From a virus (taxonomy: Duplodnaviria > Caudoviricetes), in IMG/VR virus record IMGVR_UViG_3300014204_000015, positions 9,386 through 73,385 of that record: DNA of 64,000 bases; one strand, written 5' to 3'. The notes below the pieces were generated by a model. That model saw only the letters and a list, made by a program, of their open reading frames with translations, was not told the origin of the DNA and made no database searches. This document shows positions 1 through 64,000 of this stretch, piece after piece. Every line of letters starts with the position of its first letter. Within the stretch, counting starts at the first letter, position 1. The position numbers and the translations under genes are program-made.

Positions 1-1233
1 ATCTCCAGCTGTAACGTCCAGGATAGCCGCTTTCCGCTTAGTACCTTTTACAGTACCAAACCCCTTAACGGTACCCGTCATGGTCTTTCCTTGAGCCTGG
101 TCACCCTTCCCCTTCTGATCCGTGAAAACGGCAAACACAGAATCTCCCACCTTTGCCCGCTTCACTACCGCTTCCACTTGATCGGCTTTTAGCCCTTTAC
201 CGGAAGTGGATTGAATTGAAACCATTCCTCCCACGGTGGTTCCTACAGATACCCCTTCACCTAGTTCCTCGTCGATACTTGACTTAGGTCCTTTGGTTTT
301 CCCCGATTCTCCCCCGCCACCGAAGTCGCCACCCTTGTCGGGGCCCATTGCGCCGCCAGCTCCACCCCCACCTCCTCCCCAACGGCCGTTTGCGTCCCGG
401 GGCTGGGAGGGGCTGTAGTTCTCGGAGCCTTCTTCATCCTCTTCGTCGTCAGCGTCGTAGGGGTCCAGCAGCTGGTTCTTGGCTCCTTTAGTTGCAGTGA
501 ACTCGGCCTTGCGGGCTTCGGCTTCGGCGGAACCAACTGCGGCTCCCTTGATGCCTGGTTTCTTCTTCTTCTTGGACTTGGGCTTTCCGGTCTTGGGGTC
601 TACCTCATCATCTTTGCCAAACTTGCCGGCATCATCCCGCTCATATTCGTCGTCGGTTTCATAGGCCACGGCTTTGTTCTCCTCATTGAATACTCCACAG
701 CCGTCTCGGAGGGAGCAAGCCCCTACTTGATCGGGGAGCACCGCTAGATGGTCAGGGCGATAGTTTCGGGCGATGGCACGGTAAGGAATCTGCTTTCCCT
801 CGGGGCCCTCGAATACGGCATTCTCGGGGGCTCTCTGGTTCGTGGTTCCTAGTCCCGTGCTGAGTTCAATCTGTTCACCCTTTTCTAAGCGGCTGTAGAC
901 TCGGGGGTCAACTTCGCGGGTACGGGCCTCATCAAACCAGAGTTCAGCCCGTAGACGGTCGGAGTAGGTCGTATTCAGAACAACGCCAACCCCTTGACTA
1001 TTGAGAGTCTCAATGTCTCGGCCCTTCCCCTTCTTGGGATGGTATACGAGAATCGGCATGTTGTTCCAGTCGTAAGGATTGGCCTTCAGCTCTTCTGGAG
1101 GGTAGAGGAGGGGGCCGTTGGAACCGTTCAACACCCCCGGAACGATGAGAGTAGCTGAAGCAACTAGGTGGGGGCGTCCATAGAGGGAGTCTCTGCGGAC
1201 TCCACCGGACAGATTGGCTACAAGTCGTTCCAT
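1..1233 (-). CDS. DUF2213-like head maturation protease/scaffold protein, 3' end runs off the window edge
   Basis: Not in the ORF track (no stop in the window). Read manually from ATG at 1233: MERLVANLSGGVRRDSLYGRPHLVASATLIVPGVLNGSNG...ELSTG...ARNYRPDHLAVLPDQVGACSLRDGCGV, motifs typical of DUF2213 head proteins; frame open to base 1; lies downstream of portal and MuF. Confidence 0.75.
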   Translation of the reverse strand, partial: MERLVANLSGGVRRDSLYGRPHLVASATLIVPGVLNGSNGPLLYPPEELKANPYDWNNMPILVYHPKKGKGRDIETLNSQGVGVVLNTTYSDRLRAELWFDEARTREVDPRVYSRLEKGEQIELSTGLGTTNQRAPENAVFEGPEGKQIPYRAIARNYRPDHLAVLPDQVGACSLRDGCGVFNEENKAVAYETDDEYERDDAGKFGKDDEVDPKTGKPKSKKKKKPGIKGAAVGSAEAEARKAEFTATKGAKNQLLDPYDADDEEDEEGSENYSPSQPRDANGRWGGGGGGAGGAMGPDKGGDFGGGGESGKTKGPKSSIDEELGEGVSVGTTVGGMVSIQSTSGKGLKADQVEAVVKRAKVGDSVFAVFTDQKGKGDQAQGKTMTGTVKGFGTVKGTKRKAAILDVTAGD

Positions 1234-1336
1234 AGAAAATCCCTCAAGGGGTCAGAGGCTAGCTACGTAAAATCTAGCCTAGCACAACCCCAGGAGGGAT
1301 ATAGTTTACAAAAGTCGAAGTGGTTAAACTTCCCGG

Positions 1337-1585
1337 TTAGTCCCCCGAATCCAGCAGTCTCACGTGCCGGTAGGCTACCCGCCGATTGACTAGGGTACAG
1401 ACGATGTCGTGGCCGTTGGGACGTAACCTATCGCGGAGGTCCACTAGATTTTTGTTCAGTCGCCGTATCAGAAGGTCCTTTCCCGCGTAGGGGTCTTCCA
1501 AAGTGGTTAACAATTCTGACCTTAAATGGTTCTTGCCGTCGGCCAAAAGGTCCAGCACCACAGTTTGCCAGGGTGTAAATCGCAT
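1337..1585 (-). CDS. Small hypothetical protein, possible winged-helix DNA-binding protein
   Basis: 82 aa ORF; RBS-like AAGGAGCGAA upstream; ATG abuts the stop of the upstream gene. Confidence 0.6.
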   Translation of the reverse strand: MRFTPWQTVVLDLLADGKNHLRSELLTTLEDPYAGKDLLIRRLNKNLVDLRDRLRPNGHDIVCTLVNRRVAYRHVRLLDSGD

Positions 1586-1926
1586 TATATCTTTCGCTCC
1601 TTTTCGATGAAGTATTCAAACTCCCTTTGGTTACGCCTTTCCTTTAAGTACTCCTCCCAATTAGCGATAGCCAACGGAGGGTCCCAACCCGGTAGATGAC
1701 TCTCCTCAATCGACGTTACGTAAGCCACCATCTTACCGTTTTGGTAGTAGGCTCGGCCTTGTGGGAGGTTACTTAGCTGGTCGTAACGTACCCGATGAGC
1801 ATGCTGTTGTCCCTCGGGAAATAGCTCAATCCAGAAGAGTTTACCGTCCAGCTCCTCTACGTGAGCTACGACTGTCGCTGGTAAGTCTGGAGTTTCTACG
1901 GTCACATAGGGCTTTAGCTCTATCAT
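1585..1926 (-). CDS. Hypothetical protein immediately downstream of MuF (candidate immunity/partner protein)
   Basis: 113 aa; ATGA overlap with the MuF stop codon. Confidence 0.65.
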   Translation of the reverse strand: MIELKPYVTVETPDLPATVVAHVEELDGKLFWIELFPEGQQHAHRVRYDQLSNLPQGRAYYQNGKMVAYVTSIEESHLPGWDPPLAIANWEEYLKERRNQREFEYFIEKERKI

Positions 1927-4900
1927 GATTTCGGATTCCCTACAATTACGATATCCTCAACTGGTCGGCCGTCGTTGAGATGGGTTATCTTGTTCTTGTG
2001 AAACGCCTTAATAACTCTCTGTCGTTGATCCTCAGTCTGGGCTTTGATAAAGTCCAAGTCATCGAGCAGGGAGATACAATTCTTCAAGTCAGTTTCGTTA
2101 TCGCCGTGCTTAGCGTTGGCCTTGAAGCCTTCTGGGTCTGACTTACGTTCATGTAGGGCCGAGATTCGCCCATAACGGTCCCCAGGGTACGATACAGCGT
2201 CTTGGCGGGCTAACGTCCCAATCTTGAAGTTCAACTCTCCAGATACCTCAGTACGCTTATTGATTCTCGTGAAGCAGTAAGAGGCTCCCCCAGATTCCAT
2301 ATCTGGACCAGGACTCATACCCTCTCGGCCTATTTTTACCCCTTTGCGTATGCGCTGGGTGGTACAGGTAAACTCTCCACCAGACTGTAGCATTGCATCT
2401 AGAACCTCATCCACGGGCCCGTAGGTACTATGGGAGAGGACGTAGCCCTTCATCTTCTTCTCCATTTCCTTCGGTGGTAGGTCCCAGCGATACCAGTAGC
2501 GGTGACCATCCCCGTAACCCGTCATCGTCACGCCTTTGGGGTTGTAAACGTCGGGCTTTAGGCTACGCACGTCGATGTTGTAGTTGGTTTTAACCCAATC
2601 CTTAATTTGCTCCACCTTCTCGGCTGTTGGTAGCTCTGAGGCAAATACCTCCTTGTAGCTAAGTAGCTCGTGATCTTTGCGGAGATAGACAGAGCGATGC
2701 AAATACATTAGCTCTTCATAGGCTTCGTCAGGCGTGGTGTCTACCCCCATCGTTTCTAAGTGGTTGTAGGCTCTCTGGAGTTGCTCGGTCGTAGCTTCTC
2801 CCTTGATGACCATATCCAACTTCCCTTGAATCGCTAGGGCGTCTTGCTCAACAAACGTACTAGAGCGGGGAATGAAGGAGACAGCTAGATCATCGTCAAA
2901 GTCTACTGTGACCATTTCACCCCGCGTGAGGGTCTGGTATTCTCCCTTGCTAATCGCTCGGCCATTCTCGAATCGACAAACGCGCATGTTCTCCTTCTCT
3001 GTCCGGTATGCTAGGTTCGCCTTGCGGGCCTTCGGGGCTTTAGGTACGTATTGAGCAATCATTGGGGCAGTGGTTCCGGCTTCCTTGGCTTTTAGAATCT
3101 TGTCGATAGATTCCAAGTAGTATTTTTGCTGAGCCAAGGCAGCGGTCACTACCTCATCAGGTGGTAGCTTCTCAAGCGTAGCGATACCCGCTTGGAGATT
3201 CTCCTGAGTCTGAGTTAGCTTGGCGAGGGTTGAGGCGTTGTAGGCCTTGTCGCTTGCGTGGTAAGATACCGTCTTCGCTCCCGCCTGAATCGAGTCAAAG
3301 TAGGGGTCACTTACAGCCGTCGGTGATTTGACGACTACGCCTTGATTACGTAACCAACCTTGAACCGTCTGGCTGCCCTTCTCAGTTAGCTTGAGCTGTA
3401 CCCGCGTGACTGGAGTACCCTCTTCATCCATCTCCTGCCAAATCATAATGTTGTTATCCTCAATCAGGTCCTTATCACCCTGGAGGGTAACGCCATTGAT
3501 TCGGCTATTAACTACCCGCTTGGCAGTGTCTTCGGTGATGCCTGGTTCGGCTAGTCGGGCTTTGATGCGCTTATCCAAACCGCCTACGGTTGTGGGCTTC
3601 GTTTTGAGTTGGGATTCTAGGTACTTGATACGGCCTTGGACTAGGGTTCTGAGGTCGTCATCCTCAATCGCGTTCAAGATGTTAGCCCGGTTCGCTACGA
3701 TCTGCCTGATTTGCTTATCGATCCGCTCCCCGCTTAGGCCTTTGAATATCTCGGCCGTATTGGGATTGATCGAAGCATCCCGTAGGCTCTTTAGCTCTTC
3801 AACCGTAGTGTTCCAGTTGCGCTTCAGAGTACCTTGAGCCCGATAGAGTAGGGCCCCGCCGTTATCAATACGGTAGGCCTTACCCCCAACCACCATGATA
3901 TTATCCATATTCAAGCCGGCAACGTCCCAGTTCCCCAATAGGGCGTCGGTCACGAAACCGTCTTGGATCTGGGTATACATGGCCTTGACTTCGGCTTCGG
4001 TAGCCTTCTTAGACCATTCGGCTAGGGTCTTACCCTCCAGGAACTCGGACACCTTGAGTGGACCGCCTTCGTTCTCAATGATCCCAGAGTTGGGGACGTT
4101 AATGCCCTGCTTTCTGTAGAGCTGATCGGCTAGGGCTTCGGAGCGTAGGTGATCGGGCTTGATTCCTACTTCGGTGGACTTGACAACCCAGAGTTTCCCG
4201 TCGGGGTCCTCCATCAGAACCGGATGCGTTGAGCCGGGCAAGTCTCGCACCTTTGTTAACGTCGCAACATCCGGTAGGCCTCCTGGAGAAGAGGTAGGGG
4301 GAAGGGCCGTAGCAATCTCAGGACTGCCTAGCTTCGCTTTCTTGGCAATGCTGGCTGCCTTACCTCCCTTACCCCCCACCTTCTTGTAACCCGCTGCAAT
4401 TGCTTCGTCAAACTTAGGGTTGCGGAATCCCTGCTTCAGGTTCTCCAGTTCCTTAAAGGCTGCTTCTACAATCTTGAGATCACGGGCCTTACCAATCTTG
4501 CTCGTGGACTGACTAATGAGTTCTATCGCCTCTTCCTTCGTAGCCCACCGTAAGGCGTGTGTTTCCTCATCCATGAGGTTTAGGTCCTGACCCGTACTTC
4601 GCATCACGTACATACCAAGGTCGGAGGTTTCACCCTCGAAGGTTCCATCCAATGCGCTGATGATCTGACCCTTGTGCCCTGTCTCTTCGGCTACCTCCTT
4701 GAGGGCGGTCTTCATTGCTGACATGCCCTTCTCGGGGGTACCCTTCGGGAAGGTCCAAGCGTAGCCTCCAAAATGGTTGGTCGGCTCTCGGAGGAGTATC
4801 CGCCCGTAGTTGTCGAAGATCACGCCGCCATAGCTCATGTCTGCGGAGGTCCAGCCGATAGTCTCCATATCCATCTGGGCTACGGCTATGTGGCTCTTCT

Positions 4901-6551
4901 TCAGCCCGTCGAGGGTATTGCCGAGGGCCTGGGCTTCGGCTTCCGAGATCAAAACCGGGGGTTTAGGTAAGACCGGGGGCGGGAGAGGGGCCGGAATAGG
5001 CTGCGTAGGCAACGGAGGTGCCGAAATAGGTGGGGGTACGGGCTCGGGAGGCTTAGGACTCACGGGAGGGGGCCCGGGCTTTAGCGGGCCCGTTTCGGCC
5101 TTCTTTAGCCCCTTGCTTCCCGCTTCCCCGACGTTCGCGGGTAGGAAGGCGCAGCGGCAATTCGGATGTCGCGGTATCTGGCCGTGGGCCTCCTTAATTG
5201 AGAATATCTTACCGTCCAAGTCTCGGCACTTGGGGCACACCCGTAGGTCGCCCGCCGTAGACCATTCGACCATTACTCCAACCTGGTCAACCCCTAGCTT
5301 TTCGAGGGCGTCCAATTGCCCCTCTGCGTGTGCACGTACACACTCTGTGCGAGCTATCAGCAAGGAGCGGTTCTTGCCTAGGCCTTCGACCGTCTTGTTG
5401 AGCTCTCGGGCAATCTCGAAAGGGTTCTGACCTTGGGCTAGGCCGTCGGTGAGTACCCGATTCATCTGCGTCGCCATTGCCTCGGTGACGCCCTTGAGCT
5501 CAGTGAAGACTCGGCCCGCCATGAGCTTGACCTTGTCCACGCTCTCGGGCTGACCAAATGCTCGCTGTAGGAACTCCTCCTTGGAGCCCTGGTAGAAGTC
5601 CAGCTTCTTGTTCGCCCCCGCGAGAGCCCTACGCTGCTTGTAAACGTCGTCGAAGGCTCGGCCTGCTCCCTTGTCGTAGGCGTCGGCTACGTACTTTTCC
5701 CAATAGGGGTCCTTCTCGGAGGCTATCAGCTCCCCCATCTTGCCCTTGAGCCAAGTCATGAAGACCGCTATCTGCTCGGGCTTCGTAGTGAACTGGAACT
5801 TGGCGTTTAGAGGGTGTTGTGTATGTGTTATAATTGGATCATTCGGATCAAATGTACCTCGATTACCAGTTGCTGATTTGAGCTGCGTTCCCTTCAGAAC
5901 AACGTACTCGGTTGCTCCAGACTTTGGCATGCGGTAAATAACGCCATCGTACCCAAGAGATTCCAACTTATCAGTTATGTCCCAAGAACTCTCATCACCC
6001 CTAAGGCCTAGAGCACTAACTATGGCTTGTCGCTTCGGTATCGCGTCATCATTATCTAGGATGAGTGGTTTTTGAATACTAGCGTAGACAGGATAGACTC
6101 GGCTGGCTGTTCCGCCGTGCATAGCGTACCAGTCAGCGGTACTAGGCTTATCAGTGAGATATACCCCAACGCCAAAAAACCCACTATCTGTAGATGCCCC
6201 AGTCCTACCCGGCTCAAACGCGTCAAATTCGGATGCTGCTGTACCGTGGTATATGACCTTGGGATTACCTTCCTCATCTATAACCTTAGAGTCACCGAAC
6301 CACTGTGCAAACTCGGGCGAGTATGCGGGAGCCCCACCACCTGAACCCCACCTACCGCGAGCATCCCTAGGTTGAGAAGGGTTGTAGTTGTTAACCCCTA
6401 GAGCATCCTCATAGCCGATGACCGCCGTGATCTCGGCCTTGAGTAGATTGATCCTCTTGGTAGCCTGAGCCTCGAATGCCCTACGGATCATCTTGGTGCG
6501 GCTAGGATCGGGGTTTGGGGCGGTATTGAGAATGGGGAGCGTTCTAATCAT
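1923..6551 (-). CDS. MuF (SPP1 gp7-like) head morphogenesis protein fused to polyvalent ADP-ribosyltransferase-like, Nudix and PI3/4-kinase/HipA-like domains
   Basis: MuF motif IARTECVRAHAEG...EWSTAGDLRVCPKC...IPRHPNCRC; ART-PolyVal-like FAQWFGDSKVIDEEGNPKVIYHGT...GVYLT; Nudix box FPKGTPEKGMSAMKTALKEVAEETG; kinase-like LWVVK...EALADQLY...DALLGNWDVAG...DNI...IDNGG. Confidence 0.85.
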   Translation of the reverse strand: MIRTLPILNTAPNPDPSRTKMIRRAFEAQATKRINLLKAEITAVIGYEDALGVNNYNPSQPRDARGRWGSGGGAPAYSPEFAQWFGDSKVIDEEGNPKVIYHGTAASEFDAFEPGRTGASTDSGFFGVGVYLTDKPSTADWYAMHGGTASRVYPVYASIQKPLILDNDDAIPKRQAIVSALGLRGDESSWDITDKLESLGYDGVIYRMPKSGATEYVVLKGTQLKSATGNRGTFDPNDPIITHTQHPLNAKFQFTTKPEQIAVFMTWLKGKMGELIASEKDPYWEKYVADAYDKGAGRAFDDVYKQRRALAGANKKLDFYQGSKEEFLQRAFGQPESVDKVKLMAGRVFTELKGVTEAMATQMNRVLTDGLAQGQNPFEIARELNKTVEGLGKNRSLLIARTECVRAHAEGQLDALEKLGVDQVGVMVEWSTAGDLRVCPKCRDLDGKIFSIKEAHGQIPRHPNCRCAFLPANVGEAGSKGLKKAETGPLKPGPPPVSPKPPEPVPPPISAPPLPTQPIPAPLPPPVLPKPPVLISEAEAQALGNTLDGLKKSHIAVAQMDMETIGWTSADMSYGGVIFDNYGRILLREPTNHFGGYAWTFPKGTPEKGMSAMKTALKEVAEETGHKGQIISALDGTFEGETSDLGMYVMRSTGQDLNLMDEETHALRWATKEEAIELISQSTSKIGKARDLKIVEAAFKELENLKQGFRNPKFDEAIAAGYKKVGGKGGKAASIAKKAKLGSPEIATALPPTSSPGGLPDVATLTKVRDLPGSTHPVLMEDPDGKLWVVKSTEVGIKPDHLRSEALADQLYRKQGINVPNSGIIENEGGPLKVSEFLEGKTLAEWSKKATEAEVKAMYTQIQDGFVTDALLGNWDVAGLNMDNIMVVGGKAYRIDNGGALLYRAQGTLKRNWNTTVEELKSLRDASINPNTAEIFKGLSGERIDKQIRQIVANRANILNAIEDDDLRTLVQGRIKYLESQLKTKPTTVGGLDKRIKARLAEPGITEDTAKRVVNSRINGVTLQGDKDLIEDNNIMIWQEMDEEGTPVTRVQLKLTEKGSQTVQGWLRNQGVVVKSPTAVSDPYFDSIQAGAKTVSYHASDKAYNASTLAKLTQTQENLQAGIATLEKLPPDEVVTAALAQQKYYLESIDKILKAKEAGTTAPMIAQYVPKAPKARKANLAYRTEKENMRVCRFENGRAISKGEYQTLTRGEMVTVDFDDDLAVSFIPRSSTFVEQDALAIQGKLDMVIKGEATTEQLQRAYNHLETMGVDTTPDEAYEELMYLHRSVYLRKDHELLSYKEVFASELPTAEKVEQIKDWVKTNYNIDVRSLKPDVYNPKGVTMTGYGDGHRYWYRWDLPPKEMEKKMKGYVLSHSTYGPVDEVLDAMLQSGGEFTCTTQRIRKGVKIGREGMSPGPDMESGGASYCFTRINKRTEVSGELNFKIGTLARQDAVSYPGDRYGRISALHERKSDPEGFKANAKHGDNETDLKNCISLLDDLDFIKAQTEDQRQRVIKAFHKNKITHLNDGRPVEDIVIVGNPKS

Positions 6552-6865
6552 TCTACATCCTCTCGGGAATCTTCGTAGGCTGGCAGCTTGGCAATGTTAG
6601 CCCGTCGAATAGCTGCCGCACGCTCTTTGATTTCTTCGGGCGTAGGGTCTGGTTCTACAAGAGCCCTACTGGTAGCATTGGTTTTGGTATCGACTCCTTG
6701 CCGCCGTAGGAATCTTCCTACCTCTGCTGCGTCGAGTTGAAATCGTTTGGCAATCTCGCCGATGAGAAAGCCTTGTTCGTACTGGTCCATTATCGTCCGC
6801 CGTAGCGAGTCAGGCCAGGTAGTTAAATCATGTGGTCTGACTCGCTCAATAACCAATTGATCCAC
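6548..6865 (-). CDS. Hypothetical protein with HTH-like segment
   Basis: 105 aa; YEQGFLIGEIAKRFQLDAAEVGRFLRRQG resembles an HTH; overlaps the MuF start. Confidence 0.55.
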   Translation of the reverse strand: MDQLVIERVRPHDLTTWPDSLRRTIMDQYEQGFLIGEIAKRFQLDAAEVGRFLRRQGVDTKTNATSRALVEPDPTPEEIKERAAAIRRANIAKLPAYEDSREDVE

Positions 6866-6866
6866 G

Positions 6867-8621
6867 TCACTCCTCCTTTGGTGGGAATGGGGGCTTCTTA
6901 CCGGCTGGGGGTTGAACTAGCTTCTCGCCTTCCTTCATCTTAATCGGCATCGGAGGAGGTTCTTCCAGGGCCTTCTCTTCACCTTCAATCTTCGTTTCCA
7001 ACCGGGCTTCCAAGAGGCCCTCTTCATCCAGGACCTTCTTGATGGAAGTAGCTTCATCCTGGGTAAACCCTAGGATCATCGTGAGGTAGTTCATAATGGG
7101 AATCACCTGAATGCCGTCTCCAGCAATGTAGGCTACGATAGCCTGCGTCAACTGAAGGGCTACGGCAGCCTGTTGAACCTTATCCAAGCCGTCGGCAGTA
7201 GGCCACGATACCCCGTAACCCTTCGGCTTCTTTGCCTTCGGGCCCGTAGGCTTCTCGGGGATAGGTTGGGGCTTTGCTCCCTCCATTCCCGCTTCCACGG
7301 GCGAACCTTCCTGGAGGGAAGTACCGCCGCCTTGAGGCACTGGCAAAAACCCTAATGATATCATGCGATTGAATGTGGGGATGATTAGCCTTGGGGTGAC
7401 TCGGCCGTTCCTACGTCCTTCGATGACCTTGGTCCATTCCCCAGAGTCTTGGGCCGAAGACAATTCACCCCGCTCTGAGCCCATGAAGATACGCTTAGGA
7501 CAGTCGAGAGCAATACAAATTGCCTCGATCTGCGTATTGATATGTGCTGTCGGATCGGCTACGGCCGGGGCTAGGCTCTTGGCCGCCATCCCAGAGGTAA
7601 CCAAGAACCTTTGGAGGCCATTCATGTAGTATTCGATCTGAGTCTTCATCGAAGAAGAGTCAATCTCGACGTCACCACCTAGCTGAGGATGTGTCTCGAA
7701 GGATAGGCCGGGTAAGGCTCCCTGCCAGAACATCTCAGCACTACCGCCGTAGGTCTTATCCAAGTCCAATAGCCGGTTAAGTACTGGACGCATTCTTGGA
7801 ATGTGGAAGATTTCGGAGCTGGTGAGATCATCTGTAATGTGAATCACTCTGGACCAATGAACCCTTATGCTTTCACTGCGTGGCCGAATGGTTGTATCCG
7901 CCGATATCTGAAGCCTACTCGTATCATCGAAGTCCAGGTTGTAGTAGGTCGGCATCCCATATCTTGGGCTAGTGATGTCGTCGTCAAATTCCAAGATTTG
8001 GGCTAGGCTCTCGGGGAAGGTCCTGAGGTAGATGAGTTCCCGGAGGGTCTCAGCGTTCTGAACCGTGTCTTTCTTGTTTCTGAATTCCAGGGGCTTGGAT
8101 AGGTCCTTACCTTCATCCCCCCCTACCCCGAAGAGAGTCACCCCGTAGTGGCCAATCCCACTAACAATATCGGAACGGGCTAGAATCTCCCAGAGAGGGT
8201 TACCCTGATCTCCCTCATACCAGTTATCACCCCGTAGCTTGTCCCCCAATTCACGCACTGCTGCCTCAAAGGGAGTCTCAACGTCGGGGTTCTCATCCTC
8301 AAAGACGCTCGGCTGCTCTCTCCAGCAATGGCGGGGGAGTAGCTCCACGACCTTCTTGGCTATTGGATTCCGGTTGTACTGGTCTTCGTACAGATCCAGG
8401 GTAATCCGCTCGGTGGTAGGATAGCCACATTCGTCGTTCAAGTCTCTGCGCGGGTCTGCTTGATCGTCTCGGGCCCCTAGCCGACTGTAGCGGGTAGTGT
8501 AGTTCTCGACGTTAGCCCCTAGTGTAGGGCCTCTGCGGCGTGGTTGGTTGATAATCCTCTCGACTCGGTTGAGGAGGCGATTGAACTGGTTCATGGTAAA
8601 GATATCCGGTGCACTACTCAT
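6867..8621 (-). CDS. Portal protein (DUF1073-like)
   Basis: 584 aa; YNRNPIAKKVVELLP, GIGHYG, YGMPTYY, VHWSRVIH, CPKRIFMGSERGELSS; sits between terminase and MuF. Confidence 0.85.
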   Translation of the reverse strand: MSSAPDIFTMNQFNRLLNRVERIINQPRRRGPTLGANVENYTTRYSRLGARDDQADPRRDLNDECGYPTTERITLDLYEDQYNRNPIAKKVVELLPRHCWREQPSVFEDENPDVETPFEAAVRELGDKLRGDNWYEGDQGNPLWEILARSDIVSGIGHYGVTLFGVGGDEGKDLSKPLEFRNKKDTVQNAETLRELIYLRTFPESLAQILEFDDDITSPRYGMPTYYNLDFDDTSRLQISADTTIRPRSESIRVHWSRVIHITDDLTSSEIFHIPRMRPVLNRLLDLDKTYGGSAEMFWQGALPGLSFETHPQLGGDVEIDSSSMKTQIEYYMNGLQRFLVTSGMAAKSLAPAVADPTAHINTQIEAICIALDCPKRIFMGSERGELSSAQDSGEWTKVIEGRRNGRVTPRLIIPTFNRMISLGFLPVPQGGGTSLQEGSPVEAGMEGAKPQPIPEKPTGPKAKKPKGYGVSWPTADGLDKVQQAAVALQLTQAIVAYIAGDGIQVIPIMNYLTMILGFTQDEATSIKKVLDEEGLLEARLETKIEGEEKALEEPPPMPIKMKEGEKLVQPPAGKKPPFPPKEE

Positions 8622-9264
8622 GATCTAACTCCTTCATTATTCGGGATTGGGCTATCTCATAATATTCTCGGCTACGCTCCATCCCCACAAACCGCCTACC
8701 TAATCGCACTGCCGCAATCCCCGTCGAACCGCTTCCCATGTAGGGGTCGCAAACTAAATCCCCTGGTTTAGTATACTGGTTAATCAATATCTCCATTAGA
8801 GCCACTGGCTTCTGTGTGGGGTGTACCCGCCGTTCTCTTTGTTCTGACTCTTTAAGGCACCCCATCCACCTATGGGGTATCAATCGAGCAGCACCACCTA
8901 CGTTAGTCCATATCAATTCGCAGTCGGATTGATCGTTGAATCCCCACTCTCGCTTGCTTGTTAGTCCATTCAGTTTATCCCAGACTACCCAACCCCCAGA
9001 GACAGGTAGCCTAGGGGCAAAATAATTAGCTCCAAACAAGACCACTACGGGGTAGCCTAACAAGTGAGTAGGGTCAAACGGCTCTTGGTCTCCGATGATC
9101 AGAGGGTAATTATTACCTAGAGCCCCATTCCAATGAGGGCCTCTACCACTAGCCCTATAACTGGTATTGACTTTGATACCGTAAGGTGGGTCGCTGATGA
9201 TAGCCTTGATTCCCTTGATATGGGGTAATACCAGCTTACAATCACCACGGTAGAGTTTATACAT
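8614..9264 (-). CDS. DNA N6-adenine/N4-cytosine methyltransferase
   Basis: Catalytic DPPY, HPTQKPVALM, SAM-binding DPYMGSGSTG. Confidence 0.9.
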   Translation of the reverse strand: MYKLYRGDCKLVLPHIKGIKAIISDPPYGIKVNTSYRASGRGPHWNGALGNNYPLIIGDQEPFDPTHLLGYPVVVLFGANYFAPRLPVSGGWVVWDKLNGLTSKREWGFNDQSDCELIWTNVGGAARLIPHRWMGCLKESEQRERRVHPTQKPVALMEILINQYTKPGDLVCDPYMGSGSTGIAAVRLGRRFVGMERSREYYEIAQSRIMKELDHE

Positions 9265-9760
9265 TGGACAGACTCGCTAGTTTTCGATCACACTCCAAGA
9301 CCCTTGCTTGGAGGCCTTCCAGTCGTCGCCGCATACCTCGCAGATTCAGTTCCGCCGATTCCATTCTTAGCTTGTTATCCGTGTCCCTGTATCGCACCTT
9401 CTCGAAGAGGGGCAAAGACCTTTGAAGACCCCATTCCTCCAATGCTTGTATATGGACCTTTAGGCCTTCGGCTTCCTTCCAGTCCCGTAGCCTACGCTCT
9501 GTCCAATACTGGATCTTGAGCTGCGTGAGTTTCTTCTCATCCTCGGGGGGCGGTATCTCGGGGCCTTGATAGCTCGTTGTTGCATATCGCCAGCCGTCGG
9601 GGAAGAGCACGCGGGTATAGGCGGGGAACTTCGCGTCAACGTCCTCTAGTTCCACTGGAATCGGTTCTCCGTGGACCTTACAGAAGTTGTCGTAGTAGGC
9701 CTTCCAATCCAATACTGCTCGGTTGAGTTCAACCTCTACCAATTCACTACCGGGTATCAT
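9257..9760 (-). CDS. Hypothetical protein
   Basis: 167 aa ORF overlapping both neighbours in the operon. Confidence 0.6.
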   Translation of the reverse strand: MIPGSELVEVELNRAVLDWKAYYDNFCKVHGEPIPVELEDVDAKFPAYTRVLFPDGWRYATTSYQGPEIPPPEDEKKLTQLKIQYWTERRLRDWKEAEGLKVHIQALEEWGLQRSLPLFEKVRYRDTDNKLRMESAELNLRGMRRRLEGLQARVLECDRKLASLSNV

Positions 9761-9972
9761 GGTAATCGTCTCAACTTTCGCTTCACTTTATGGTTACGAC
9801 ATTCGCCAACCCTTACCCCCAAACAATCTACAAAGCGCAGCCCGTAGCGAGTTTGCTCAACCCACTCTTGCACGATAGGTGTAGCTACCGACTGCCCACG
9901 GGGGTGATGAGTGGCTCGGCTAGCCGCTACTCGCTGACGCCATTTACGTCGGTTCTTCTTTCGACAATACAC
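9757..9972 (-). CDS. Small basic hypothetical protein
   Basis: 71 aa; fills the gap between terL and the next gene. Confidence 0.45.
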   Translation of the reverse strand: MYCRKKNRRKWRQRVAASRATHHPRGQSVATPIVQEWVEQTRYGLRFVDCLGVRVGECRNHKVKRKLRRLP

Positions 9973-9973
9973 T

Positions 9974-11551
9974 CTAGGCCGCTCCTGCTCTAGGCCTTCG
10001 GGCCTTCTTCACCAAACCGTAGTAACAAAGCACCGCTGAGTCCAGCTCGTCGGGGCTATGGCCTATCATGTCCACCATCGTCTTGACTGTGCTGCTCTCG
10101 GAGGTTGGGGGTTTATGCTTTGGAGGTAACCACAATCGCCCTTCCTTGTCGTACAATTTAGGTATGACTCGCATCTGATCCATGAGGTCAACCATCTCTT
10201 CGGGGATACCGAAGCCTGCTTCATTCCTCGCAGGGTCTAGGACGTTCGACAAGAGGCCGTACATCTCAGCACGCCTATTGAAATAAGTATACCTCTCTTC
10301 GTCTTCCAGCTTCCGAGTTTCCAACGTAGTCAACCCCCGCTTCTTCTCAGGGGTCACAGTTTCCCCAAAGCCCACAGTCCTTACAGCGTAGCCCTCTCGC
10401 CGCATAATGTCTGCGTGTTCCTTACCTCCTCCCCCTCGGTCAAATAGTACGTTCACAGGGTCCACCTTGTATTCCTGGAGAAGAGCAATCGTGTCTCCGA
10501 CGATCACCGACGTATCCGCCGTGCGCTTTACGATCTGCTTGATGAAGCCTAGGGAATCCCCTACTGTCCAAACCGTATTGTCGCCCCCTTCGGCCGGGTC
10601 TACACCAATCGCTCGTCCAGCTCGATGGCCATACAATAGTCGCAAAGCCTTCGCCCGCTCGTTAGCCCGGGTTAGCCGCTCTAGAGGATATAGCTTGATC
10701 TCGTCACCTTCATAGAAATCAGCGTCATGGCTTACGCACTTCTGGATCGGGTCCCAGAGGACTAGTTCCTTCTTGTACTGCTTGTAGCTCTTGACCCCAG
10801 GAATGATGATCTCATCCGTAGCCTTAGAGCCCTTCGCCTCTTGGATCATCCCTAAGCGTACGTTGGGGCTATCCTTGGCTCGTATCCGAATCACCCGCCG
10901 ATAGTAGCCTGAGCCGTCCTCTCTTGGTAAGTTTCCTCCAGGAATCTTGTTGGCGATATCTCCCTTAACTGCTTTGTAGAAGAAGTTGGTACAAGGCCAG
11001 GTATTCCCAATAATCAGAATCCGGTTAGCCCAAGTACGTCCCATAGTGTAAAATGCATTGTTGACGCTACTCGCTTCATCGACTACAAAGAGGGTCCTAG
11101 GCACACCATCGCCAGTATTAGCAATATGGTGGCCCTGCATTGCTGCAATAGTCTGATCGTTCGCTACCAACCCCGTTATATAGCTCAAGGGGCATTTAGC
11201 CCCCTCTACGATCTTGGTGATATTATGATGGTTTAGGACTAGAGGCCCCCCGTGCTTCCAATCCAGGTTGTATTTACACCTACGAATGCAATCCCCGATC
11301 TCACCCCAGAGTACCCGTAGATGGTCATCCTTAGCAGAGGTGGTTACAATCCTACAAGGATGGCGAGTCAAGAAGAACCAAACCACTGCGTAGCCGGCAA
11401 TGAAATCCTTACCAAGCATATTGCCGGCTGGAACCACCGTTTCGTCGTCGTCTCGGAGGGAGTAGAGTATGTCTTTCTGAGGCCCGTAGAAGAGGGTATC
11501 AGGCCAGCCCCATTCGGCTAGAGCGATTGGGTCAATCCCCGTGAAGTTCAT
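9974..11551 (-). CDS. terL: Terminase large subunit
   Basis: Walker A-like AGNMLGKD, Walker B LFVVDEAS, nuclease GVDPAEGGDNTVW and C-terminal SPDELDS; upstream of portal. Confidence 0.9.
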   Translation of the reverse strand: MNFTGIDPIALAEWGWPDTLFYGPQKDILYSLRDDDETVVPAGNMLGKDFIAGYAVVWFFLTRHPCRIVTTSAKDDHLRVLWGEIGDCIRRCKYNLDWKHGGPLVLNHHNITKIVEGAKCPLSYITGLVANDQTIAAMQGHHIANTGDGVPRTLFVVDEASSVNNAFYTMGRTWANRILIIGNTWPCTNFFYKAVKGDIANKIPGGNLPREDGSGYYRRVIRIRAKDSPNVRLGMIQEAKGSKATDEIIIPGVKSYKQYKKELVLWDPIQKCVSHDADFYEGDEIKLYPLERLTRANERAKALRLLYGHRAGRAIGVDPAEGGDNTVWTVGDSLGFIKQIVKRTADTSVIVGDTIALLQEYKVDPVNVLFDRGGGGKEHADIMRREGYAVRTVGFGETVTPEKKRGLTTLETRKLEDEERYTYFNRRAEMYGLLSNVLDPARNEAGFGIPEEMVDLMDQMRVIPKLYDKEGRLWLPPKHKPPTSESSTVKTMVDMIGHSPDELDSAVLCYYGLVKKARRPRAGAA

Positions 11552-12194
11552 TACTCACCTTATATATCTCACGTAGAAATGATAGACCCTGTTCCTTCAG
11601 CTGCCTGGTCCGCTCCCGCGTTAGGCCTAGTTCCTTACCAGCACTAACCAGCGTGTCTTCTTTGAGGAAGTAGGTCGTGATGACTACCCGGAGCCTATAG
11701 GGTAATTGAGCTACGTGTTCTCGCAGCTGCTCGATTTCATCTGGGTCGTATGGGGATTCGTAAACCGGGGCTTCTTGATCGTCCCAATCGCTTAGGGGTT
11801 GGGTAAGGTAGAACACCCCCTTCATCTTAGGAATTTGAGGGACACGAATCAGGTCGCTGTAGTACATCGCTCGAAGGATATGGCCCTTGATATAGAACGT
11901 GATGTAGGTAGTCCAATTTCCCTTTGAGGCCCGATACTTCTTCGAGCGAATCCCGTCGCAGATACCCTCGATGCCTGCTAGGATTAGCTCGTGGATTAGA
12001 TTGACATCCCTACCCCGACGGGCCCTAGCAGCTAACCTCGCAGCGTGATGAACGGCCATACCGGCTACGGACCAATAGAGTCGTTCATAGGCCTCTTGAT
12101 CCCCCTTCGTAGCACGCTTGTAGATAGCCGTCACTTCCTTTTGAGGAATCGGCTTGTAGTGCTTCTTGATGTCCTGGAGGAGAGTGTCGATCAT
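11532..12194 (-). CDS. Sigma70-family RNA polymerase sigma factor
   Basis: Region 2-like LIHELILAGIEGI...NWTTYITFYIKGHI; region 4 HTH TLVSAGKELGLTRERTRQLKEQGL. Confidence 0.85.
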   Translation of the reverse strand: MIDTLLQDIKKHYKPIPQKEVTAIYKRATKGDQEAYERLYWSVAGMAVHHAARLAARARRGRDVNLIHELILAGIEGICDGIRSKKYRASKGNWTTYITFYIKGHILRAMYYSDLIRVPQIPKMKGVFYLTQPLSDWDDQEAPVYESPYDPDEIEQLREHVAQLPYRLRVVITTYFLKEDTLVSAGKELGLTRERTRQLKEQGLSFLREIYKVSNELHGD

Positions 12195-12775
12195 TGGCCT
12201 TGTTCCTTTAGTAGCCGCTGTTCGATTGGGTCTACGTCGATAATCTTGGAGTGATCGCGGTAGAGGGCGTCGAAGTCGATAGTGAGCTTGGTCTCATTCT
12301 TCTGCGCCTCAAAGAGGCCCTTATGCCTCATCGCCAAGTCCAGGGCCGCTGCTAGAGGCATCAGCCTAACCTCTGTCTCCAGTATCTCCACGACGGTACC
12401 ATCATCCTCAGTATACCGCCGCGATATTTTCTGCTTAAATCCATCAATTGCCGCTGCTTCTCTTGGATCCAAATTCAGTAGATGCTGAGGATCAATAACC
12501 CCGTCCTCAGTGAGCAACTTCAAAGCATCCCTGGTTACGCAAGCCCATAGTCTCCAGATAATCTCGTGTCGCTGAATCTCAAACTGTTCGCGGTCTTTCT
12601 TCTGGAAAAACTCAATAGCAAGTTTCACGTTTGGACTGGCTAATAACTTGCTAGCCGCCACTGCTGAAGTGCGTTTGGAATAACCAGCTTTAACAGCAGA
12701 CTCAGCACCCTTACCACTGAGTAAATATTCCAATACAAAACGGCTTTGGCGATCAGTCAATTGTAGATCATTCAT
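12191..12775 (-). CDS. terS: Terminase small subunit
   Basis: LTDRQSRFVLEYL...AESAVKAGYSKRTSAVAASKLL, typical TerS N-terminus. Confidence 0.9.
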   Translation of the reverse strand: MNDLQLTDRQSRFVLEYLLSGKGAESAVKAGYSKRTSAVAASKLLASPNVKLAIEFFQKKDREQFEIQRHEIIWRLWACVTRDALKLLTEDGVIDPQHLLNLDPREAAAIDGFKQKISRRYTEDDGTVVEILETEVRLMPLAAALDLAMRHKGLFEAQKNETKLTIDFDALYRDHSKIIDVDPIEQRLLKEQGQ

Positions 12776-12844
12776 TAACCAACATTACCTCCTTCCCACT
12801 ATATACTAGTCAAGTGAAACTTTCCCAAATCAGGTCGCAAGCGG

Positions 12845-13114
12845 TCAACAGGTAGCGGTAGAGGTTCTACTACCCACAGGGATTCCACATGACCTCAAAT
12901 CCCTCAAAGAATCGGGGTGTATGTAAATCCTCCCGAAGACAATGAAGATAGCGGGCTGATCGGTGGTTACGCTTCTACCAAACCCTAATTGCTTGGCCCA
13001 CACCTCATCGCTCTCTTCGTACTCCACGAATCGATCTGGGGGGAACTCCCACCGTGTAGCATATCGCGGTAGGTTGGGATCAGTAAACACTGGGATAGAT
13101 AATAAGCTCATCAT
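12845..13114 (-). CDS. Hypothetical protein
   Basis: ORF; start placed at ATG 13114, directly after AGGAGCGAA. Confidence 0.55.
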   Translation of the reverse strand: MMSLLSIPVFTDPNLPRYATRWEFPPDRFVEYEESDEVWAKQLGFGRSVTTDQPAIFIVFGRIYIHPDSLRDLRSCGIPVGSRTSTATC

Positions 13115-13121
13115 TTCGCTC

Positions 13122-13385
13122 CTAAGGTACAAGCACCAGAATCATAGCTCTCCTGCGACTCATTCCTGCGCGTCGCAGAAACCGATAGTCGTTGAGAAGT
13201 ATTATAGCCACCCGGCGCATTAACAACGTCTCGGCACTACTACTACTCCCAACCCAAGACGTTACTACCAAGTAACTATAAACCGCAAGGAAGGGGAAGA
13301 CACTACTATACCAAATACCTAGGCAATCGCTCCTAACAAACTGTAGGTAAGCATCCAGTAGGTCATTCCCCTTCCTAACGATCAT
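13122..13385 (-). CDS. Hypothetical protein, possibly membrane-associated
   Basis: ORF from MIVRKG; hydrophobic central segment. Confidence 0.35.
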   Translation of the reverse strand: MIVRKGNDLLDAYLQFVRSDCLGIWYSSVFPFLAVYSYLVVTSWVGSSSSAETLLMRRVAIILLNDYRFLRRAGMSRRRAMILVLVP

Positions 13386-13387
13386 GG

Positions 13388-13720
13388 CTACAACTCCTCC
13401 GCGAAAAGAGTCAAGAATAGCTTCTTGAATCGAGCGGTAGTGTGTTCGCAACAACTCTGGAGGTCCATGATACGTTTCATCTCACGCCGTACCAGCTCCT
13501 TGGAGGCGTACCAGCCATCATCGGTCTCAATCAGATCCATCTTCACAGGGGCGATTTCATAATCAAAATGAGCCCAATTCCACTGAGGGATGGGGCATAA
13601 TTCCCAGACGTTAGTACAGCCCTTCTCCCGGCATCGAATCTTCTTGCCGTCCAAGAAGGCCTGCATCACTACAATCTTCTCCGAGGTCCTGAGATTGCTA
13701 CGGCCCTTCTCTGACATCAT
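13388..13720 (-). CDS. Hypothetical phage protein
   Basis: 110 aa; AGGAGCGAA-ATG start; DGKKI...PQWNW...DYEI segment common in phage proteins. Confidence 0.6.
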   Translation of the reverse strand: MMSEKGRSNLRTSEKIVVMQAFLDGKKIRCREKGCTNVWELCPIPQWNWAHFDYEIAPVKMDLIETDDGWYASKELVRREMKRIMDLQSCCEHTTARFKKLFLTLFAEEL

Positions 13721-13728
13721 TTCGCTCC

Positions 13729-14061
13729 TTAGGGTAATTCAGGTAATTCCCGTATCATCGGGGCCAAAGTAGCCTCACTCGAAGGGTACTCATGACCGTT
13801 GAGACAAATGTCGACACCATTCCTATTCCGACTGACTCCTATTTCGCCGCACTTAGGGCAAAAGCCATAAGGGTTTCGCATCATACCCTTAGGCTCTGTC
13901 TTCTTCCGCTCAGCTGCTACCTCTTGGGTCATCTTCGCTAATTCTACGCTCAGCAGCGTGGTCTCAACCCGCGTTCGATCCGTGAGGGCTACCAGGTATT
14001 CTCTCGCCGCTCGGAGAGTCTCCCGAACCGTAACCCGTGTATCGCTATCCAGTTCCATCAA
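13729..14061 (-). CDS. Hypothetical protein with Zn-finger (CPKC...CLNGH)
   Basis: 110 aa; RBS AGGAGA; TATAAT on the minus strand at 14097-14102 upstream. Confidence 0.6.
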   Translation of the reverse strand: MMELDSDTRVTVRETLRAAREYLVALTDRTRVETTLLSVELAKMTQEVAAERKKTEPKGMMRNPYGFCPKCGEIGVSRNRNGVDICLNGHEYPSSEATLAPMIRELPELP

Positions 14062-14123
14062 TTTCTCCTTCTCCTATTTGCCTAATACGGGAATAGATTA
14101 TACTTAGTCTCGGGAAAATATTA

Positions 14124-14155
14124 TTACTTAATTACTATATATAGTAATTAAGTAA
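14124..14155. repeat. Perfect 32-bp AT-rich palindrome
   Basis: TTACTTAATTACTATATATAGTAATTAAGTAA equals its own reverse complement. Confidence 0.95.
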
Positions 14156-14276
14156 AGGCCAATATGGAAAAATCAACTTCCAAAGGCCTTAACAAACTCT
14201 CGGAAGGCTCGGTTAGCCCTTTCCCTCTCTCCCAGAACGGAATGTACTTGATTTCCTGATTGGTAAGTCTAGCCAT
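14148..14276 (-). CDS. Small 42-aa ORF below the track cutoff
   Basis: MARLTNQEIKYIPFWERGKGLTEPSESLLRPLEVDFSILAFT*; AGGAGCGAA RBS; overlaps the helicase stop. Confidence 0.45.
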   Translation of the reverse strand: MARLTNQEIKYIPFWERGKGLTEPSESLLRPLEVDFSILAFT

Positions 14277-15660
14277 TGCTTCGCTCCTTGACTACGCTAT
14301 TGTAAAGAACCTGTAAACGCTCGGTCAATCTCCAACGCTCCCCGCCTACCACTCCCTTCACGACGAGTTTGAAGGGTTCTACGACTCCGATTCGCTTGAG
14401 GAATAGAAGTAGCTTTCGGCACTCGGCCATTCCTAGCGATATCTCCCCCGATATTGTTTTGCTCTGTACTCCTGCCTCCCCACGAGCATCAATAGAGCGC
14501 ACTATGTCTAAGGTTCTCCCTCGGGCCGTATCCAGAGCCACTCGACGTACCCGATTCAAAACCTCCTCATCCACTTCGCTCTTATTGAATACAAACGCTA
14601 AGCACTTGGCTAACCTTACGTGCTGACTAACCAGTCGGGCCCCGAATTCCCTCTCAGCGTTCTCCTCCTGATGCTCCGACGGTCTTGCCCTTAGGTAAGC
14701 CACGAGTAGGCCCATCTGAACTATCGCCCGTTTGGCTGAGGTAGGTGTGTCAATCGCTTCGAGTCCCTTGGCAGCGTTCTGCCGTAGGTGATCAATATAC
14801 CCTCCAGTAAGGCTCATGGCCTTCGCCAACTCGGGCTCATATTGAGTCTCGGCTTTCCCGTTCGCCTCTATGGCTAGGTTCCGCTCGGCTCGGTTGACTA
14901 CCCGCCAAAGAATCTCCTCCTCCAAGTCGTAATCGATCTGTTCCATGATCACGCAATCTAGGAACCGTTCGCCTAGCTCCGACGAATCGATTGACCGGAG
15001 GGAAGAAGTCCCCGCGAGAATCCAGGTCATGCGCACGCCTTCATAGTCCCGGCTTATGGCGTTACGGTAGTGGGTCCGCGAAACCGAATCGTAGAGGTCG
15101 CGGGCCTCACTTAGTATTTGGCCCAGATTGGGAGATTGAAGAAGCGTATCACCGTCTTTGGTCACTAGGGTCTTTCCCCGTAGCTGGCTAATCAAAGACA
15201 CATCCCCGTCGTCTCCCCCACCTTCCATCTTGAAACCGCTATGGAATCCCCGAATCGTACTCTTGGCTAGTACATATTCGGTATTCACCGAAAGGGCTTC
15301 ACACAATGTCGATTTTCCACACGCTGCTGGGCCAATTACCTTAATCCAGAGTTGGTCGCCAATCGCCTTCGTAGAGGCTACCGCCGCCAACATCGTAGCA
15401 AGAGCGTGGTCTAGACCTTCTGTCCATCGTAGGGCTTTCCTCCAGGAGTTAATTAGCTCACGGTAGCTACAGCAGGGAGTAAGAGCTAGGCCGGGCCGAG
15501 AGGGACGGCTAGCAGGCGTTTTTACCCACTCCTCAGGCACGGGCTCTAGAAGGTCCAGCAGCTTCTTTAGCGCAAATAAACGCTGGGCTACGGTGCGTAG
15601 GTTTGATTCGGGAAGGGTATCGCTAGGAGCAATAGGCACGGTGACCTCCGGGAGCATCAA
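14269..15660 (-). CDS. AAA+ ATPase, putative replicative helicase (MCM/SF3-like)
   Basis: Walker A GPAACGKST, Walker B region TLVTKDG, sensor WILAGT, Arg-finger-like LGERF; downstream of primase. Confidence 0.7.
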   Translation of the reverse strand: MMLPEVTVPIAPSDTLPESNLRTVAQRLFALKKLLDLLEPVPEEWVKTPASRPSRPGLALTPCCSYRELINSWRKALRWTEGLDHALATMLAAVASTKAIGDQLWIKVIGPAACGKSTLCEALSVNTEYVLAKSTIRGFHSGFKMEGGGDDGDVSLISQLRGKTLVTKDGDTLLQSPNLGQILSEARDLYDSVSRTHYRNAISRDYEGVRMTWILAGTSSLRSIDSSELGERFLDCVIMEQIDYDLEEEILWRVVNRAERNLAIEANGKAETQYEPELAKAMSLTGGYIDHLRQNAAKGLEAIDTPTSAKRAIVQMGLLVAYLRARPSEHQEENAEREFGARLVSQHVRLAKCLAFVFNKSEVDEEVLNRVRRVALDTARGRTLDIVRSIDARGEAGVQSKTISGEISLGMAECRKLLLFLKRIGVVEPFKLVVKGVVGGERWRLTERLQVLYNSVVKERSNG

Positions 15661-15691
15661 GTAATCGTAGTGGAATCCCTAATTATAGGGG

Positions 15692-16204
15692 TCAAAACGG
15701 GGGTAGTGCCGACGCTCGAAGCCGTCCGTCACAAAAATCAAGCCAAAGGTCATGAGTCCCTTGCCGGATTATCTTGGAGGCAAATTGTATATCCCGTTTG
15801 CTCCAAGTACGGGCCGCTGGATGAGGCATATAAATTGTTCGGTATTCCAAATTCAGATTCCTTATCTGGTCATAGGTGCTTTGGGCTATTCGACCGCAAA
15901 CGAGTAGCAATTCAAACGGATACAACAGCAGTAGGTTCTCGCGGGTCCAATCGGTTTCGGGCTTGCCTTTATCTCGGGCAGACTTAACCAATTGAGGACA
16001 AGTATTCGTTACGAGTAAGTCAGAATGCCCTATGAGTTTGTAGAGCATCTTACCGCTCTTGTTCTCGGGGTTAATACGGAAGCATCGAGGGGCTTCAGCA
16101 AGGTAGTTAGGGTTGGCCATTGAGGTCTTCATTCGCCAATCCCACATCACATCGAGTAGTGCAACAACCTTAGTCACTGGAATTCCGGCCTTACGTATTA
16201 CCAT
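15692..16204 (-). CDS. Uracil-DNA-glycosylase-superfamily-like protein
   Basis: LLLVCGRIA and YMPHPAARTW resemble UDG-fold C-terminal motifs. Confidence 0.5.
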   Translation of the reverse strand: MVIRKAGIPVTKVVALLDVMWDWRMKTSMANPNYLAEAPRCFRINPENKSGKMLYKLIGHSDLLVTNTCPQLVKSARDKGKPETDWTRENLLLLYPFELLLVCGRIAQSTYDQIRNLNLEYRTIYMPHPAARTWSKRDIQFASKIIRQGTHDLWLDFCDGRLRASALPPF

Positions 16205-17085
16205 TGGCTTAGAACATCCCGTACATCGAAGCCTGACTTGAGTTTCGGATCGTAGTAGCTTTCGCCCCCACTACCCCAATGAAGGTAGTTAATGACTGCC
16301 GGAGGCTTAGAGTAGCTCGTAAGCAATCCCACTACCCGCCGTAGCCCCAAGAGGGCTCCTGGAGGAATGAGAGCCCCGGTGGTTTTGTTCAGGGCCGGAA
16401 GGTCGTTGTCGAACATTAAGTTGACTGTCTTCCCCGAGAAGAGGCTACACCACTGCTCGCGGAAAGAAGTACATCCCGGGATAGCAATCACGTTAGCCTC
16501 TGATAACATGTTACGGTTACTAGCCGTCTCCCGAGGCATACCGTTCTCGTCCCAACGCCCTCGCTTCATCGTCTCCCATAAGGCCATACCATCCCAGGGA
16601 CCCTCGCAAAGGTAGACGGTCGGCTTATCCGGGTCGTAGAGGCTCATCCCGAAGATACCATGAGGCAATCCGGTAGTGCCGAGGGGCCGCTTCTTCCCGC
16701 CCGCTCGAACATAGCGGTAGAGCTGGCGCACCTTCCCCGCCGTATTGTAGCCGGGAATCATCCAGCAATTACGGTAGGGAGAGTAACAACACCCCCACTC
16801 CATGATCGTATCGGGCATAAGCCCTCTATCAACCGCTAGAGAGTTGTAGTCAGAAGTACGGGAATCAAGAGACTCCCATAACTTCTCGATGAATACCTCT
16901 GCGTTACCTCCTCCCTTCTCGTTTCCGACGGCGCAAGAAAGACAACGGAACATGCCTTTCTTCTCGTTGACCGAGAACTTTGAACCGCCGCAGAATAGAC
17001 ATAATCCAACATGCTCTTCGCCGGATTGGGAATCGAAAGTAACACCTTGGCATAGGTAAGGGTCCAGTAGGGATTTCTCAGCCAT
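16198..17085 (-). CDS. DNA primase (Zn finger + TOPRIM)
   Basis: CLFCGG...FRCLSC zinc finger; TOPRIM VYLCEGPWDG and LMFDND. Confidence 0.85.
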   Translation of the reverse strand: MAEKSLLDPYLCQGVTFDSQSGEEHVGLCLFCGGSKFSVNEKKGMFRCLSCAVGNEKGGGNAEVFIEKLWESLDSRTSDYNSLAVDRGLMPDTIMEWGCCYSPYRNCWMIPGYNTAGKVRQLYRYVRAGGKKRPLGTTGLPHGIFGMSLYDPDKPTVYLCEGPWDGMALWETMKRGRWDENGMPRETASNRNMLSEANVIAIPGCTSFREQWCSLFSGKTVNLMFDNDLPALNKTTGALIPPGALLGLRRVVGLLTSYSKPPAVINYLHWGSGGESYYDPKLKSGFDVRDVLSQW

Positions 17086-17093
17086 TACGCCTC

Positions 17094-17585
17094 CTAGAGG
17101 GTATCACTAGTGGGTGGTGTTCGAGGTTCAGCCTTCAGTGAATTGTCAGTTGTCAAGGTTTCTGACTCAAGCACGGCACGCTCGGCTGCGCGGTCACGGT
17201 TCTCCTCCGCAGCCAACGTGTCGGTGTACCGATCAGGGTATCGCTGCCGTAGCTTGGCGATGTTAGCAGCCATGACCTCGCCCATATCAAAACCGAGAGC
17301 GTTACACATCTCAGCCGTGTACCAAAGGAGGTCACCTAGTTCCTCCTTCACATTGACAAGGTCCAGAGGCTTCCCGTAGTATATCCACCGCTCGATGGCT
17401 GCCGAGATTTCTCCCGCCTCCCCGGAGATTCCCATAGCCGCGTGGTTGGCTCGAATCGGGATGAGTTTGTTTTGGACCAACTCATCGTGACAATCGTAAG
17501 GCCGAAAGGCCATCATCCGATCACGAGCAGCCCATTGATCACACTCGGTACGTGACGCCAGTTGTTGATACTCTCTTGGATCCAT
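17094..17585 (-). CDS. MazG-like nucleotide pyrophosphohydrolase
   Basis: MGISGEAGEI...KEELGDLLWY. Confidence 0.85.
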   Translation of the reverse strand: MDPREYQQLASRTECDQWAARDRMMAFRPYDCHDELVQNKLIPIRANHAAMGISGEAGEISAAIERWIYYGKPLDLVNVKEELGDLLWYTAEMCNALGFDMGEVMAANIAKLRQRYPDRYTDTLAAEENRDRAAERAVLESETLTTDNSLKAEPRTPPTSDTL

Positions 17586-17596
17586 TAGTAGCTCCT

Positions 17597-18022
17597 TTAG
17601 TCAATATGCTTCCAGGTTTTTCGTCGAACAATTGCACTAATAAGAGTTTGGTTTACGCCATACTCGTCAGCGAGTCGTTGTTGAGAATACTTTCTGGGCT
17701 TATATTTCCTCCTAATGGTCTTGATGTCTTCGCTGGTTAGTTTAGCCATTGGCTGACTTTCGCCCTTGAGTGAACGGCCTTTAGCAACCATGTCGTCCAT
17801 ATTATCCTGGAGAGTACCCAAGAACCCCTCTGGTATGGGTCCGAAGTGTATCTCCCAACTAATACGGTGGGCCAAATACTCTCCACTGCTTACGGATAGC
17901 ATACCATAGTCACAGGCCCCGTGATTAGAATCAAACAACCAGCACCCATCGACCTGTTTCTTAACTTTAGCCCAAAATCTTATGTCTCTGGATTTTGGAG
18001 GTCTTCCCCGGCTAGTACCCAT
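17597..18022 (-). pseudogene. HNH homing endonuclease with in-frame deletion of the catalytic core
   Basis: RFWAKV...GCWLF...AHRISWEIHFGPIPEG joined directly to FLGTLQDNMDDMVAKGR; the CH-x-CDNP-x-CVNP-x-HL core present in the 28365 paralog is absent. Confidence 0.7.
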
Positions 18023-18581
18023 ACCTAACCTCCCAGAAAACAGTGTTATGACCGGGGACAGTTCCCCAACAAGTCGAAAACGCAGAGAACTCAACGACAT
18101 GGCCAGGATACTCCTCCAGGAGATACTCTAGCCATTGATAGCTTAGGTCATTCATCGACCGTTGAACTAATAGTTTAGCCGCTAGGCCCCGGAGGCTTAT
18201 AGGCCGCTTCCGTAAGGCCTTTCGCATCGGCATACTCCAGCAGTTCCGGGCTCCATAGAACTCCCAGCCCCAAACACCCTCCATGACTTCACCTTGGAGT
18301 ACATTAAGGTGGTGGGGGGCCATTGCGCTGATGTAGACCTTCTCCCCGAGGGACTGCGCGGCGTACCACTTGACGGGTACCTTCTTATGACAAACGTCGT
18401 ACCACGTAGGCCCTCCTGCCCGACGGTTACGGATATGGTAGCGTTGATCCAGGCCCATACGTAACCAGGGCCTATCCTCTAGCCACTCATCGAGGGTATT
18501 CCAAGTAGGAGAGTGATTACCGAATTCAGAGGCTTTGTACCGCAACACGAAGTCTCGCTTTGATAGTACCGGCTCATGCAT
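18012..18581 (-). CDS. Hypothetical protein in the base-modification operon
   Basis: Start placed at MHEPVL (RBS GGGAGG), coupled to the stop of the dUMP hydroxymethylase gene. Confidence 0.6.
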   Translation of the reverse strand: MHEPVLSKRDFVLRYKASEFGNHSPTWNTLDEWLEDRPWLRMGLDQRYHIRNRRAGGPTWYDVCHKKVPVKWYAAQSLGEKVYISAMAPHHLNVLQGEVMEGVWGWEFYGARNCWSMPMRKALRKRPISLRGLAAKLLVQRSMNDLSYQWLEYLLEEYPGHVVEFSAFSTCWGTVPGHNTVFWEVRYGY

Positions 18582-19689
18582 TCTTGACCTCCCACTTAGC
18601 TTGACGACGGGTAATCCATTGACGGCAAGCCATTCGCCAATCACTCGCGTGAATGGACTCTACCCACTTGAGAGCCTCTTGATAGCTCCGCTCCTTGTGA
18701 GCTCGAAAAGCCAAGGCCATCGGAAGGGCTACGTTGGGAAAGAACGGATTGCTCCAAACAGTAGGGAGTAAGTCGTTCAAACCGTTCCCGTAGCCTAGAT
18801 GAACAAACATATTGCATTCGACGTCAAAGCGGTCAGGGTCAAGCACCATCGGGTAGGGGTAAACATTGTCGCGGTACTCTCGATTGTAAGTAGCTTCTAG
18901 CCACTTCGCTGGTGTCCACCGTTCCGTGTAAACGTGAAGGTTGTTCGTGAATTGGTAGTATCTCCCGACGGATACCCCAATTCGGGCTGCGAGATACTCC
19001 TGGAGAACGGAGAAGTGAACGACGTTTGCCCCAAGCATCCCCCAGATCATGTCATTGGATCGGTTACACACCGTCATGTCGAGAAACTTGGTGTAGACGG
19101 CCGTGCCTTGTTCTGAGAATCCGTCGGGCTCTATGGTGAGGGCCTCTCTAATGGCGAAGTAGGCCTGTGTATTACATGGCACATCCTTCCCGCCGTTGAC
19201 GGCTTTGTAGGGGTCGCTCCAATTGGATCCATTAGTAAGCAGGCCAGGGTGAGGAGGTTCTACAGTAGCATCCCACATCTGGAGCACTACCCGTCGGCTA
19301 GTTGGGGTTTTCTTGAGTTCCTCTACGATAGCATCGAGTTGATCGTAGCCGAACCACTTGCGCCAACGGTAGCCGTAGGCTCCGTGGAACACTTCTTGGT
19401 CGTCGCTGAACTCCGTCATCTTGGAGTTATACCAAGCCAGAGGGGTCACATCTCGACGGCCTGCGAGCATCCAGAGGGCTTCGTACAGGTGGAAGAACGG
19501 GTTGCAGTCCCGGGCTTCATTGAACAAAACCCGCTCACACGGATTCCGGTAGGTGACCAAAACCGGCTCGGTGATCTGAATCACATCCCCGTATCGGCTT
19601 GGTGTTTTCCGGGTAGGGAGGAGGCCGTTGTGAAGGTCTTTAACAAGGCCATAGAATGCGTCATTCACGTTCCGATAAGAGGCTTCCAT
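18574..19689 (-). CDS. Thymidylate-synthase-family enzyme, probable dUMP hydroxymethylase
   Basis: YGYRW, RRVVLQMWD, DVPCN, RSNDMIWGMLGANVVHF (Asn kept, consistent with dUMP specificity), NNLHVY; gene neighbourhood. Confidence 0.85.
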   Translation of the reverse strand: MEASYRNVNDAFYGLVKDLHNGLLPTRKTPSRYGDVIQITEPVLVTYRNPCERVLFNEARDCNPFFHLYEALWMLAGRRDVTPLAWYNSKMTEFSDDQEVFHGAYGYRWRKWFGYDQLDAIVEELKKTPTSRRVVLQMWDATVEPPHPGLLTNGSNWSDPYKAVNGGKDVPCNTQAYFAIREALTIEPDGFSEQGTAVYTKFLDMTVCNRSNDMIWGMLGANVVHFSVLQEYLAARIGVSVGRYYQFTNNLHVYTERWTPAKWLEATYNREYRDNVYPYPMVLDPDRFDVECNMFVHLGYGNGLNDLLPTVWSNPFFPNVALPMALAFRAHKERSYQEALKWVESIHASDWRMACRQWITRRQAKWEVKNA

Positions 19690-19785
19690 TGAGATTCTCC
19701 GAAAATAGTTGCCGACGTAAAGTGTTGCCGTATACCCTATTATAAATACCCCGGAAAATTCTTGAAAATTTTCCCAATCTCCCTC

Positions 19786-19814
19786 TTGACTTTAGCCGAT
19801 ACCTGGTATAGATT
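19786..19814 (+). promoter_or_regulatory. Sigma70-type promoter of the histone-like gene
   Basis: TTGACT-N17-TAGATT. Confidence 0.65.
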
Positions 19815-19867
19815 AGTCGTAGCGGTTGGGGAGGCCCCGACCGAAGAAACCTTTTAGGAGCGAAACG

Positions 19868-20341
19868 ATGAAAGCTGTTGAGACCACCGACGTAGCCGAA
19901 ACCGAAGTTGCCGCCCCCAAGGCCCCCAAGGCCAAGAAGGCTTCCGCCCAAAAGGCCATGGCCGACGCTGCGAAGGCCGCGAAGGCGAAGGCAGCGAAGA
20001 AGGCCCCGGTCAAGAAGGCTCCCGCTGCGAAGGCCGAGAAGGTTCCCGCCGCGAAGAAAGACGGGTTGCGCAAGCCGCAACTCCGCATCCTCCAGGCTCT
20101 CGCCTCTACCAAAGCCGTCGGCATGACCCGGGGCGAGATTGCCGCGAAGGCCCCGGTTGACGTAGCCGGTTGCACCGAGTGGATCGGCTCCAGCGATGCG
20201 GCGAAGAGGGCCGCGAACGACGCCAAGCACTTCCCGTCCCTGATCACGCTCGGTTTCGTCAAGTTGGGTACTCCTGCCGAGGGCGGGGCCGACTACTACT
20301 CCATCACCGCTGCCGGCCGCAAAGAGGCCGCGAAGGGCTAA
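19868..20341 (+). CDS. Lys/Ala-rich histone-H1-like DNA-binding protein with C-terminal globular domain
   Basis: KAPKAKKASAQKA...KKAPVKKAPAAK; AGGAGCGAA RBS; the only plus-strand gene in this operon. Confidence 0.75.
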   Translation: MKAVETTDVAETEVAAPKAPKAKKASAQKAMADAAKAAKAKAAKKAPVKKAPAAKAEKVPAAKKDGLRKPQLRILQALASTKAVGMTRGEIAAKAPVDVAGCTEWIGSSDAAKRAANDAKHFPSLITLGFVKLGTPAEGGADYYSITAAGRKEAAKG

Positions 20342-20367
20342 CCCGCCGCCGTCAATCCCGTCTCCCT

Positions 20368-20392
20368 AGAGCCGCTCAATGCGGCTCTTTTC
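20368..20392 (+). terminator. Intrinsic terminator
   Basis: AGAGCCGC-TCAAT-GCGGCTCT followed by a T run, between convergent genes. Confidence 0.7.
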
Positions 20393-20933
20393 GTTGGTAG
20401 ATGGCCGTAGAGGCCGCGTGGTGCTCTCGGGCCCACCCAGCTAGCCGGTAGCCCTCTACGTCGAACTCATCCCAATAGGCATTCAAATCGGGTTCTTCTA
20501 GGCCGTAGCTCCGATAATTCAAGTGTAGCTTCGAGCAAGCTACGTCGGTGAAGATCAACCACTGGCATTTGACAATCGCTAGGGCCTCTTCCAATTCCTT
20601 CCGCTTGAGGGTAGTCAGTGTGTTGAAATCGGCTACCAATAGGTCAACCCGGTAGCCCCGCTTACTCCCATCGAACATCCCACAATACACATTCGTCAGC
20701 GAGTCCCGGAAGGCCGTGTTGTACGTCGATGGATCGGCTTCGTAGCCCGTGATCGCAACCTTGGGGTATCTCCTCCGTAGCTCTTTGGCCCATCCACCTA
20801 GGCCGTAGCGGATGTCTAGAACCGTCTTGGGAGTCTTCGGCAGTAACTCCAAGCAGCCAGCGAAGGCCTTAACATTCTTCGCTAGGTCTTTGCTTCGGAT
20901 GAGTATGGCGGGGGTGCTTGAATTCATGGTCAT
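20376..20933 (-). CDS. Class I SAM-dependent methyltransferase-like protein
   Basis: VLDIRYGLGGWA (motif I-like), ITGYEAD (motif II), VDLLVADF. Confidence 0.6.
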   Translation of the reverse strand: MTMNSSTPAILIRSKDLAKNVKAFAGCLELLPKTPKTVLDIRYGLGGWAKELRRRYPKVAITGYEADPSTYNTAFRDSLTNVYCGMFDGSKRGYRVDLLVADFNTLTTLKRKELEEALAIVKCQWLIFTDVACSKLHLNYRSYGLEEPDLNAYWDEFDVEGYRLAGWAREHHAASTAIYQRKEPH

Positions 20934-20937
20934 GAGT

Positions 20938-21768
20938 TTACCCTATGTTCCAGAAGAGGGTTGCGCCTTTCCATTCTCGACGGCTACGTAGCCACCATTG
21001 AAAGGCTTTGAGGTCGTAATATTCGTTGCAAGGCCAAGGGGGTTTCTCGGCTCCCTTGGCTTTGTCTTTGTAGCTATACTTCTCGTCAACTACGGCTACA
21101 AATAAGCCACTTATCCCCGTCTTATCTCGCAGGTACCTTAACACCTGATCATGAGAGCGGGAGTAACCTAGGTGGATGATAAACGTAGGCCGTACTATCC
21201 AAGGGTACTTAGCCAAAAAACCAGCGATAACTCCCGCCGCAATCGTGCCACTACTGGCCGGGATAATCACTTGATCGAACCGTCGGCTAGCCGGTACTTC
21301 CTTGGCTGTCTCAACTACCGACTCCTCCAGCTTGAGGGCGTTAGGCATCATGTAGCCACCCAACTCCTCCATACGCTTCTTAGCGGCGTGGTAAAGAATA
21401 CAGGACCGCCCAGCCGGAAGTCCTGCCAGCTCGGCCCCTAGGCTCTGAGCCTTTAGTTGAGGTTCCCTCATGGCCCAATCGTGCTTGTAGACCGGGTAAA
21501 AGTCGATGCACTTCTTCCCGAGAATCTGGCAGGCTCGGGCTACGGCCCACCCGGCTTGGCTATGGTACGTGTCGAGGGCCCCGATAATCCTTTCGGGCCG
21601 AGACTTGACCCGGGCGTACACTCCCCGGGTCTTACTGAACGGAGGGCCGGGGAACGGGCAGGCTAAGTCTTCTCGCTTCACCCAAAGACCGTACTCCTCC
21701 CGGTAATCCTCCACGGGGGTACCTTCCCGGAGCATGCCTTCGGCTACGATCCGCCCTAATTTGCTCAC
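20938..21768 (-). CDS. PLP-dependent enzyme (fold type II), thymidine-hypermodification decarboxylase-like
   Basis: WVKREDL...FSKTRG (Schiff-base Lys), IIPASSGTIAAGV, TLFWNIG. Confidence 0.8.
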   Translation of the reverse strand: MSKLGRIVAEGMLREGTPVEDYREEYGLWVKREDLACPFPGPPFSKTRGVYARVKSRPERIIGALDTYHSQAGWAVARACQILGKKCIDFYPVYKHDWAMREPQLKAQSLGAELAGLPAGRSCILYHAAKKRMEELGGYMMPNALKLEESVVETAKEVPASRRFDQVIIPASSGTIAAGVIAGFLAKYPWIVRPTFIIHLGYSRSHDQVLRYLRDKTGISGLFVAVVDEKYSYKDKAKGAEKPPWPCNEYYDLKAFQWWLRSRREWKGATLFWNIG

Positions 21769-22587
21769 CTACACACCTCCCTTCACGTTCTGAAGCCCCC
21801 GAAGCACCGCCCTAGTAACCGGGCAGCCTTCGTAGCGGCGCAATCCTAGGCCTATCTCGTGCGTATCCTTGCCGAGAGGGTAGTGCCCCCCTAGGTGAGA
21901 CTTCCACTTGCAGAATATCGTCTCCGTCTCTTGGACATTCAGAGGCCGGTCATAGAGCGGGGGAGCCCGCCGCTTACCCATCGCCCGAAGAACGAATTGG
22001 TGGGCTAACGTCATACGGTTTAGGGGTGACTCGATGAAGGGTATGAGCCGATATTGTTCGCAAGTAGCCATAGCCCCTTTCTTGGAGCTATCGAACATAT
22101 GTACCAGCTCATCTTCGGTGAACTCGACGAAGGCTATCCCTAGCCGGTCAATCATATCGGGCACTTTCCACTTGACCCATTCCCCGAAGCCGTAGAGGTT
22201 CTTCACTCTAGCCATCATAACCGCAGCCGTCGGCTTACCATCCAAGAGGTAATCCATCAACTGAGTAGGCTCGGGAAAGGTAGCCCGCAACCGTCGAATC
22301 GACTCGATGGCTAGGGCCCCTCGGAAGTGCCGACGTTCTGTCCCTCGGGGGTAGTCAGTACCGCCTAGGGCTATGGTAGTCATCGTGGACCAGAACTTCT
22401 TCGGGCCCTTACCCACTATCCAACAAGCTAGTCCTGCGTGGTAGTAGCACCAATAGGCTATCAGCCAACGGATAAGGGTAGGCCGGTCCATACCCGAATG
22501 AAGCAGGGCTACGTACAACGGGTCAAGGTCTTCAGAGTCAAGTAGCTTCCGCCCAAACTCGACAATACCCATCGGTTCAAATACCAC
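21769..22587 (-). CDS. Amino acid:DNA transferase (aG/PT-pyrophosphorylase family)
   Basis: DLDPLY...WLIAYWCYYHAG...RGTERRHFRG...GFGEWVKWKVPDM...ETIFCKWKSH. Confidence 0.8.
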   Translation of the reverse strand: MVFEPMGIVEFGRKLLDSEDLDPLYVALLHSGMDRPTLIRWLIAYWCYYHAGLACWIVGKGPKKFWSTMTTIALGGTDYPRGTERRHFRGALAIESIRRLRATFPEPTQLMDYLLDGKPTAAVMMARVKNLYGFGEWVKWKVPDMIDRLGIAFVEFTEDELVHMFDSSKKGAMATCEQYRLIPFIESPLNRMTLAHQFVLRAMGKRRAPPLYDRPLNVQETETIFCKWKSHLGGHYPLGKDTHEIGLGLRRYEGCPVTRAVLRGLQNVKGGV

Positions 22588-24901
22588 GGAACATCTCCTT
22601 GCGGAAGTCGGCCATGGTGAGGGCTCGGGCCTCTCCCGCGAGAGTATCCCCGCAGCGTGGCTGCCCGCCGTTCTCTGACGCGCAATAGAGGCATCCTGAC
22701 GGTGGGCAAGAGGATAGGGGCCTGAACCGTTTACCGGAGCGTATGTACACCGGGACGGCGTGCCCGTGGCATTGAGCGGAGGTCGTAACCTCCCGGCCGA
22801 TACTCACACCGGTTTTGTCGATGATCTCCCCGGCTTCGTTTCGCTCATAACGGTACTCATAACAGACCGAGTAGGTCAAGCCTAGCCGCTTGGCTTCGGC
22901 TGCGTAGAGGTCGTGAGCCTGTAGCCGGTACTCCTCCACGATGGTTCGTTGTCCACCAATGTTTTCCTGGAAGAGAGAAGCGAAGGCCAAGCCACGATCA
23001 CCGAACCGCTTGATCATTCTCTCGACCATCGCGGGGGCCCAAGAGTAACCGGCCTCAACAAACTTCACGATGACGTGGTCGGCTCCAGCCTTCCGTAGCC
23101 GTCGGAACAACTCGATGATCTGCTCGTTGCTGGTTACCCCTGCGACAACCGGATTGACTTGGATTGAGACGTAGATGCCATGCTTCTTGAGCCGTCGAAT
23201 ATCTGCGAAGTGACCTTCCAAGTCCATCGCCCCGGGGGATAGCTTCTGCCAATCCTCCTGCGACGGTGTGTTGATAGACTTCTGCGCGTAGCTATGGGGG
23301 TTCTTCTTCAAGAGGTCGATAGCCCAAGCAGGGTATTTCAACCGGCTGAGGAAGAAGATAGGCAACCCAACCTCAACGCACGCCTCCGCAGCCGACTGGC
23401 TATTGTGATAAATCTCCTCCAGGGGCAAGAATGGGTCCGTGAATGATGAGAAGTAGACCGCCGCCCCTCGCTGGACCGTAGCCAACATCCCTCGCACCTG
23501 CTCCCCGTAATTCATCGGGACGGTAATGAGGCCAGTCCCACGGTACCCGCGAAACCCCGAGTTCACGTAGCAATTGTGGACTAAGATACCTTGATGGTAG
23601 AAATTACCCGTTTCCGTTTCGATGTCGTAGACCCGAACTTTGCCTTGAACTCGGGTGATTTTCTCGACATAAGGATACCTAATCTTTCTAGGGTCTTTTG
23701 ATCGAATACGATTATTCGATAGCCTAAACTCCTGGCCAGTCGAATTTTCTCGCGGTCTGCTTCGGAAAAATACCCCTTGACTTCTACGTAAGCCCCGTGG
23801 GGTTGTAGTTTGAAATCTGGTAAGTAGGCCGAACCATTCGGCAACGAAATAGCCAAGGGCTCGTAATCCCAATCGTACCCAGCTTTCTCGAAGTATTGGG
23901 CTGTCAATACTTCCCAAGTTGACCTCATGCGAAATGTTCGGCCCTTGCGGTCGGTGAAAGCTTGACGCTTGGATAGTCGAAACCCCGATATCCCGTTGCG
24001 GACAGCTTCGGCTCTTGCCAATCGAAAAGCCGGCGATTTCGGACCCTTGGCCCGCTGAGACATACTGTCTCGATGGGCTAGGGCGTGAGCACTCATCCTG
24101 GCCCGCGTCACCGCCGATTTGGGTTTGCCTTTGAGAACTGAAGATTTTCCCCGACATAATTTGCCGTTCGCAGACCGTACTTTCAGCAAGCAAGAGTCGC
24201 ACACTAGCCGATTCTGAGGGATTGTGTTTTGGCAATCTCGACATTGAGGCATCTTCTAACTCCTCGCCATATTGTAAACTTTCAGCCGAAACCCAGCCCC
24301 GGCTTCTTGAATATACTGGGTGATCTCCCGTCATTTGTAACTCTCGGCCGTCGGATAAGGTAATGACTACTAGTCCTTCAGGTTTCCAGTGACTACTAGT
24401 ACCTAATACCCTAACCGCTCTTCTATCTTCAATGGTACGTCCGTAGACCCAATCACCTACCTGAAATTGATCAATAGGCTTTGGTCCACTAGGGGTATCT
24501 ACCATCCCCCCTTTTGGCAAAGAAAAGGCGCAGCCAACCATACACCAGCCACCGTAAGGCTCAGTCAATATCGCTTCGGTGAAACAGGGACGGGGCCGTG
24601 TACCCTTCGGCTCGTGGAGGCCTTTGTACCAACCCTGAAGTGGCTTGGCCTTCTCGATGCGCGTATGCGGGTAGGGCTCCAGGTAGGCCTTGACAACCTT
24701 GCGGTTCTCCTCCTTGGCGTTACGGGTCATCCCAATCTTGAGGCTACGCACCTTCACCTTCCGGCCAAACACCTCATCGTACTCTAGCCGAATTGGGCCG
24801 AGATTCTCGCGGGGCTCGGGCCGCATGAAGAAATTATAGTTGGTAGCCGCTGTGTTGTCGTCGTCTCCGACGGTCTGAATCGTAATCCAACTCTGAGACA
24901 T
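22577..24901 (-). CDS. Radical SAM enzyme with an intein in the CxxxCxxC motif
   Basis: EPYGGWCMVGCAF-[intein]-CYVN; start placed at MSQSW with RBS GGAGG. Confidence 0.85.
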   Translation of the reverse strand: MSQSWITIQTVGDDDNTAATNYNFFMRPEPRENLGPIRLEYDEVFGRKVKVRSLKIGMTRNAKEENRKVVKAYLEPYPHTRIEKAKPLQGWYKGLHEPKGTRPRPCFTEAILTEPYGGWCMVGCAFSLPKGGMVDTPSGPKPIDQFQVGDWVYGRTIEDRRAVRVLGTSSHWKPEGLVVITLSDGRELQMTGDHPVYSRSRGWVSAESLQYGEELEDASMSRLPKHNPSESASVRLLLAESTVCERQIMSGKIFSSQRQTQIGGDAGQDECSRPSPSRQYVSAGQGSEIAGFSIGKSRSCPQRDIGVSTIQASSFHRPQGPNISHEVNLGSIDSPILRESWVRLGLRALGYFVAEWFGLLTRFQTTTPRGLRRSQGVFFRSRPRENSTGQEFRLSNNRIRSKDPRKIRYPYVEKITRVQGKVRVYDIETETGNFYHQGILVHNCYVNSGFRGYRGTGLITVPMNYGEQVRGMLATVQRGAAVYFSSFTDPFLPLEEIYHNSQSAAEACVEVGLPIFFLSRLKYPAWAIDLLKKNPHSYAQKSINTPSQEDWQKLSPGAMDLEGHFADIRRLKKHGIYVSIQVNPVVAGVTSNEQIIELFRRLRKAGADHVIVKFVEAGYSWAPAMVERMIKRFGDRGLAFASLFQENIGGQRTIVEEYRLQAHDLYAAEAKRLGLTYSVCYEYRYERNEAGEIIDKTGVSIGREVTTSAQCHGHAVPVYIRSGKRFRPLSSCPPSGCLYCASENGGQPRCGDTLAGEARALTMADFRKEMFRGI
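23573..24523 (-). mobile_element. Intein, 317 aa
   Basis: N-terminus SLPKGGMVDTPSG, block B TGDHPVY, C-terminus VYDIETETGNFYHQGILVHN followed by +1 Cys. Confidence 0.9.
23581..24252 (-). CDS. NUMOD3-like + PD-(D/E)XK endonuclease encoded out of frame inside the intein
   Basis: MRSTWE...YEP...YLPDF...VEVKG; GAGGAG 7 nt upstream of ATG; N-terminal CxxC...CxxC. Confidence 0.8.
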   Translation of the reverse strand: MPQCRDCQNTIPQNRLVCDSCLLKVRSANGKLCRGKSSVLKGKPKSAVTRARMSAHALAHRDSMSQRAKGPKSPAFRLARAEAVRNGISGFRLSKRQAFTDRKGRTFRMRSTWEVLTAQYFEKAGYDWDYEPLAISLPNGSAYLPDFKLQPHGAYVEVKGYFSEADREKIRLARSLGYRIIVFDQKTLERLGILMSRKSPEFKAKFGSTTSKRKRVISTIKVS

Positions 24902-24909
24902 AGCACCTC

Positions 24910-25446
24910 CTACGCGTGCAGCTGTAGTAACTTGAGAATAGTCCCGGGAGCCTGACGGGCACTTACCCGTCGGCAATCGACTCCCAGAGCTAACAATTTT
25001 ACCCGCGAACGCTCGATGACCGCTACCCGGTTCCGAGTATTCGCTTCATTGAGGGGCTTTTCGTTGCCGGCTTCCTCCCGACGTTTCTTGATCTGAGCAA
25101 TACACTGCTCGACGGGCGTAGTCAAGTACAGTACGTGAACGTCGTCCAACTGGGAGGTCCACTTCACATCTTCGGAGAGCAGTAGCCCTTCGCAGAGGAT
25201 ATGAGAGCATTGAGGCAATACCATTTGGATTACCTCAAAGACCTGACGAGCACTACCGATGTTATCACATCCTCCACAGGTAGCCTCATAGTGACCTAGA
25301 ACAGTTGTCATCCCGTAGTGATACCATAATGGATTCTTCCTACCTCGGGTGAAAACCTCTAGGGTACGTTCTCCCAGGGCCCTCATCACCTCCCGCATCA
25401 CCCAGGTCTTACCTGAGCCGCTGGTTCCGCGTACTTGGACAATCAT
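24910..25446 (-). CDS. P-loop nucleotide kinase of base-hypermodification clusters
   Basis: MIVQVRGTSGSGKT, ILCEGLL; RBS GGAGG before ATG 25446. Confidence 0.8.
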   Translation of the reverse strand: MIVQVRGTSGSGKTWVMREVMRALGERTLEVFTRGRKNPLWYHYGMTTVLGHYEATCGGCDNIGSARQVFEVIQMVLPQCSHILCEGLLLSEDVKWTSQLDDVHVLYLTTPVEQCIAQIKKRREEAGNEKPLNEANTRNRVAVIERSRVKLLALGVDCRRVSARQAPGTILKLLQLHA

Positions 25447-25463
25447 AGGTTCCTCCAATGAAA

Positions 25464-25702
25464 GGTGGAGAGTCGGCATACTCGTTCTCGGTTACAACAT
25501 GACGGTCGCCAGCTCTCCGCCATCATTTCTAGTAAAGGTGGAGGACGGCATACCCCTAATCGGTTACATTTGGGCATTCGCCGGTCCTCCACTATTGTAT
25601 TAAGCTATCCATTCCCGGGGTCGGTTACAAGGAAAGAATCAGATAGCTATTGATTTGGGCCTAGTAAATTCATACTCGGTTACATGCGGGTTCTCACTAG
25701 GC
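25464..25702 (-). ncRNA. TIGR-like stem-loop guide array, downstream block (4 units)
   Basis: Four units stem-YGA-N9-TGTAACCGA-N9-TG/TA-stem; loop repeats at 25488, 25560, 25621, 25676. Confidence 0.85.
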
Positions 25703-26635
25703 TTTGTACGGTTGGAATGGAGTATTAGTCCATTCGAGCCAGAGGTTCTTGAGGATTAACTTGGTAGCGAGCAACATCCCATGCTTGTGGGCGTGGCCGC
25801 ATTTCTCCCCGATACCTCCGCACGTTAGGCATTTCTTCTTGGCATGGTTCTTACCCTTACATTTGTCGCAGGGCTTCCACTCCCACTCTGGGTGAGTCTG
25901 CCGGGCTCGAATCTTCGCTTCAAGCCAACGGCTACGGTAGATGCCAGAACCGTTCTGCTTGATAAGGTTCTCCCCGATGATGTAGGACACGCTACGTCGG
26001 CGGGGAGGATAACCAAAGTTGGTCCAATCTTCGGCCGTTAGCTTCTGGAGGCCCTTCTTGTTACCTGCTCGGCTTTTCCAAGAGGCCCCCATCAGGGTTT
26101 CCTCCCCCTTCGTAAATGGAGCACACCCTAGCCGTTTCCAAACCTTCGCGGGATTGGGGTAGTTATTCAAGTCACCCGTCTCCCCAATAATGACGGCTAG
26201 GGACATCAGGCCGAATCCGGCTTGATTGGGCTCAGCTACCCAAGAGGCCACCGGAAGAGTCTTGACCAGGGCTAGCATTTCCTTCTCAAAGATATCCTGT
26301 TGGGTATCGTAGCCATCGACGGCTATGTTAGTCGTGAGGATGATGCTTCGTAGAGGATGCTGTTCCCCGTCAATAACCCCCTTAATTATTCCGGTGGCCT
26401 CCTTGAACAGCTTGAGGCGGTCTGCCTCCTTGAGCCCGCTACTATAGCCGAGAGTCCCAGCCACGGTAGCTTGGAGCCGATTGGCTATCATGATTCGGCT
26501 CTTGATGACCCACGCCCTCTGCCGTTGGAGGGCTTGTAGTTCCGCCGACACCTCAGCTACGTTACATTCGCTCCTTCGGTTACAATATGGAACTCGTTTA
26601 GCTGAGGATGTCGGCTTCTGTTTCTTCTTAGCCAT
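25697..26635 (-). CDS. tasA: Nop/IS110-C-terminal-domain protein without a nuclease domain (TasA-like)
   Basis: Coiled coil LQALQRQRAWVIKSRIMIANRL; GFGLMSLAVIIGETGDLNNYPNPAKVWKRLGCAP; GHAHKHG...KLILKNLWLEW; flanked by the arrays. Confidence 0.75.
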   Translation of the reverse strand: MAKKKQKPTSSAKRVPYCNRRSECNVAEVSAELQALQRQRAWVIKSRIMIANRLQATVAGTLGYSSGLKEADRLKLFKEATGIIKGVIDGEQHPLRSIILTTNIAVDGYDTQQDIFEKEMLALVKTLPVASWVAEPNQAGFGLMSLAVIIGETGDLNNYPNPAKVWKRLGCAPFTKGEETLMGASWKSRAGNKKGLQKLTAEDWTNFGYPPRRRSVSYIIGENLIKQNGSGIYRSRWLEAKIRARQTHPEWEWKPCDKCKGKNHAKKKCLTCGGIGEKCGHAHKHGMLLATKLILKNLWLEWTNTPFQPYKA

Positions 26636-26867
26636 TTGACTCTCCTAGTTAGAAAATACTAGCAGTACCTCGATCGGTTACAAAGACCTTATCGCTAGTA
26701 GTTGTTTTGGGCTACCCAACGTTCTATTCGGTTACACGCAGTTTATCAGGTAGCAGTAGTTTGATGCGCCACGGGCATCCTCGGTTGCAAGACGATATTC
26801 GGCGCATGATGTTTTGAAAGCCTACCCAATGCCCATGATCGGTTACACCTCTTCGCTCAGGTAGGCT
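26551..26867 (-). ncRNA. TIGR-like stem-loop guide array, upstream block (5 units, one inside the Tas CDS)
   Basis: Loop repeats at 26576, 26674, 26728, 26781 (TGCAACCGA variant), 26839; each unit closed by its own inverted repeat. Confidence 0.85.
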
Positions 26868-26876
26868 AATGGATTG

Positions 26877-35919: not shown

Positions 35920-36465
35920 CTAGCTAAGGTCCTGAACGAGATCCTCTAGGATCACGATTGACCGACGGATAGCTAGAGGCCGTTGGGCCTCATCGAGCCG
36001 TAGGAGGAAAGCCGGGTGGAGGAGACTGTAATATTGCTTGCCCTTGTAGACCTTTTGGAGGGCCGGGGGCACCCACTTCTCCGCGAGAGTACCGACGCAC
36101 ACGATGGCTCGGGGCCGGCATAGCTTACAGAATTCCCGTAGCCGCTCTTGACAAGCCTTGATGGCTTCCTTCGGGGGCTCGTGATTCCCCGTGTTTTTCG
36201 CCAACCGGGGAAAGCAGCAGACGAGATTCGTGAAGGCGCAATCCAGTTGCCCGTCGATACCCTTATTGACGATGAAGTCCAATAGCTTCCCGGCTGGGCC
36301 TACGAAGGGCTTCCCCAACACATCTTCGCTTTGGCCCGGGGCTTCTCCGATGAATAACACATCGCAAGGGATTGTACCCCGGGCGAATACTTGGCGGGTG
36401 CGTTGGGTAAATAAATCACACCCCTCGCACTTCGACCACTTCAACTTGAAGTCTTTGTATCCCAC
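35920..36465 (-). CDS. Family 4 uracil-DNA glycosylase
   Basis: CEGCDL, VLFIGEAPGQSED..GKPFVGPAGKLL, LLHPAFLLR. Confidence 0.9.
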   Translation of the reverse strand: MGYKDFKLKWSKCEGCDLFTQRTRQVFARGTIPCDVLFIGEAPGQSEDVLGKPFVGPAGKLLDFIVNKGIDGQLDCAFTNLVCCFPRLAKNTGNHEPPKEAIKACQERLREFCKLCRPRAIVCVGTLAEKWVPPALQKVYKGKQYYSLLHPAFLLRLDEAQRPLAIRRSIVILEDLVQDLS

Positions 36466-36466
36466 A

Positions 36467-36685
36467 TTACTCTCCTAGATTGAGGTTGATTTCTCCCCGC
36501 TCGGCTAACCGAGAGAATCCAATGAACTCGAAGTCAGTGAGTATAAGTCCCGAGAAACCGTTGGGAGAACCTGCTATCAGTATCTTAGCGCATAGTTCGG
36601 CCACTAGCCATACGCTAAACTCTTTGAGCTGCTCATCGTCTAGAGTATTGACGATGCCATAGAGGTCAACCGTCAGAGGGTCCAC
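36467..36685 (-). CDS. Hypothetical protein
   Basis: 72 aa ORF. Confidence 0.45.
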   Translation of the reverse strand: MDPLTVDLYGIVNTLDDEQLKEFSVWLVAELCAKILIAGSPNGFSGLILTDFEFIGFSRLAERGEINLNLGE

Positions 36686-37173
36686 TTAGCATACCCACGG
36701 CAGTAATGGGCGATTAGGAGGGCGTCTGAGACGGCTAGGGTGATTCTACTCTGAGGGTAGAGTTGTTGAGCTTTCGCCTTGAGCCGGTTCTTCCATTGTG
36801 TCTTCCCCTCACTACTCTTCTTAGAGGGAATAGCCAAAGCCTTTATCCACTTCTGAGGGGTAGTAGGAACAAACGGGATACTCGCTGCGGTTAGGGCCAT
36901 GATGAGTCCCCCGAAGCCGTAGCCAAACTTGAAGCTACTTGCTACCCCTTGATCCGGCATTGAAGCAACTTTCTCCACCACCGCTCTAGTTCCTGGAGGA
37001 AGAGAGCAGAACCAAAGCCAGATATCCCGCTCGGTGGCGGGCATTTTGTCTAGTCGTTCTACCTGTCCAATGTTATTGAGCAAGGCCAAGCCACCGGATA
37101 GGCCGGGGTCGATACCTAAGTAATGGCCTGGATTTGACCAACATGCTCCGTCACTGGCGATGGGTCTAGGCAT
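36673..37173 (-). CDS. RuvC-like Holliday junction resolvase
   Basis: YLGIDPGLSGG, VVEKV, PQKW, SDALLIA. Confidence 0.85.
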   Translation of the reverse strand: MPRPIASDGACWSNPGHYLGIDPGLSGGLALLNNIGQVERLDKMPATERDIWLWFCSLPPGTRAVVEKVASMPDQGVASSFKFGYGFGGLIMALTAASIPFVPTTPQKWIKALAIPSKKSSEGKTQWKNRLKAKAQQLYPQSRITLAVSDALLIAHYCRGYAKWTL

Positions 37174-37414
37174 TCGATTTCTTCTTGGGCTTTACCCGAA
37201 AGAGGATGATGTTGTCTCGGATACTGACGCTGGCCCTTAGGCCGTGTCGATGCGCTGCGTTGCGAATCTGGATAGCCATTGAGGGTATCTGGCACAAGAA
37301 GTCCCGGCCCTTCTCTAACGCCACGGGAGAAGTCGCTGGGCTTCGGGCCGCTTTGATCCATTCCTTCCATGGATAAGCCATGGGGTACTTTTTGAGGTGT
37401 TCGCCTCTTGACAT
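37166..37414 (-). CDS. Small basic hypothetical protein
   Basis: 82 aa; first gene of the leftward operon. Confidence 0.55.
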   Translation of the reverse strand: MSRGEHLKKYPMAYPWKEWIKAARSPATSPVALEKGRDFLCQIPSMAIQIRNAAHRHGLRASVSIRDNIILFRVKPKKKSNA

Positions 37415-37811
37415 GATTCCTTCCTTCTAGTTCTGAAGTCTAGGTGCGTAGGACGGCACCGACGTAAAGGCCTATTATATCGCCCCCGAAAACCACCCCG
37501 CTCGGGCTTGAGTCCCGTGCGCTCCGGCTCCCTACCTCGATTCTCCCCCTCGCAAAATCTATAAAACGAAAAATAGATTATAGTAGAGTGGGGGAGTATT
37601 TTTATATATTATATATTTATATAGAGTATATAAGAGCAACATTTAACATTTCCAACCCGTAGCGGATTGATAAGCCATAATCCCCCCTTTCGGTTATTTA
37701 GAGAATTATTCTAGAAAACCCTTTACGGAGCCGAAGCCGTCTATATAAAGGGGGTATCTCGGAGGTAACGGAACCTCTTGGAAGGATTACCAATTGTAAG
37801 GAGTCTGGGAA
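37415..37811. promoter_or_regulatory. AT-rich divergent control region
   Basis: TTTTTATATATTATATATTTATATAGAGTATATAAG tract; TATAAT on the minus strand at about 37474; TTTACG-N16-TATAAA on the plus strand near 37722-37749; gene orientation switches here. Confidence 0.7.
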
Positions 37812-39266
37812 ATGGTAAATGCTGTAGAAGAGCGGGAAGTGGTTTATGTCAAGGTAGCGAGCTACGTATGTGATGGGACAGAACTGCCGGCTCTAGGAAT
37901 CGAGAAGGCCAAGGAGGCTCTCGGTTGGAAAGAAGAGGGTAAGGAGGGAAGCAACGTCAAGTACGGAAAGAATGACGTACTCCTTACCTATAAGGATGCT
38001 TCGGGTAAGGTCGTGAAGGTCAAGTGTGAGCACAACCGGAATAACCGGAGACTCTCCATGGGTAACGTCTCCACTCTGAAACAGGAGATACTCCGGGGCC
38101 GTTACGAGTTGAACGGTGAGCCTATCATCATCGGCCGTTATGGTACTCTCCTCGATGGGCAACATACGCTTACCGCTCTGATCCTCGCTCATTACGAGTG
38201 GGAGAAAGACCCAGGGCTTTATCCTCACTGGAAGATGGCCCCCTCAATCAAGAAGGTCATCATCTACGGAATCTCGGAAGAGGACAAGGTCATCAACACG
38301 ATAGATACCGGGAGGCCGAGAACCCTATCCGACGTCATCTATCGTTCTCCCTACTTCTCCGGGCTCTCGCTACAAGCCAAGAATACTTGTAGCGGTATCG
38401 CCGCAAACGCGATCAAATTACTATGGACGCGCACGGGGGAGAATCTCGACGGTTTCTGCGCCGTCCGTACCCATGCTGAGTCGATTGACTTCTTGGATCG
38501 TCATCCCCGTATCCTCGAATGCGTCAGCCTCATCTACGAGTCAGCCGAGAATCTCGGCAACCCTCTTCCAGGACTCGGAGTGTGTGCGGGGCTTTTGTAC
38601 CTGATGGGGGCCGCAAAGACGAATCCCCGTGAGTACCTGAACGAAGAACACCTAGTTGAAACGAATGTCAACTGGGAGTTATGGGACCAGGCTCAAGACT
38701 TCTGGGTTCTCCTAGCCGACAAGTCTAACCCTAAGTTCAAGCCTATCCGTCGGGTGCTCGCTCAGACAATCGAGGATGGCGATAGTAGCCCCGACGCGAA
38801 GATAGCCATCATCGTGAAGGCATGGGAACTCTATCGACTAGGGAAGGCAGTCACCGAAGCCGGATTGAATCTCACCTACATAGAGGAGAAGAACGGTAGC
38901 ATCCGGCTCAATGAGACTCCGGTAATCGGCGGTATCGATATTGGTCGGTTGGACCTCATCGATGAAGAGGAACTCACCAAGACCCCACCGAAGCAAGAAG
39001 AGACTCAAAAGGCCATCCGTGAGAAGAAGGCCACGGCCGGGGAACTTCCCCCGTCCAAGCAACCCAAGAAAGAAAGGGAGAAGGGCCCCAAGAACCAGTT
39101 GGTCGGGAAGGCCCGTTGGGTCAAGAGCCCCGAGGGGAACTGGAGGGGCAAGGTTCTCGACACCGACGGCACCCTAGCTAGTGTCCGTATCCTCCAGGGA
39201 TTCCAGGGGGCGGGCAATACCGTTCAGGTACCCGTCTCGGAGCTGCTAGAGGCCCAACCCGTCTAG
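37812..39266 (+). CDS. ParB/Srx-like (DGQH) domain protein
   Basis: NRNNRRLS...NGEPIII...LLDGQHTL...IDTGRPRT. Confidence 0.6.
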   Translation: MVNAVEEREVVYVKVASYVCDGTELPALGIEKAKEALGWKEEGKEGSNVKYGKNDVLLTYKDASGKVVKVKCEHNRNNRRLSMGNVSTLKQEILRGRYELNGEPIIIGRYGTLLDGQHTLTALILAHYEWEKDPGLYPHWKMAPSIKKVIIYGISEEDKVINTIDTGRPRTLSDVIYRSPYFSGLSLQAKNTCSGIAANAIKLLWTRTGENLDGFCAVRTHAESIDFLDRHPRILECVSLIYESAENLGNPLPGLGVCAGLLYLMGAAKTNPREYLNEEHLVETNVNWELWDQAQDFWVLLADKSNPKFKPIRRVLAQTIEDGDSSPDAKIAIIVKAWELYRLGKAVTEAGLNLTYIEEKNGSIRLNETPVIGGIDIGRLDLIDEEELTKTPPKQEETQKAIREKKATAGELPPSKQPKKEREKGPKNQLVGKARWVKSPEGNWRGKVLDTDGTLASVRILQGFQGAGNTVQVPVSELLEAQPV

Positions 39267-39303
39267 TTACCGTTTCCTACCGTTTCTCGCCGTTTCTCAC
39301 CTA

Positions 39304-39328
39304 GGCCCCGAAACCCGGGGCCTTCTTT
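39304..39328 (+). terminator. Intrinsic terminator
   Basis: GGCCCCG-AAACC-CGGGGCC-TTCTTT. Confidence 0.7.
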
Positions 39329-39465
39329 ATGCGCCGATACCCCCCCCCGAAAGAATTCCTAATATTTCCCGAGAAATATTCGGCAGGACCTATTTACTCG
39401 GCCGATTATAAGGCTATTATATAGTCATCGGGGGAAAGAACCCCGAACCCGAAACCTAGGAGAGT

Positions 39466-39708
39466 ATGATGATAACCATTCGCTACGAAGTTTGGAGCAA
39501 ACGAGACAACCGCCCCCGTACGATGGAGCGGGAATTCAAAGACGAGAAGGCCATGCAACGGTGGGTCGCCAATGCCGGTTGGACTTCTTCCGGTGAGGAA
39601 GAATGTGACCACGACTGGATTGACGAGAGTCACGCGGGGCCGGATTCCGGGAACATTGATATGACTTGCCGCAAGTGCGGTAAGGTCTGCTACGCGAACC
39701 TTTACTAG
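39466..39708 (+). CDS. Early hypothetical protein
   Basis: 80 aa; RBS TAGGAGAG; promoter-like TTTACT-N16-TATTAT upstream. Confidence 0.55.
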   Translation: MMITIRYEVWSKRDNRPRTMEREFKDEKAMQRWVANAGWTSSGEEECDHDWIDESHAGPDSGNIDMTCRKCGKVCYANLY

Positions 39709-39720
39709 GAGATACGAACC

Positions 39721-39906
39721 ATGGCAAATATGATGTACGAACCCTTCGGTGAAGACCTTTACTTGGCCCACTACCCCGACGGTTCCGGCCGTTGCCGGAT
39801 CGAACAAGTTCAAGCCGACGGGACGATTAAGGTGTCCAAAGACTACGCCTCTTGGGATGAGGCTTTCGAGGACAAGTGTGCGGACGAAATGCATTGGATC
39901 AACTAG
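39721..39906 (+). CDS. Early hypothetical protein
   Basis: 61 aa; RBS TAGGAG. Confidence 0.55.
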   Translation: MANMMYEPFGEDLYLAHYPDGSGRCRIEQVQADGTIKVSKDYASWDEAFEDKCADEMHWIN

Positions 39907-39957
39907 GAGCGATACGATGAGACGCAAGGTTGGAAACGGCCACGAGGAGACGAACCG

Positions 39958-40266
39958 ATGATCACCTACCCCCATTCCACCGTCCGCGACGTGCTCGGCT
40001 GGAGACTGTCAGACCTGTCTCGATCCGAGCATTACTATCTCGTCGGGCATCACTGGTACTCATTCCGCTCGCTCTGCGAGGCAATCGCAGGAGGGTTGCC
40101 CCTGGATACCGCGATCGACGATGCGACAGACGAGCCGACCCCGTGCTTCGTCTACGACCGACCAGCCTTCGACGGTGGGCCGTTCGTCGCCGATGGCTCA
40201 ACACCCGGAGCCGCCTACGTCCAGTCCTGGTGGCCCGTCAGGCGGTGGGCCGAGGCCGCCTTGTGA
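39958..40266 (+). CDS. Early hypothetical protein
   Basis: 102 aa; RBS GAGGAG. Confidence 0.5.
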   Translation: MITYPHSTVRDVLGWRLSDLSRSEHYYLVGHHWYSFRSLCEAIAGGLPLDTAIDDATDEPTPCFVYDRPAFDGGPFVADGSTPGAAYVQSWWPVRRWAEAAL

Positions 40267-40410
40267 TCGACTCGCGATAGCATTGTGCTTATTGCGGTTG
40301 GGGAGGGGACGGGATTTCGGTGTGCGGGGTTTGCCGGGAGGCCGGCATCGATGGTCCAGCTATTCGCGGTACAGGTCGAGTCGTTTGTCGTATCCATAAG
40401 GAGAAGTGAC

Positions 40411-41796
40411 GTGGCGAATATTAAAATCGGGCCGGAATTCTTCAAGAAGGCGAAGAACGATTATTCCGATTGGATTTGGGCGTTGGTCCGCGAGTTCATG
40501 CAGAATTGTATGGACTGCGGCTCCAAGAATATCACCGTCGAAGTCTCCAACGAGAACGGGAACACTCGACTGGTCGTTACCAACGATGGTCGGGCGATGA
40601 GCAAAACTGAGTTGGTCGACAAACTCCTTTCTCTCGGTTCCTCCGGTAAGGAGTTCCACGGGACGGTCGGGGGCTTCGGGAAGGCCAAGGAGATTCTCTA
40701 TTTGTGCCACGAAGAATACCTCATCTTCTCCGGCAACTGCGGAATTGTAGGGTGCGGGGCCGAGTATACCATTTCCCCCACCGACTACTTCCACGGCACC
40801 CGTTCTTCGATTCTCCTCAAGGGGGATAAATACGCCAGGTTGCTCAACGAATTTGCGGCGTTCGCTCGGCTCTGCTATTGGAAAGGTACTCTTCGGGTCA
40901 ACGGCAACCATATCCCGACGGATACGAAGAAAGGAACCAAGAAGAGAGAATTCGATTGGGGAACCGTTTACACTACCAAGCAGATTCAGGGGAACCGCTT
41001 GGTTGTACGCATTCAAGGTATCCCGATGTTCACACAATACCTCTCGGGCATCGACAAGGCCGTTATCATTGAGCTGCCGTCGAGCAAGTCGCTGACCTCC
41101 AACCGGGACGGGTTGACCACTAAGGTTCTCCCGCAATTCCAGACGTTCATCTCAGATTTGACCGTCAACAAACTCTCGGCCCTCAAGAAGACACCTAGCA
41201 CGACCTACGTAAAGAGCGGAGGCAAGGGCCGGTTGTGCTACGAAGGGGAATCGCAGCCTACTACGTTTGCCGCAAAGGCTATTCTAGAGTTTGGCGCAGC
41301 CGCTCACGTAGCCCTAGGAGAATCCAAACCCGCCTCTACGGCGGTCGAATCAATTGGAGAAGAGGATGAGATTCAATTTCTCATCAAGAACGAATCGGGC
41401 AAGACCGTTCCGAATTGGCTCTTGGAAGAGGGCTTCTCGGAATACGCCTCCCAGTTGGTTTACCTCTGGTCGTTCTACCTACTCCAACTCCATCGGCTCT
41501 TCAAGGACAATAAGCCCTTCTCCGTTGGGTTCCTCTTGGACATAACCGGGACGGAGGCCCAATTTGAGATGGGAAACTACGGCCGAGTGTTTTACATTAA
41601 CCCTATCTCAATGGAGGGGGGTCACTTCCGCCGACGGTGGAAGTTTGACAACGCTGGAGTCAACGCCCTCCTAGCCGACGCAGTTCACGAGTTCACTCAC
41701 GCTCGGGGCTGCTTCAGCCACGACGAAGTTTACACTAGCAAGTTGACCGATAACATGGGAAAGGTACTAGCGAACATCGAGATGTTTCAAATCTAG
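40411..41796 (+). CDS. GHKL (Hsp90/MutL-like) ATPase domain protein
   Basis: WALVREFMQNCMD, VTNDGRAM, GGFGKAKE; GTG start after AAGGAG; C-terminal HEFTH. Confidence 0.75.
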   Translation: MANIKIGPEFFKKAKNDYSDWIWALVREFMQNCMDCGSKNITVEVSNENGNTRLVVTNDGRAMSKTELVDKLLSLGSSGKEFHGTVGGFGKAKEILYLCHEEYLIFSGNCGIVGCGAEYTISPTDYFHGTRSSILLKGDKYARLLNEFAAFARLCYWKGTLRVNGNHIPTDTKKGTKKREFDWGTVYTTKQIQGNRLVVRIQGIPMFTQYLSGIDKAVIIELPSSKSLTSNRDGLTTKVLPQFQTFISDLTVNKLSALKKTPSTTYVKSGGKGRLCYEGESQPTTFAAKAILEFGAAAHVALGESKPASTAVESIGEEDEIQFLIKNESGKTVPNWLLEEGFSEYASQLVYLWSFYLLQLHRLFKDNKPFSVGFLLDITGTEAQFEMGNYGRVFYINPISMEGGHFRRRWKFDNAGVNALLADAVHEFTHARGCFSHDEVYTSKLTDNMGKVLANIEMFQI

Positions 41797-41889
41797 TCTC
41801 CCGAGGAACTAACCCCCGCTCACGCGCAAAGCCGTCCCGCGAACGGCACGGGGGTCTGGTAATTCAACTCACCTCTAAGGAGCGTTAGG

Positions 41890-42141
41890 ATGGAATGCCC
41901 TAAATGTGGTAAAGACTGGTGTTGGGATTGGTGCGAGGATGTCTTGCGGGACGTAGACGGCAAACCGGCTCGGGAGGAGTTCAGGCCATCGGATGACCCG
42001 AACACCGGATTTTTCGACTACTTCTGCCCTTGCGGGTTGTTGCTTTTCTCTACCCCCGAGGATGAGATGGACTTTTTGAATGAGCCTCCCGAATGGGAGA
42101 ATGCCGATTGGGAGGAACACGCCTATGAGGAGGACCGCTAA
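41890..42141 (+). CDS. Small acidic Cys-containing protein
   Basis: 83 aa; CPKC...CPC. Confidence 0.45.
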   Translation: MECPKCGKDWCWDWCEDVLRDVDGKPAREEFRPSDDPNTGFFDYFCPCGLLLFSTPEDEMDFLNEPPEWENADWEEHAYEEDR

Positions 42142-42344
42142 TGACGCCTAGAGAAGCCGCCGACGTAATCGGCTGCACGGCAAACCAAGTAAGGGTCCTC
42201 TGCCGTAAGGGGTTGATAGACTCCGTACGGATAGAGGCCTACGGTCGAGAGTATTACGTGGTAGACAAGCAGTCGGTTTATACCTACGCCAAACGGCCCC
42301 AGAAGCGGGGCTACCCGCGAGGGAAGAAAAGGAGCACATTGTGA
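42141..42344 (+). CDS. Excisionase-like HTH DNA-binding protein
   Basis: MTPREAADVIGCTANQVRVLCRKG. Confidence 0.75.
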   Translation: MTPREAADVIGCTANQVRVLCRKGLIDSVRIEAYGREYYVVDKQSVYTYAKRPQKRGYPRGKKRSTL

Positions 42345-44941
42345 AACGCGAAGAAATTGAAGTTGGAGGCCTCTACCTAGTTGAGCCTCACAAAGGAGAT
42401 CGGGTGTTGGTTAACGTCGTTGAGGTAAACGAGTCTCCGCTACGCTACCTAACCCGGGAGCCCGGGGGGAAGTGCCGGGAGTTCACCTTCACTAACGGAC
42501 GTAGCTTCATCTGCCGGGCAAAGTTCACCGTCCAGTCCTCGGTCGAAGCCACGAAGCCCTCCTGGAAGGATAGCCTCAAGAAGCCTAAGGACAATTCACC
42601 TCACGTGATCGTAGAGGCTCGGGCCGGGACGGGCAAGACCACGACCCTAGTTGAGGGGCTGAAGATCATGCGGGGTGAAACGTCGAAGTTATCGCCCTCT
42701 CCCCAGCAAGCCGCAGTGTGGAAGGCCATCGCTCAGTCGGCGGGAGTCTCCCGCGTAGGCTTCTGCGCCTTCAACAAGTCGATTGCGGCGGAACTCAAGA
42801 GCCGAGTACCTGCCGGCTGCGATGCTATGACGATGCACGGGATGGGATTCAAGGCCATTAACGGTACCTTCTCGGGAGTCGTCGTGGATGAATACCGGGT
42901 CAGGATGATCTTGGCCGACATTCTTGGGATGGACCTTCAGAAATTGAAGTTTCAACGGTTTGACCTTCTCATGGCCGTCGAGAAGCTAGTTGGACTCTGC
43001 AAGATGAATCTTGTAGATGCCGGGGGCTACTGGAAGGCCGGAATGGGAGCCGAGTTGGAGGAGGCCCTAGACAATCTCACTAGCTACTACGAAATTGAGC
43101 TCAACGGTAACCGTCACCAAGTGTACGAAGCCGTTCCGGCCGTCCTGGAGAAATGCAAGCAGGTCAATTTGGACCGGAAGATTGACTACGACGATATGAT
43201 TTGGCTGCCCGTGGTCTTAGACCTATCCATGCATGCTTACGATCTGCTCCTAGTCGATGAGGCCCAAGACCTGAACCGTTGTCAACAAGCCCTCGCCCGT
43301 AAGGCCGGCAACCGCTTGATCCTTTGCGGTGATCCGTGCCAACCCCCAGGTACAATGGTTACTCTCGCGGGGGCTCCCGGAAACCGATGGCATAAAGCGG
43401 TTCCAGGTAATAGTATCCCGATTGAAGAAGTAAAGAAAGGAGATACCCTAGTTGGTTACTGCCCCAAAGACGGGTCTAACTATTCCAATCGCATCGTTGA
43501 GGGAGTGAGTGTAACCCAGTTTGACGGAGAACTTATAACCGTCGAGACTGAGGACGGGGTTAAGTCCAGCTACACTCCTCAACACCATTGCTACGCTAGC
43601 TTCGGCTCTCTTCGGGATTGTTACTGTGTTTACCTGATGAAGCGAGGTCTACAATTCCGGGTTGGCTCTTGCCAACTCAACTACCGTTCTTCAGGAAATG
43701 GCTTGGTCCATCGCCTTAGAACCGAGGGCGGGGATGCCGCTTGGTTATTGGAAACCCATCCTTCCAAGCGAGAAGCTCGCCTTCGTGAAATGGAAGTATC
43801 GCACCGATACAACTTACCTCAAGTTGTCTTCTCTAATGGTAATGAGGGGTATATCCTAGATGATGAGGGTGTAGTGCGTTTTTGGGAGTTTGTCGGTAAT
43901 AACGCCTCAGCGGGTTTGAAGGTCATTGACGCCTTCAAGTTAGAATGGAATCGTCCTATAGCCGTTCCTGGAGGTCAATGGCAACAATCGTTTAAGCGAC
44001 CCTCTATCTTCGCTGCCGCAAACCTCCGCGATGGTATGGAACTACGTACCGAGGATGGACGTTGGGTTAGGATTCGGGTGGAAAGAACTCCATACAAAGG
44101 CCCAGTGTACTCATTATCGGTTTCACACGACAAACTCTATATGGCTGATGGGATTGTTACTCACAATTGCCAGGCCATCTACGGATTCGCGGGGGCTGAT
44201 GCCGAGAGCATACCACGCCTAGAGCGTGAACTAGGGGCTACCTCCCGGGAATGCATCCACCTCCCGCTTACGGTCACCCGCCGTTGCGGCAAGGCTATCG
44301 TAGCCGAAGCCCAACAGTACGTCCCTGACTTTGAGGCCCACGAATCTAACGGGCCAGGTCGTATCCTCCAGGAGAGGCTCGGGACATACCGGAGGCAAGT
44401 TGAGGACGGTGACATGATCCTCTGCCGTTGTAACGCCCCGCTTGTCTCTGAGTGTTTCAAGTTTCTCCGGGACGGGCGGAAAGCTACCATCCAGGGACGG
44501 GATATCGGCCAGGGCCTTATCTCAACCGTAAAGAAGTTGAAGGCCTCCTCGATTCCCGACCTATTGACCAAACTCTCCGCTTGGGAAGAGCATCAGGTCA
44601 AACTAGAGAACGCGAAGAAGAACCCAAGCGATTCTCGCATCCAGGGAATCCAAGACCGGGTGGATTGTATTACCTGCTTTGCGGAGGAGTCCCAGACGGT
44701 CGATGCCCTGATTGAGAAAATCGAGAAGATATTCACGGATCAGAAAACCCAAGGCGTCAAACTCTCTTCGGTTCACCGGGCTAAAGGCCTGGAGGCCGTT
44801 AGGGTGTTTCTTCTGCTCCTCAAAGACGCCCCAATGCCTCACCCGATGGCCAAGACGGCGTGGGCTCGGGAGCAAGAAAGAAATCTCGTCTACGTCGCCA
44901 TCACCCGCGCAATTGAAGAACTCGTGTATGTCCAAGACTGA
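42341..44941 (+). CDS. UvrD/Rep-family (SF1) helicase with intein
   Basis: ARAGTGKTT, CAFNKSIA, TMHG, LVDEAQD, GDP-[intein]-CQAIYGF, SSVHRAKGLE, ERNLVYVAITRA. Confidence 0.9.
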   Translation: MKREEIEVGGLYLVEPHKGDRVLVNVVEVNESPLRYLTREPGGKCREFTFTNGRSFICRAKFTVQSSVEATKPSWKDSLKKPKDNSPHVIVEARAGTGKTTTLVEGLKIMRGETSKLSPSPQQAAVWKAIAQSAGVSRVGFCAFNKSIAAELKSRVPAGCDAMTMHGMGFKAINGTFSGVVVDEYRVRMILADILGMDLQKLKFQRFDLLMAVEKLVGLCKMNLVDAGGYWKAGMGAELEEALDNLTSYYEIELNGNRHQVYEAVPAVLEKCKQVNLDRKIDYDDMIWLPVVLDLSMHAYDLLLVDEAQDLNRCQQALARKAGNRLILCGDPCQPPGTMVTLAGAPGNRWHKAVPGNSIPIEEVKKGDTLVGYCPKDGSNYSNRIVEGVSVTQFDGELITVETEDGVKSSYTPQHHCYASFGSLRDCYCVYLMKRGLQFRVGSCQLNYRSSGNGLVHRLRTEGGDAAWLLETHPSKREARLREMEVSHRYNLPQVVFSNGNEGYILDDEGVVRFWEFVGNNASAGLKVIDAFKLEWNRPIAVPGGQWQQSFKRPSIFAAANLRDGMELRTEDGRWVRIRVERTPYKGPVYSLSVSHDKLYMADGIVTHNCQAIYGFAGADAESIPRLERELGATSRECIHLPLTVTRRCGKAIVAEAQQYVPDFEAHESNGPGRILQERLGTYRRQVEDGDMILCRCNAPLVSECFKFLRDGRKATIQGRDIGQGLISTVKKLKASSIPDLLTKLSAWEEHQVKLENAKKNPSDSRIQGIQDRVDCITCFAEESQTVDALIEKIEKIFTDQKTQGVKLSSVHRAKGLEAVRVFLLLLKDAPMPHPMAKTAWAREQERNLVYVAITRAIEELVYVQD
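43337..44167 (+). mobile_element. Intein, 277 aa, with GIY-YIG-like central domain
   Basis: CQPPGTMV... start, YTPQHHC block B, VYSLSVSHDKLYMADGIVTHN end, +1 Cys; central VYLMKRG...RVG...EARLRE. Confidence 0.9.
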
Positions 44942-44952
44942 AGGAGAGTACC

Positions 44953-45723
44953 ATGAGAAAAGCGTTTACGTTAGTAGAAATGATGATGGTGGTAGTGATC
45001 ATCGCCATCCTTATGGGATTGACCTTAGCGGGAGTTATGAGTGCCCGCACTACGGTTCGCAATGGAATCGTAGTTACCCAAATGAGCCAATTAGAAATGG
45101 CTCTAGAAAACTATAGACGGGAGGTGGGAGAGTATCCCCCGGACTTCACAGACGCTAGAGCTGTAGTCAGGCATATTCGGAAGCGGTGGCCTAGAGCCGT
45201 TTTCGATCAAGCGACATTTGATGTGGTTAAACCTAACCCCGCCGACCCATCTACGGCTTTGGCGTTTTGGTTCAATGGACCTAAGGGGGAAGGATTCTGT
45301 AGTGACCCCGCTAACCCTTTCAAGGACTTGAAACCCAAAGACAAAAAGTACCTTGAACCCGGGCTGATATCTCCTCAAGGTACTTTGGCTATCTATACCA
45401 AGAACCCTATAGTGTATTTTCGTTCTCCCTACGAAGATCATTATTGGGGTTTGGCCGCTCCCTATTGGCATTCCCTAACTGAATTTAGGGAGCCTCAAAA
45501 GTACCAACTCATTCACCCGGGATTGGATGATGTCTACTATGACGGCCCTCTAGATTCCTCAGGTAAGCCCCTGAGGCGAATAGCCGCTCTAGGCCTAGGG
45601 GACGATAGCCCAGACCAATTTCGCAGGAATGAGTCAATTGGGTGTTGGTTCTCCGATGCCGACTATGACAACATTACTAACTTCAGCCACGCCACCCTAG
45701 AAATTGAAGCTCGCAAAAACTAA
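44953..45723 (+). CDS. Prepilin-type N-terminal cleavage/methylation domain protein (planctomycete type)
   Basis: MRKA|FTLVEMMMVVVIIAILMGL type IV pilin leader, followed by QMSQLEMALENYRREVGEYPPDF. Confidence 0.85.
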   Translation: MRKAFTLVEMMMVVVIIAILMGLTLAGVMSARTTVRNGIVVTQMSQLEMALENYRREVGEYPPDFTDARAVVRHIRKRWPRAVFDQATFDVVKPNPADPSTALAFWFNGPKGEGFCSDPANPFKDLKPKDKKYLEPGLISPQGTLAIYTKNPIVYFRSPYEDHYWGLAAPYWHSLTEFREPQKYQLIHPGLDDVYYDGPLDSSGKPLRRIAALGLGDDSPDQFRRNESIGCWFSDADYDNITNFSHATLEIEARKN

Positions 45724-45946
45724 AGGAGTAGCCGTGGGAGTCTATCAAGCCCTAGTTGACCACGCCTTTGACCCGGATACCGGAGAGGGCCCGATGGGGG
45801 CTCTCTCCATAGCCGAGAGGTGGCGGGATGTCTTGGAGGATATCCGGGAGGTCTGCGATGAAAAGGAGAAAATCAGCTGCGGCCGTCTTCTCCGCCATGT
45901 TAACCAAGCGATTACGTCCATCACCGTTCAAAGGAGAAACCCGTGA
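45704..45946 (+). CDS. Hypothetical protein
   Basis: 80 aa ORF. Confidence 0.4.
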   Translation: MKLAKTKGVAVGVYQALVDHAFDPDTGEGPMGALSIAERWRDVLEDIREVCDEKEKISCGRLLRHVNQAITSITVQRRNP

Positions 45947-46212
45947 AGACTGAAACGGCAGTTGATCGGCTCGGGAAGATCAAAGCCCAAATAGCTGATC
46001 TGGAAGACCAAGAGGATAGGCTGCGAGCCATCCTTATCAACTCGGGAGTCGATACCGTCGAAGGTAAGTTGTTCAGGGCTACGGTATCCTACTCTCAGTA
46101 CAACCGGGTGGATTACCCGGGACTCATCGAAGCCCTCGCCCCGCCGAAACGGATCGTTGCGAAGTTCACCAAGGAAGATCACCGCGTCACGGTCAGGGTG
46201 GTCTCCCGCTAG
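45943..46212 (+). CDS. Hypothetical phage protein
   Basis: 89 aa; VDRLGKIKAQIADLE...VEGKLFRATV; RBS AAGGAG. Confidence 0.6.
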   Translation: MKTETAVDRLGKIKAQIADLEDQEDRLRAILINSGVDTVEGKLFRATVSYSQYNRVDYPGLIEALAPPKRIVAKFTKEDHRVTVRVVSR

Positions 46213-46405
46213 GAGAAGTCATGAAGTGGTCTAGAGTGTTTGACGTAGGTACAGGAATCTGCTTAGGTCTTGGGTTCCTGTACCTGAGGGATAATTCAAT
46301 TCAAGCCCTCGGTTATCTATTGGGTGCTGTAACATTTTCTGTCTACAGCCTCAAATTCTACCTCGTGCGACTCAACAAGTAACCGTTTACCCTAGGAGCG
46401 AACAA

Positions 46406-46648
46406 GTGAATTACGAGCAGTACTTGGATCAGGTCGTGGATCAGATTTTCACGAAGGCCTCCGTCATGTGGACCTGGGTTGAACTCGCGCAGATGGCGGG
46501 AGTTTCCTACGGAACCGTCTACCGCTTGGGAATGCGTGAGACTCGCTTCCCGCAACTGCGGACGGTGTTCCTCTTGGCTCAGGCCGTCAACATGGACCTT
46601 CCGGCAATCAAGCGTGCCTTGAAGAAGCTGGAGGTGCGGAGTGCCTAA
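46406..46648 (+). CDS. XRE-like HTH protein
   Basis: WVELAQMAGVSYGTVYRL...PQLRTV; AGGAGCGAA RBS. Confidence 0.7.
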   Translation: MNYEQYLDQVVDQIFTKASVMWTWVELAQMAGVSYGTVYRLGMRETRFPQLRTVFLLAQAVNMDLPAIKRALKKLEVRSA

Positions 46649-46919
46649 GAAACTACCACGAGCCCGCAAGAGCAAACCAATCACCAAGATTGGTCGCCTC
46701 AAGGCCTACGACGATGCCCACCCCAATGCGTCGGCCGCAGAAGCTACGAGGGCCTTGGGCTTCACGAAGCAACAGGTATGGGCAATGCGAAACCAACTCA
46801 AGCGGAAGGCGAAGCCTAAGGAGAGAGGATTTAGCCGGGTGAACCTCATCCAGATGATCCTTTCCGTCGGAATCGGCCGTGTTCAAGAAACCCTCGATTT
46901 CATGACAGGAGAACGCTAG
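46641..46919 (+). CDS. Small basic HTH-like protein
   Basis: 92 aa; SAAEATRALGFTKQQVWAMR. Confidence 0.5.
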   Translation: MPKKLPRARKSKPITKIGRLKAYDDAHPNASAAEATRALGFTKQQVWAMRNQLKRKAKPKERGFSRVNLIQMILSVGIGRVQETLDFMTGER

Positions 46920-47122
46920 TGAAAATCAAACCCGCCGTCTTCTTACGGCAGTCACCCAACATGAAGTACAATACTCTGAATCCTCAACCGGAGGAACCTG
47001 AGTACATTTACCATGTGATGAAGGTGAAAGACTCCCTCTTCATCCACGTAGGGGAAAGACTCTACCCCCACGCCGTCGAGGATTTGATTCAGCAAGGTTG
47101 GACCGTTACGATCACTGAGTAA
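46919..47122 (+). CDS. Hypothetical protein
   Basis: 67 aa; RBS CAGGAG. Confidence 0.5.
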   Translation: MKIKPAVFLRQSPNMKYNTLNPQPEEPEYIYHVMKVKDSLFIHVGERLYPHAVEDLIQQGWTVTITE

Positions 47123-47213
47123 GGAAACCAGTCATGGAACGATGGATCATTGAGGGGCTGAAGGTCATGGCCTACTTCTGCGCAGGGGCCGCCTTTAGTG
47201 CGTGGCTGTACGG

Positions 47214-47417
47214 ATGAAGGTAGAATGCCCCAACTGCTTGAGGATGTCGGAGGATAAGGGCCGGGCTGCTACGTGTAGCCATTGTGGTTCTTCCCCGCTC
47301 CCTAGCTACGATTACCCCAAGGCCAGTGCCTTCTACCCGGGTCCCAAGACGGTTCCGGTATTGACCCAGCTAGCCGAGAAGTTAGCAGCCCGTCGGGGTA
47401 TCCCCCCGAAGAAGTAG
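47214..47417 (+). CDS. Small Zn-ribbon protein
   Basis: CPNC...CSHC; last plus-strand gene. Confidence 0.5.
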   Translation: MKVECPNCLRMSEDKGRAATCSHCGSSPLPSYDYPKASAFYPGPKTVPVLTQLAEKLAARRGIPPKK

Positions 47418-47433
47418 ACCCACAAGAGGCTCC

Positions 47434-47468
47434 CGCCGCTCCCTCACTGGACGGCGGGGGCTTTTTTC
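47434..47468 (+). terminator. Intrinsic terminator at the convergence point
   Basis: CCCGCCG...CGGCGGGG followed by TTTTTT. Confidence 0.6.
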
Positions 47469-47626
47469 GTGCGCCGACGGGGCCGTGACCGGATACTCGC
47501 GGGAGGCCCCCCGAGGCAATTCTAGGTGTATCCGGGGTGTGTCTCCGTCGATATTCGCTAAACCTAGACCCTCCCGGGGCCGGATGGGAGCGAATCACCC
47601 GACTCCCGGGGGGGCTAGGACTAACA

Positions 47627-48388
47627 CTAAACGAAGAGCCAGGGCCCTCCCGAAGCCGTCCATGAGGCTCGGCTACGGTTGGCCTGGGCGTAGACAATCT
47701 TGCGCCGGATTAGCTCCTGGGAGGGAGCCACCAGGGCCGGATCGCAATGGGGGTGGGCTTGGTGATGCCCGAGAATCCGAGAGGAGTAGATGGGGGTAAG
47801 TCCTAGGCCATTCATTAGGCAAAGCCCAAACCAACGGTCTTCACCCGACGGGGCCTCAAATTCCTCATCATTACCTCCCACAGCATACAAGTCTCGACGG
47901 TACAGGGCCCCAAGAAAGAAGAGGGGCCGTTGGCGAGAGGGGCTAGTGTAAATTTTGAGCTGGTCTCCGTAGCCTCCGCTCTTGGGGTCACTGTACACGC
48001 ATCCGTCTTTGGTATTGATTACCGTAGCGATCACGAAGGCCCCGGGAGTAATCGCATTCACCAGAGCGGTTATGCAATTGGGAGAACGGTGGACAACGTC
48101 GTCGCTCTGGGCGATAATGATTTCACCCTTGGCCATTCGGTAGGCTACGTTCCTCGCCTTCGCGGGGTTGCGGTACCCGGGGGCTCGGTCAATACGATGG
48201 TACTGAACCTTGGGAAAATCCTCGCAAACCTTCGTGGTTTCATCCGTTGGTGAGCCATCGTCCACCACGATTAGCTCCCAAGTGAACTCTGGGTCTTGAC
48301 TCACGATACTGTCGAGGGTCTTGCGGAGAGCTAGGGGCTTATCGTAGGTAGCTATACAGATCGATACTTTGGTGGCTAGAGCGGTCAT
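47627..48388 (-). CDS. Glycosyltransferase family 2
   Basis: VSICIATYD, IVVDDGS, ARNVAY, QSDD, GGNDE. Confidence 0.9.
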   Translation of the reverse strand: MTALATKVSICIATYDKPLALRKTLDSIVSQDPEFTWELIVVDDGSPTDETTKVCEDFPKVQYHRIDRAPGYRNPAKARNVAYRMAKGEIIIAQSDDVVHRSPNCITALVNAITPGAFVIATVINTKDGCVYSDPKSGGYGDQLKIYTSPSRQRPLFFLGALYRRDLYAVGGNDEEFEAPSGEDRWFGLCLMNGLGLTPIYSSRILGHHQAHPHCDPALVAPSQELIRRKIVYAQANRSRASWTASGGPWLFV

Positions 48389-49443
48389 AGGAAGTTCACG
48401 TGTTCGGGGTAACGGTTGATGAGGTAAGCAATTGTCCGGTTCTTCGCGTTGAACATACAGTGGGTACAGCTACGCGCATCGAAGTCCTTCAGGTTCCGCA
48501 AGTTGCTGGGGGCTGTCCATAGCTGTTCCAGGGTTTGATCCTGGAGAGAACCGAGAAGCCCCTGAGGATTGTAGGCCGTTACGCAGCAGCGGTAGACGTT
48601 CAAGTCAGCCCCCACGTACGTACACAACTGCGAGAAGTAGCAATCGGAATAGTCGGGGGCTCCCTGGGTTAGATCGTCTACCCTATCACTGAATAGATCA
48701 AACACCTCAAACTCGGGAGTCCGTAGCTCACGGGCCGTTCTACAGAGGTCAGTGGCTGGCTTCCGTATCCCGTCGAAGTAGGCCGCTCCCTGAGGCTGGA
48801 AGACGGCACTGATACGGATATTGTCTGCCCCGGATTCTTGAGCCTGCATAGCTGCTAGGAGAATCTCGGGATAGTTTTCCTTACTGACTACGAAGCCAAC
48901 GCCTACCAACGGATTAGGGCCAATACGTCCACCAACTAGCCTTCGGATGTTTTCGTGTACCCGATAGAATACGTTGCTCTTGCTACGTCGGGTATTGGCG
49001 TAGGTTCCGGGAGTACCCGCGTCAATCGAGAACCGTACCCACGTAGCATGATGGAGAGCCTCTAGCTTTTCGTCGGTGAGAGAGGCACCGTTGGTAACTA
49101 CCCCGTATTGGATACCCGCGTATTGAATGGCGTGGCAAAGTCTAACGAAGTTGGGGTGAAAGGTCGGCTCTCCTCCTCCGGTGATTTCGATAGCCTTCAC
49201 GCCTAGGGCTTTACAACTATCCACAATCTCCAAGAGTTTGGTTAATGGGATTTCACTACGGTCGCTGAAGGTCTTATTAGATGAGTAGCCCTCCATACGG
49301 TAGGCGCAGAAGTGACAACTCTGATTACACTTGTTCGTTGGAATCAACTGAACGTGAATCGGGCCCAATAGCTTCCCGCTCCGAAGGGCAAGGGTGTGCT
49401 CTTGGTGATGGGCTACTTTGAGAGGGCTATAGCAGTCTCGCAT
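48385..49443 (-). CDS. Radical SAM/SPASM protein
   Basis: CNQSCHFC, TGGGEPT, C-terminal Cys cluster. Confidence 0.9.
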   Translation of the reverse strand: MRDCYSPLKVAHHQEHTLALRSGKLLGPIHVQLIPTNKCNQSCHFCAYRMEGYSSNKTFSDRSEIPLTKLLEIVDSCKALGVKAIEITGGGEPTFHPNFVRLCHAIQYAGIQYGVVTNGASLTDEKLEALHHATWVRFSIDAGTPGTYANTRRSKSNVFYRVHENIRRLVGGRIGPNPLVGVGFVVSKENYPEILLAAMQAQESGADNIRISAVFQPQGAAYFDGIRKPATDLCRTARELRTPEFEVFDLFSDRVDDLTQGAPDYSDCYFSQLCTYVGADLNVYRCCVTAYNPQGLLGSLQDQTLEQLWTAPSNLRNLKDFDARSCTHCMFNAKNRTIAYLINRYPEHVNFL

Positions 49444-49452
49444 GGTTCGCTC

Positions 49453-52362
49453 CTAAACGAGTTTCCCGATAGCTCGGGTGATAGTGGAAAGGTGCTTGTA
49501 CCAGTTATCTTCGGTCAGTTTGAAATTCCAGGGCTTGGCTACGTCGGAACCTCCAAACCAATGGATGCCGTAGGACTCATTGGGAATTGGCTTGTGTTCC
49601 TCGAAGATAGAGTGAATGAATCGCCAATCGTAGGGGTAAACTGTTGGGGTAGGTAAATCCAGGATCTTGTACTGAGGGTATTTTGATTGAAGCACCTGGA
49701 CGGTTCTCTGAGCCCCTTTGGGCTTACACCGTAGGGCTAGGGTATTTGCTAGGGCATAGACTAGTTCTGACCCATACTGCTGGTAGACTGTATGGACTGG
49801 GCGTTGCTTCCCGATATCCGTGAAGAGGGAGCAACCCGAAGAGGCGAATAACCCGATGGCAATAAAGCCGTTCTCGTTACAGAACACTGCATCTTGTTCC
49901 TGGAGAGTAAGCCGCAGGGGCTCTAACGGCCGAGTCCAGAGGATATCCATATCAGCGTAGAACCCGGGGAGCCGTCCCAAGATCTCCCACTGGAATAGGT
50001 CGCTCTGTTGGGCTGGGGCTAGGTTACTCCCAGAAGCGTATTCGATTGGGTAAATCCCTAGGTTAGGTAAATGGTCCCAGTAGTCGGGGCCTTGGTACTC
50101 CCGGTCATCCACTTCCCCGGAAGTCCACGTGCGTGGGCCTATGGAATTCGTAGGATAATGAACCTCGATGACCCAATCAGGGTTTAGCCGACGGAACGAA
50201 TATAGGGTCAGATAGCGGAGGAAGGACAAACGCCCCTGCCAGAAGAACCGCATGACTCGGGGGATTCGATCCGTAGTAGGCTCGGGCGTAGGCTTAGGCA
50301 GAGCCGGGAGCCTTGGGCATATCTTCTCTTGGGGAACGACTCCACCCCCAACCCGTCTACGGGCCTCCCGGATGCTTCTCATTTGCTCCTTTCCTTCAGG
50401 AGTAACTCCCGCCCAATTTCCGATACGCAGATACCCCTCTGAGCCTAGGTGAAGAACCTCAAAGGGTAGCCGCTTGCGGTAGTGCTTATCGAATTTGAAT
50501 TGGAAGTCGCTGTCGCATCCTCCCGCGTGAGTCCACTCAATTCCGTACCAAGGTCTTTCGCCCATAGCCAGCCCGTGGAATAGTTGGAAGTACCCGTCAA
50601 ACTCGTGAGGCTGGGTCGGGGAAGGTAGGGAACTCCAATCGATTCCGTCTGGTCGAAAGGCTTTCCAATCGGCTAACGTCCTGCGGATGGGTACGTGTAA
50701 ACTGCGTGGGTCGGGATTCTGAAGGTTGAGAGTATTCGGCATAACGATGTCGGCATCCCAAATACAGATCCAGCCATCTCTACCTAACTCGTCCAGAGAC
50801 TCTTCTATGGCCATACCCTTATTGAAGTAGGCCCCGTAGCGAGTGAAGGCATCCGTGATGTATAGGTCTACCCCTTCCGCTCGGGCTAACTCTTGCGTCT
50901 GGGTATCATCGGGAGAGGTTACTACCAGGGTGCGGTCGAAGTGTCGCTTGTTACGCGGGAGCGTAATGGCTAGCTTGTCCGAATAGTTGACACATACAAC
51001 TAGGGATTTCACTGATAACCGATTAGCCACAGGCAGATTAGCAATAGGCCAAAGGCCTAGGCTCTTGTCCGTGTAGGTGGGGTAACTTTCTGTACAGCCT
51101 TCGTTGACTAGCTCCAGGGGCTCTTTGAAACAATATGGTGATTCCTGAAGATTGAGCGGAGCCCAAGAGCCCGTCGAGATGATACGGTTCTTGTGGTTTG
51201 GGAAGGTGGTAGTTAGGAAGTACTGTGAGCCGCTACGGTAGATGTTCTCCAATAGCCGGTTCTGATCGGCTCGGGAGAGATGAACCAGGCAATCTCGGGC
51301 GATTATCAAATCAGCCTTAGGCAATCGGTCGGCTACAGCGTTGAGATGGAGGAACCGTAGGTGAGGGTACTTCTCACGGTTCTTATCAATCAACTCGGCT
51401 ACGGTATCCACTCCCGTATAACGTCCTTGGAAGCCAACTAGGGGGAACCAGTTACAGTCTCCACAGCCAATATCTAAGATTGACTTGATGTTGTACTTCT
51501 CGATTAGGGCTTTGATACCTTCGCGGATTTTAGCCGTAGCCTCTTGGGAAGAACCCACCCCGCTAATTGACTCACTACCGCCCCAATGGTTTTTATGGTA
51601 TATCTCGGTGAATACCTCCTCCACATTGCCCTCAATCCAAGGACCGCTCGTGGATTGCCAGGGGATTTCTCTCGCGGTTGCCCGCTTGAGTTTGATTTCG
51701 TAGAGAGCCTTGGCCATCGAGTCTGTCTTGGGGGTGTTGTAGTTCTTGTGCCACTGGTGATGGCCTACGATTTGGGTAGTGTAAATGGGTTGGAGGCCTA
51801 ATCCGTTCATCAAGCAGTCGGAGAACCAAGCATCTTCGTAGCCCGTCCCCACCGCGAAGTCTTCATCGTTCCCACCCACTTGATATAGGTCTTTCCGGTA
51901 AACCGCCCCCAAGAAGAAGTAGGGGAGTTTCCTGGTAGGCCCCGTAAACTCGCTATGAGCTTGCCCGTTAGGCTCTCGGTTGAGTACCTGGGCGATAATG
52001 AAATGGCCTGGAGCATCCGAGAGAAGTTTGGAGGCTTCTAGCTCTTGGACAAATAGCTCTAGGGAGTTTGGGGTGACGTGGATAACTTCGTCACTCTGAC
52101 ATATGATGATCTCGCCTTTGGCTTCCCGGTAGGCTACGTTGCGAGCTGTGCAGGGATTACGGAAGGTCGGGGGCCGGTCAATACGGATACATCGCACCGA
52201 CGGGTACTTGATACAGACTCGGGAAACTACCCCCGCCTTACTCCCATCGTCTACTACGATGACTTCGTAATCGAAAGGAGGCTTCTGGGATACGATACTG
52301 TCGAGGGTATTTACCAAGAGTAGCGGTTTGTTAAAGGCAGCAATGCAAACACTAACTTTCAT
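49453..52362 (-). CDS. Multi-domain protein: GT2 + SAM methyltransferase + GT-A domain + DxD glycosyltransferase
   Basis: VDDGS/ARNVAY; WGGSESISGVGS...ILDIGCGD...RDCLVHL; IWDAD; RVMRFFW...FYADMDILW. Confidence 0.85.
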   Translation of the reverse strand: MKVSVCIAAFNKPLLLVNTLDSIVSQKPPFDYEVIVVDDGSKAGVVSRVCIKYPSVRCIRIDRPPTFRNPCTARNVAYREAKGEIIICQSDEVIHVTPNSLELFVQELEASKLLSDAPGHFIIAQVLNREPNGQAHSEFTGPTRKLPYFFLGAVYRKDLYQVGGNDEDFAVGTGYEDAWFSDCLMNGLGLQPIYTTQIVGHHQWHKNYNTPKTDSMAKALYEIKLKRATAREIPWQSTSGPWIEGNVEEVFTEIYHKNHWGGSESISGVGSSQEATAKIREGIKALIEKYNIKSILDIGCGDCNWFPLVGFQGRYTGVDTVAELIDKNREKYPHLRFLHLNAVADRLPKADLIIARDCLVHLSRADQNRLLENIYRSGSQYFLTTTFPNHKNRIISTGSWAPLNLQESPYCFKEPLELVNEGCTESYPTYTDKSLGLWPIANLPVANRLSVKSLVVCVNYSDKLAITLPRNKRHFDRTLVVTSPDDTQTQELARAEGVDLYITDAFTRYGAYFNKGMAIEESLDELGRDGWICIWDADIVMPNTLNLQNPDPRSLHVPIRRTLADWKAFRPDGIDWSSLPSPTQPHEFDGYFQLFHGLAMGERPWYGIEWTHAGGCDSDFQFKFDKHYRKRLPFEVLHLGSEGYLRIGNWAGVTPEGKEQMRSIREARRRVGGGVVPQEKICPRLPALPKPTPEPTTDRIPRVMRFFWQGRLSFLRYLTLYSFRRLNPDWVIEVHYPTNSIGPRTWTSGEVDDREYQGPDYWDHLPNLGIYPIEYASGSNLAPAQQSDLFQWEILGRLPGFYADMDILWTRPLEPLRLTLQEQDAVFCNENGFIAIGLFASSGCSLFTDIGKQRPVHTVYQQYGSELVYALANTLALRCKPKGAQRTVQVLQSKYPQYKILDLPTPTVYPYDWRFIHSIFEEHKPIPNESYGIHWFGGSDVAKPWNFKLTEDNWYKHLSTITRAIGKLV

Positions 52363-53065
52363 TGATTCGCTCCTGAAAGTAAGTTAACAACTGATGGACT
52401 AGAAGAGGGCTATCCTTCCAGCGGTCGGGAGGGATAGTCATAGCCTTCGGGTGATGATAGACGAAATAGGAATGGTTCAAACCAAAGCAAACGGTGTCAG
52501 TTCCCCGGTAAAGATTCCACTTGGCTAGTGTGAAGAACTCCTCCACATTAGAATCGATGTCGATGGGTAGGAAGAGGCTTCGGGAAATTTCGAGGGCTCG
52601 GGAGTCGTTGGATACGTCATGGGTCAAAACCGATTCCCCGAGGGAACACCAGTCTACGGATTTGGGATTGGTACGAAGTACATGGTTGATCCGGCTCAGC
52701 CAGCGTAGGGCTAGGGGATAGCCCTTCTCCATGTAGATGTAGCCGTTCAGTACCCTACGTGGGAGCCGCGTCCAGGTCATGTAGACTACGGGCCCCCGTG
52801 GTTCGGGAGGCTTTTGGAAGGCTAGGGTGTCTGCGTCCCACCACCATCCGCCGTGGGTAGCTAGCAAAGCCGCTCTTAAACAATCGGCTCTTAGGGCCGG
52901 TTGAGGTAGCCTACTCCAGCCGTCGTGGAGAACCCCTGGAGGAAGGTAGGTGTCGAGGTTCTCGGGCGTGACTAGTTGAAAGTCGTCACCTAAGGCCTTG
53001 GCCATCGACCGTAAGCAAAGATCAATGTAGGGGAGTTTCGGGCCTTCCCAATAGGAGAATATCAT
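52352..53065 (-). CDS. DxD-motif glycosyltransferase (capsular polysaccharide synthesis-like)
   Basis: IFSYWEG...RADCLRAALLATHGGWWWDAD. Confidence 0.85.
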   Translation of the reverse strand: MIFSYWEGPKLPYIDLCLRSMAKALGDDFQLVTPENLDTYLPPGVLHDGWSRLPQPALRADCLRAALLATHGGWWWDADTLAFQKPPEPRGPVVYMTWTRLPRRVLNGYIYMEKGYPLALRWLSRINHVLRTNPKSVDWCSLGESVLTHDVSNDSRALEISRSLFLPIDIDSNVEEFFTLAKWNLYRGTDTVCFGLNHSYFVYHHPKAMTIPPDRWKDSPLLVHQLLTYFQERINES

Positions 53066-53067
53066 GG

Positions 53068-53607
53068 CTAGGGCTTTCTTACGAACCAGCTATCACCGCC
53101 AGGTTCTTGAATCAAGGTCAGGGTCAGGTTCTCTCGGTTACATAGGGATGTGACTGAAGACACTATCTCGGGATAGTAGCGTTGGGAGTAATCGTGCCCT
53201 GCCAAGATTCCGCCCGGGGCTAGAAGAGGATACCAAAAAGCAATATCCTCGCCACTCTTCCAATGGTCTCCATCGATATAGACAAACTCAGGTTGACGGC
53301 CATTCTCCCGGATAATCTTAGCAGCATGCTCAGCCGTCTTTAGAAGTCTTACCCGCCCGTCTACCGCAAATGGGGATAGGTTACTAATGGCAAAGGCAAT
53401 ATCTGTAGACCTATCCCAAGTCATTTCGTCGTAGGGCTCATAGGGGTCTACACAAATCAACTGGTAGCCTTTCCAGCGGGTTAGGAATTGGCGAGCGTAT
53501 ACCGCTTGATCTGTTCCAATTTCTACGGCAAAGCCGGTTAAGCCTAGCTCATTGCAAAGATCAGCCAGTTGGATTCGAGAGGTTAGAATCATCGCATATA
53601 CCTCCAA
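53068..53607 (-). CDS. Class I SAM methyltransferase (Methyltransf_24-like)
   Basis: AVEIGT, VDPY, VYIDGDH, GGILAGHDY. Confidence 0.85.
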   Translation of the reverse strand: MEVYAMILTSRIQLADLCNELGLTGFAVEIGTDQAVYARQFLTRWKGYQLICVDPYEPYDEMTWDRSTDIAFAISNLSPFAVDGRVRLLKTAEHAAKIIRENGRQPEFVYIDGDHWKSGEDIAFWYPLLAPGGILAGHDYSQRYYPEIVSSVTSLCNRENLTLTLIQEPGGDSWFVRKP

Positions 53608-54401
53608 GGGTCAGTGGATTTGGGCAGCCCTTCGTACGTAACGTAATGACCGTCTTTCACCCGGGGGCTTTCCTGGAGGATAGCCAGATTGCTCGGGGTG
53701 ATGTCGTCAGTGTTCTCCTTGTCGATGCGACCTAGGAGGTTGAGCGGTACTCCACAACGGTAGCACCAGCGTTGAATTTGATCCTCGAAGGCCGAGATGG
53801 GGGCCTGCCAACACTCAGGGGTTACGGGTAGGCCTCCGGGGCCGTCGAAGAGCATGTCCATCGCCCCCGCTACCTCGCAGAAGAAGAAACCCTTGGGGGT
53901 AATCGTACCGCTCCAAGTCTTCTGAAGCCAGCAGTTGTCAATTAGCTTGCGCTGTTCTTTGGGGTCTTTGATTACATCTTGGATGGCTACTAGGATTGGC
54001 GAATGGCGGACGATACCGTCGTGAGTGTTGTTATTGACGTAGCCGAAAACTTCGCGGATGATGTCCGCATGAGTCGTATGCTGCCAGTGTAATCCCGTCC
54101 AGAGTCCTCGGTGCTTTCGGTCGGGGATAATACTGGCGAACATAGCACAGATTTGAGGGAACTCGGGGTGTAGTAGAGGTTCTCCGCCGATGATGCCTAT
54201 GACCTTGTTAGCTACCTTGTGGATCGGCGGAGGGCTCCCCGACGGGAAGGTGCTAAGGGCGTCGGCCGCACGGGCAAAGTCTGTGAGGTCCATGAAGAAC
54301 GGTTCCCGATGACCTACGAATCGGGTACAGTTAGAGCATGCACGGGTACACGCGTTGGTAACATCAATTTGGATACACCACTGAAGCCTAGGGTCTATCA
54401 T
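53589..54401 (-). CDS. Radical SAM protein
   Basis: IDVTNACTRACSNC, IGGEPLLHP. Confidence 0.85.
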   Translation of the reverse strand: MIDPRLQWCIQIDVTNACTRACSNCTRFVGHREPFFMDLTDFARAADALSTFPSGSPPPIHKVANKVIGIIGGEPLLHPEFPQICAMFASIIPDRKHRGLWTGLHWQHTTHADIIREVFGYVNNNTHDGIVRHSPILVAIQDVIKDPKEQRKLIDNCWLQKTWSGTITPKGFFFCEVAGAMDMLFDGPGGLPVTPECWQAPISAFEDQIQRWCYRCGVPLNLLGRIDKENTDDITPSNLAILQESPRVKDGHYVTYEGLPKSTDPWRYMR

Positions 54402-55179
54402 TTAGGAACTCCATGGCGTTGAACTCTTCTCCAGGAAAGCTATCGATGGGCTTGAAGTATTTGTTTCCCAAAGAGCTGGGTACACACTGGTGTTGTAAGA
54501 GGCTAGGGTTGTGGATGTACTCTCGCCAACCGGCTTGCTTCATGGCTTCTACAATACCGCCGTCGATACACTTCCAATTCTTGTCCTTCTGAGCGAAGGT
54601 CGGCTTGGCTACGGTGACGGGGCTACCCAAGAGGGTTTGTAATCCATCGCGGTTGAAGACTAGACCTAGGGCCCCTAGCCCCCGTTGGTTCGATTTATGC
54701 CAGCCGGGCTGGAACTGGGTTAGCTGCGCGTTCTCCTTGAAGGTGTATAAATTCAAATACCCTTTATCCGGGAAGGCACAGACGGTTAGGTACTCACGTA
54801 GGCTACCCACCGCCAGGATATCATCCTGGAAGAGGGCATAACGGTCGGCATAGGGGTCACGCAGGTACAACTCCCAAAGGGCTAGAATCCAGTTGCCTAC
54901 GATCTTGAGCGGCGGGTTAGGGCGGCAGGTTACGGGACGTTGGTAGGCTTCGTATTCACGGGGGTCATCGCAGCCGTCTACGAATAGTCGGGGCTCCCCG
55001 AAACCAGCGTCACAGAGGCTATTGAGAGTCAACGGAAGGGAACTATCCTTACGGCCGGGAATCGTCGTGACCCCGTAAGTCCAACGGAGAAGTGATTGGC
55101 GGTGGGTCATCTTATGGAGATCGTCTTGAATCCGTTGCTGACGCTCTTGGAGCATTTCGATTGCGCTAGGCCTACTCAC
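54388..55179 (-). CDS. GT-A-fold glycosyltransferase-like protein
   Basis: YGVTT..R, FVDG, LFQDD, PSLLQH. Confidence 0.7.
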   Translation of the reverse strand: MSRPSAIEMLQERQQRIQDDLHKMTHRQSLLRWTYGVTTIPGRKDSSLPLTLNSLCDAGFGEPRLFVDGCDDPREYEAYQRPVTCRPNPPLKIVGNWILALWELYLRDPYADRYALFQDDILAVGSLREYLTVCAFPDKGYLNLYTFKENAQLTQFQPGWHKSNQRGLGALGLVFNRDGLQTLLGSPVTVAKPTFAQKDKNWKCIDGGIVEAMKQAGWREYIHNPSLLQHQCVPSSLGNKYFKPIDSFPGEEFNAMEFLNDRP

Positions 55180-55534
55180 CGATGATTTCCTTTAGGTACT
55201 TCTCGGCTTGTTCTATCTTACCGCTAATGACTCGATTCGCCCAGGCGTGTATTTGGTTAAGTCTTTCCCGACGTTCTGGGCATTTACACGGCCTGCCTAG
55301 CCACTTTGATACTCGTTCTTCAGTTATACCAACTAAGGTTAATGCTTGAGAGATTCTATCGCCTAGTAACTTAGGTTTGGGGTTATCTGGGGCTATAGGA
55401 CTTCCCACGCCAGGACAAGGACGTATGGGAGGGGTTTTGTAAATACGAGCCTTTGGAGTAGGTACACCGCATTGTGAACAAACCCATACCCCCTCTGTGA
55501 CTTGCTTATCAAATTGGCATGTCTCATTCATGGT
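55172..55534 (-). CDS. Hypothetical Cys-containing protein
   Basis: CSQCG...RPCPG...LGRPCKCPERRERLN; start placed at MNETC. Confidence 0.55.
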   Translation of the reverse strand, partial: TMNETCQFDKQVTEGVWVCSQCGVPTPKARIYKTPPIRPCPGVGSPIAPDNPKPKLLGDRISQALTLVGITEERVSKWLGRPCKCPERRERLNQIHAWANRVISGKIEQAEKYLKEIIGE

Positions 55535-56835
55535 ATGGTCCTTATTCTCAACGCTGAGCCATCCCATCCACAGGGATTAGAACCAAAGGCATAGGGAACT
55601 TCGAGCTCGGCACCATACAGAGTAACACAATCATAGTTACCAGATTGATCACCCTCACAATAGCCTTGTACAAATGTAGTGAAGGCAGCAGATGTTAGCT
55701 GAAATCTCATAGAGTATACACCGTAGTACAAAATGATACCCTGCCAGGTATCAATCACAGCTATGCGAGAGGGGCCTGAGTTACAATTAGGAGCTGTTCG
55801 TACAAGGTTCCCAGTGATGTACCCCATTGGACAAGCAGGATCGCTCACAGGAACCAAAAAGGTTTGCTCAACTCCGGGCCCCCCTGAAGTATAGCCATCT
55901 GGAATAGTCACTTCCCAATAAGACGGAGAAGCCCCATCCTTGCAGTTGCAAGCAGGAGGAGCATCGCAATTCGCGGTGTCTCCACAGGGGTAGCAATTAG
56001 GACCAAAAGCGACTGTAGCTGTTGAGACGGAGAAATCACATTTGTCCTCAGTGCCTCCAGAAGCATAAGCGAGAACCGCCGATGTGGCTCCCGCTTCTAC
56101 TGTACCTGTCCAAGAAACTGTTCCACTATAGACGCCTCCCTCGAAGCATTTAATGCTGGCAGTTATGTTGCCCCCAGAGCATCCATAGGACCCTTGTTGA
56201 AAACTAACACTAGCTACATTCCACCCCCTAGTAAGACCTACGCTTTCGCATTTGTCATATAGATTCCCGGTTTTACATAGGGTTCCCGTGTATCCAGCTC
56301 CTCCAGCATACCCTAGAGAAAATGTACTGTTAATATTTTCACAAGCAGCACATCCACAAAGATTTGTGACCCCTGCGATTGTTAGTTGTACGCATTCAGG
56401 TCCTTGGGAGCAGCATGCAAGGTATGTTGGGTAAAGGGTGTATGCTCCAACGGTTATGGGAGAGCAGCAATCAGGAGCTTCACCAAGTCCTTCAGAGAAT
56501 TCTTCTCCACAGATGGAAAGGAGCATATGAGATTCATGGATCTCAAAATAGATCTCCCCTTCAACGACGGTGCCGGTACCTAGGCCAACTTCATCGTGAT
56601 CACAATCGCAATAAGGAGTAGACCACCGGCAAATGTTTTCATAAGAACCTGTTCCAGTTCCTGCCGCTTCTTGAGATAGGTATTTCCATTCGCCTGCAAT
56701 TTGAACTGCCCAGCAACAAGGAGCATTAGGCCCTAAGTCTTCTTTAGGGGCGCAATTATCACAGTAGCAGTTGCAGTGGTTTTCTTCAGTTCCCCCTAAG
56801 CAGTCACAGCAAAATCCCATAGTGACATCGCCCAT
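55528..56835 (-). CDS. Cys-rich putative virion/tail-tip protein
   Basis: 435 aa with many Cys (CCDC, CNCYCDNC, CCSP, CGCAAC); downstream of tail genes. Confidence 0.55.
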   Translation of the reverse strand: MGDVTMGFCCDCLGGTEENHCNCYCDNCAPKEDLGPNAPCCWAVQIAGEWKYLSQEAAGTGTGSYENICRWSTPYCDCDHDEVGLGTGTVVEGEIYFEIHESHMLLSICGEEFSEGLGEAPDCCSPITVGAYTLYPTYLACCSQGPECVQLTIAGVTNLCGCAACENINSTFSLGYAGGAGYTGTLCKTGNLYDKCESVGLTRGWNVASVSFQQGSYGCSGGNITASIKCFEGGVYSGTVSWTGTVEAGATSAVLAYASGGTEDKCDFSVSTATVAFGPNCYPCGDTANCDAPPACNCKDGASPSYWEVTIPDGYTSGGPGVEQTFLVPVSDPACPMGYITGNLVRTAPNCNSGPSRIAVIDTWQGIILYYGVYSMRFQLTSAAFTTFVQGYCEGDQSGNYDCVTLYGAELEVPYAFGSNPCGWDGSALRIRTIP

Positions 56836-56838
56836 AAT

Positions 56839-57441
56839 TTAGCTCCCTGTCCCTGTTCCAACTACGGCTGTTGGACACTCAAGGATAGAAATGATTTCCC
56901 ACCCGTGCTGAGTACACGCTATGTAACACCCTACCCCCAAGGCATACTCATAGCCGCTTTCTGGTAGCTTTCTCAGTATACAAGAATAAACCCTATCCCC
57001 CACGTTTACATCACAAGGCGAGGTAGAGGTTCCGTATCGGAAAGTACCGTAGAGAACCCCCGCCAGGCGAATAGGTATCCAATACCCAGCCTTGTTCCTA
57101 ACCATCAAGGTATACTCTAGTGGTATTTGATTCGGGGATACGTTATAGGTGTTTTGATCCGTTTCATTGGGCCGTAGAATCCCATCATCGGTGAGGGAAT
57201 AAATAGTGCTTCTGCCTGTGCCCGCCGTATCATAAGTGCCCTCTGAGTCTCCTCCAGCTTCTCCTGAGTAGTCTACCGGGTTAATGACTGCTTGAGGCAA
57301 CCCAATGTAGACTTCGGGAGCCTGGTGGTCATCGGGGGCTACTGGCGACCGTCCCGGAAGGTTACCTAACATCCCTCGATGTAGGTCAAGCAGCCTCTGG
57401 AGGATAGCTACTTCAACTTCAGTAAGGGCGTAAAGAGCCAT
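56839..57441 (-). CDS. Putative tail-associated protein
   Basis: 200 aa in the tail operon. Confidence 0.5.
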   Translation of the reverse strand: MALYALTEVEVAILQRLLDLHRGMLGNLPGRSPVAPDDHQAPEVYIGLPQAVINPVDYSGEAGGDSEGTYDTAGTGRSTIYSLTDDGILRPNETDQNTYNVSPNQIPLEYTLMVRNKAGYWIPIRLAGVLYGTFRYGTSTSPCDVNVGDRVYSCILRKLPESGYEYALGVGCYIACTQHGWEIISILECPTAVVGTGTGS

Positions 57442-57444
57442 GGG

Positions 57445-57834
57445 CTACTCCGGGAGGGCGTAGATGGTGTAGGCTGCTCTCTCAAAACTGCTACGGATCA
57501 GCAGCCTGTCGTACAGGTTTACCATGAATCGAAAGGGCTCTCCCGGGGGAACGAAGAACCGTATGTCAGATATCTCCCCGGTCTTTGAGGTGAATCCAAT
57601 CTCCAGGGTATTAACCTTATCGTTGTTTCGGATGACTACCATGGATGGGTTTTCTACCCAACCTAGATTGAGCTTCTCCCAATCCCCGATACCGTTGGGA
57701 GGAGTCCTGGAGTAGACCTGCTCCGGGCTCTTTACCTCCCGCGAGAATCCGCTAGAAATGGCCGTAGGGTTCTGGCCAGACACTTGGTGGTATATTTGTT
57801 CAACCACCGTTATCCGATTGCGAGTATTAGGCAT
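57445..57834 (-). CDS. Putative tail-associated protein
   Basis: 129 aa in the tail operon; RBS TAGGAGCGA. Confidence 0.5.
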   Translation of the reverse strand: MPNTRNRITVVEQIYHQVSGQNPTAISSGFSREVKSPEQVYSRTPPNGIGDWEKLNLGWVENPSMVVIRNNDKVNTLEIGFTSKTGEISDIRFFVPPGEPFRFMVNLYDRLLIRSSFERAAYTIYALPE

Positions 57835-57864
57835 CGTGTCGCTCCTATGCCTAAGGGGTTCAGA

Positions 57865-58902
57865 CTACGTACCGTAGTCAATCGTGGTAGGTATTCCGAG
57901 GGCCGTGAAATCGACCTCATGGTAGTATTCAACGTGGATCTGCCCGGCTGAATCCGTGCTATCGGTACCTGTACCAGCTACGTTTGTACCTGTACCTAGA
58001 GACACTACCGAATCCGCAGGCATTCCCTTACCATCAAGGATAACTCGCACATTTTCATCATTGATGTCTTTGTAGCGGATAAAATGCTTGGGGTTGTTTT
58101 TGTCTGGAGAAGAACCCCCAATATTTCGGAGGGTCCATACACCACTTACCCATTGGCCGCTTAGTACCTTTGTGCCTTCATCCAGAAGGTCTCTGTCCCA
58201 GAGGTCATCCGAGTTGTTACGGATATCGAAAATGAATGTTCGCTTGTAGTAGTAATTACACACCCCATACCATAGCTCTTCCCATGAGAAGTCTGACAGC
58301 TTGATTCTACGGGCAGCGAGTCCCCAGAGGACATCATCGTTGAGTTTGTTACGCATTGAGGTACAAAGGTCCAACTCTAGGGTAGACACATTCTGCTCGA
58401 TGACTACCTGATCTCGGCCTCCGTCGAATTCCACCTGAGGGCCCCGAATCATCTCATGACTACTCGTCATGATGGGATTACCGTAGCGGTCCTTAAAGGC
58501 TTCGATGGTGTAGCGCACGGAAGAACCGCGAACCTTCTGGGGCTCCAATAGCGGATTCTCGATGTTGGTGGTAGAACACCGCTTAGTGGGTTTACTAGAG
58601 AAGGTGTATTCCAACTTCCATATGGCTGTTGCTTCCCCCTCCTTTTGACCGAATGGACGAACACTCAAGTTAGGCTTACAAAGAGCCCATTCATCGGAGT
58701 CATTCCCGTAAGTCCAGCCATCACCTATCGCGGGAAGTCCCGAAGCCCCGGAGACAGCCTCAGGGCCATCTCCCGCGTAGGCAGCTCCTGTCCAACGGTA
58801 GGGGTCCGTGGACTGTACCTTGAATACGATATGGTATTCCCGATAGCCCTCTTCGTCCCGAGTAGCCCACCAATCGCAAGGCCCTAGATTCTGTATTGTC
58901 AT
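57865..58902 (-). CDS. Putative distal tail/minor tail protein
   Basis: 345 aa immediately after the tape measure gene. Confidence 0.55.
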   Translation of the reverse strand: MTIQNLGPCDWWATRDEEGYREYHIVFKVQSTDPYRWTGAAYAGDGPEAVSGASGLPAIGDGWTYGNDSDEWALCKPNLSVRPFGQKEGEATAIWKLEYTFSSKPTKRCSTTNIENPLLEPQKVRGSSVRYTIEAFKDRYGNPIMTSSHEMIRGPQVEFDGGRDQVVIEQNVSTLELDLCTSMRNKLNDDVLWGLAARRIKLSDFSWEELWYGVCNYYYKRTFIFDIRNNSDDLWDRDLLDEGTKVLSGQWVSGVWTLRNIGGSSPDKNNPKHFIRYKDINDENVRVILDGKGMPADSVVSLGTGTNVAGTGTDSTDSAGQIHVEYYHEVDFTALGIPTTIDYGT

Positions 58903-61130
58903 CCTATTAACCTTATGGGGGTGATTACGGAACCGCTCTGGTACATGTCCCTGAGAATGTCGCGGGTTTCTTCAACGGCATTGGCCGTACGGGATTCAGG
59001 AGTGTCTCCTGCCGTGGATCGGAAGGCGAGAATACGGGCCTGAGCTTCAGCACTACCGCTAGAGGCTCCCTGGATACCTTCGACCTTCGTAGCAGTCAAA
59101 GTGACCTTAGGCACCGTGATTTTGGGGATGTCTAGAGGACCACCTGCCGTAGGTGCTGCGGTACCTTCGGGGCCCGTGATTGGTACTCCTGATTTCTTGG
59201 CTTCAGTGACTAGCTTATCCCGCTCGTCTTGCATGGCCTTTATCTCGGCCTGGATATCATTCATAGACTTCGCTGTCTCATCCTCCACCATCCCCTTCAT
59301 CAGTTGGCTAGTAGTTTCAAGAACCCCTAATTGAGCCGACATGTCTTCTCCAGTAAGCCAACTCTGCATCTTGAGTAGCAGACCACCGCCCGTCTTGCCA
59401 ATATCTATGATGGAGTTTTCAAACCAACCCTTAAAGCCTTGCCAGGCTTCTTTCAGAGGGGCGATACCTTGAACCCAACCTAGTTCAATTTGGGCCCATA
59501 GTATTTTCACCGCTAGGGTAAGGTCGTTGGCTTGGAGGGCTACTTTGATACCGTCAATAGCCGGTTGAATCCATTGGAGAAGGGAAGCCCATTGCTCACC
59601 AAACCACTTGACTACTTTACCCCAGACATCGAAGTAGTAAATGGCGTAAACTCCTAGGGCTACGATAGCCGCAGTAAGCAAAACCACCGGGGAAAACATA
59701 GCCGCTAGGATAGAAATAACTGATCCAATAACGGTTCCAATAGCCGTTACGATACCAGTGATCAAAGTCATAGGAGCTAGCAATGCCCCAACCGCCCCGA
59801 TTACGGTAGCCACAACGGAAATGATAGTGGTTATGACCCCTACCACAACCGAGAATATTGCCCCGATACCCGAAATGAAGCCACCAGCCATTACTAGAAC
59901 GGGGCCTATCATAGCTGCGATAGCTGCTAGGTACACAATGAACTTCTTGACTCCTGTAGATAGCTTATCCCAGAACCCCATAAAGATACCTGACCAGCTT
60001 ACCATCTTAGTCATAATAGGGGCTAAAATATCCCCCAGCTTAAGCAGTTGAACCTTCATCAAGGCTAGGGCTTGGTTCATCTTGAACCCAGGAGTATTCT
60101 CGACGGCCTTGAAGGCCGCGTCTACTGACCCAGCGGAGTTGGTAACGTCCATCATATCCTTGGCGGCAGAGGCGGCATTTACTCCCGTCATCTGGAGTAG
60201 AGCATTTAGCCCCTCGATGTCAGAGAACATCTCAGTAACTGGAACCCCGGCTTGCTCAAAGCCGGTCTTGATCCACATAAGAGTCTCGTGAAGTCCCTTC
60301 TCCTTGATGCTGGATCGTATCCCCTCCGTACTGAAACCTAGTTCCTTGAGCTTGGCGTTTTCTTTGAATAGCTTCTGAACGGCTTCTGTTGGGCGGATGA
60401 GCTGGGTCAAAATACCTCGAAGACCAGTAGCCGCTAGAGAGGCTGAGCCTGTAGCCTTGGTGAGAAAGGCGATACCGCCTGCCGCATCACCGAAAGTAAC
60501 GCCCAATTCATTGGCTAGGGGTAAAACTTGCCCCATTACGGGGGCGAAGGTAGAGGCCTCAGCTTTACCCACGCGCACCGCAGCGGTAAGGGTATCGACG
60601 GCCTCCGTAGCACTGAGGTTAGCAAAGCCATAAGCACTCATAGCGGAGGTAGCTGCGTCAGCCACAGACTTGGTATCTCCCAAACCCGCCGCAGCTGCTT
60701 TAGCCGATATCTGGAGAGTCTCAATAGCATCTGACTGGGTGATACCGCCTAGTGAGGTGATAGTTTTCATGGCGTCGGCTAACTCTACAGGGCCTTTACC
60801 TACCTTGCCTGCCAAGTCCATAACGAATTTATCATAGACCTTGACTTGATCAGCGGTAGCTCCCCCTAGCCCCTGCATCTCCCCAAGAATACTAGTGTAT
60901 TTTGTCATCTCACGCGTAGCCAATCCCCCAATAAGCGTTAGAGGGGCAGTGATAGACAAGGACATTGTACGGCCCAAGCTGGTGAACTTAGAGCCGATAG
61001 CTGTTAGGTGCTTAGATACACTAGAAGCAAAATCACTAGTGCTCTTTGCGGCGGTGCGGAGAGCCTGCTCATAGTGAGAGGCGTTTCCCATGAGACGGAT
61101 TACCATGCGTTCGATTTCAGCTTCAGCCAT
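58899..61130 (-). CDS. Tail tape measure protein (TP901-like)
   Basis: GRTMSLSITAPLTLIGG, helical Ala-rich repeats, hydrophobic mid-region; start placed at MAEAEIERM. Confidence 0.9.
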   Translation of the reverse strand: MAEAEIERMVIRLMGNASHYEQALRTAAKSTSDFASSVSKHLTAIGSKFTSLGRTMSLSITAPLTLIGGLATREMTKYTSILGEMQGLGGATADQVKVYDKFVMDLAGKVGKGPVELADAMKTITSLGGITQSDAIETLQISAKAAAAGLGDTKSVADAATSAMSAYGFANLSATEAVDTLTAAVRVGKAEASTFAPVMGQVLPLANELGVTFGDAAGGIAFLTKATGSASLAATGLRGILTQLIRPTEAVQKLFKENAKLKELGFSTEGIRSSIKEKGLHETLMWIKTGFEQAGVPVTEMFSDIEGLNALLQMTGVNAASAAKDMMDVTNSAGSVDAAFKAVENTPGFKMNQALALMKVQLLKLGDILAPIMTKMVSWSGIFMGFWDKLSTGVKKFIVYLAAIAAMIGPVLVMAGGFISGIGAIFSVVVGVITTIISVVATVIGAVGALLAPMTLITGIVTAIGTVIGSVISILAAMFSPVVLLTAAIVALGVYAIYYFDVWGKVVKWFGEQWASLLQWIQPAIDGIKVALQANDLTLAVKILWAQIELGWVQGIAPLKEAWQGFKGWFENSIIDIGKTGGGLLLKMQSWLTGEDMSAQLGVLETTSQLMKGMVEDETAKSMNDIQAEIKAMQDERDKLVTEAKKSGVPITGPEGTAAPTAGGPLDIPKITVPKVTLTATKVEGIQGASSGSAEAQARILAFRSTAGDTPESRTANAVEETRDILRDMYQSGSVITPIRLIG

Positions 61131-61395
61131 GATTCCGTCTCCTGGAGGGTAGCCCGGCTCGGGTGCGCCAACGGGCCTTGTCAGCTTCAACTCGCTGCTC
61201 TAAAGACTTCTCAGCGTCTTGGGGGCTCTTGAACTTCAACTTGAAATCCCCGGGTTGCCAAGACTTCTTCGACATGATATGAGATACGTAGCCCGTGAGT
61301 TGCATCAGGTAGTGGTCTGTACGGCTAGGGTGATCTAACTCCTGATCTAAGTAAGCAACCCACGTTCGATACTCCCGATTAGTCATCCTAGCCAT
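61123..61395 (-). CDS. Tail assembly chaperone, T (frameshift) portion
   Basis: In frame with the -1 frame following the slippery site of the upstream gene. Confidence 0.75.
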   Translation of the reverse strand: MARMTNREYRTWVAYLDQELDHPSRTDHYLMQLTGYVSHIMSKKSWQPGDFKLKFKSPQDAEKSLEQRVEADKARWRTRAGLPSRRRNHG

Positions 61396-61433
61396 GAACT
61401 CTTGGAGAGTACAATTCAGCCCTAGCCGCTCGG

Positions 61434-61889
61434 CTATTCGGAGCCAGTTGCGGAGGGCTCTTGCTCGTTTTTTGAGGCATCCTCTTCCATCTTGGCGATT
61501 TGCTCATTGAGCTTATCGCGTTGCTTCTTCAAGTCCTCAAGGCTACCGTCCTGGTCAATCTCGCTGATCTCGCGGGCCTTGTCATAGATGCGTCGGATGA
61601 CTCGCTCAGGCCAGTTACGGACCATGGCCACGGGCACCGATTTGGTAGCCACTTCCCCGGTATCGTAGACCTCAAAGAGGCAATAGGACACCAGCAAAGG
61701 CTCCAAGTCCCCTTGGCCGTCTACGGCCGACATACCGCCGTTCTGGAACCGGACGCAACGAGCCCGGGCGTTGTTGAACTTCGCTACCGCATCCCCGGAG
61801 GCTTCCCGCAACATATACTTCTTGCGGTCAGGCCCAGTGATAGGAACCTCGATGAGTTGAAGACTTCCGAAATCAAAATTCTCAAACAT
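61434..61889 (-). CDS. Tail assembly chaperone G
   Basis: Between tail tube and tape measure; start placed at MFENF after AGGAGCGAA. Confidence 0.8.
   Translation of the reverse strand: MFENFDFGSLQLIEVPITGPDRKKYMLREASGDAVAKFNNARARCVRFQNGGMSAVDGQGDLEPLLVSYCLFEVYDTGEVATKSVPVAMVRNWPERVIRRIYDKAREISEIDQDGSLEDLKKQRDKLNEQIAKMEEDASKNEQEPSATGSE
61467..61473 (-). promoter_or_regulatory. Programmed -1 frameshift slippery site
   Basis: A-AAA-AAC in phase; the -1 frame reads KRARALRNWLRIAERLGLNCTLQEFMARMTNRE without a stop. Confidence 0.8.
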
Positions 61890-61971
61890 GGTTTCGCTCC
61901 TGGAAGAAAGGTAGAAAATACCTAGCTGGGTCATCCGAGGACTCGCCAGCTAGGTACCGATGGGGGATGAA

Positions 61972-62445
61972 CTAGGTACCGGCAACCGACGTATTGGCGG
62001 GGCCTGCTTCGCCAAAAGCAGAGTCGGTATTCGTGATACCGAATTCCACGTCGGCTTCGGGCTGTTCACCGTCGGAGTGAGCTTGGGGTTGGAACTTGAT
62101 CAAGGCTCCCCAGAAGGCATCTTTGGTACCGTCGTTGTAGGTGACGGTAATTTCCTGATTGACGCCAATCTGAGCCATGAGCAATGCGCGGTTCCCCGGA
62201 TCGTAGGCTGCCCGGAACGAACCATTGGTGACCTCCGTGAGGTTACGGGGCCACTTGGTACGGTAGGTGACGTTGTGGAACGTCGTTGTGTCGATCATTT
62301 CCCCCTGATCCAAGCCGGGAGGGGTTGTTTCCTTCTCCCAGAGGGAAATGTCGGGGTCATTTCCGAAAGTGACCATCGTTGCGAAACCGTCTCGCAGCGG
62401 CAGGCCAGTAGGGGTAGAACGGGTTGTTGCAGTAGGGGCAACCAT
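61972..62445 (-). CDS. Major tail (tube) protein
   Basis: TPPGLDQGEMIDTTT...AAYDP...ITVTYNDGTKDAFWG. Confidence 0.8.
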   Translation of the reverse strand: MVAPTATTRSTPTGLPLRDGFATMVTFGNDPDISLWEKETTPPGLDQGEMIDTTTFHNVTYRTKWPRNLTEVTNGSFRAAYDPGNRALLMAQIGVNQEITVTYNDGTKDAFWGALIKFQPQAHSDGEQPEADVEFGITNTDSAFGEAGPANTSVAGT

Positions 62446-62462
62446 AGTAGATCCTCCGTCGG

Positions 62463-62915
62463 TTAGGGAATTTGTCTGAGTGTCGCCATGAAGTTTAGAG
62501 ACACTAGCTTGCGTTCACTGTCAGGGTCGTTGAGTGGTAGGGGGCCGCTCTTCAAACTCACGTTGTACACCACGTAGCCTACGCTGGAGGTGCCATACTC
62601 TGCCGGATCGGTTACAGCCACGGCCGTAAGATGCACAGCACTCAGGGCACTCTTAATCGCACTTGATTTACTCCAGGAGGCCTGGAAGTTGGATGATCGG
62701 ACGATTATCTGGATGCCCGGGTTGTCTTGGTACTCTCCCCCAACCGAGAACCGGCCCCGAGACATCCCCGCCGTATCGATCACCGCGATACACGCATCCG
62801 GGGTATCCGGCAGCACCGTAGCGTAGGCTGGCCAGGCTTCCCCGTCGGCTCCCGCTAGGGCTAGGTCGATGAGAAGCTGCCGTAGAATCTGGCTAGGGCT
62901 GTGTTCTAGGCTCAT
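62463..62915 (-). CDS. Tail terminator/completion protein
   Basis: PDTPDACIAVIDT...PGIQIIVRS...SLNF; directly upstream of the tail tube gene. Confidence 0.7.
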   Translation of the reverse strand: MSLEHSPSQILRQLLIDLALAGADGEAWPAYATVLPDTPDACIAVIDTAGMSRGRFSVGGEYQDNPGIQIIVRSSNFQASWSKSSAIKSALSAVHLTAVAVTDPAEYGTSSVGYVVYNVSLKSGPLPLNDPDSERKLVSLNFMATLRQIP

Positions 62916-63313
62916 AACGGTTCCTTGCGGGTAAAGGCACTCGCCTTTAGGTTCCCGGTGTCTACAGGTACTAACTGCATGCTTAGGCGTTGAAGGTATA
63001 GCCCGGCCGTAAGTAGCCCCGCTTCAAGGGAGCCCGTGGCTTGAGCGTTCACTAGGATCAGTCTCTTGATTTCCTCGATGTTGTCGCGGAATGGTTGCTC
63101 TAGGTACTTGTTCTGCGCCCGTCCTTGGGGGTCCCAGTAGAAGCCTTTATGGGGCCTCTTCCGGGGCAGGCCTTTGAGTTTCATCGGGGCCTCATGAACC
63201 CAGAGAGCGTAACGGGCCGTGTAGCCGACAATGACGCTGACGTTATTCTTTTGGCGGGAGGTAGCCTCCAACTGTTTGAGTTTCGCAGCTACCTGCTCCG
63301 CACGTTCGATCAT
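62912..63313 (-). CDS. HK97 gp10-like head-tail joining protein
   Basis: YTARYALWVHE...KYLEQP...VPVDTGNLKASA. Confidence 0.75.
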   Translation of the reverse strand: MIERAEQVAAKLKQLEATSRQKNNVSVIVGYTARYALWVHEAPMKLKGLPRKRPHKGFYWDPQGRAQNKYLEQPFRDNIEEIKRLILVNAQATGSLEAGLLTAGLYLQRLSMQLVPVDTGNLKASAFTRKEPL

Positions 63314-63747
63314 TGGACCACCAAGTAGGTTCCCATCACGTTGACATCTTCCCCGACGGTGAGGTTGATAGTAAAGTCTTCTCCCGCCGTCGTGAGGAAA
63401 TGCCCTCCTGGGAATCCTGGAAGGGATATCCCCGAGTAGCCGTTAATGCTCGTCTGGTCGATAGCCTTTGGTGTCGCGGCAGAGTACCACAGTTCAGCAG
63501 CCCCACTGCTTAGGTAGAAAGTCTCCTCCGTATCACTACAAGACGTAATGGTGATGCTCGTGATGAGGTACTGTTGACCGGCTACTCCCGCGAGGATCTC
63601 ATTTGCCCCAATCGTTGTTGCGGTGACGTTGAAGCGTTCGACGGTTCCGGTAACCGGCTTTAGGGCAGCCGCAGAGCACACCACCGTTACAGTAATCAGA
63701 GCGGTGGCGACTGTCGTCAGTAGTAGTTTCTTGGTAAAGTCTTTCAT
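63310..63747 (-). CDS. Hypothetical protein with hydrophobic N-terminus
   Basis: 145 aa; RBS AAGGAG. Confidence 0.55.
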   Translation of the reverse strand: MKDFTKKLLLTTVATALITVTVVCSAAALKPVTGTVERFNVTATTIGANEILAGVAGQQYLITSITITSCSDTEETFYLSSGAAELWYSAATPKAIDQTSINGYSGISLPGFPGGHFLTTAGEDFTINLTVGEDVNVMGTYLVVQ

Positions 63748-64000
63748 GTTAGTTACTCCTTATGGTTTGCTCTATTTCGTTATTGCTTCCAGCTTCATCT
63801 CCACCAGCTTGTCTTTCGTCGCCGCCTTATCGTACTGGTCTATCTTCTTCGCCTTCAGCAAAGCATCGAAGGCCTTGTAGTATTTCTCCATGCCCATCTG
63901 GTAGCCGACCGAAATCGTGCGGGCACTGGCAGAAGCAACAGGCAGATGATTGCGAGCAACAGGCGTTTCATGGCTTCTCTCACTACAGAGTCTATTGACA

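Follow-up and report, generated by a model that had tools for sequence, protein, structure and literature searches.

Which step does a small gene directly downstream of a PLP enzyme gene add to a phage pathway for DNA base hypermodification? The gene, hereafter MT, lies in a 64,000-nucleotide stretch of a Caudoviricetes genome (IMG/VR record IMGVR_UViG_3300014204_000015), which is referred to in full as the window. A first-pass annotation had read it as an additional SAM methyltransferase that would methylate the amine exposed by the PLP step. We examined the gene and its neighbours, the fold and motifs of its product, the occurrence of the family and its linkage to hypermodification genes, and weighed which acceptor atom fits these observations.

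The MT gene and the cluster around it

MT is part of a run of minus-strand genes that meets a convergent plus-strand gene. The features of this region, in window positions, are the following.

18012-18644, minus strand: 210-aa ORF directly downstream of the thymidylate-synthase-like gene, without Pfam or PHROG match
18574-19689, minus strand: thymidylate-synthase-family (TS-like) enzyme, candidate dUMP hydroxymethylase supplying 5-hmdU
19826-20341, plus strand: convergent Lys/Ala-rich gene (171 aa), without Pfam or PHROG match
20368-20388, plus strand: terminator-like hairpin followed by a T-run, serving the convergent plus-strand gene
20376-20933, minus strand: MT, predicted class I SAM methyltransferase of 185 aa with an ATG start
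20938-21768, minus strand: PLP-dependent enzyme of the PALP fold (Pfam E 1.3e-8; PHROG 7093, E 3.7e-64)
21769-22587, minus strand: amino acid:DNA transferase (AADT; Pfam PF18724), 37% identical to the glycine:DNA transferase gp51 of phage M6
22577-24976, minus strand: radical SAM (rSAM) enzyme (PHROG 9252, E 1e-176) with an intein at about residues 158-468
23581-24252, minus strand: 223-aa ORF inside the intein region, in another frame
24910-25479, minus strand: P-loop kinase, candidate 5-hmdU DNA kinase, 29% identical to M6 gp54
27487-28380, minus strand: HMUDK_hel domain protein (Pfam PF18723, E 5.5e-51)

The closest known system is the 5-NedU pathway of Pseudomonas phage M6, which comprises the AADT gp51, the PLP decarboxylase gp52, the rSAM isomerase gp53 and the 5-HMUDK gp54, and whose enzymes convert 5-hmdU in vitro via 5-PmdU, Nalpha-GlyT and Calpha-GlyT to 5-(2-aminoethyl)-dU (Lee et al., NAR 2021, PMC8989533). 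Homologs of all M6 enzymes are present in the window, together with the HMUDK_hel protein and the TS-like hydroxymethylase, and the cluster genes are homologous to M6 gp51-gp55 and gp58. The genes for the TS-like hydroxymethylase, kinase, AADT, rSAM and PLP enzymes all lie at 18574-28380 on one strand, an arrangement of M6 type. The PLP enzyme is 46% identical to the Calpha-GlyT decarboxylase gp52 over 96% of its length, and the C-extein of the rSAM enzyme is 60% identical to the isomerase gp53. These homologs of the M6 PLP, AADT and rSAM enzymes bear out the pathway context that had been described for the locus. The M6 cluster differs in that it has no MT and its final base is an unmethylated primary amine, whereas the window encodes one extra enzyme; the window rSAM gene also differs in carrying an intein.

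This intein splits the cluster-binding motif of the rSAM enzyme, with an N-extein that ends in C-M-V-G-C-A-F and a C-extein that begins with Cys. Splicing would rebuild a CxxxCxxC motif resembling the CTVGCAFC of M6 gp53 (PMC8989533), and the +1 nucleophile of the intein would thus become the third iron-sulfur ligand. Relatives carry inteins in the TS gene instead of the rSAM gene. The 210-aa ORF at 18012-18644 is kept at the same place in the related loci L006-L008 (42-48% identity). Elsewhere in the window, at about 8638-9276 (minus strand), we found a homolog (29% identity, E 4e-21) of the Pfam-annotated N6_N4_Mtase gene of the related contig L017, which we assign by this homology to a separate, conventional N6_N4-type DNA methyltransferase of the same phage.

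The stop codon of the PLP enzyme gene (TAA, 20938-20940) and the MT start codon (ATG, 20933-20931) are separated by a spacer of 4 nt (20934-20937), exactly the distance given in the first-pass annotation. In most homologs the start falls where the window protein has its third codon, likewise an ATG (20927-20925), and the gene may thus begin 6 nt further in. We count the ORF as a genuine gene and not as a chance frame because a word-indexed search returned 54 homologs at E <= 1e-3, mostly between 1e-26 and 1e-59; all of them are metagenomic. The hairpin at 20368-20388 overlaps the final codons of MT, which therefore closes the leftward gene run. The convergent Lys/Ala-rich gene beyond it is a conserved neighbour of MT in the PLP-MT gene order. 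In 13 other MT-positive loci, this gene always lies just downstream of MT on the opposite strand and shows 44-63% identity over the C-terminal ~90 residues.

Fold and motifs of the predicted methyltransferase

By sequence, the window protein gave a weak signal, a Methyltransf_23 match at E 0.0017 that is below the Pfam cut-off, and it had no PHROG match. FtsJ was matched by 10 of 29 relatives (best E 5.6e-7), and others matched Methyltransf_25, Methyltransf_23 or MraW. The AlphaFold2 model, built on 29 homologs (mean pLDDT 93.6, pTM 0.90), has the alternating beta/alpha pattern of a Rossmann methyltransferase and the seven-stranded alpha/beta fold of these enzymes. A structure search of 48,161 PDB representatives, independent of Foldseek, returned 454 chains at Z >= 8, and all of the best 50 of these 454 are class I methyltransferases or enzymes sharing that fold. 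HEMK2 was the best match (Z 13.6, rmsd 2.9 A over 151 residues), followed by PrmA (Z 13.5), MppJ (13.4), the RsmD-like Rv2966c (13.3) and the small, related chain 2esr (13.3). Foldseek gave at least 500 matches in the PDB, with E <= 0.001 for all 500 counted; among the matches listed, nearly all are methyltransferases, and essentially methyltransferases were also returned by Foldseek against BFVD and by a search of the ESM Atlas. With a profile of the wider family, the best PDB matches were KsgA N6,N6-dimethyltransferases (E 1e-5), and amino-sugar N,N-dimethyltransferases were among the next (E about 1e-3). WD40 proteins, which had topped the first PDB profile search (E 1e-8), were rejected as an artefact of many sub-threshold repeats with no significant single domain, and they vanished when the PDB was searched with the wider-family profile.

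The cofactor-binding elements of a class I enzyme are recognizable in the alignment. Motif I of the core family is D40-x-R-Y-G44-x-G46 (D40-I-R-Y-G44-L-G46 in the window), with D40, G44 and G46 invariant and an Arg in place of the first glycine; the wider family has the classic E-x-F-G-G-x-G, and we scored the motif as a glycine-rich motif I of the (D/E)-x-G-x-G-x-G type. The acidic residue that ends strand 2, which binds the SAM ribose in class I enzymes, is present as E65, invariant in 29 sequences at the end of the predicted strand 60-65 and aligned in the wider family with a D within a D-L-D consensus. Motif IV after strand 4 reads D102-F-N104-x-x-T107, varies little or not at all in the core family and is retained as D-F-N-x-x-T in the wider one. 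With motif I, E65 and motif IV conserved, the cofactor site looks intact. T129-D130, K135-L-H137-L-N139, Y143 and Y153 are also conserved, and the wider alignment has a family-specific block TD(S/V)A..(K/Y)LHLN plus two invariant tyrosines. A conserved acidic and polar pocket lined by D102, N104, D130, H137, N139, Y143 and Y153 would suit ammonium binding and deprotonation. The fold is unambiguous, and together with the motifs it agrees with the original description of a compact methyltransferase-like protein; we predict with high confidence that the MT product is an active SAM methyltransferase.

Two established classes were considered for the family and rejected. The window protein has no FtsJ/RrmJ (PF01728) match at E <= 0.1, and the K-D-K-E tetrad of that class is not conserved: the N-terminal helix has no conserved Lys, with D16 and N20 conserved there instead, and much of the wider family has Tyr in place of K135. 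FtsJ enzymes are 2'-O-ribose methyltransferases, and DNA has no 2'-OH. Membership in the DNA amino-methyltransferases (N6-adenine/N4-cytosine) was rejected on a motif IV that reads D-F-N, with no (D/N/S)PP(Y/F/W), and on the missing target-recognition domain; neither the window protein nor its relatives gave an N6_N4_Mtase Pfam match. The 185-aa protein is, in the model, a bare catalytic core with no added target-recognition domain, and the family has pI values of 5.6-9.7, about half of its members not being basic, unlike typical DNA-binding enzymes. The 397-aa sequence P0148 was discarded as an informative fusion; its SBP_bac_5 fragment lies on a 1.9-kb contig and probably stems from a chimeric assembly or gene call.

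MT resembles the small amino-directed enzymes RsmD, HemK/HEMK2, PrmA, KsgA and the DesVI/TylM1 type in fold (Z 13.3-13.6, rmsd about 3 A, 142-152 residues), in the FxGxG-type motif I of the wider family, in the acidic residue after strand 4 and in profile matches at E 1e-5 to 1e-3. It differs from them in sequence (11-18% identity), in motif IV (D-F-N versus (D/N)PP(Y/F)) and in the TD(S/V)A..(K/Y)LHLN..Y block, which is unique to the MT family, and these enzymes have other substrates. Several methyl groups are placed on one nitrogen by PrmA, KsgA and the amino-sugar enzymes. The nearest structural relatives of the model lean toward nitrogen-directed methyltransferases; O- and C-methyltransferases are within one Z unit of the N-methyltransferases, and the fold thus leaves the acceptor atom unfixed.

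Occurrence, linkage and dispensability of the family

A profile search of 1.84 billion representatives yielded 281 MT clusters at E <= 1e-3, of which 40 were at E <= 1e-30. No cellular homologs were detected in a pattern scan of 185,579 prokaryote species, each represented by one genome. Among 50,697 GenBank phage records, the single member is gp39 of Pseudanabaena phage Pam3 (ON014755.1, 30603-31229; annotated as hypothetical protein), which scores 196 bits against the family HMM. A tblastn search of GenBank phages with the window protein gave no match; this blank is a limit of sensitivity, since it took a small database, the family HMM and a distant query to reveal Pam3 gp39. Pam3 gp39 belongs to the same superfamily, is 39% identical to the metagenomic member P0127 and lies 2.4 kb upstream of the Pam3 PLP/rSAM/AADT cluster, but it shares only about 24% identity with the window protein and does not adjoin the PLP gene. 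A keyword search of two Pam3 genome papers returned no mention of DNA hypermodification. The family HMM detected no member in the M6 cluster, and none were found in cultured phages of the PaMx11, ViI, SP10 or PhiW-14 type. The family is phage-only in these data. The claim that MT is an addition to the characterised pathways is upheld by the M6 cluster, which has no member, and by Pam3 as the sole case among GenBank phages.

Linkage was assessed in 41 MT-positive loci with 32 distinct MT sequences, 22 of which loci have at least 3 kb on each side. All 22 well-flanked loci have a PLP homolog within 6 kb of MT, directly adjoining it in 16 of the 22, and the PLP gene is the most constant neighbour of MT across MT-positive loci. 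AADT and rSAM genes share the contig with MT. An rSAM gene was detected by tblastn within 6 kb in 19 of the 22. Of the three exceptions, L109 has a Pfam-called Radical_SAM gene adjoining MT, and L026 is overlapped by locus L069 of the same contig, in which an rSAM gene adjoins MT; on the contig of L102, the rSAM and AADT genes are about 10 kb off and MT is still beside the PLP gene. On this split cluster (IMGVR_UViG_3300017991_000299; L102, L107 and L108), the rSAM and AADT genes lie at about 12-14.6 kb and the MT-PLP pair at about 25-26.7 kb, among RecA/UvsX-like, gp32-like, terminase-like and glycosyltransferase genes. Locus L109, which has a distant MT relative beside the rSAM gene and a PLP gene nearby, also encodes at 14386-16953 (plus strand) an A-family DNA polymerase fused to a UDG domain, a fusion type recently tied to T-modified genomes (PMC13697223).

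The MT-positive loci show at least seven gene orders: rSAM-AADT-PLP-MT, as in the window; AADT-PLP-MT-rSAM, in which some contigs keep the exact M6 order with MT inserted between PLP and rSAM; rSAM-MT-HNH-AADT-PLP; AADT-MT-PLP; rSAM-x-MT-kinase; MT-AADT-PLP; and MT-PLP alone. MT is consequently not always next to the PLP gene, some orders placing it beside the rSAM, kinase or AADT gene. Distant relatives (profile E 1e-12 to 1e-29, about 25-30% identity) stay in the same clusters. Co-occurrence of homologs with AADT/rSAM/PLP clusters, which the first-pass annotation had proposed as a check, was strong and extended down to about 25% identity. A linkage that survives both gene shuffling and sequence divergence is strong evidence that MT works in the hypermodification pathway, and on these genomic grounds we consider a role in the M6-type pathway very probable. 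Gene linkage speaks for pathway membership and says nothing on the order of steps.

MT is an optional component of these clusters. In an unbiased IMG/VR survey seeded with the PLP enzyme, 14 of 80 loci carry MT, and 8 of 42 among those with at least 4 kb on each side, where an MT-negative locus is one with no MT within 4-8 kb of the PLP gene. In a quick tree of PLP enzymes, MT-positive clusters are intermixed with MT-negative ones, and well-supported branches force at least seven gains or losses; this tree was enriched for MT-positive loci by design, the unbiased frequency being that of the PLP-seeded survey. Two indels between near-identical genomes, which in both pairs means roughly 80-85% identity, involve MT only: 707 bp in L100 correspond to 14 bp in L096, and 826 bp in L080 to 94 bp in L078. 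The core pathway is complete without MT, as phage M6 shows experimentally by making unmethylated 5-NedU (PMC8989533). Clean loss of MT from near-identical genomes is easier to reconcile with a terminal decoration than with an essential intermediate step.

The acceptor and the place of MT in the pathway

The likely place of MT is narrowed by the chemistry of its neighbour. PLP decarboxylases need a free primary alpha-amine, which forms the external aldimine, and a free carboxylate, and the PLP step exposes the side-chain amine. Any methylation of the amine must therefore come after the PLP step, and earlier methylation of the glycyl nitrogen or esterification of the carboxylate would stall the pathway. 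We propose that the kinase would convert 5-hmdU to 5-PmdU, from which the AADT would form Nalpha-GlyT with glycine; the rSAM isomerase would yield Calpha-GlyT and the PLP decarboxylase 5-(2-aminoethyl)-dU. MT would act last, after the PLP step and on DNA, as an optional tailoring enzyme that flips out the modified base and moves one or more SAM methyls onto the exposed primary amine. This would yield N-methyl-, N,N-dimethyl- or N,N,N-trimethyl-aminoethyl-uracil, and the benefit may be escape from host defences that recognise the unmethylated amine.

DNA as the substrate, the amine as the acceptor and the number of methyl groups are what we infer. Because MT is dispensable and PLP chemistry requires a free primary amine, we somewhat favour the reading that MT N-methylates the decarboxylated amine, that is, 5-(2-aminoethyl)uracil in DNA; its motif IV, D-F-N and not the (D/N/S)PP(Y/F) of classical amino-methyltransferases, points against it. 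The broader proposition, that MT-positive phages including this phage and the cyanophage Pam3 carry N-methylated 5-(2-aminoethyl)uracil as an undescribed base, made by a new family of DNA-side-chain N-methyltransferases, we regard as evenly balanced. A quaternary trimethylammonio-ethyl product, which would make a permanently cationic, choline-like base, is a rather improbable special case.

If the amine is the acceptor, the best functional analogy is gp48 of PaMx11, an acetyltransferase shown experimentally to convert 5-NmdU to 5-AcNmdU (PMC8989533), as both enzymes would carry out terminal tailoring of an amine exposed by the preceding step. They differ in fold and donor, GNAT with acetyl-CoA in gp48 versus a Rossmann fold with SAM in MT, and in the upstream step, an FAD lyase in PaMx11 versus the rSAM and PLP enzymes in the window; the activity of gp48 is experimental, whereas that of MT is predicted.

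MT could instead work in the pathway on another atom or intermediate, such as the Nalpha-GlyT secondary amine, the Calpha-GlyT carboxylate (which would become a methyl ester), a carbon of the side chain or a ring atom of the modified uracil. The strict cluster linkage fits such an activity equally well, C-/O-methyltransferases such as MppJ, MrsA, BchU and BioC are within one Z unit, and MT adjoins the rSAM and not the PLP gene in several gene orders. We nevertheless consider it unlikely: PLP and rSAM genes are kept in every MT-positive cluster, alpha-amine methylation or esterification ahead of the PLP step would block aldimine formation or decarboxylation, and the clean losses described above are better suited to a decoration added at the end.

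Still less probable is that MT is an ordinary nucleic-acid or protein methyltransferase, acting on DNA against restriction or on host rRNA or tRNA, and linked to the cluster only by shared expression timing. Its closest matches do include the rRNA, tRNA or protein enzymes KsgA, RsmD-like, FtsJ, PrmA and HEMK2, and the absence of an extra target-recognition domain would suit such a role. The association with PLP and rSAM genes, however, persists through at least seven rearrangements, in a split cluster and among sequences diverged to about 25% identity, and members are absent from the cultured phages of PaMx11, ViI, SP10 and PhiW-14 type and from the 185,579 prokaryote species genomes. The FtsJ K-D-K-E tetrad and a DPPY motif are not conserved, and the separate N6_N4-type homolog near 8638-9276 weakens the reading of MT as an anti-restriction methylase, since the phage would already have a conventional DNA methyltransferase.

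Least probable of all is a methyltransferase fold put to another use, be it as rSAM accessory or scaffold, as 3-amino-3-carboxypropyl or other alkyl transferase, or as RdmB-like decarboxylase/hydroxylase: the fold matches include RdmB, the nocardicin 3-amino-3-carboxypropyl transferase, Tyw2 and spermidine synthase, and the cluster already uses SAM through its rSAM enzyme, but MT has kept its cofactor motifs, the invariant D/N/H/Y residues that follow strands 4 and 5 resemble a catalytic pocket, close relatives can dispense with MT, and in vitro neither M6 gp53 nor the remainder of the M6 pathway needs such a partner (PMC8989533).

Returning to N-methylation of the exposed amine, a search of the pathway papers of 2018 and 2021, the structural paper of 2024 and a set of later papers on thymidine hypermodification found neither a methyltransferase in this pathway nor a methylated aminoethyl-uracil, Iyer et al. 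2013 lying outside this scope. MT represents an uncharacterised enzyme family that probably makes a methylated DNA base so far undescribed. To our knowledge, the characterised thymidine hypermodifications terminate in an amine, either free or acetylated, or in a polyamine or amino-acid adduct. SAM-dependent methylation of the side chain, if true, would add a new chemical step and a new natural DNA base, and MT would be a new enzyme family acting on a non-canonical base within DNA. The idea is directly testable, as there is a member in the cultured phage Pam3 and the presumed substrate is available in the form of M6 DNA. Such an enzyme could also become a tool with which DNA that bears amines is alkylated in a site-directed manner. 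For the phages themselves, gain and loss of MT as a single cassette between near-identical genomes suggests arms-race selection, and nucleases or glycosylases that recognise the primary amine may be its source.
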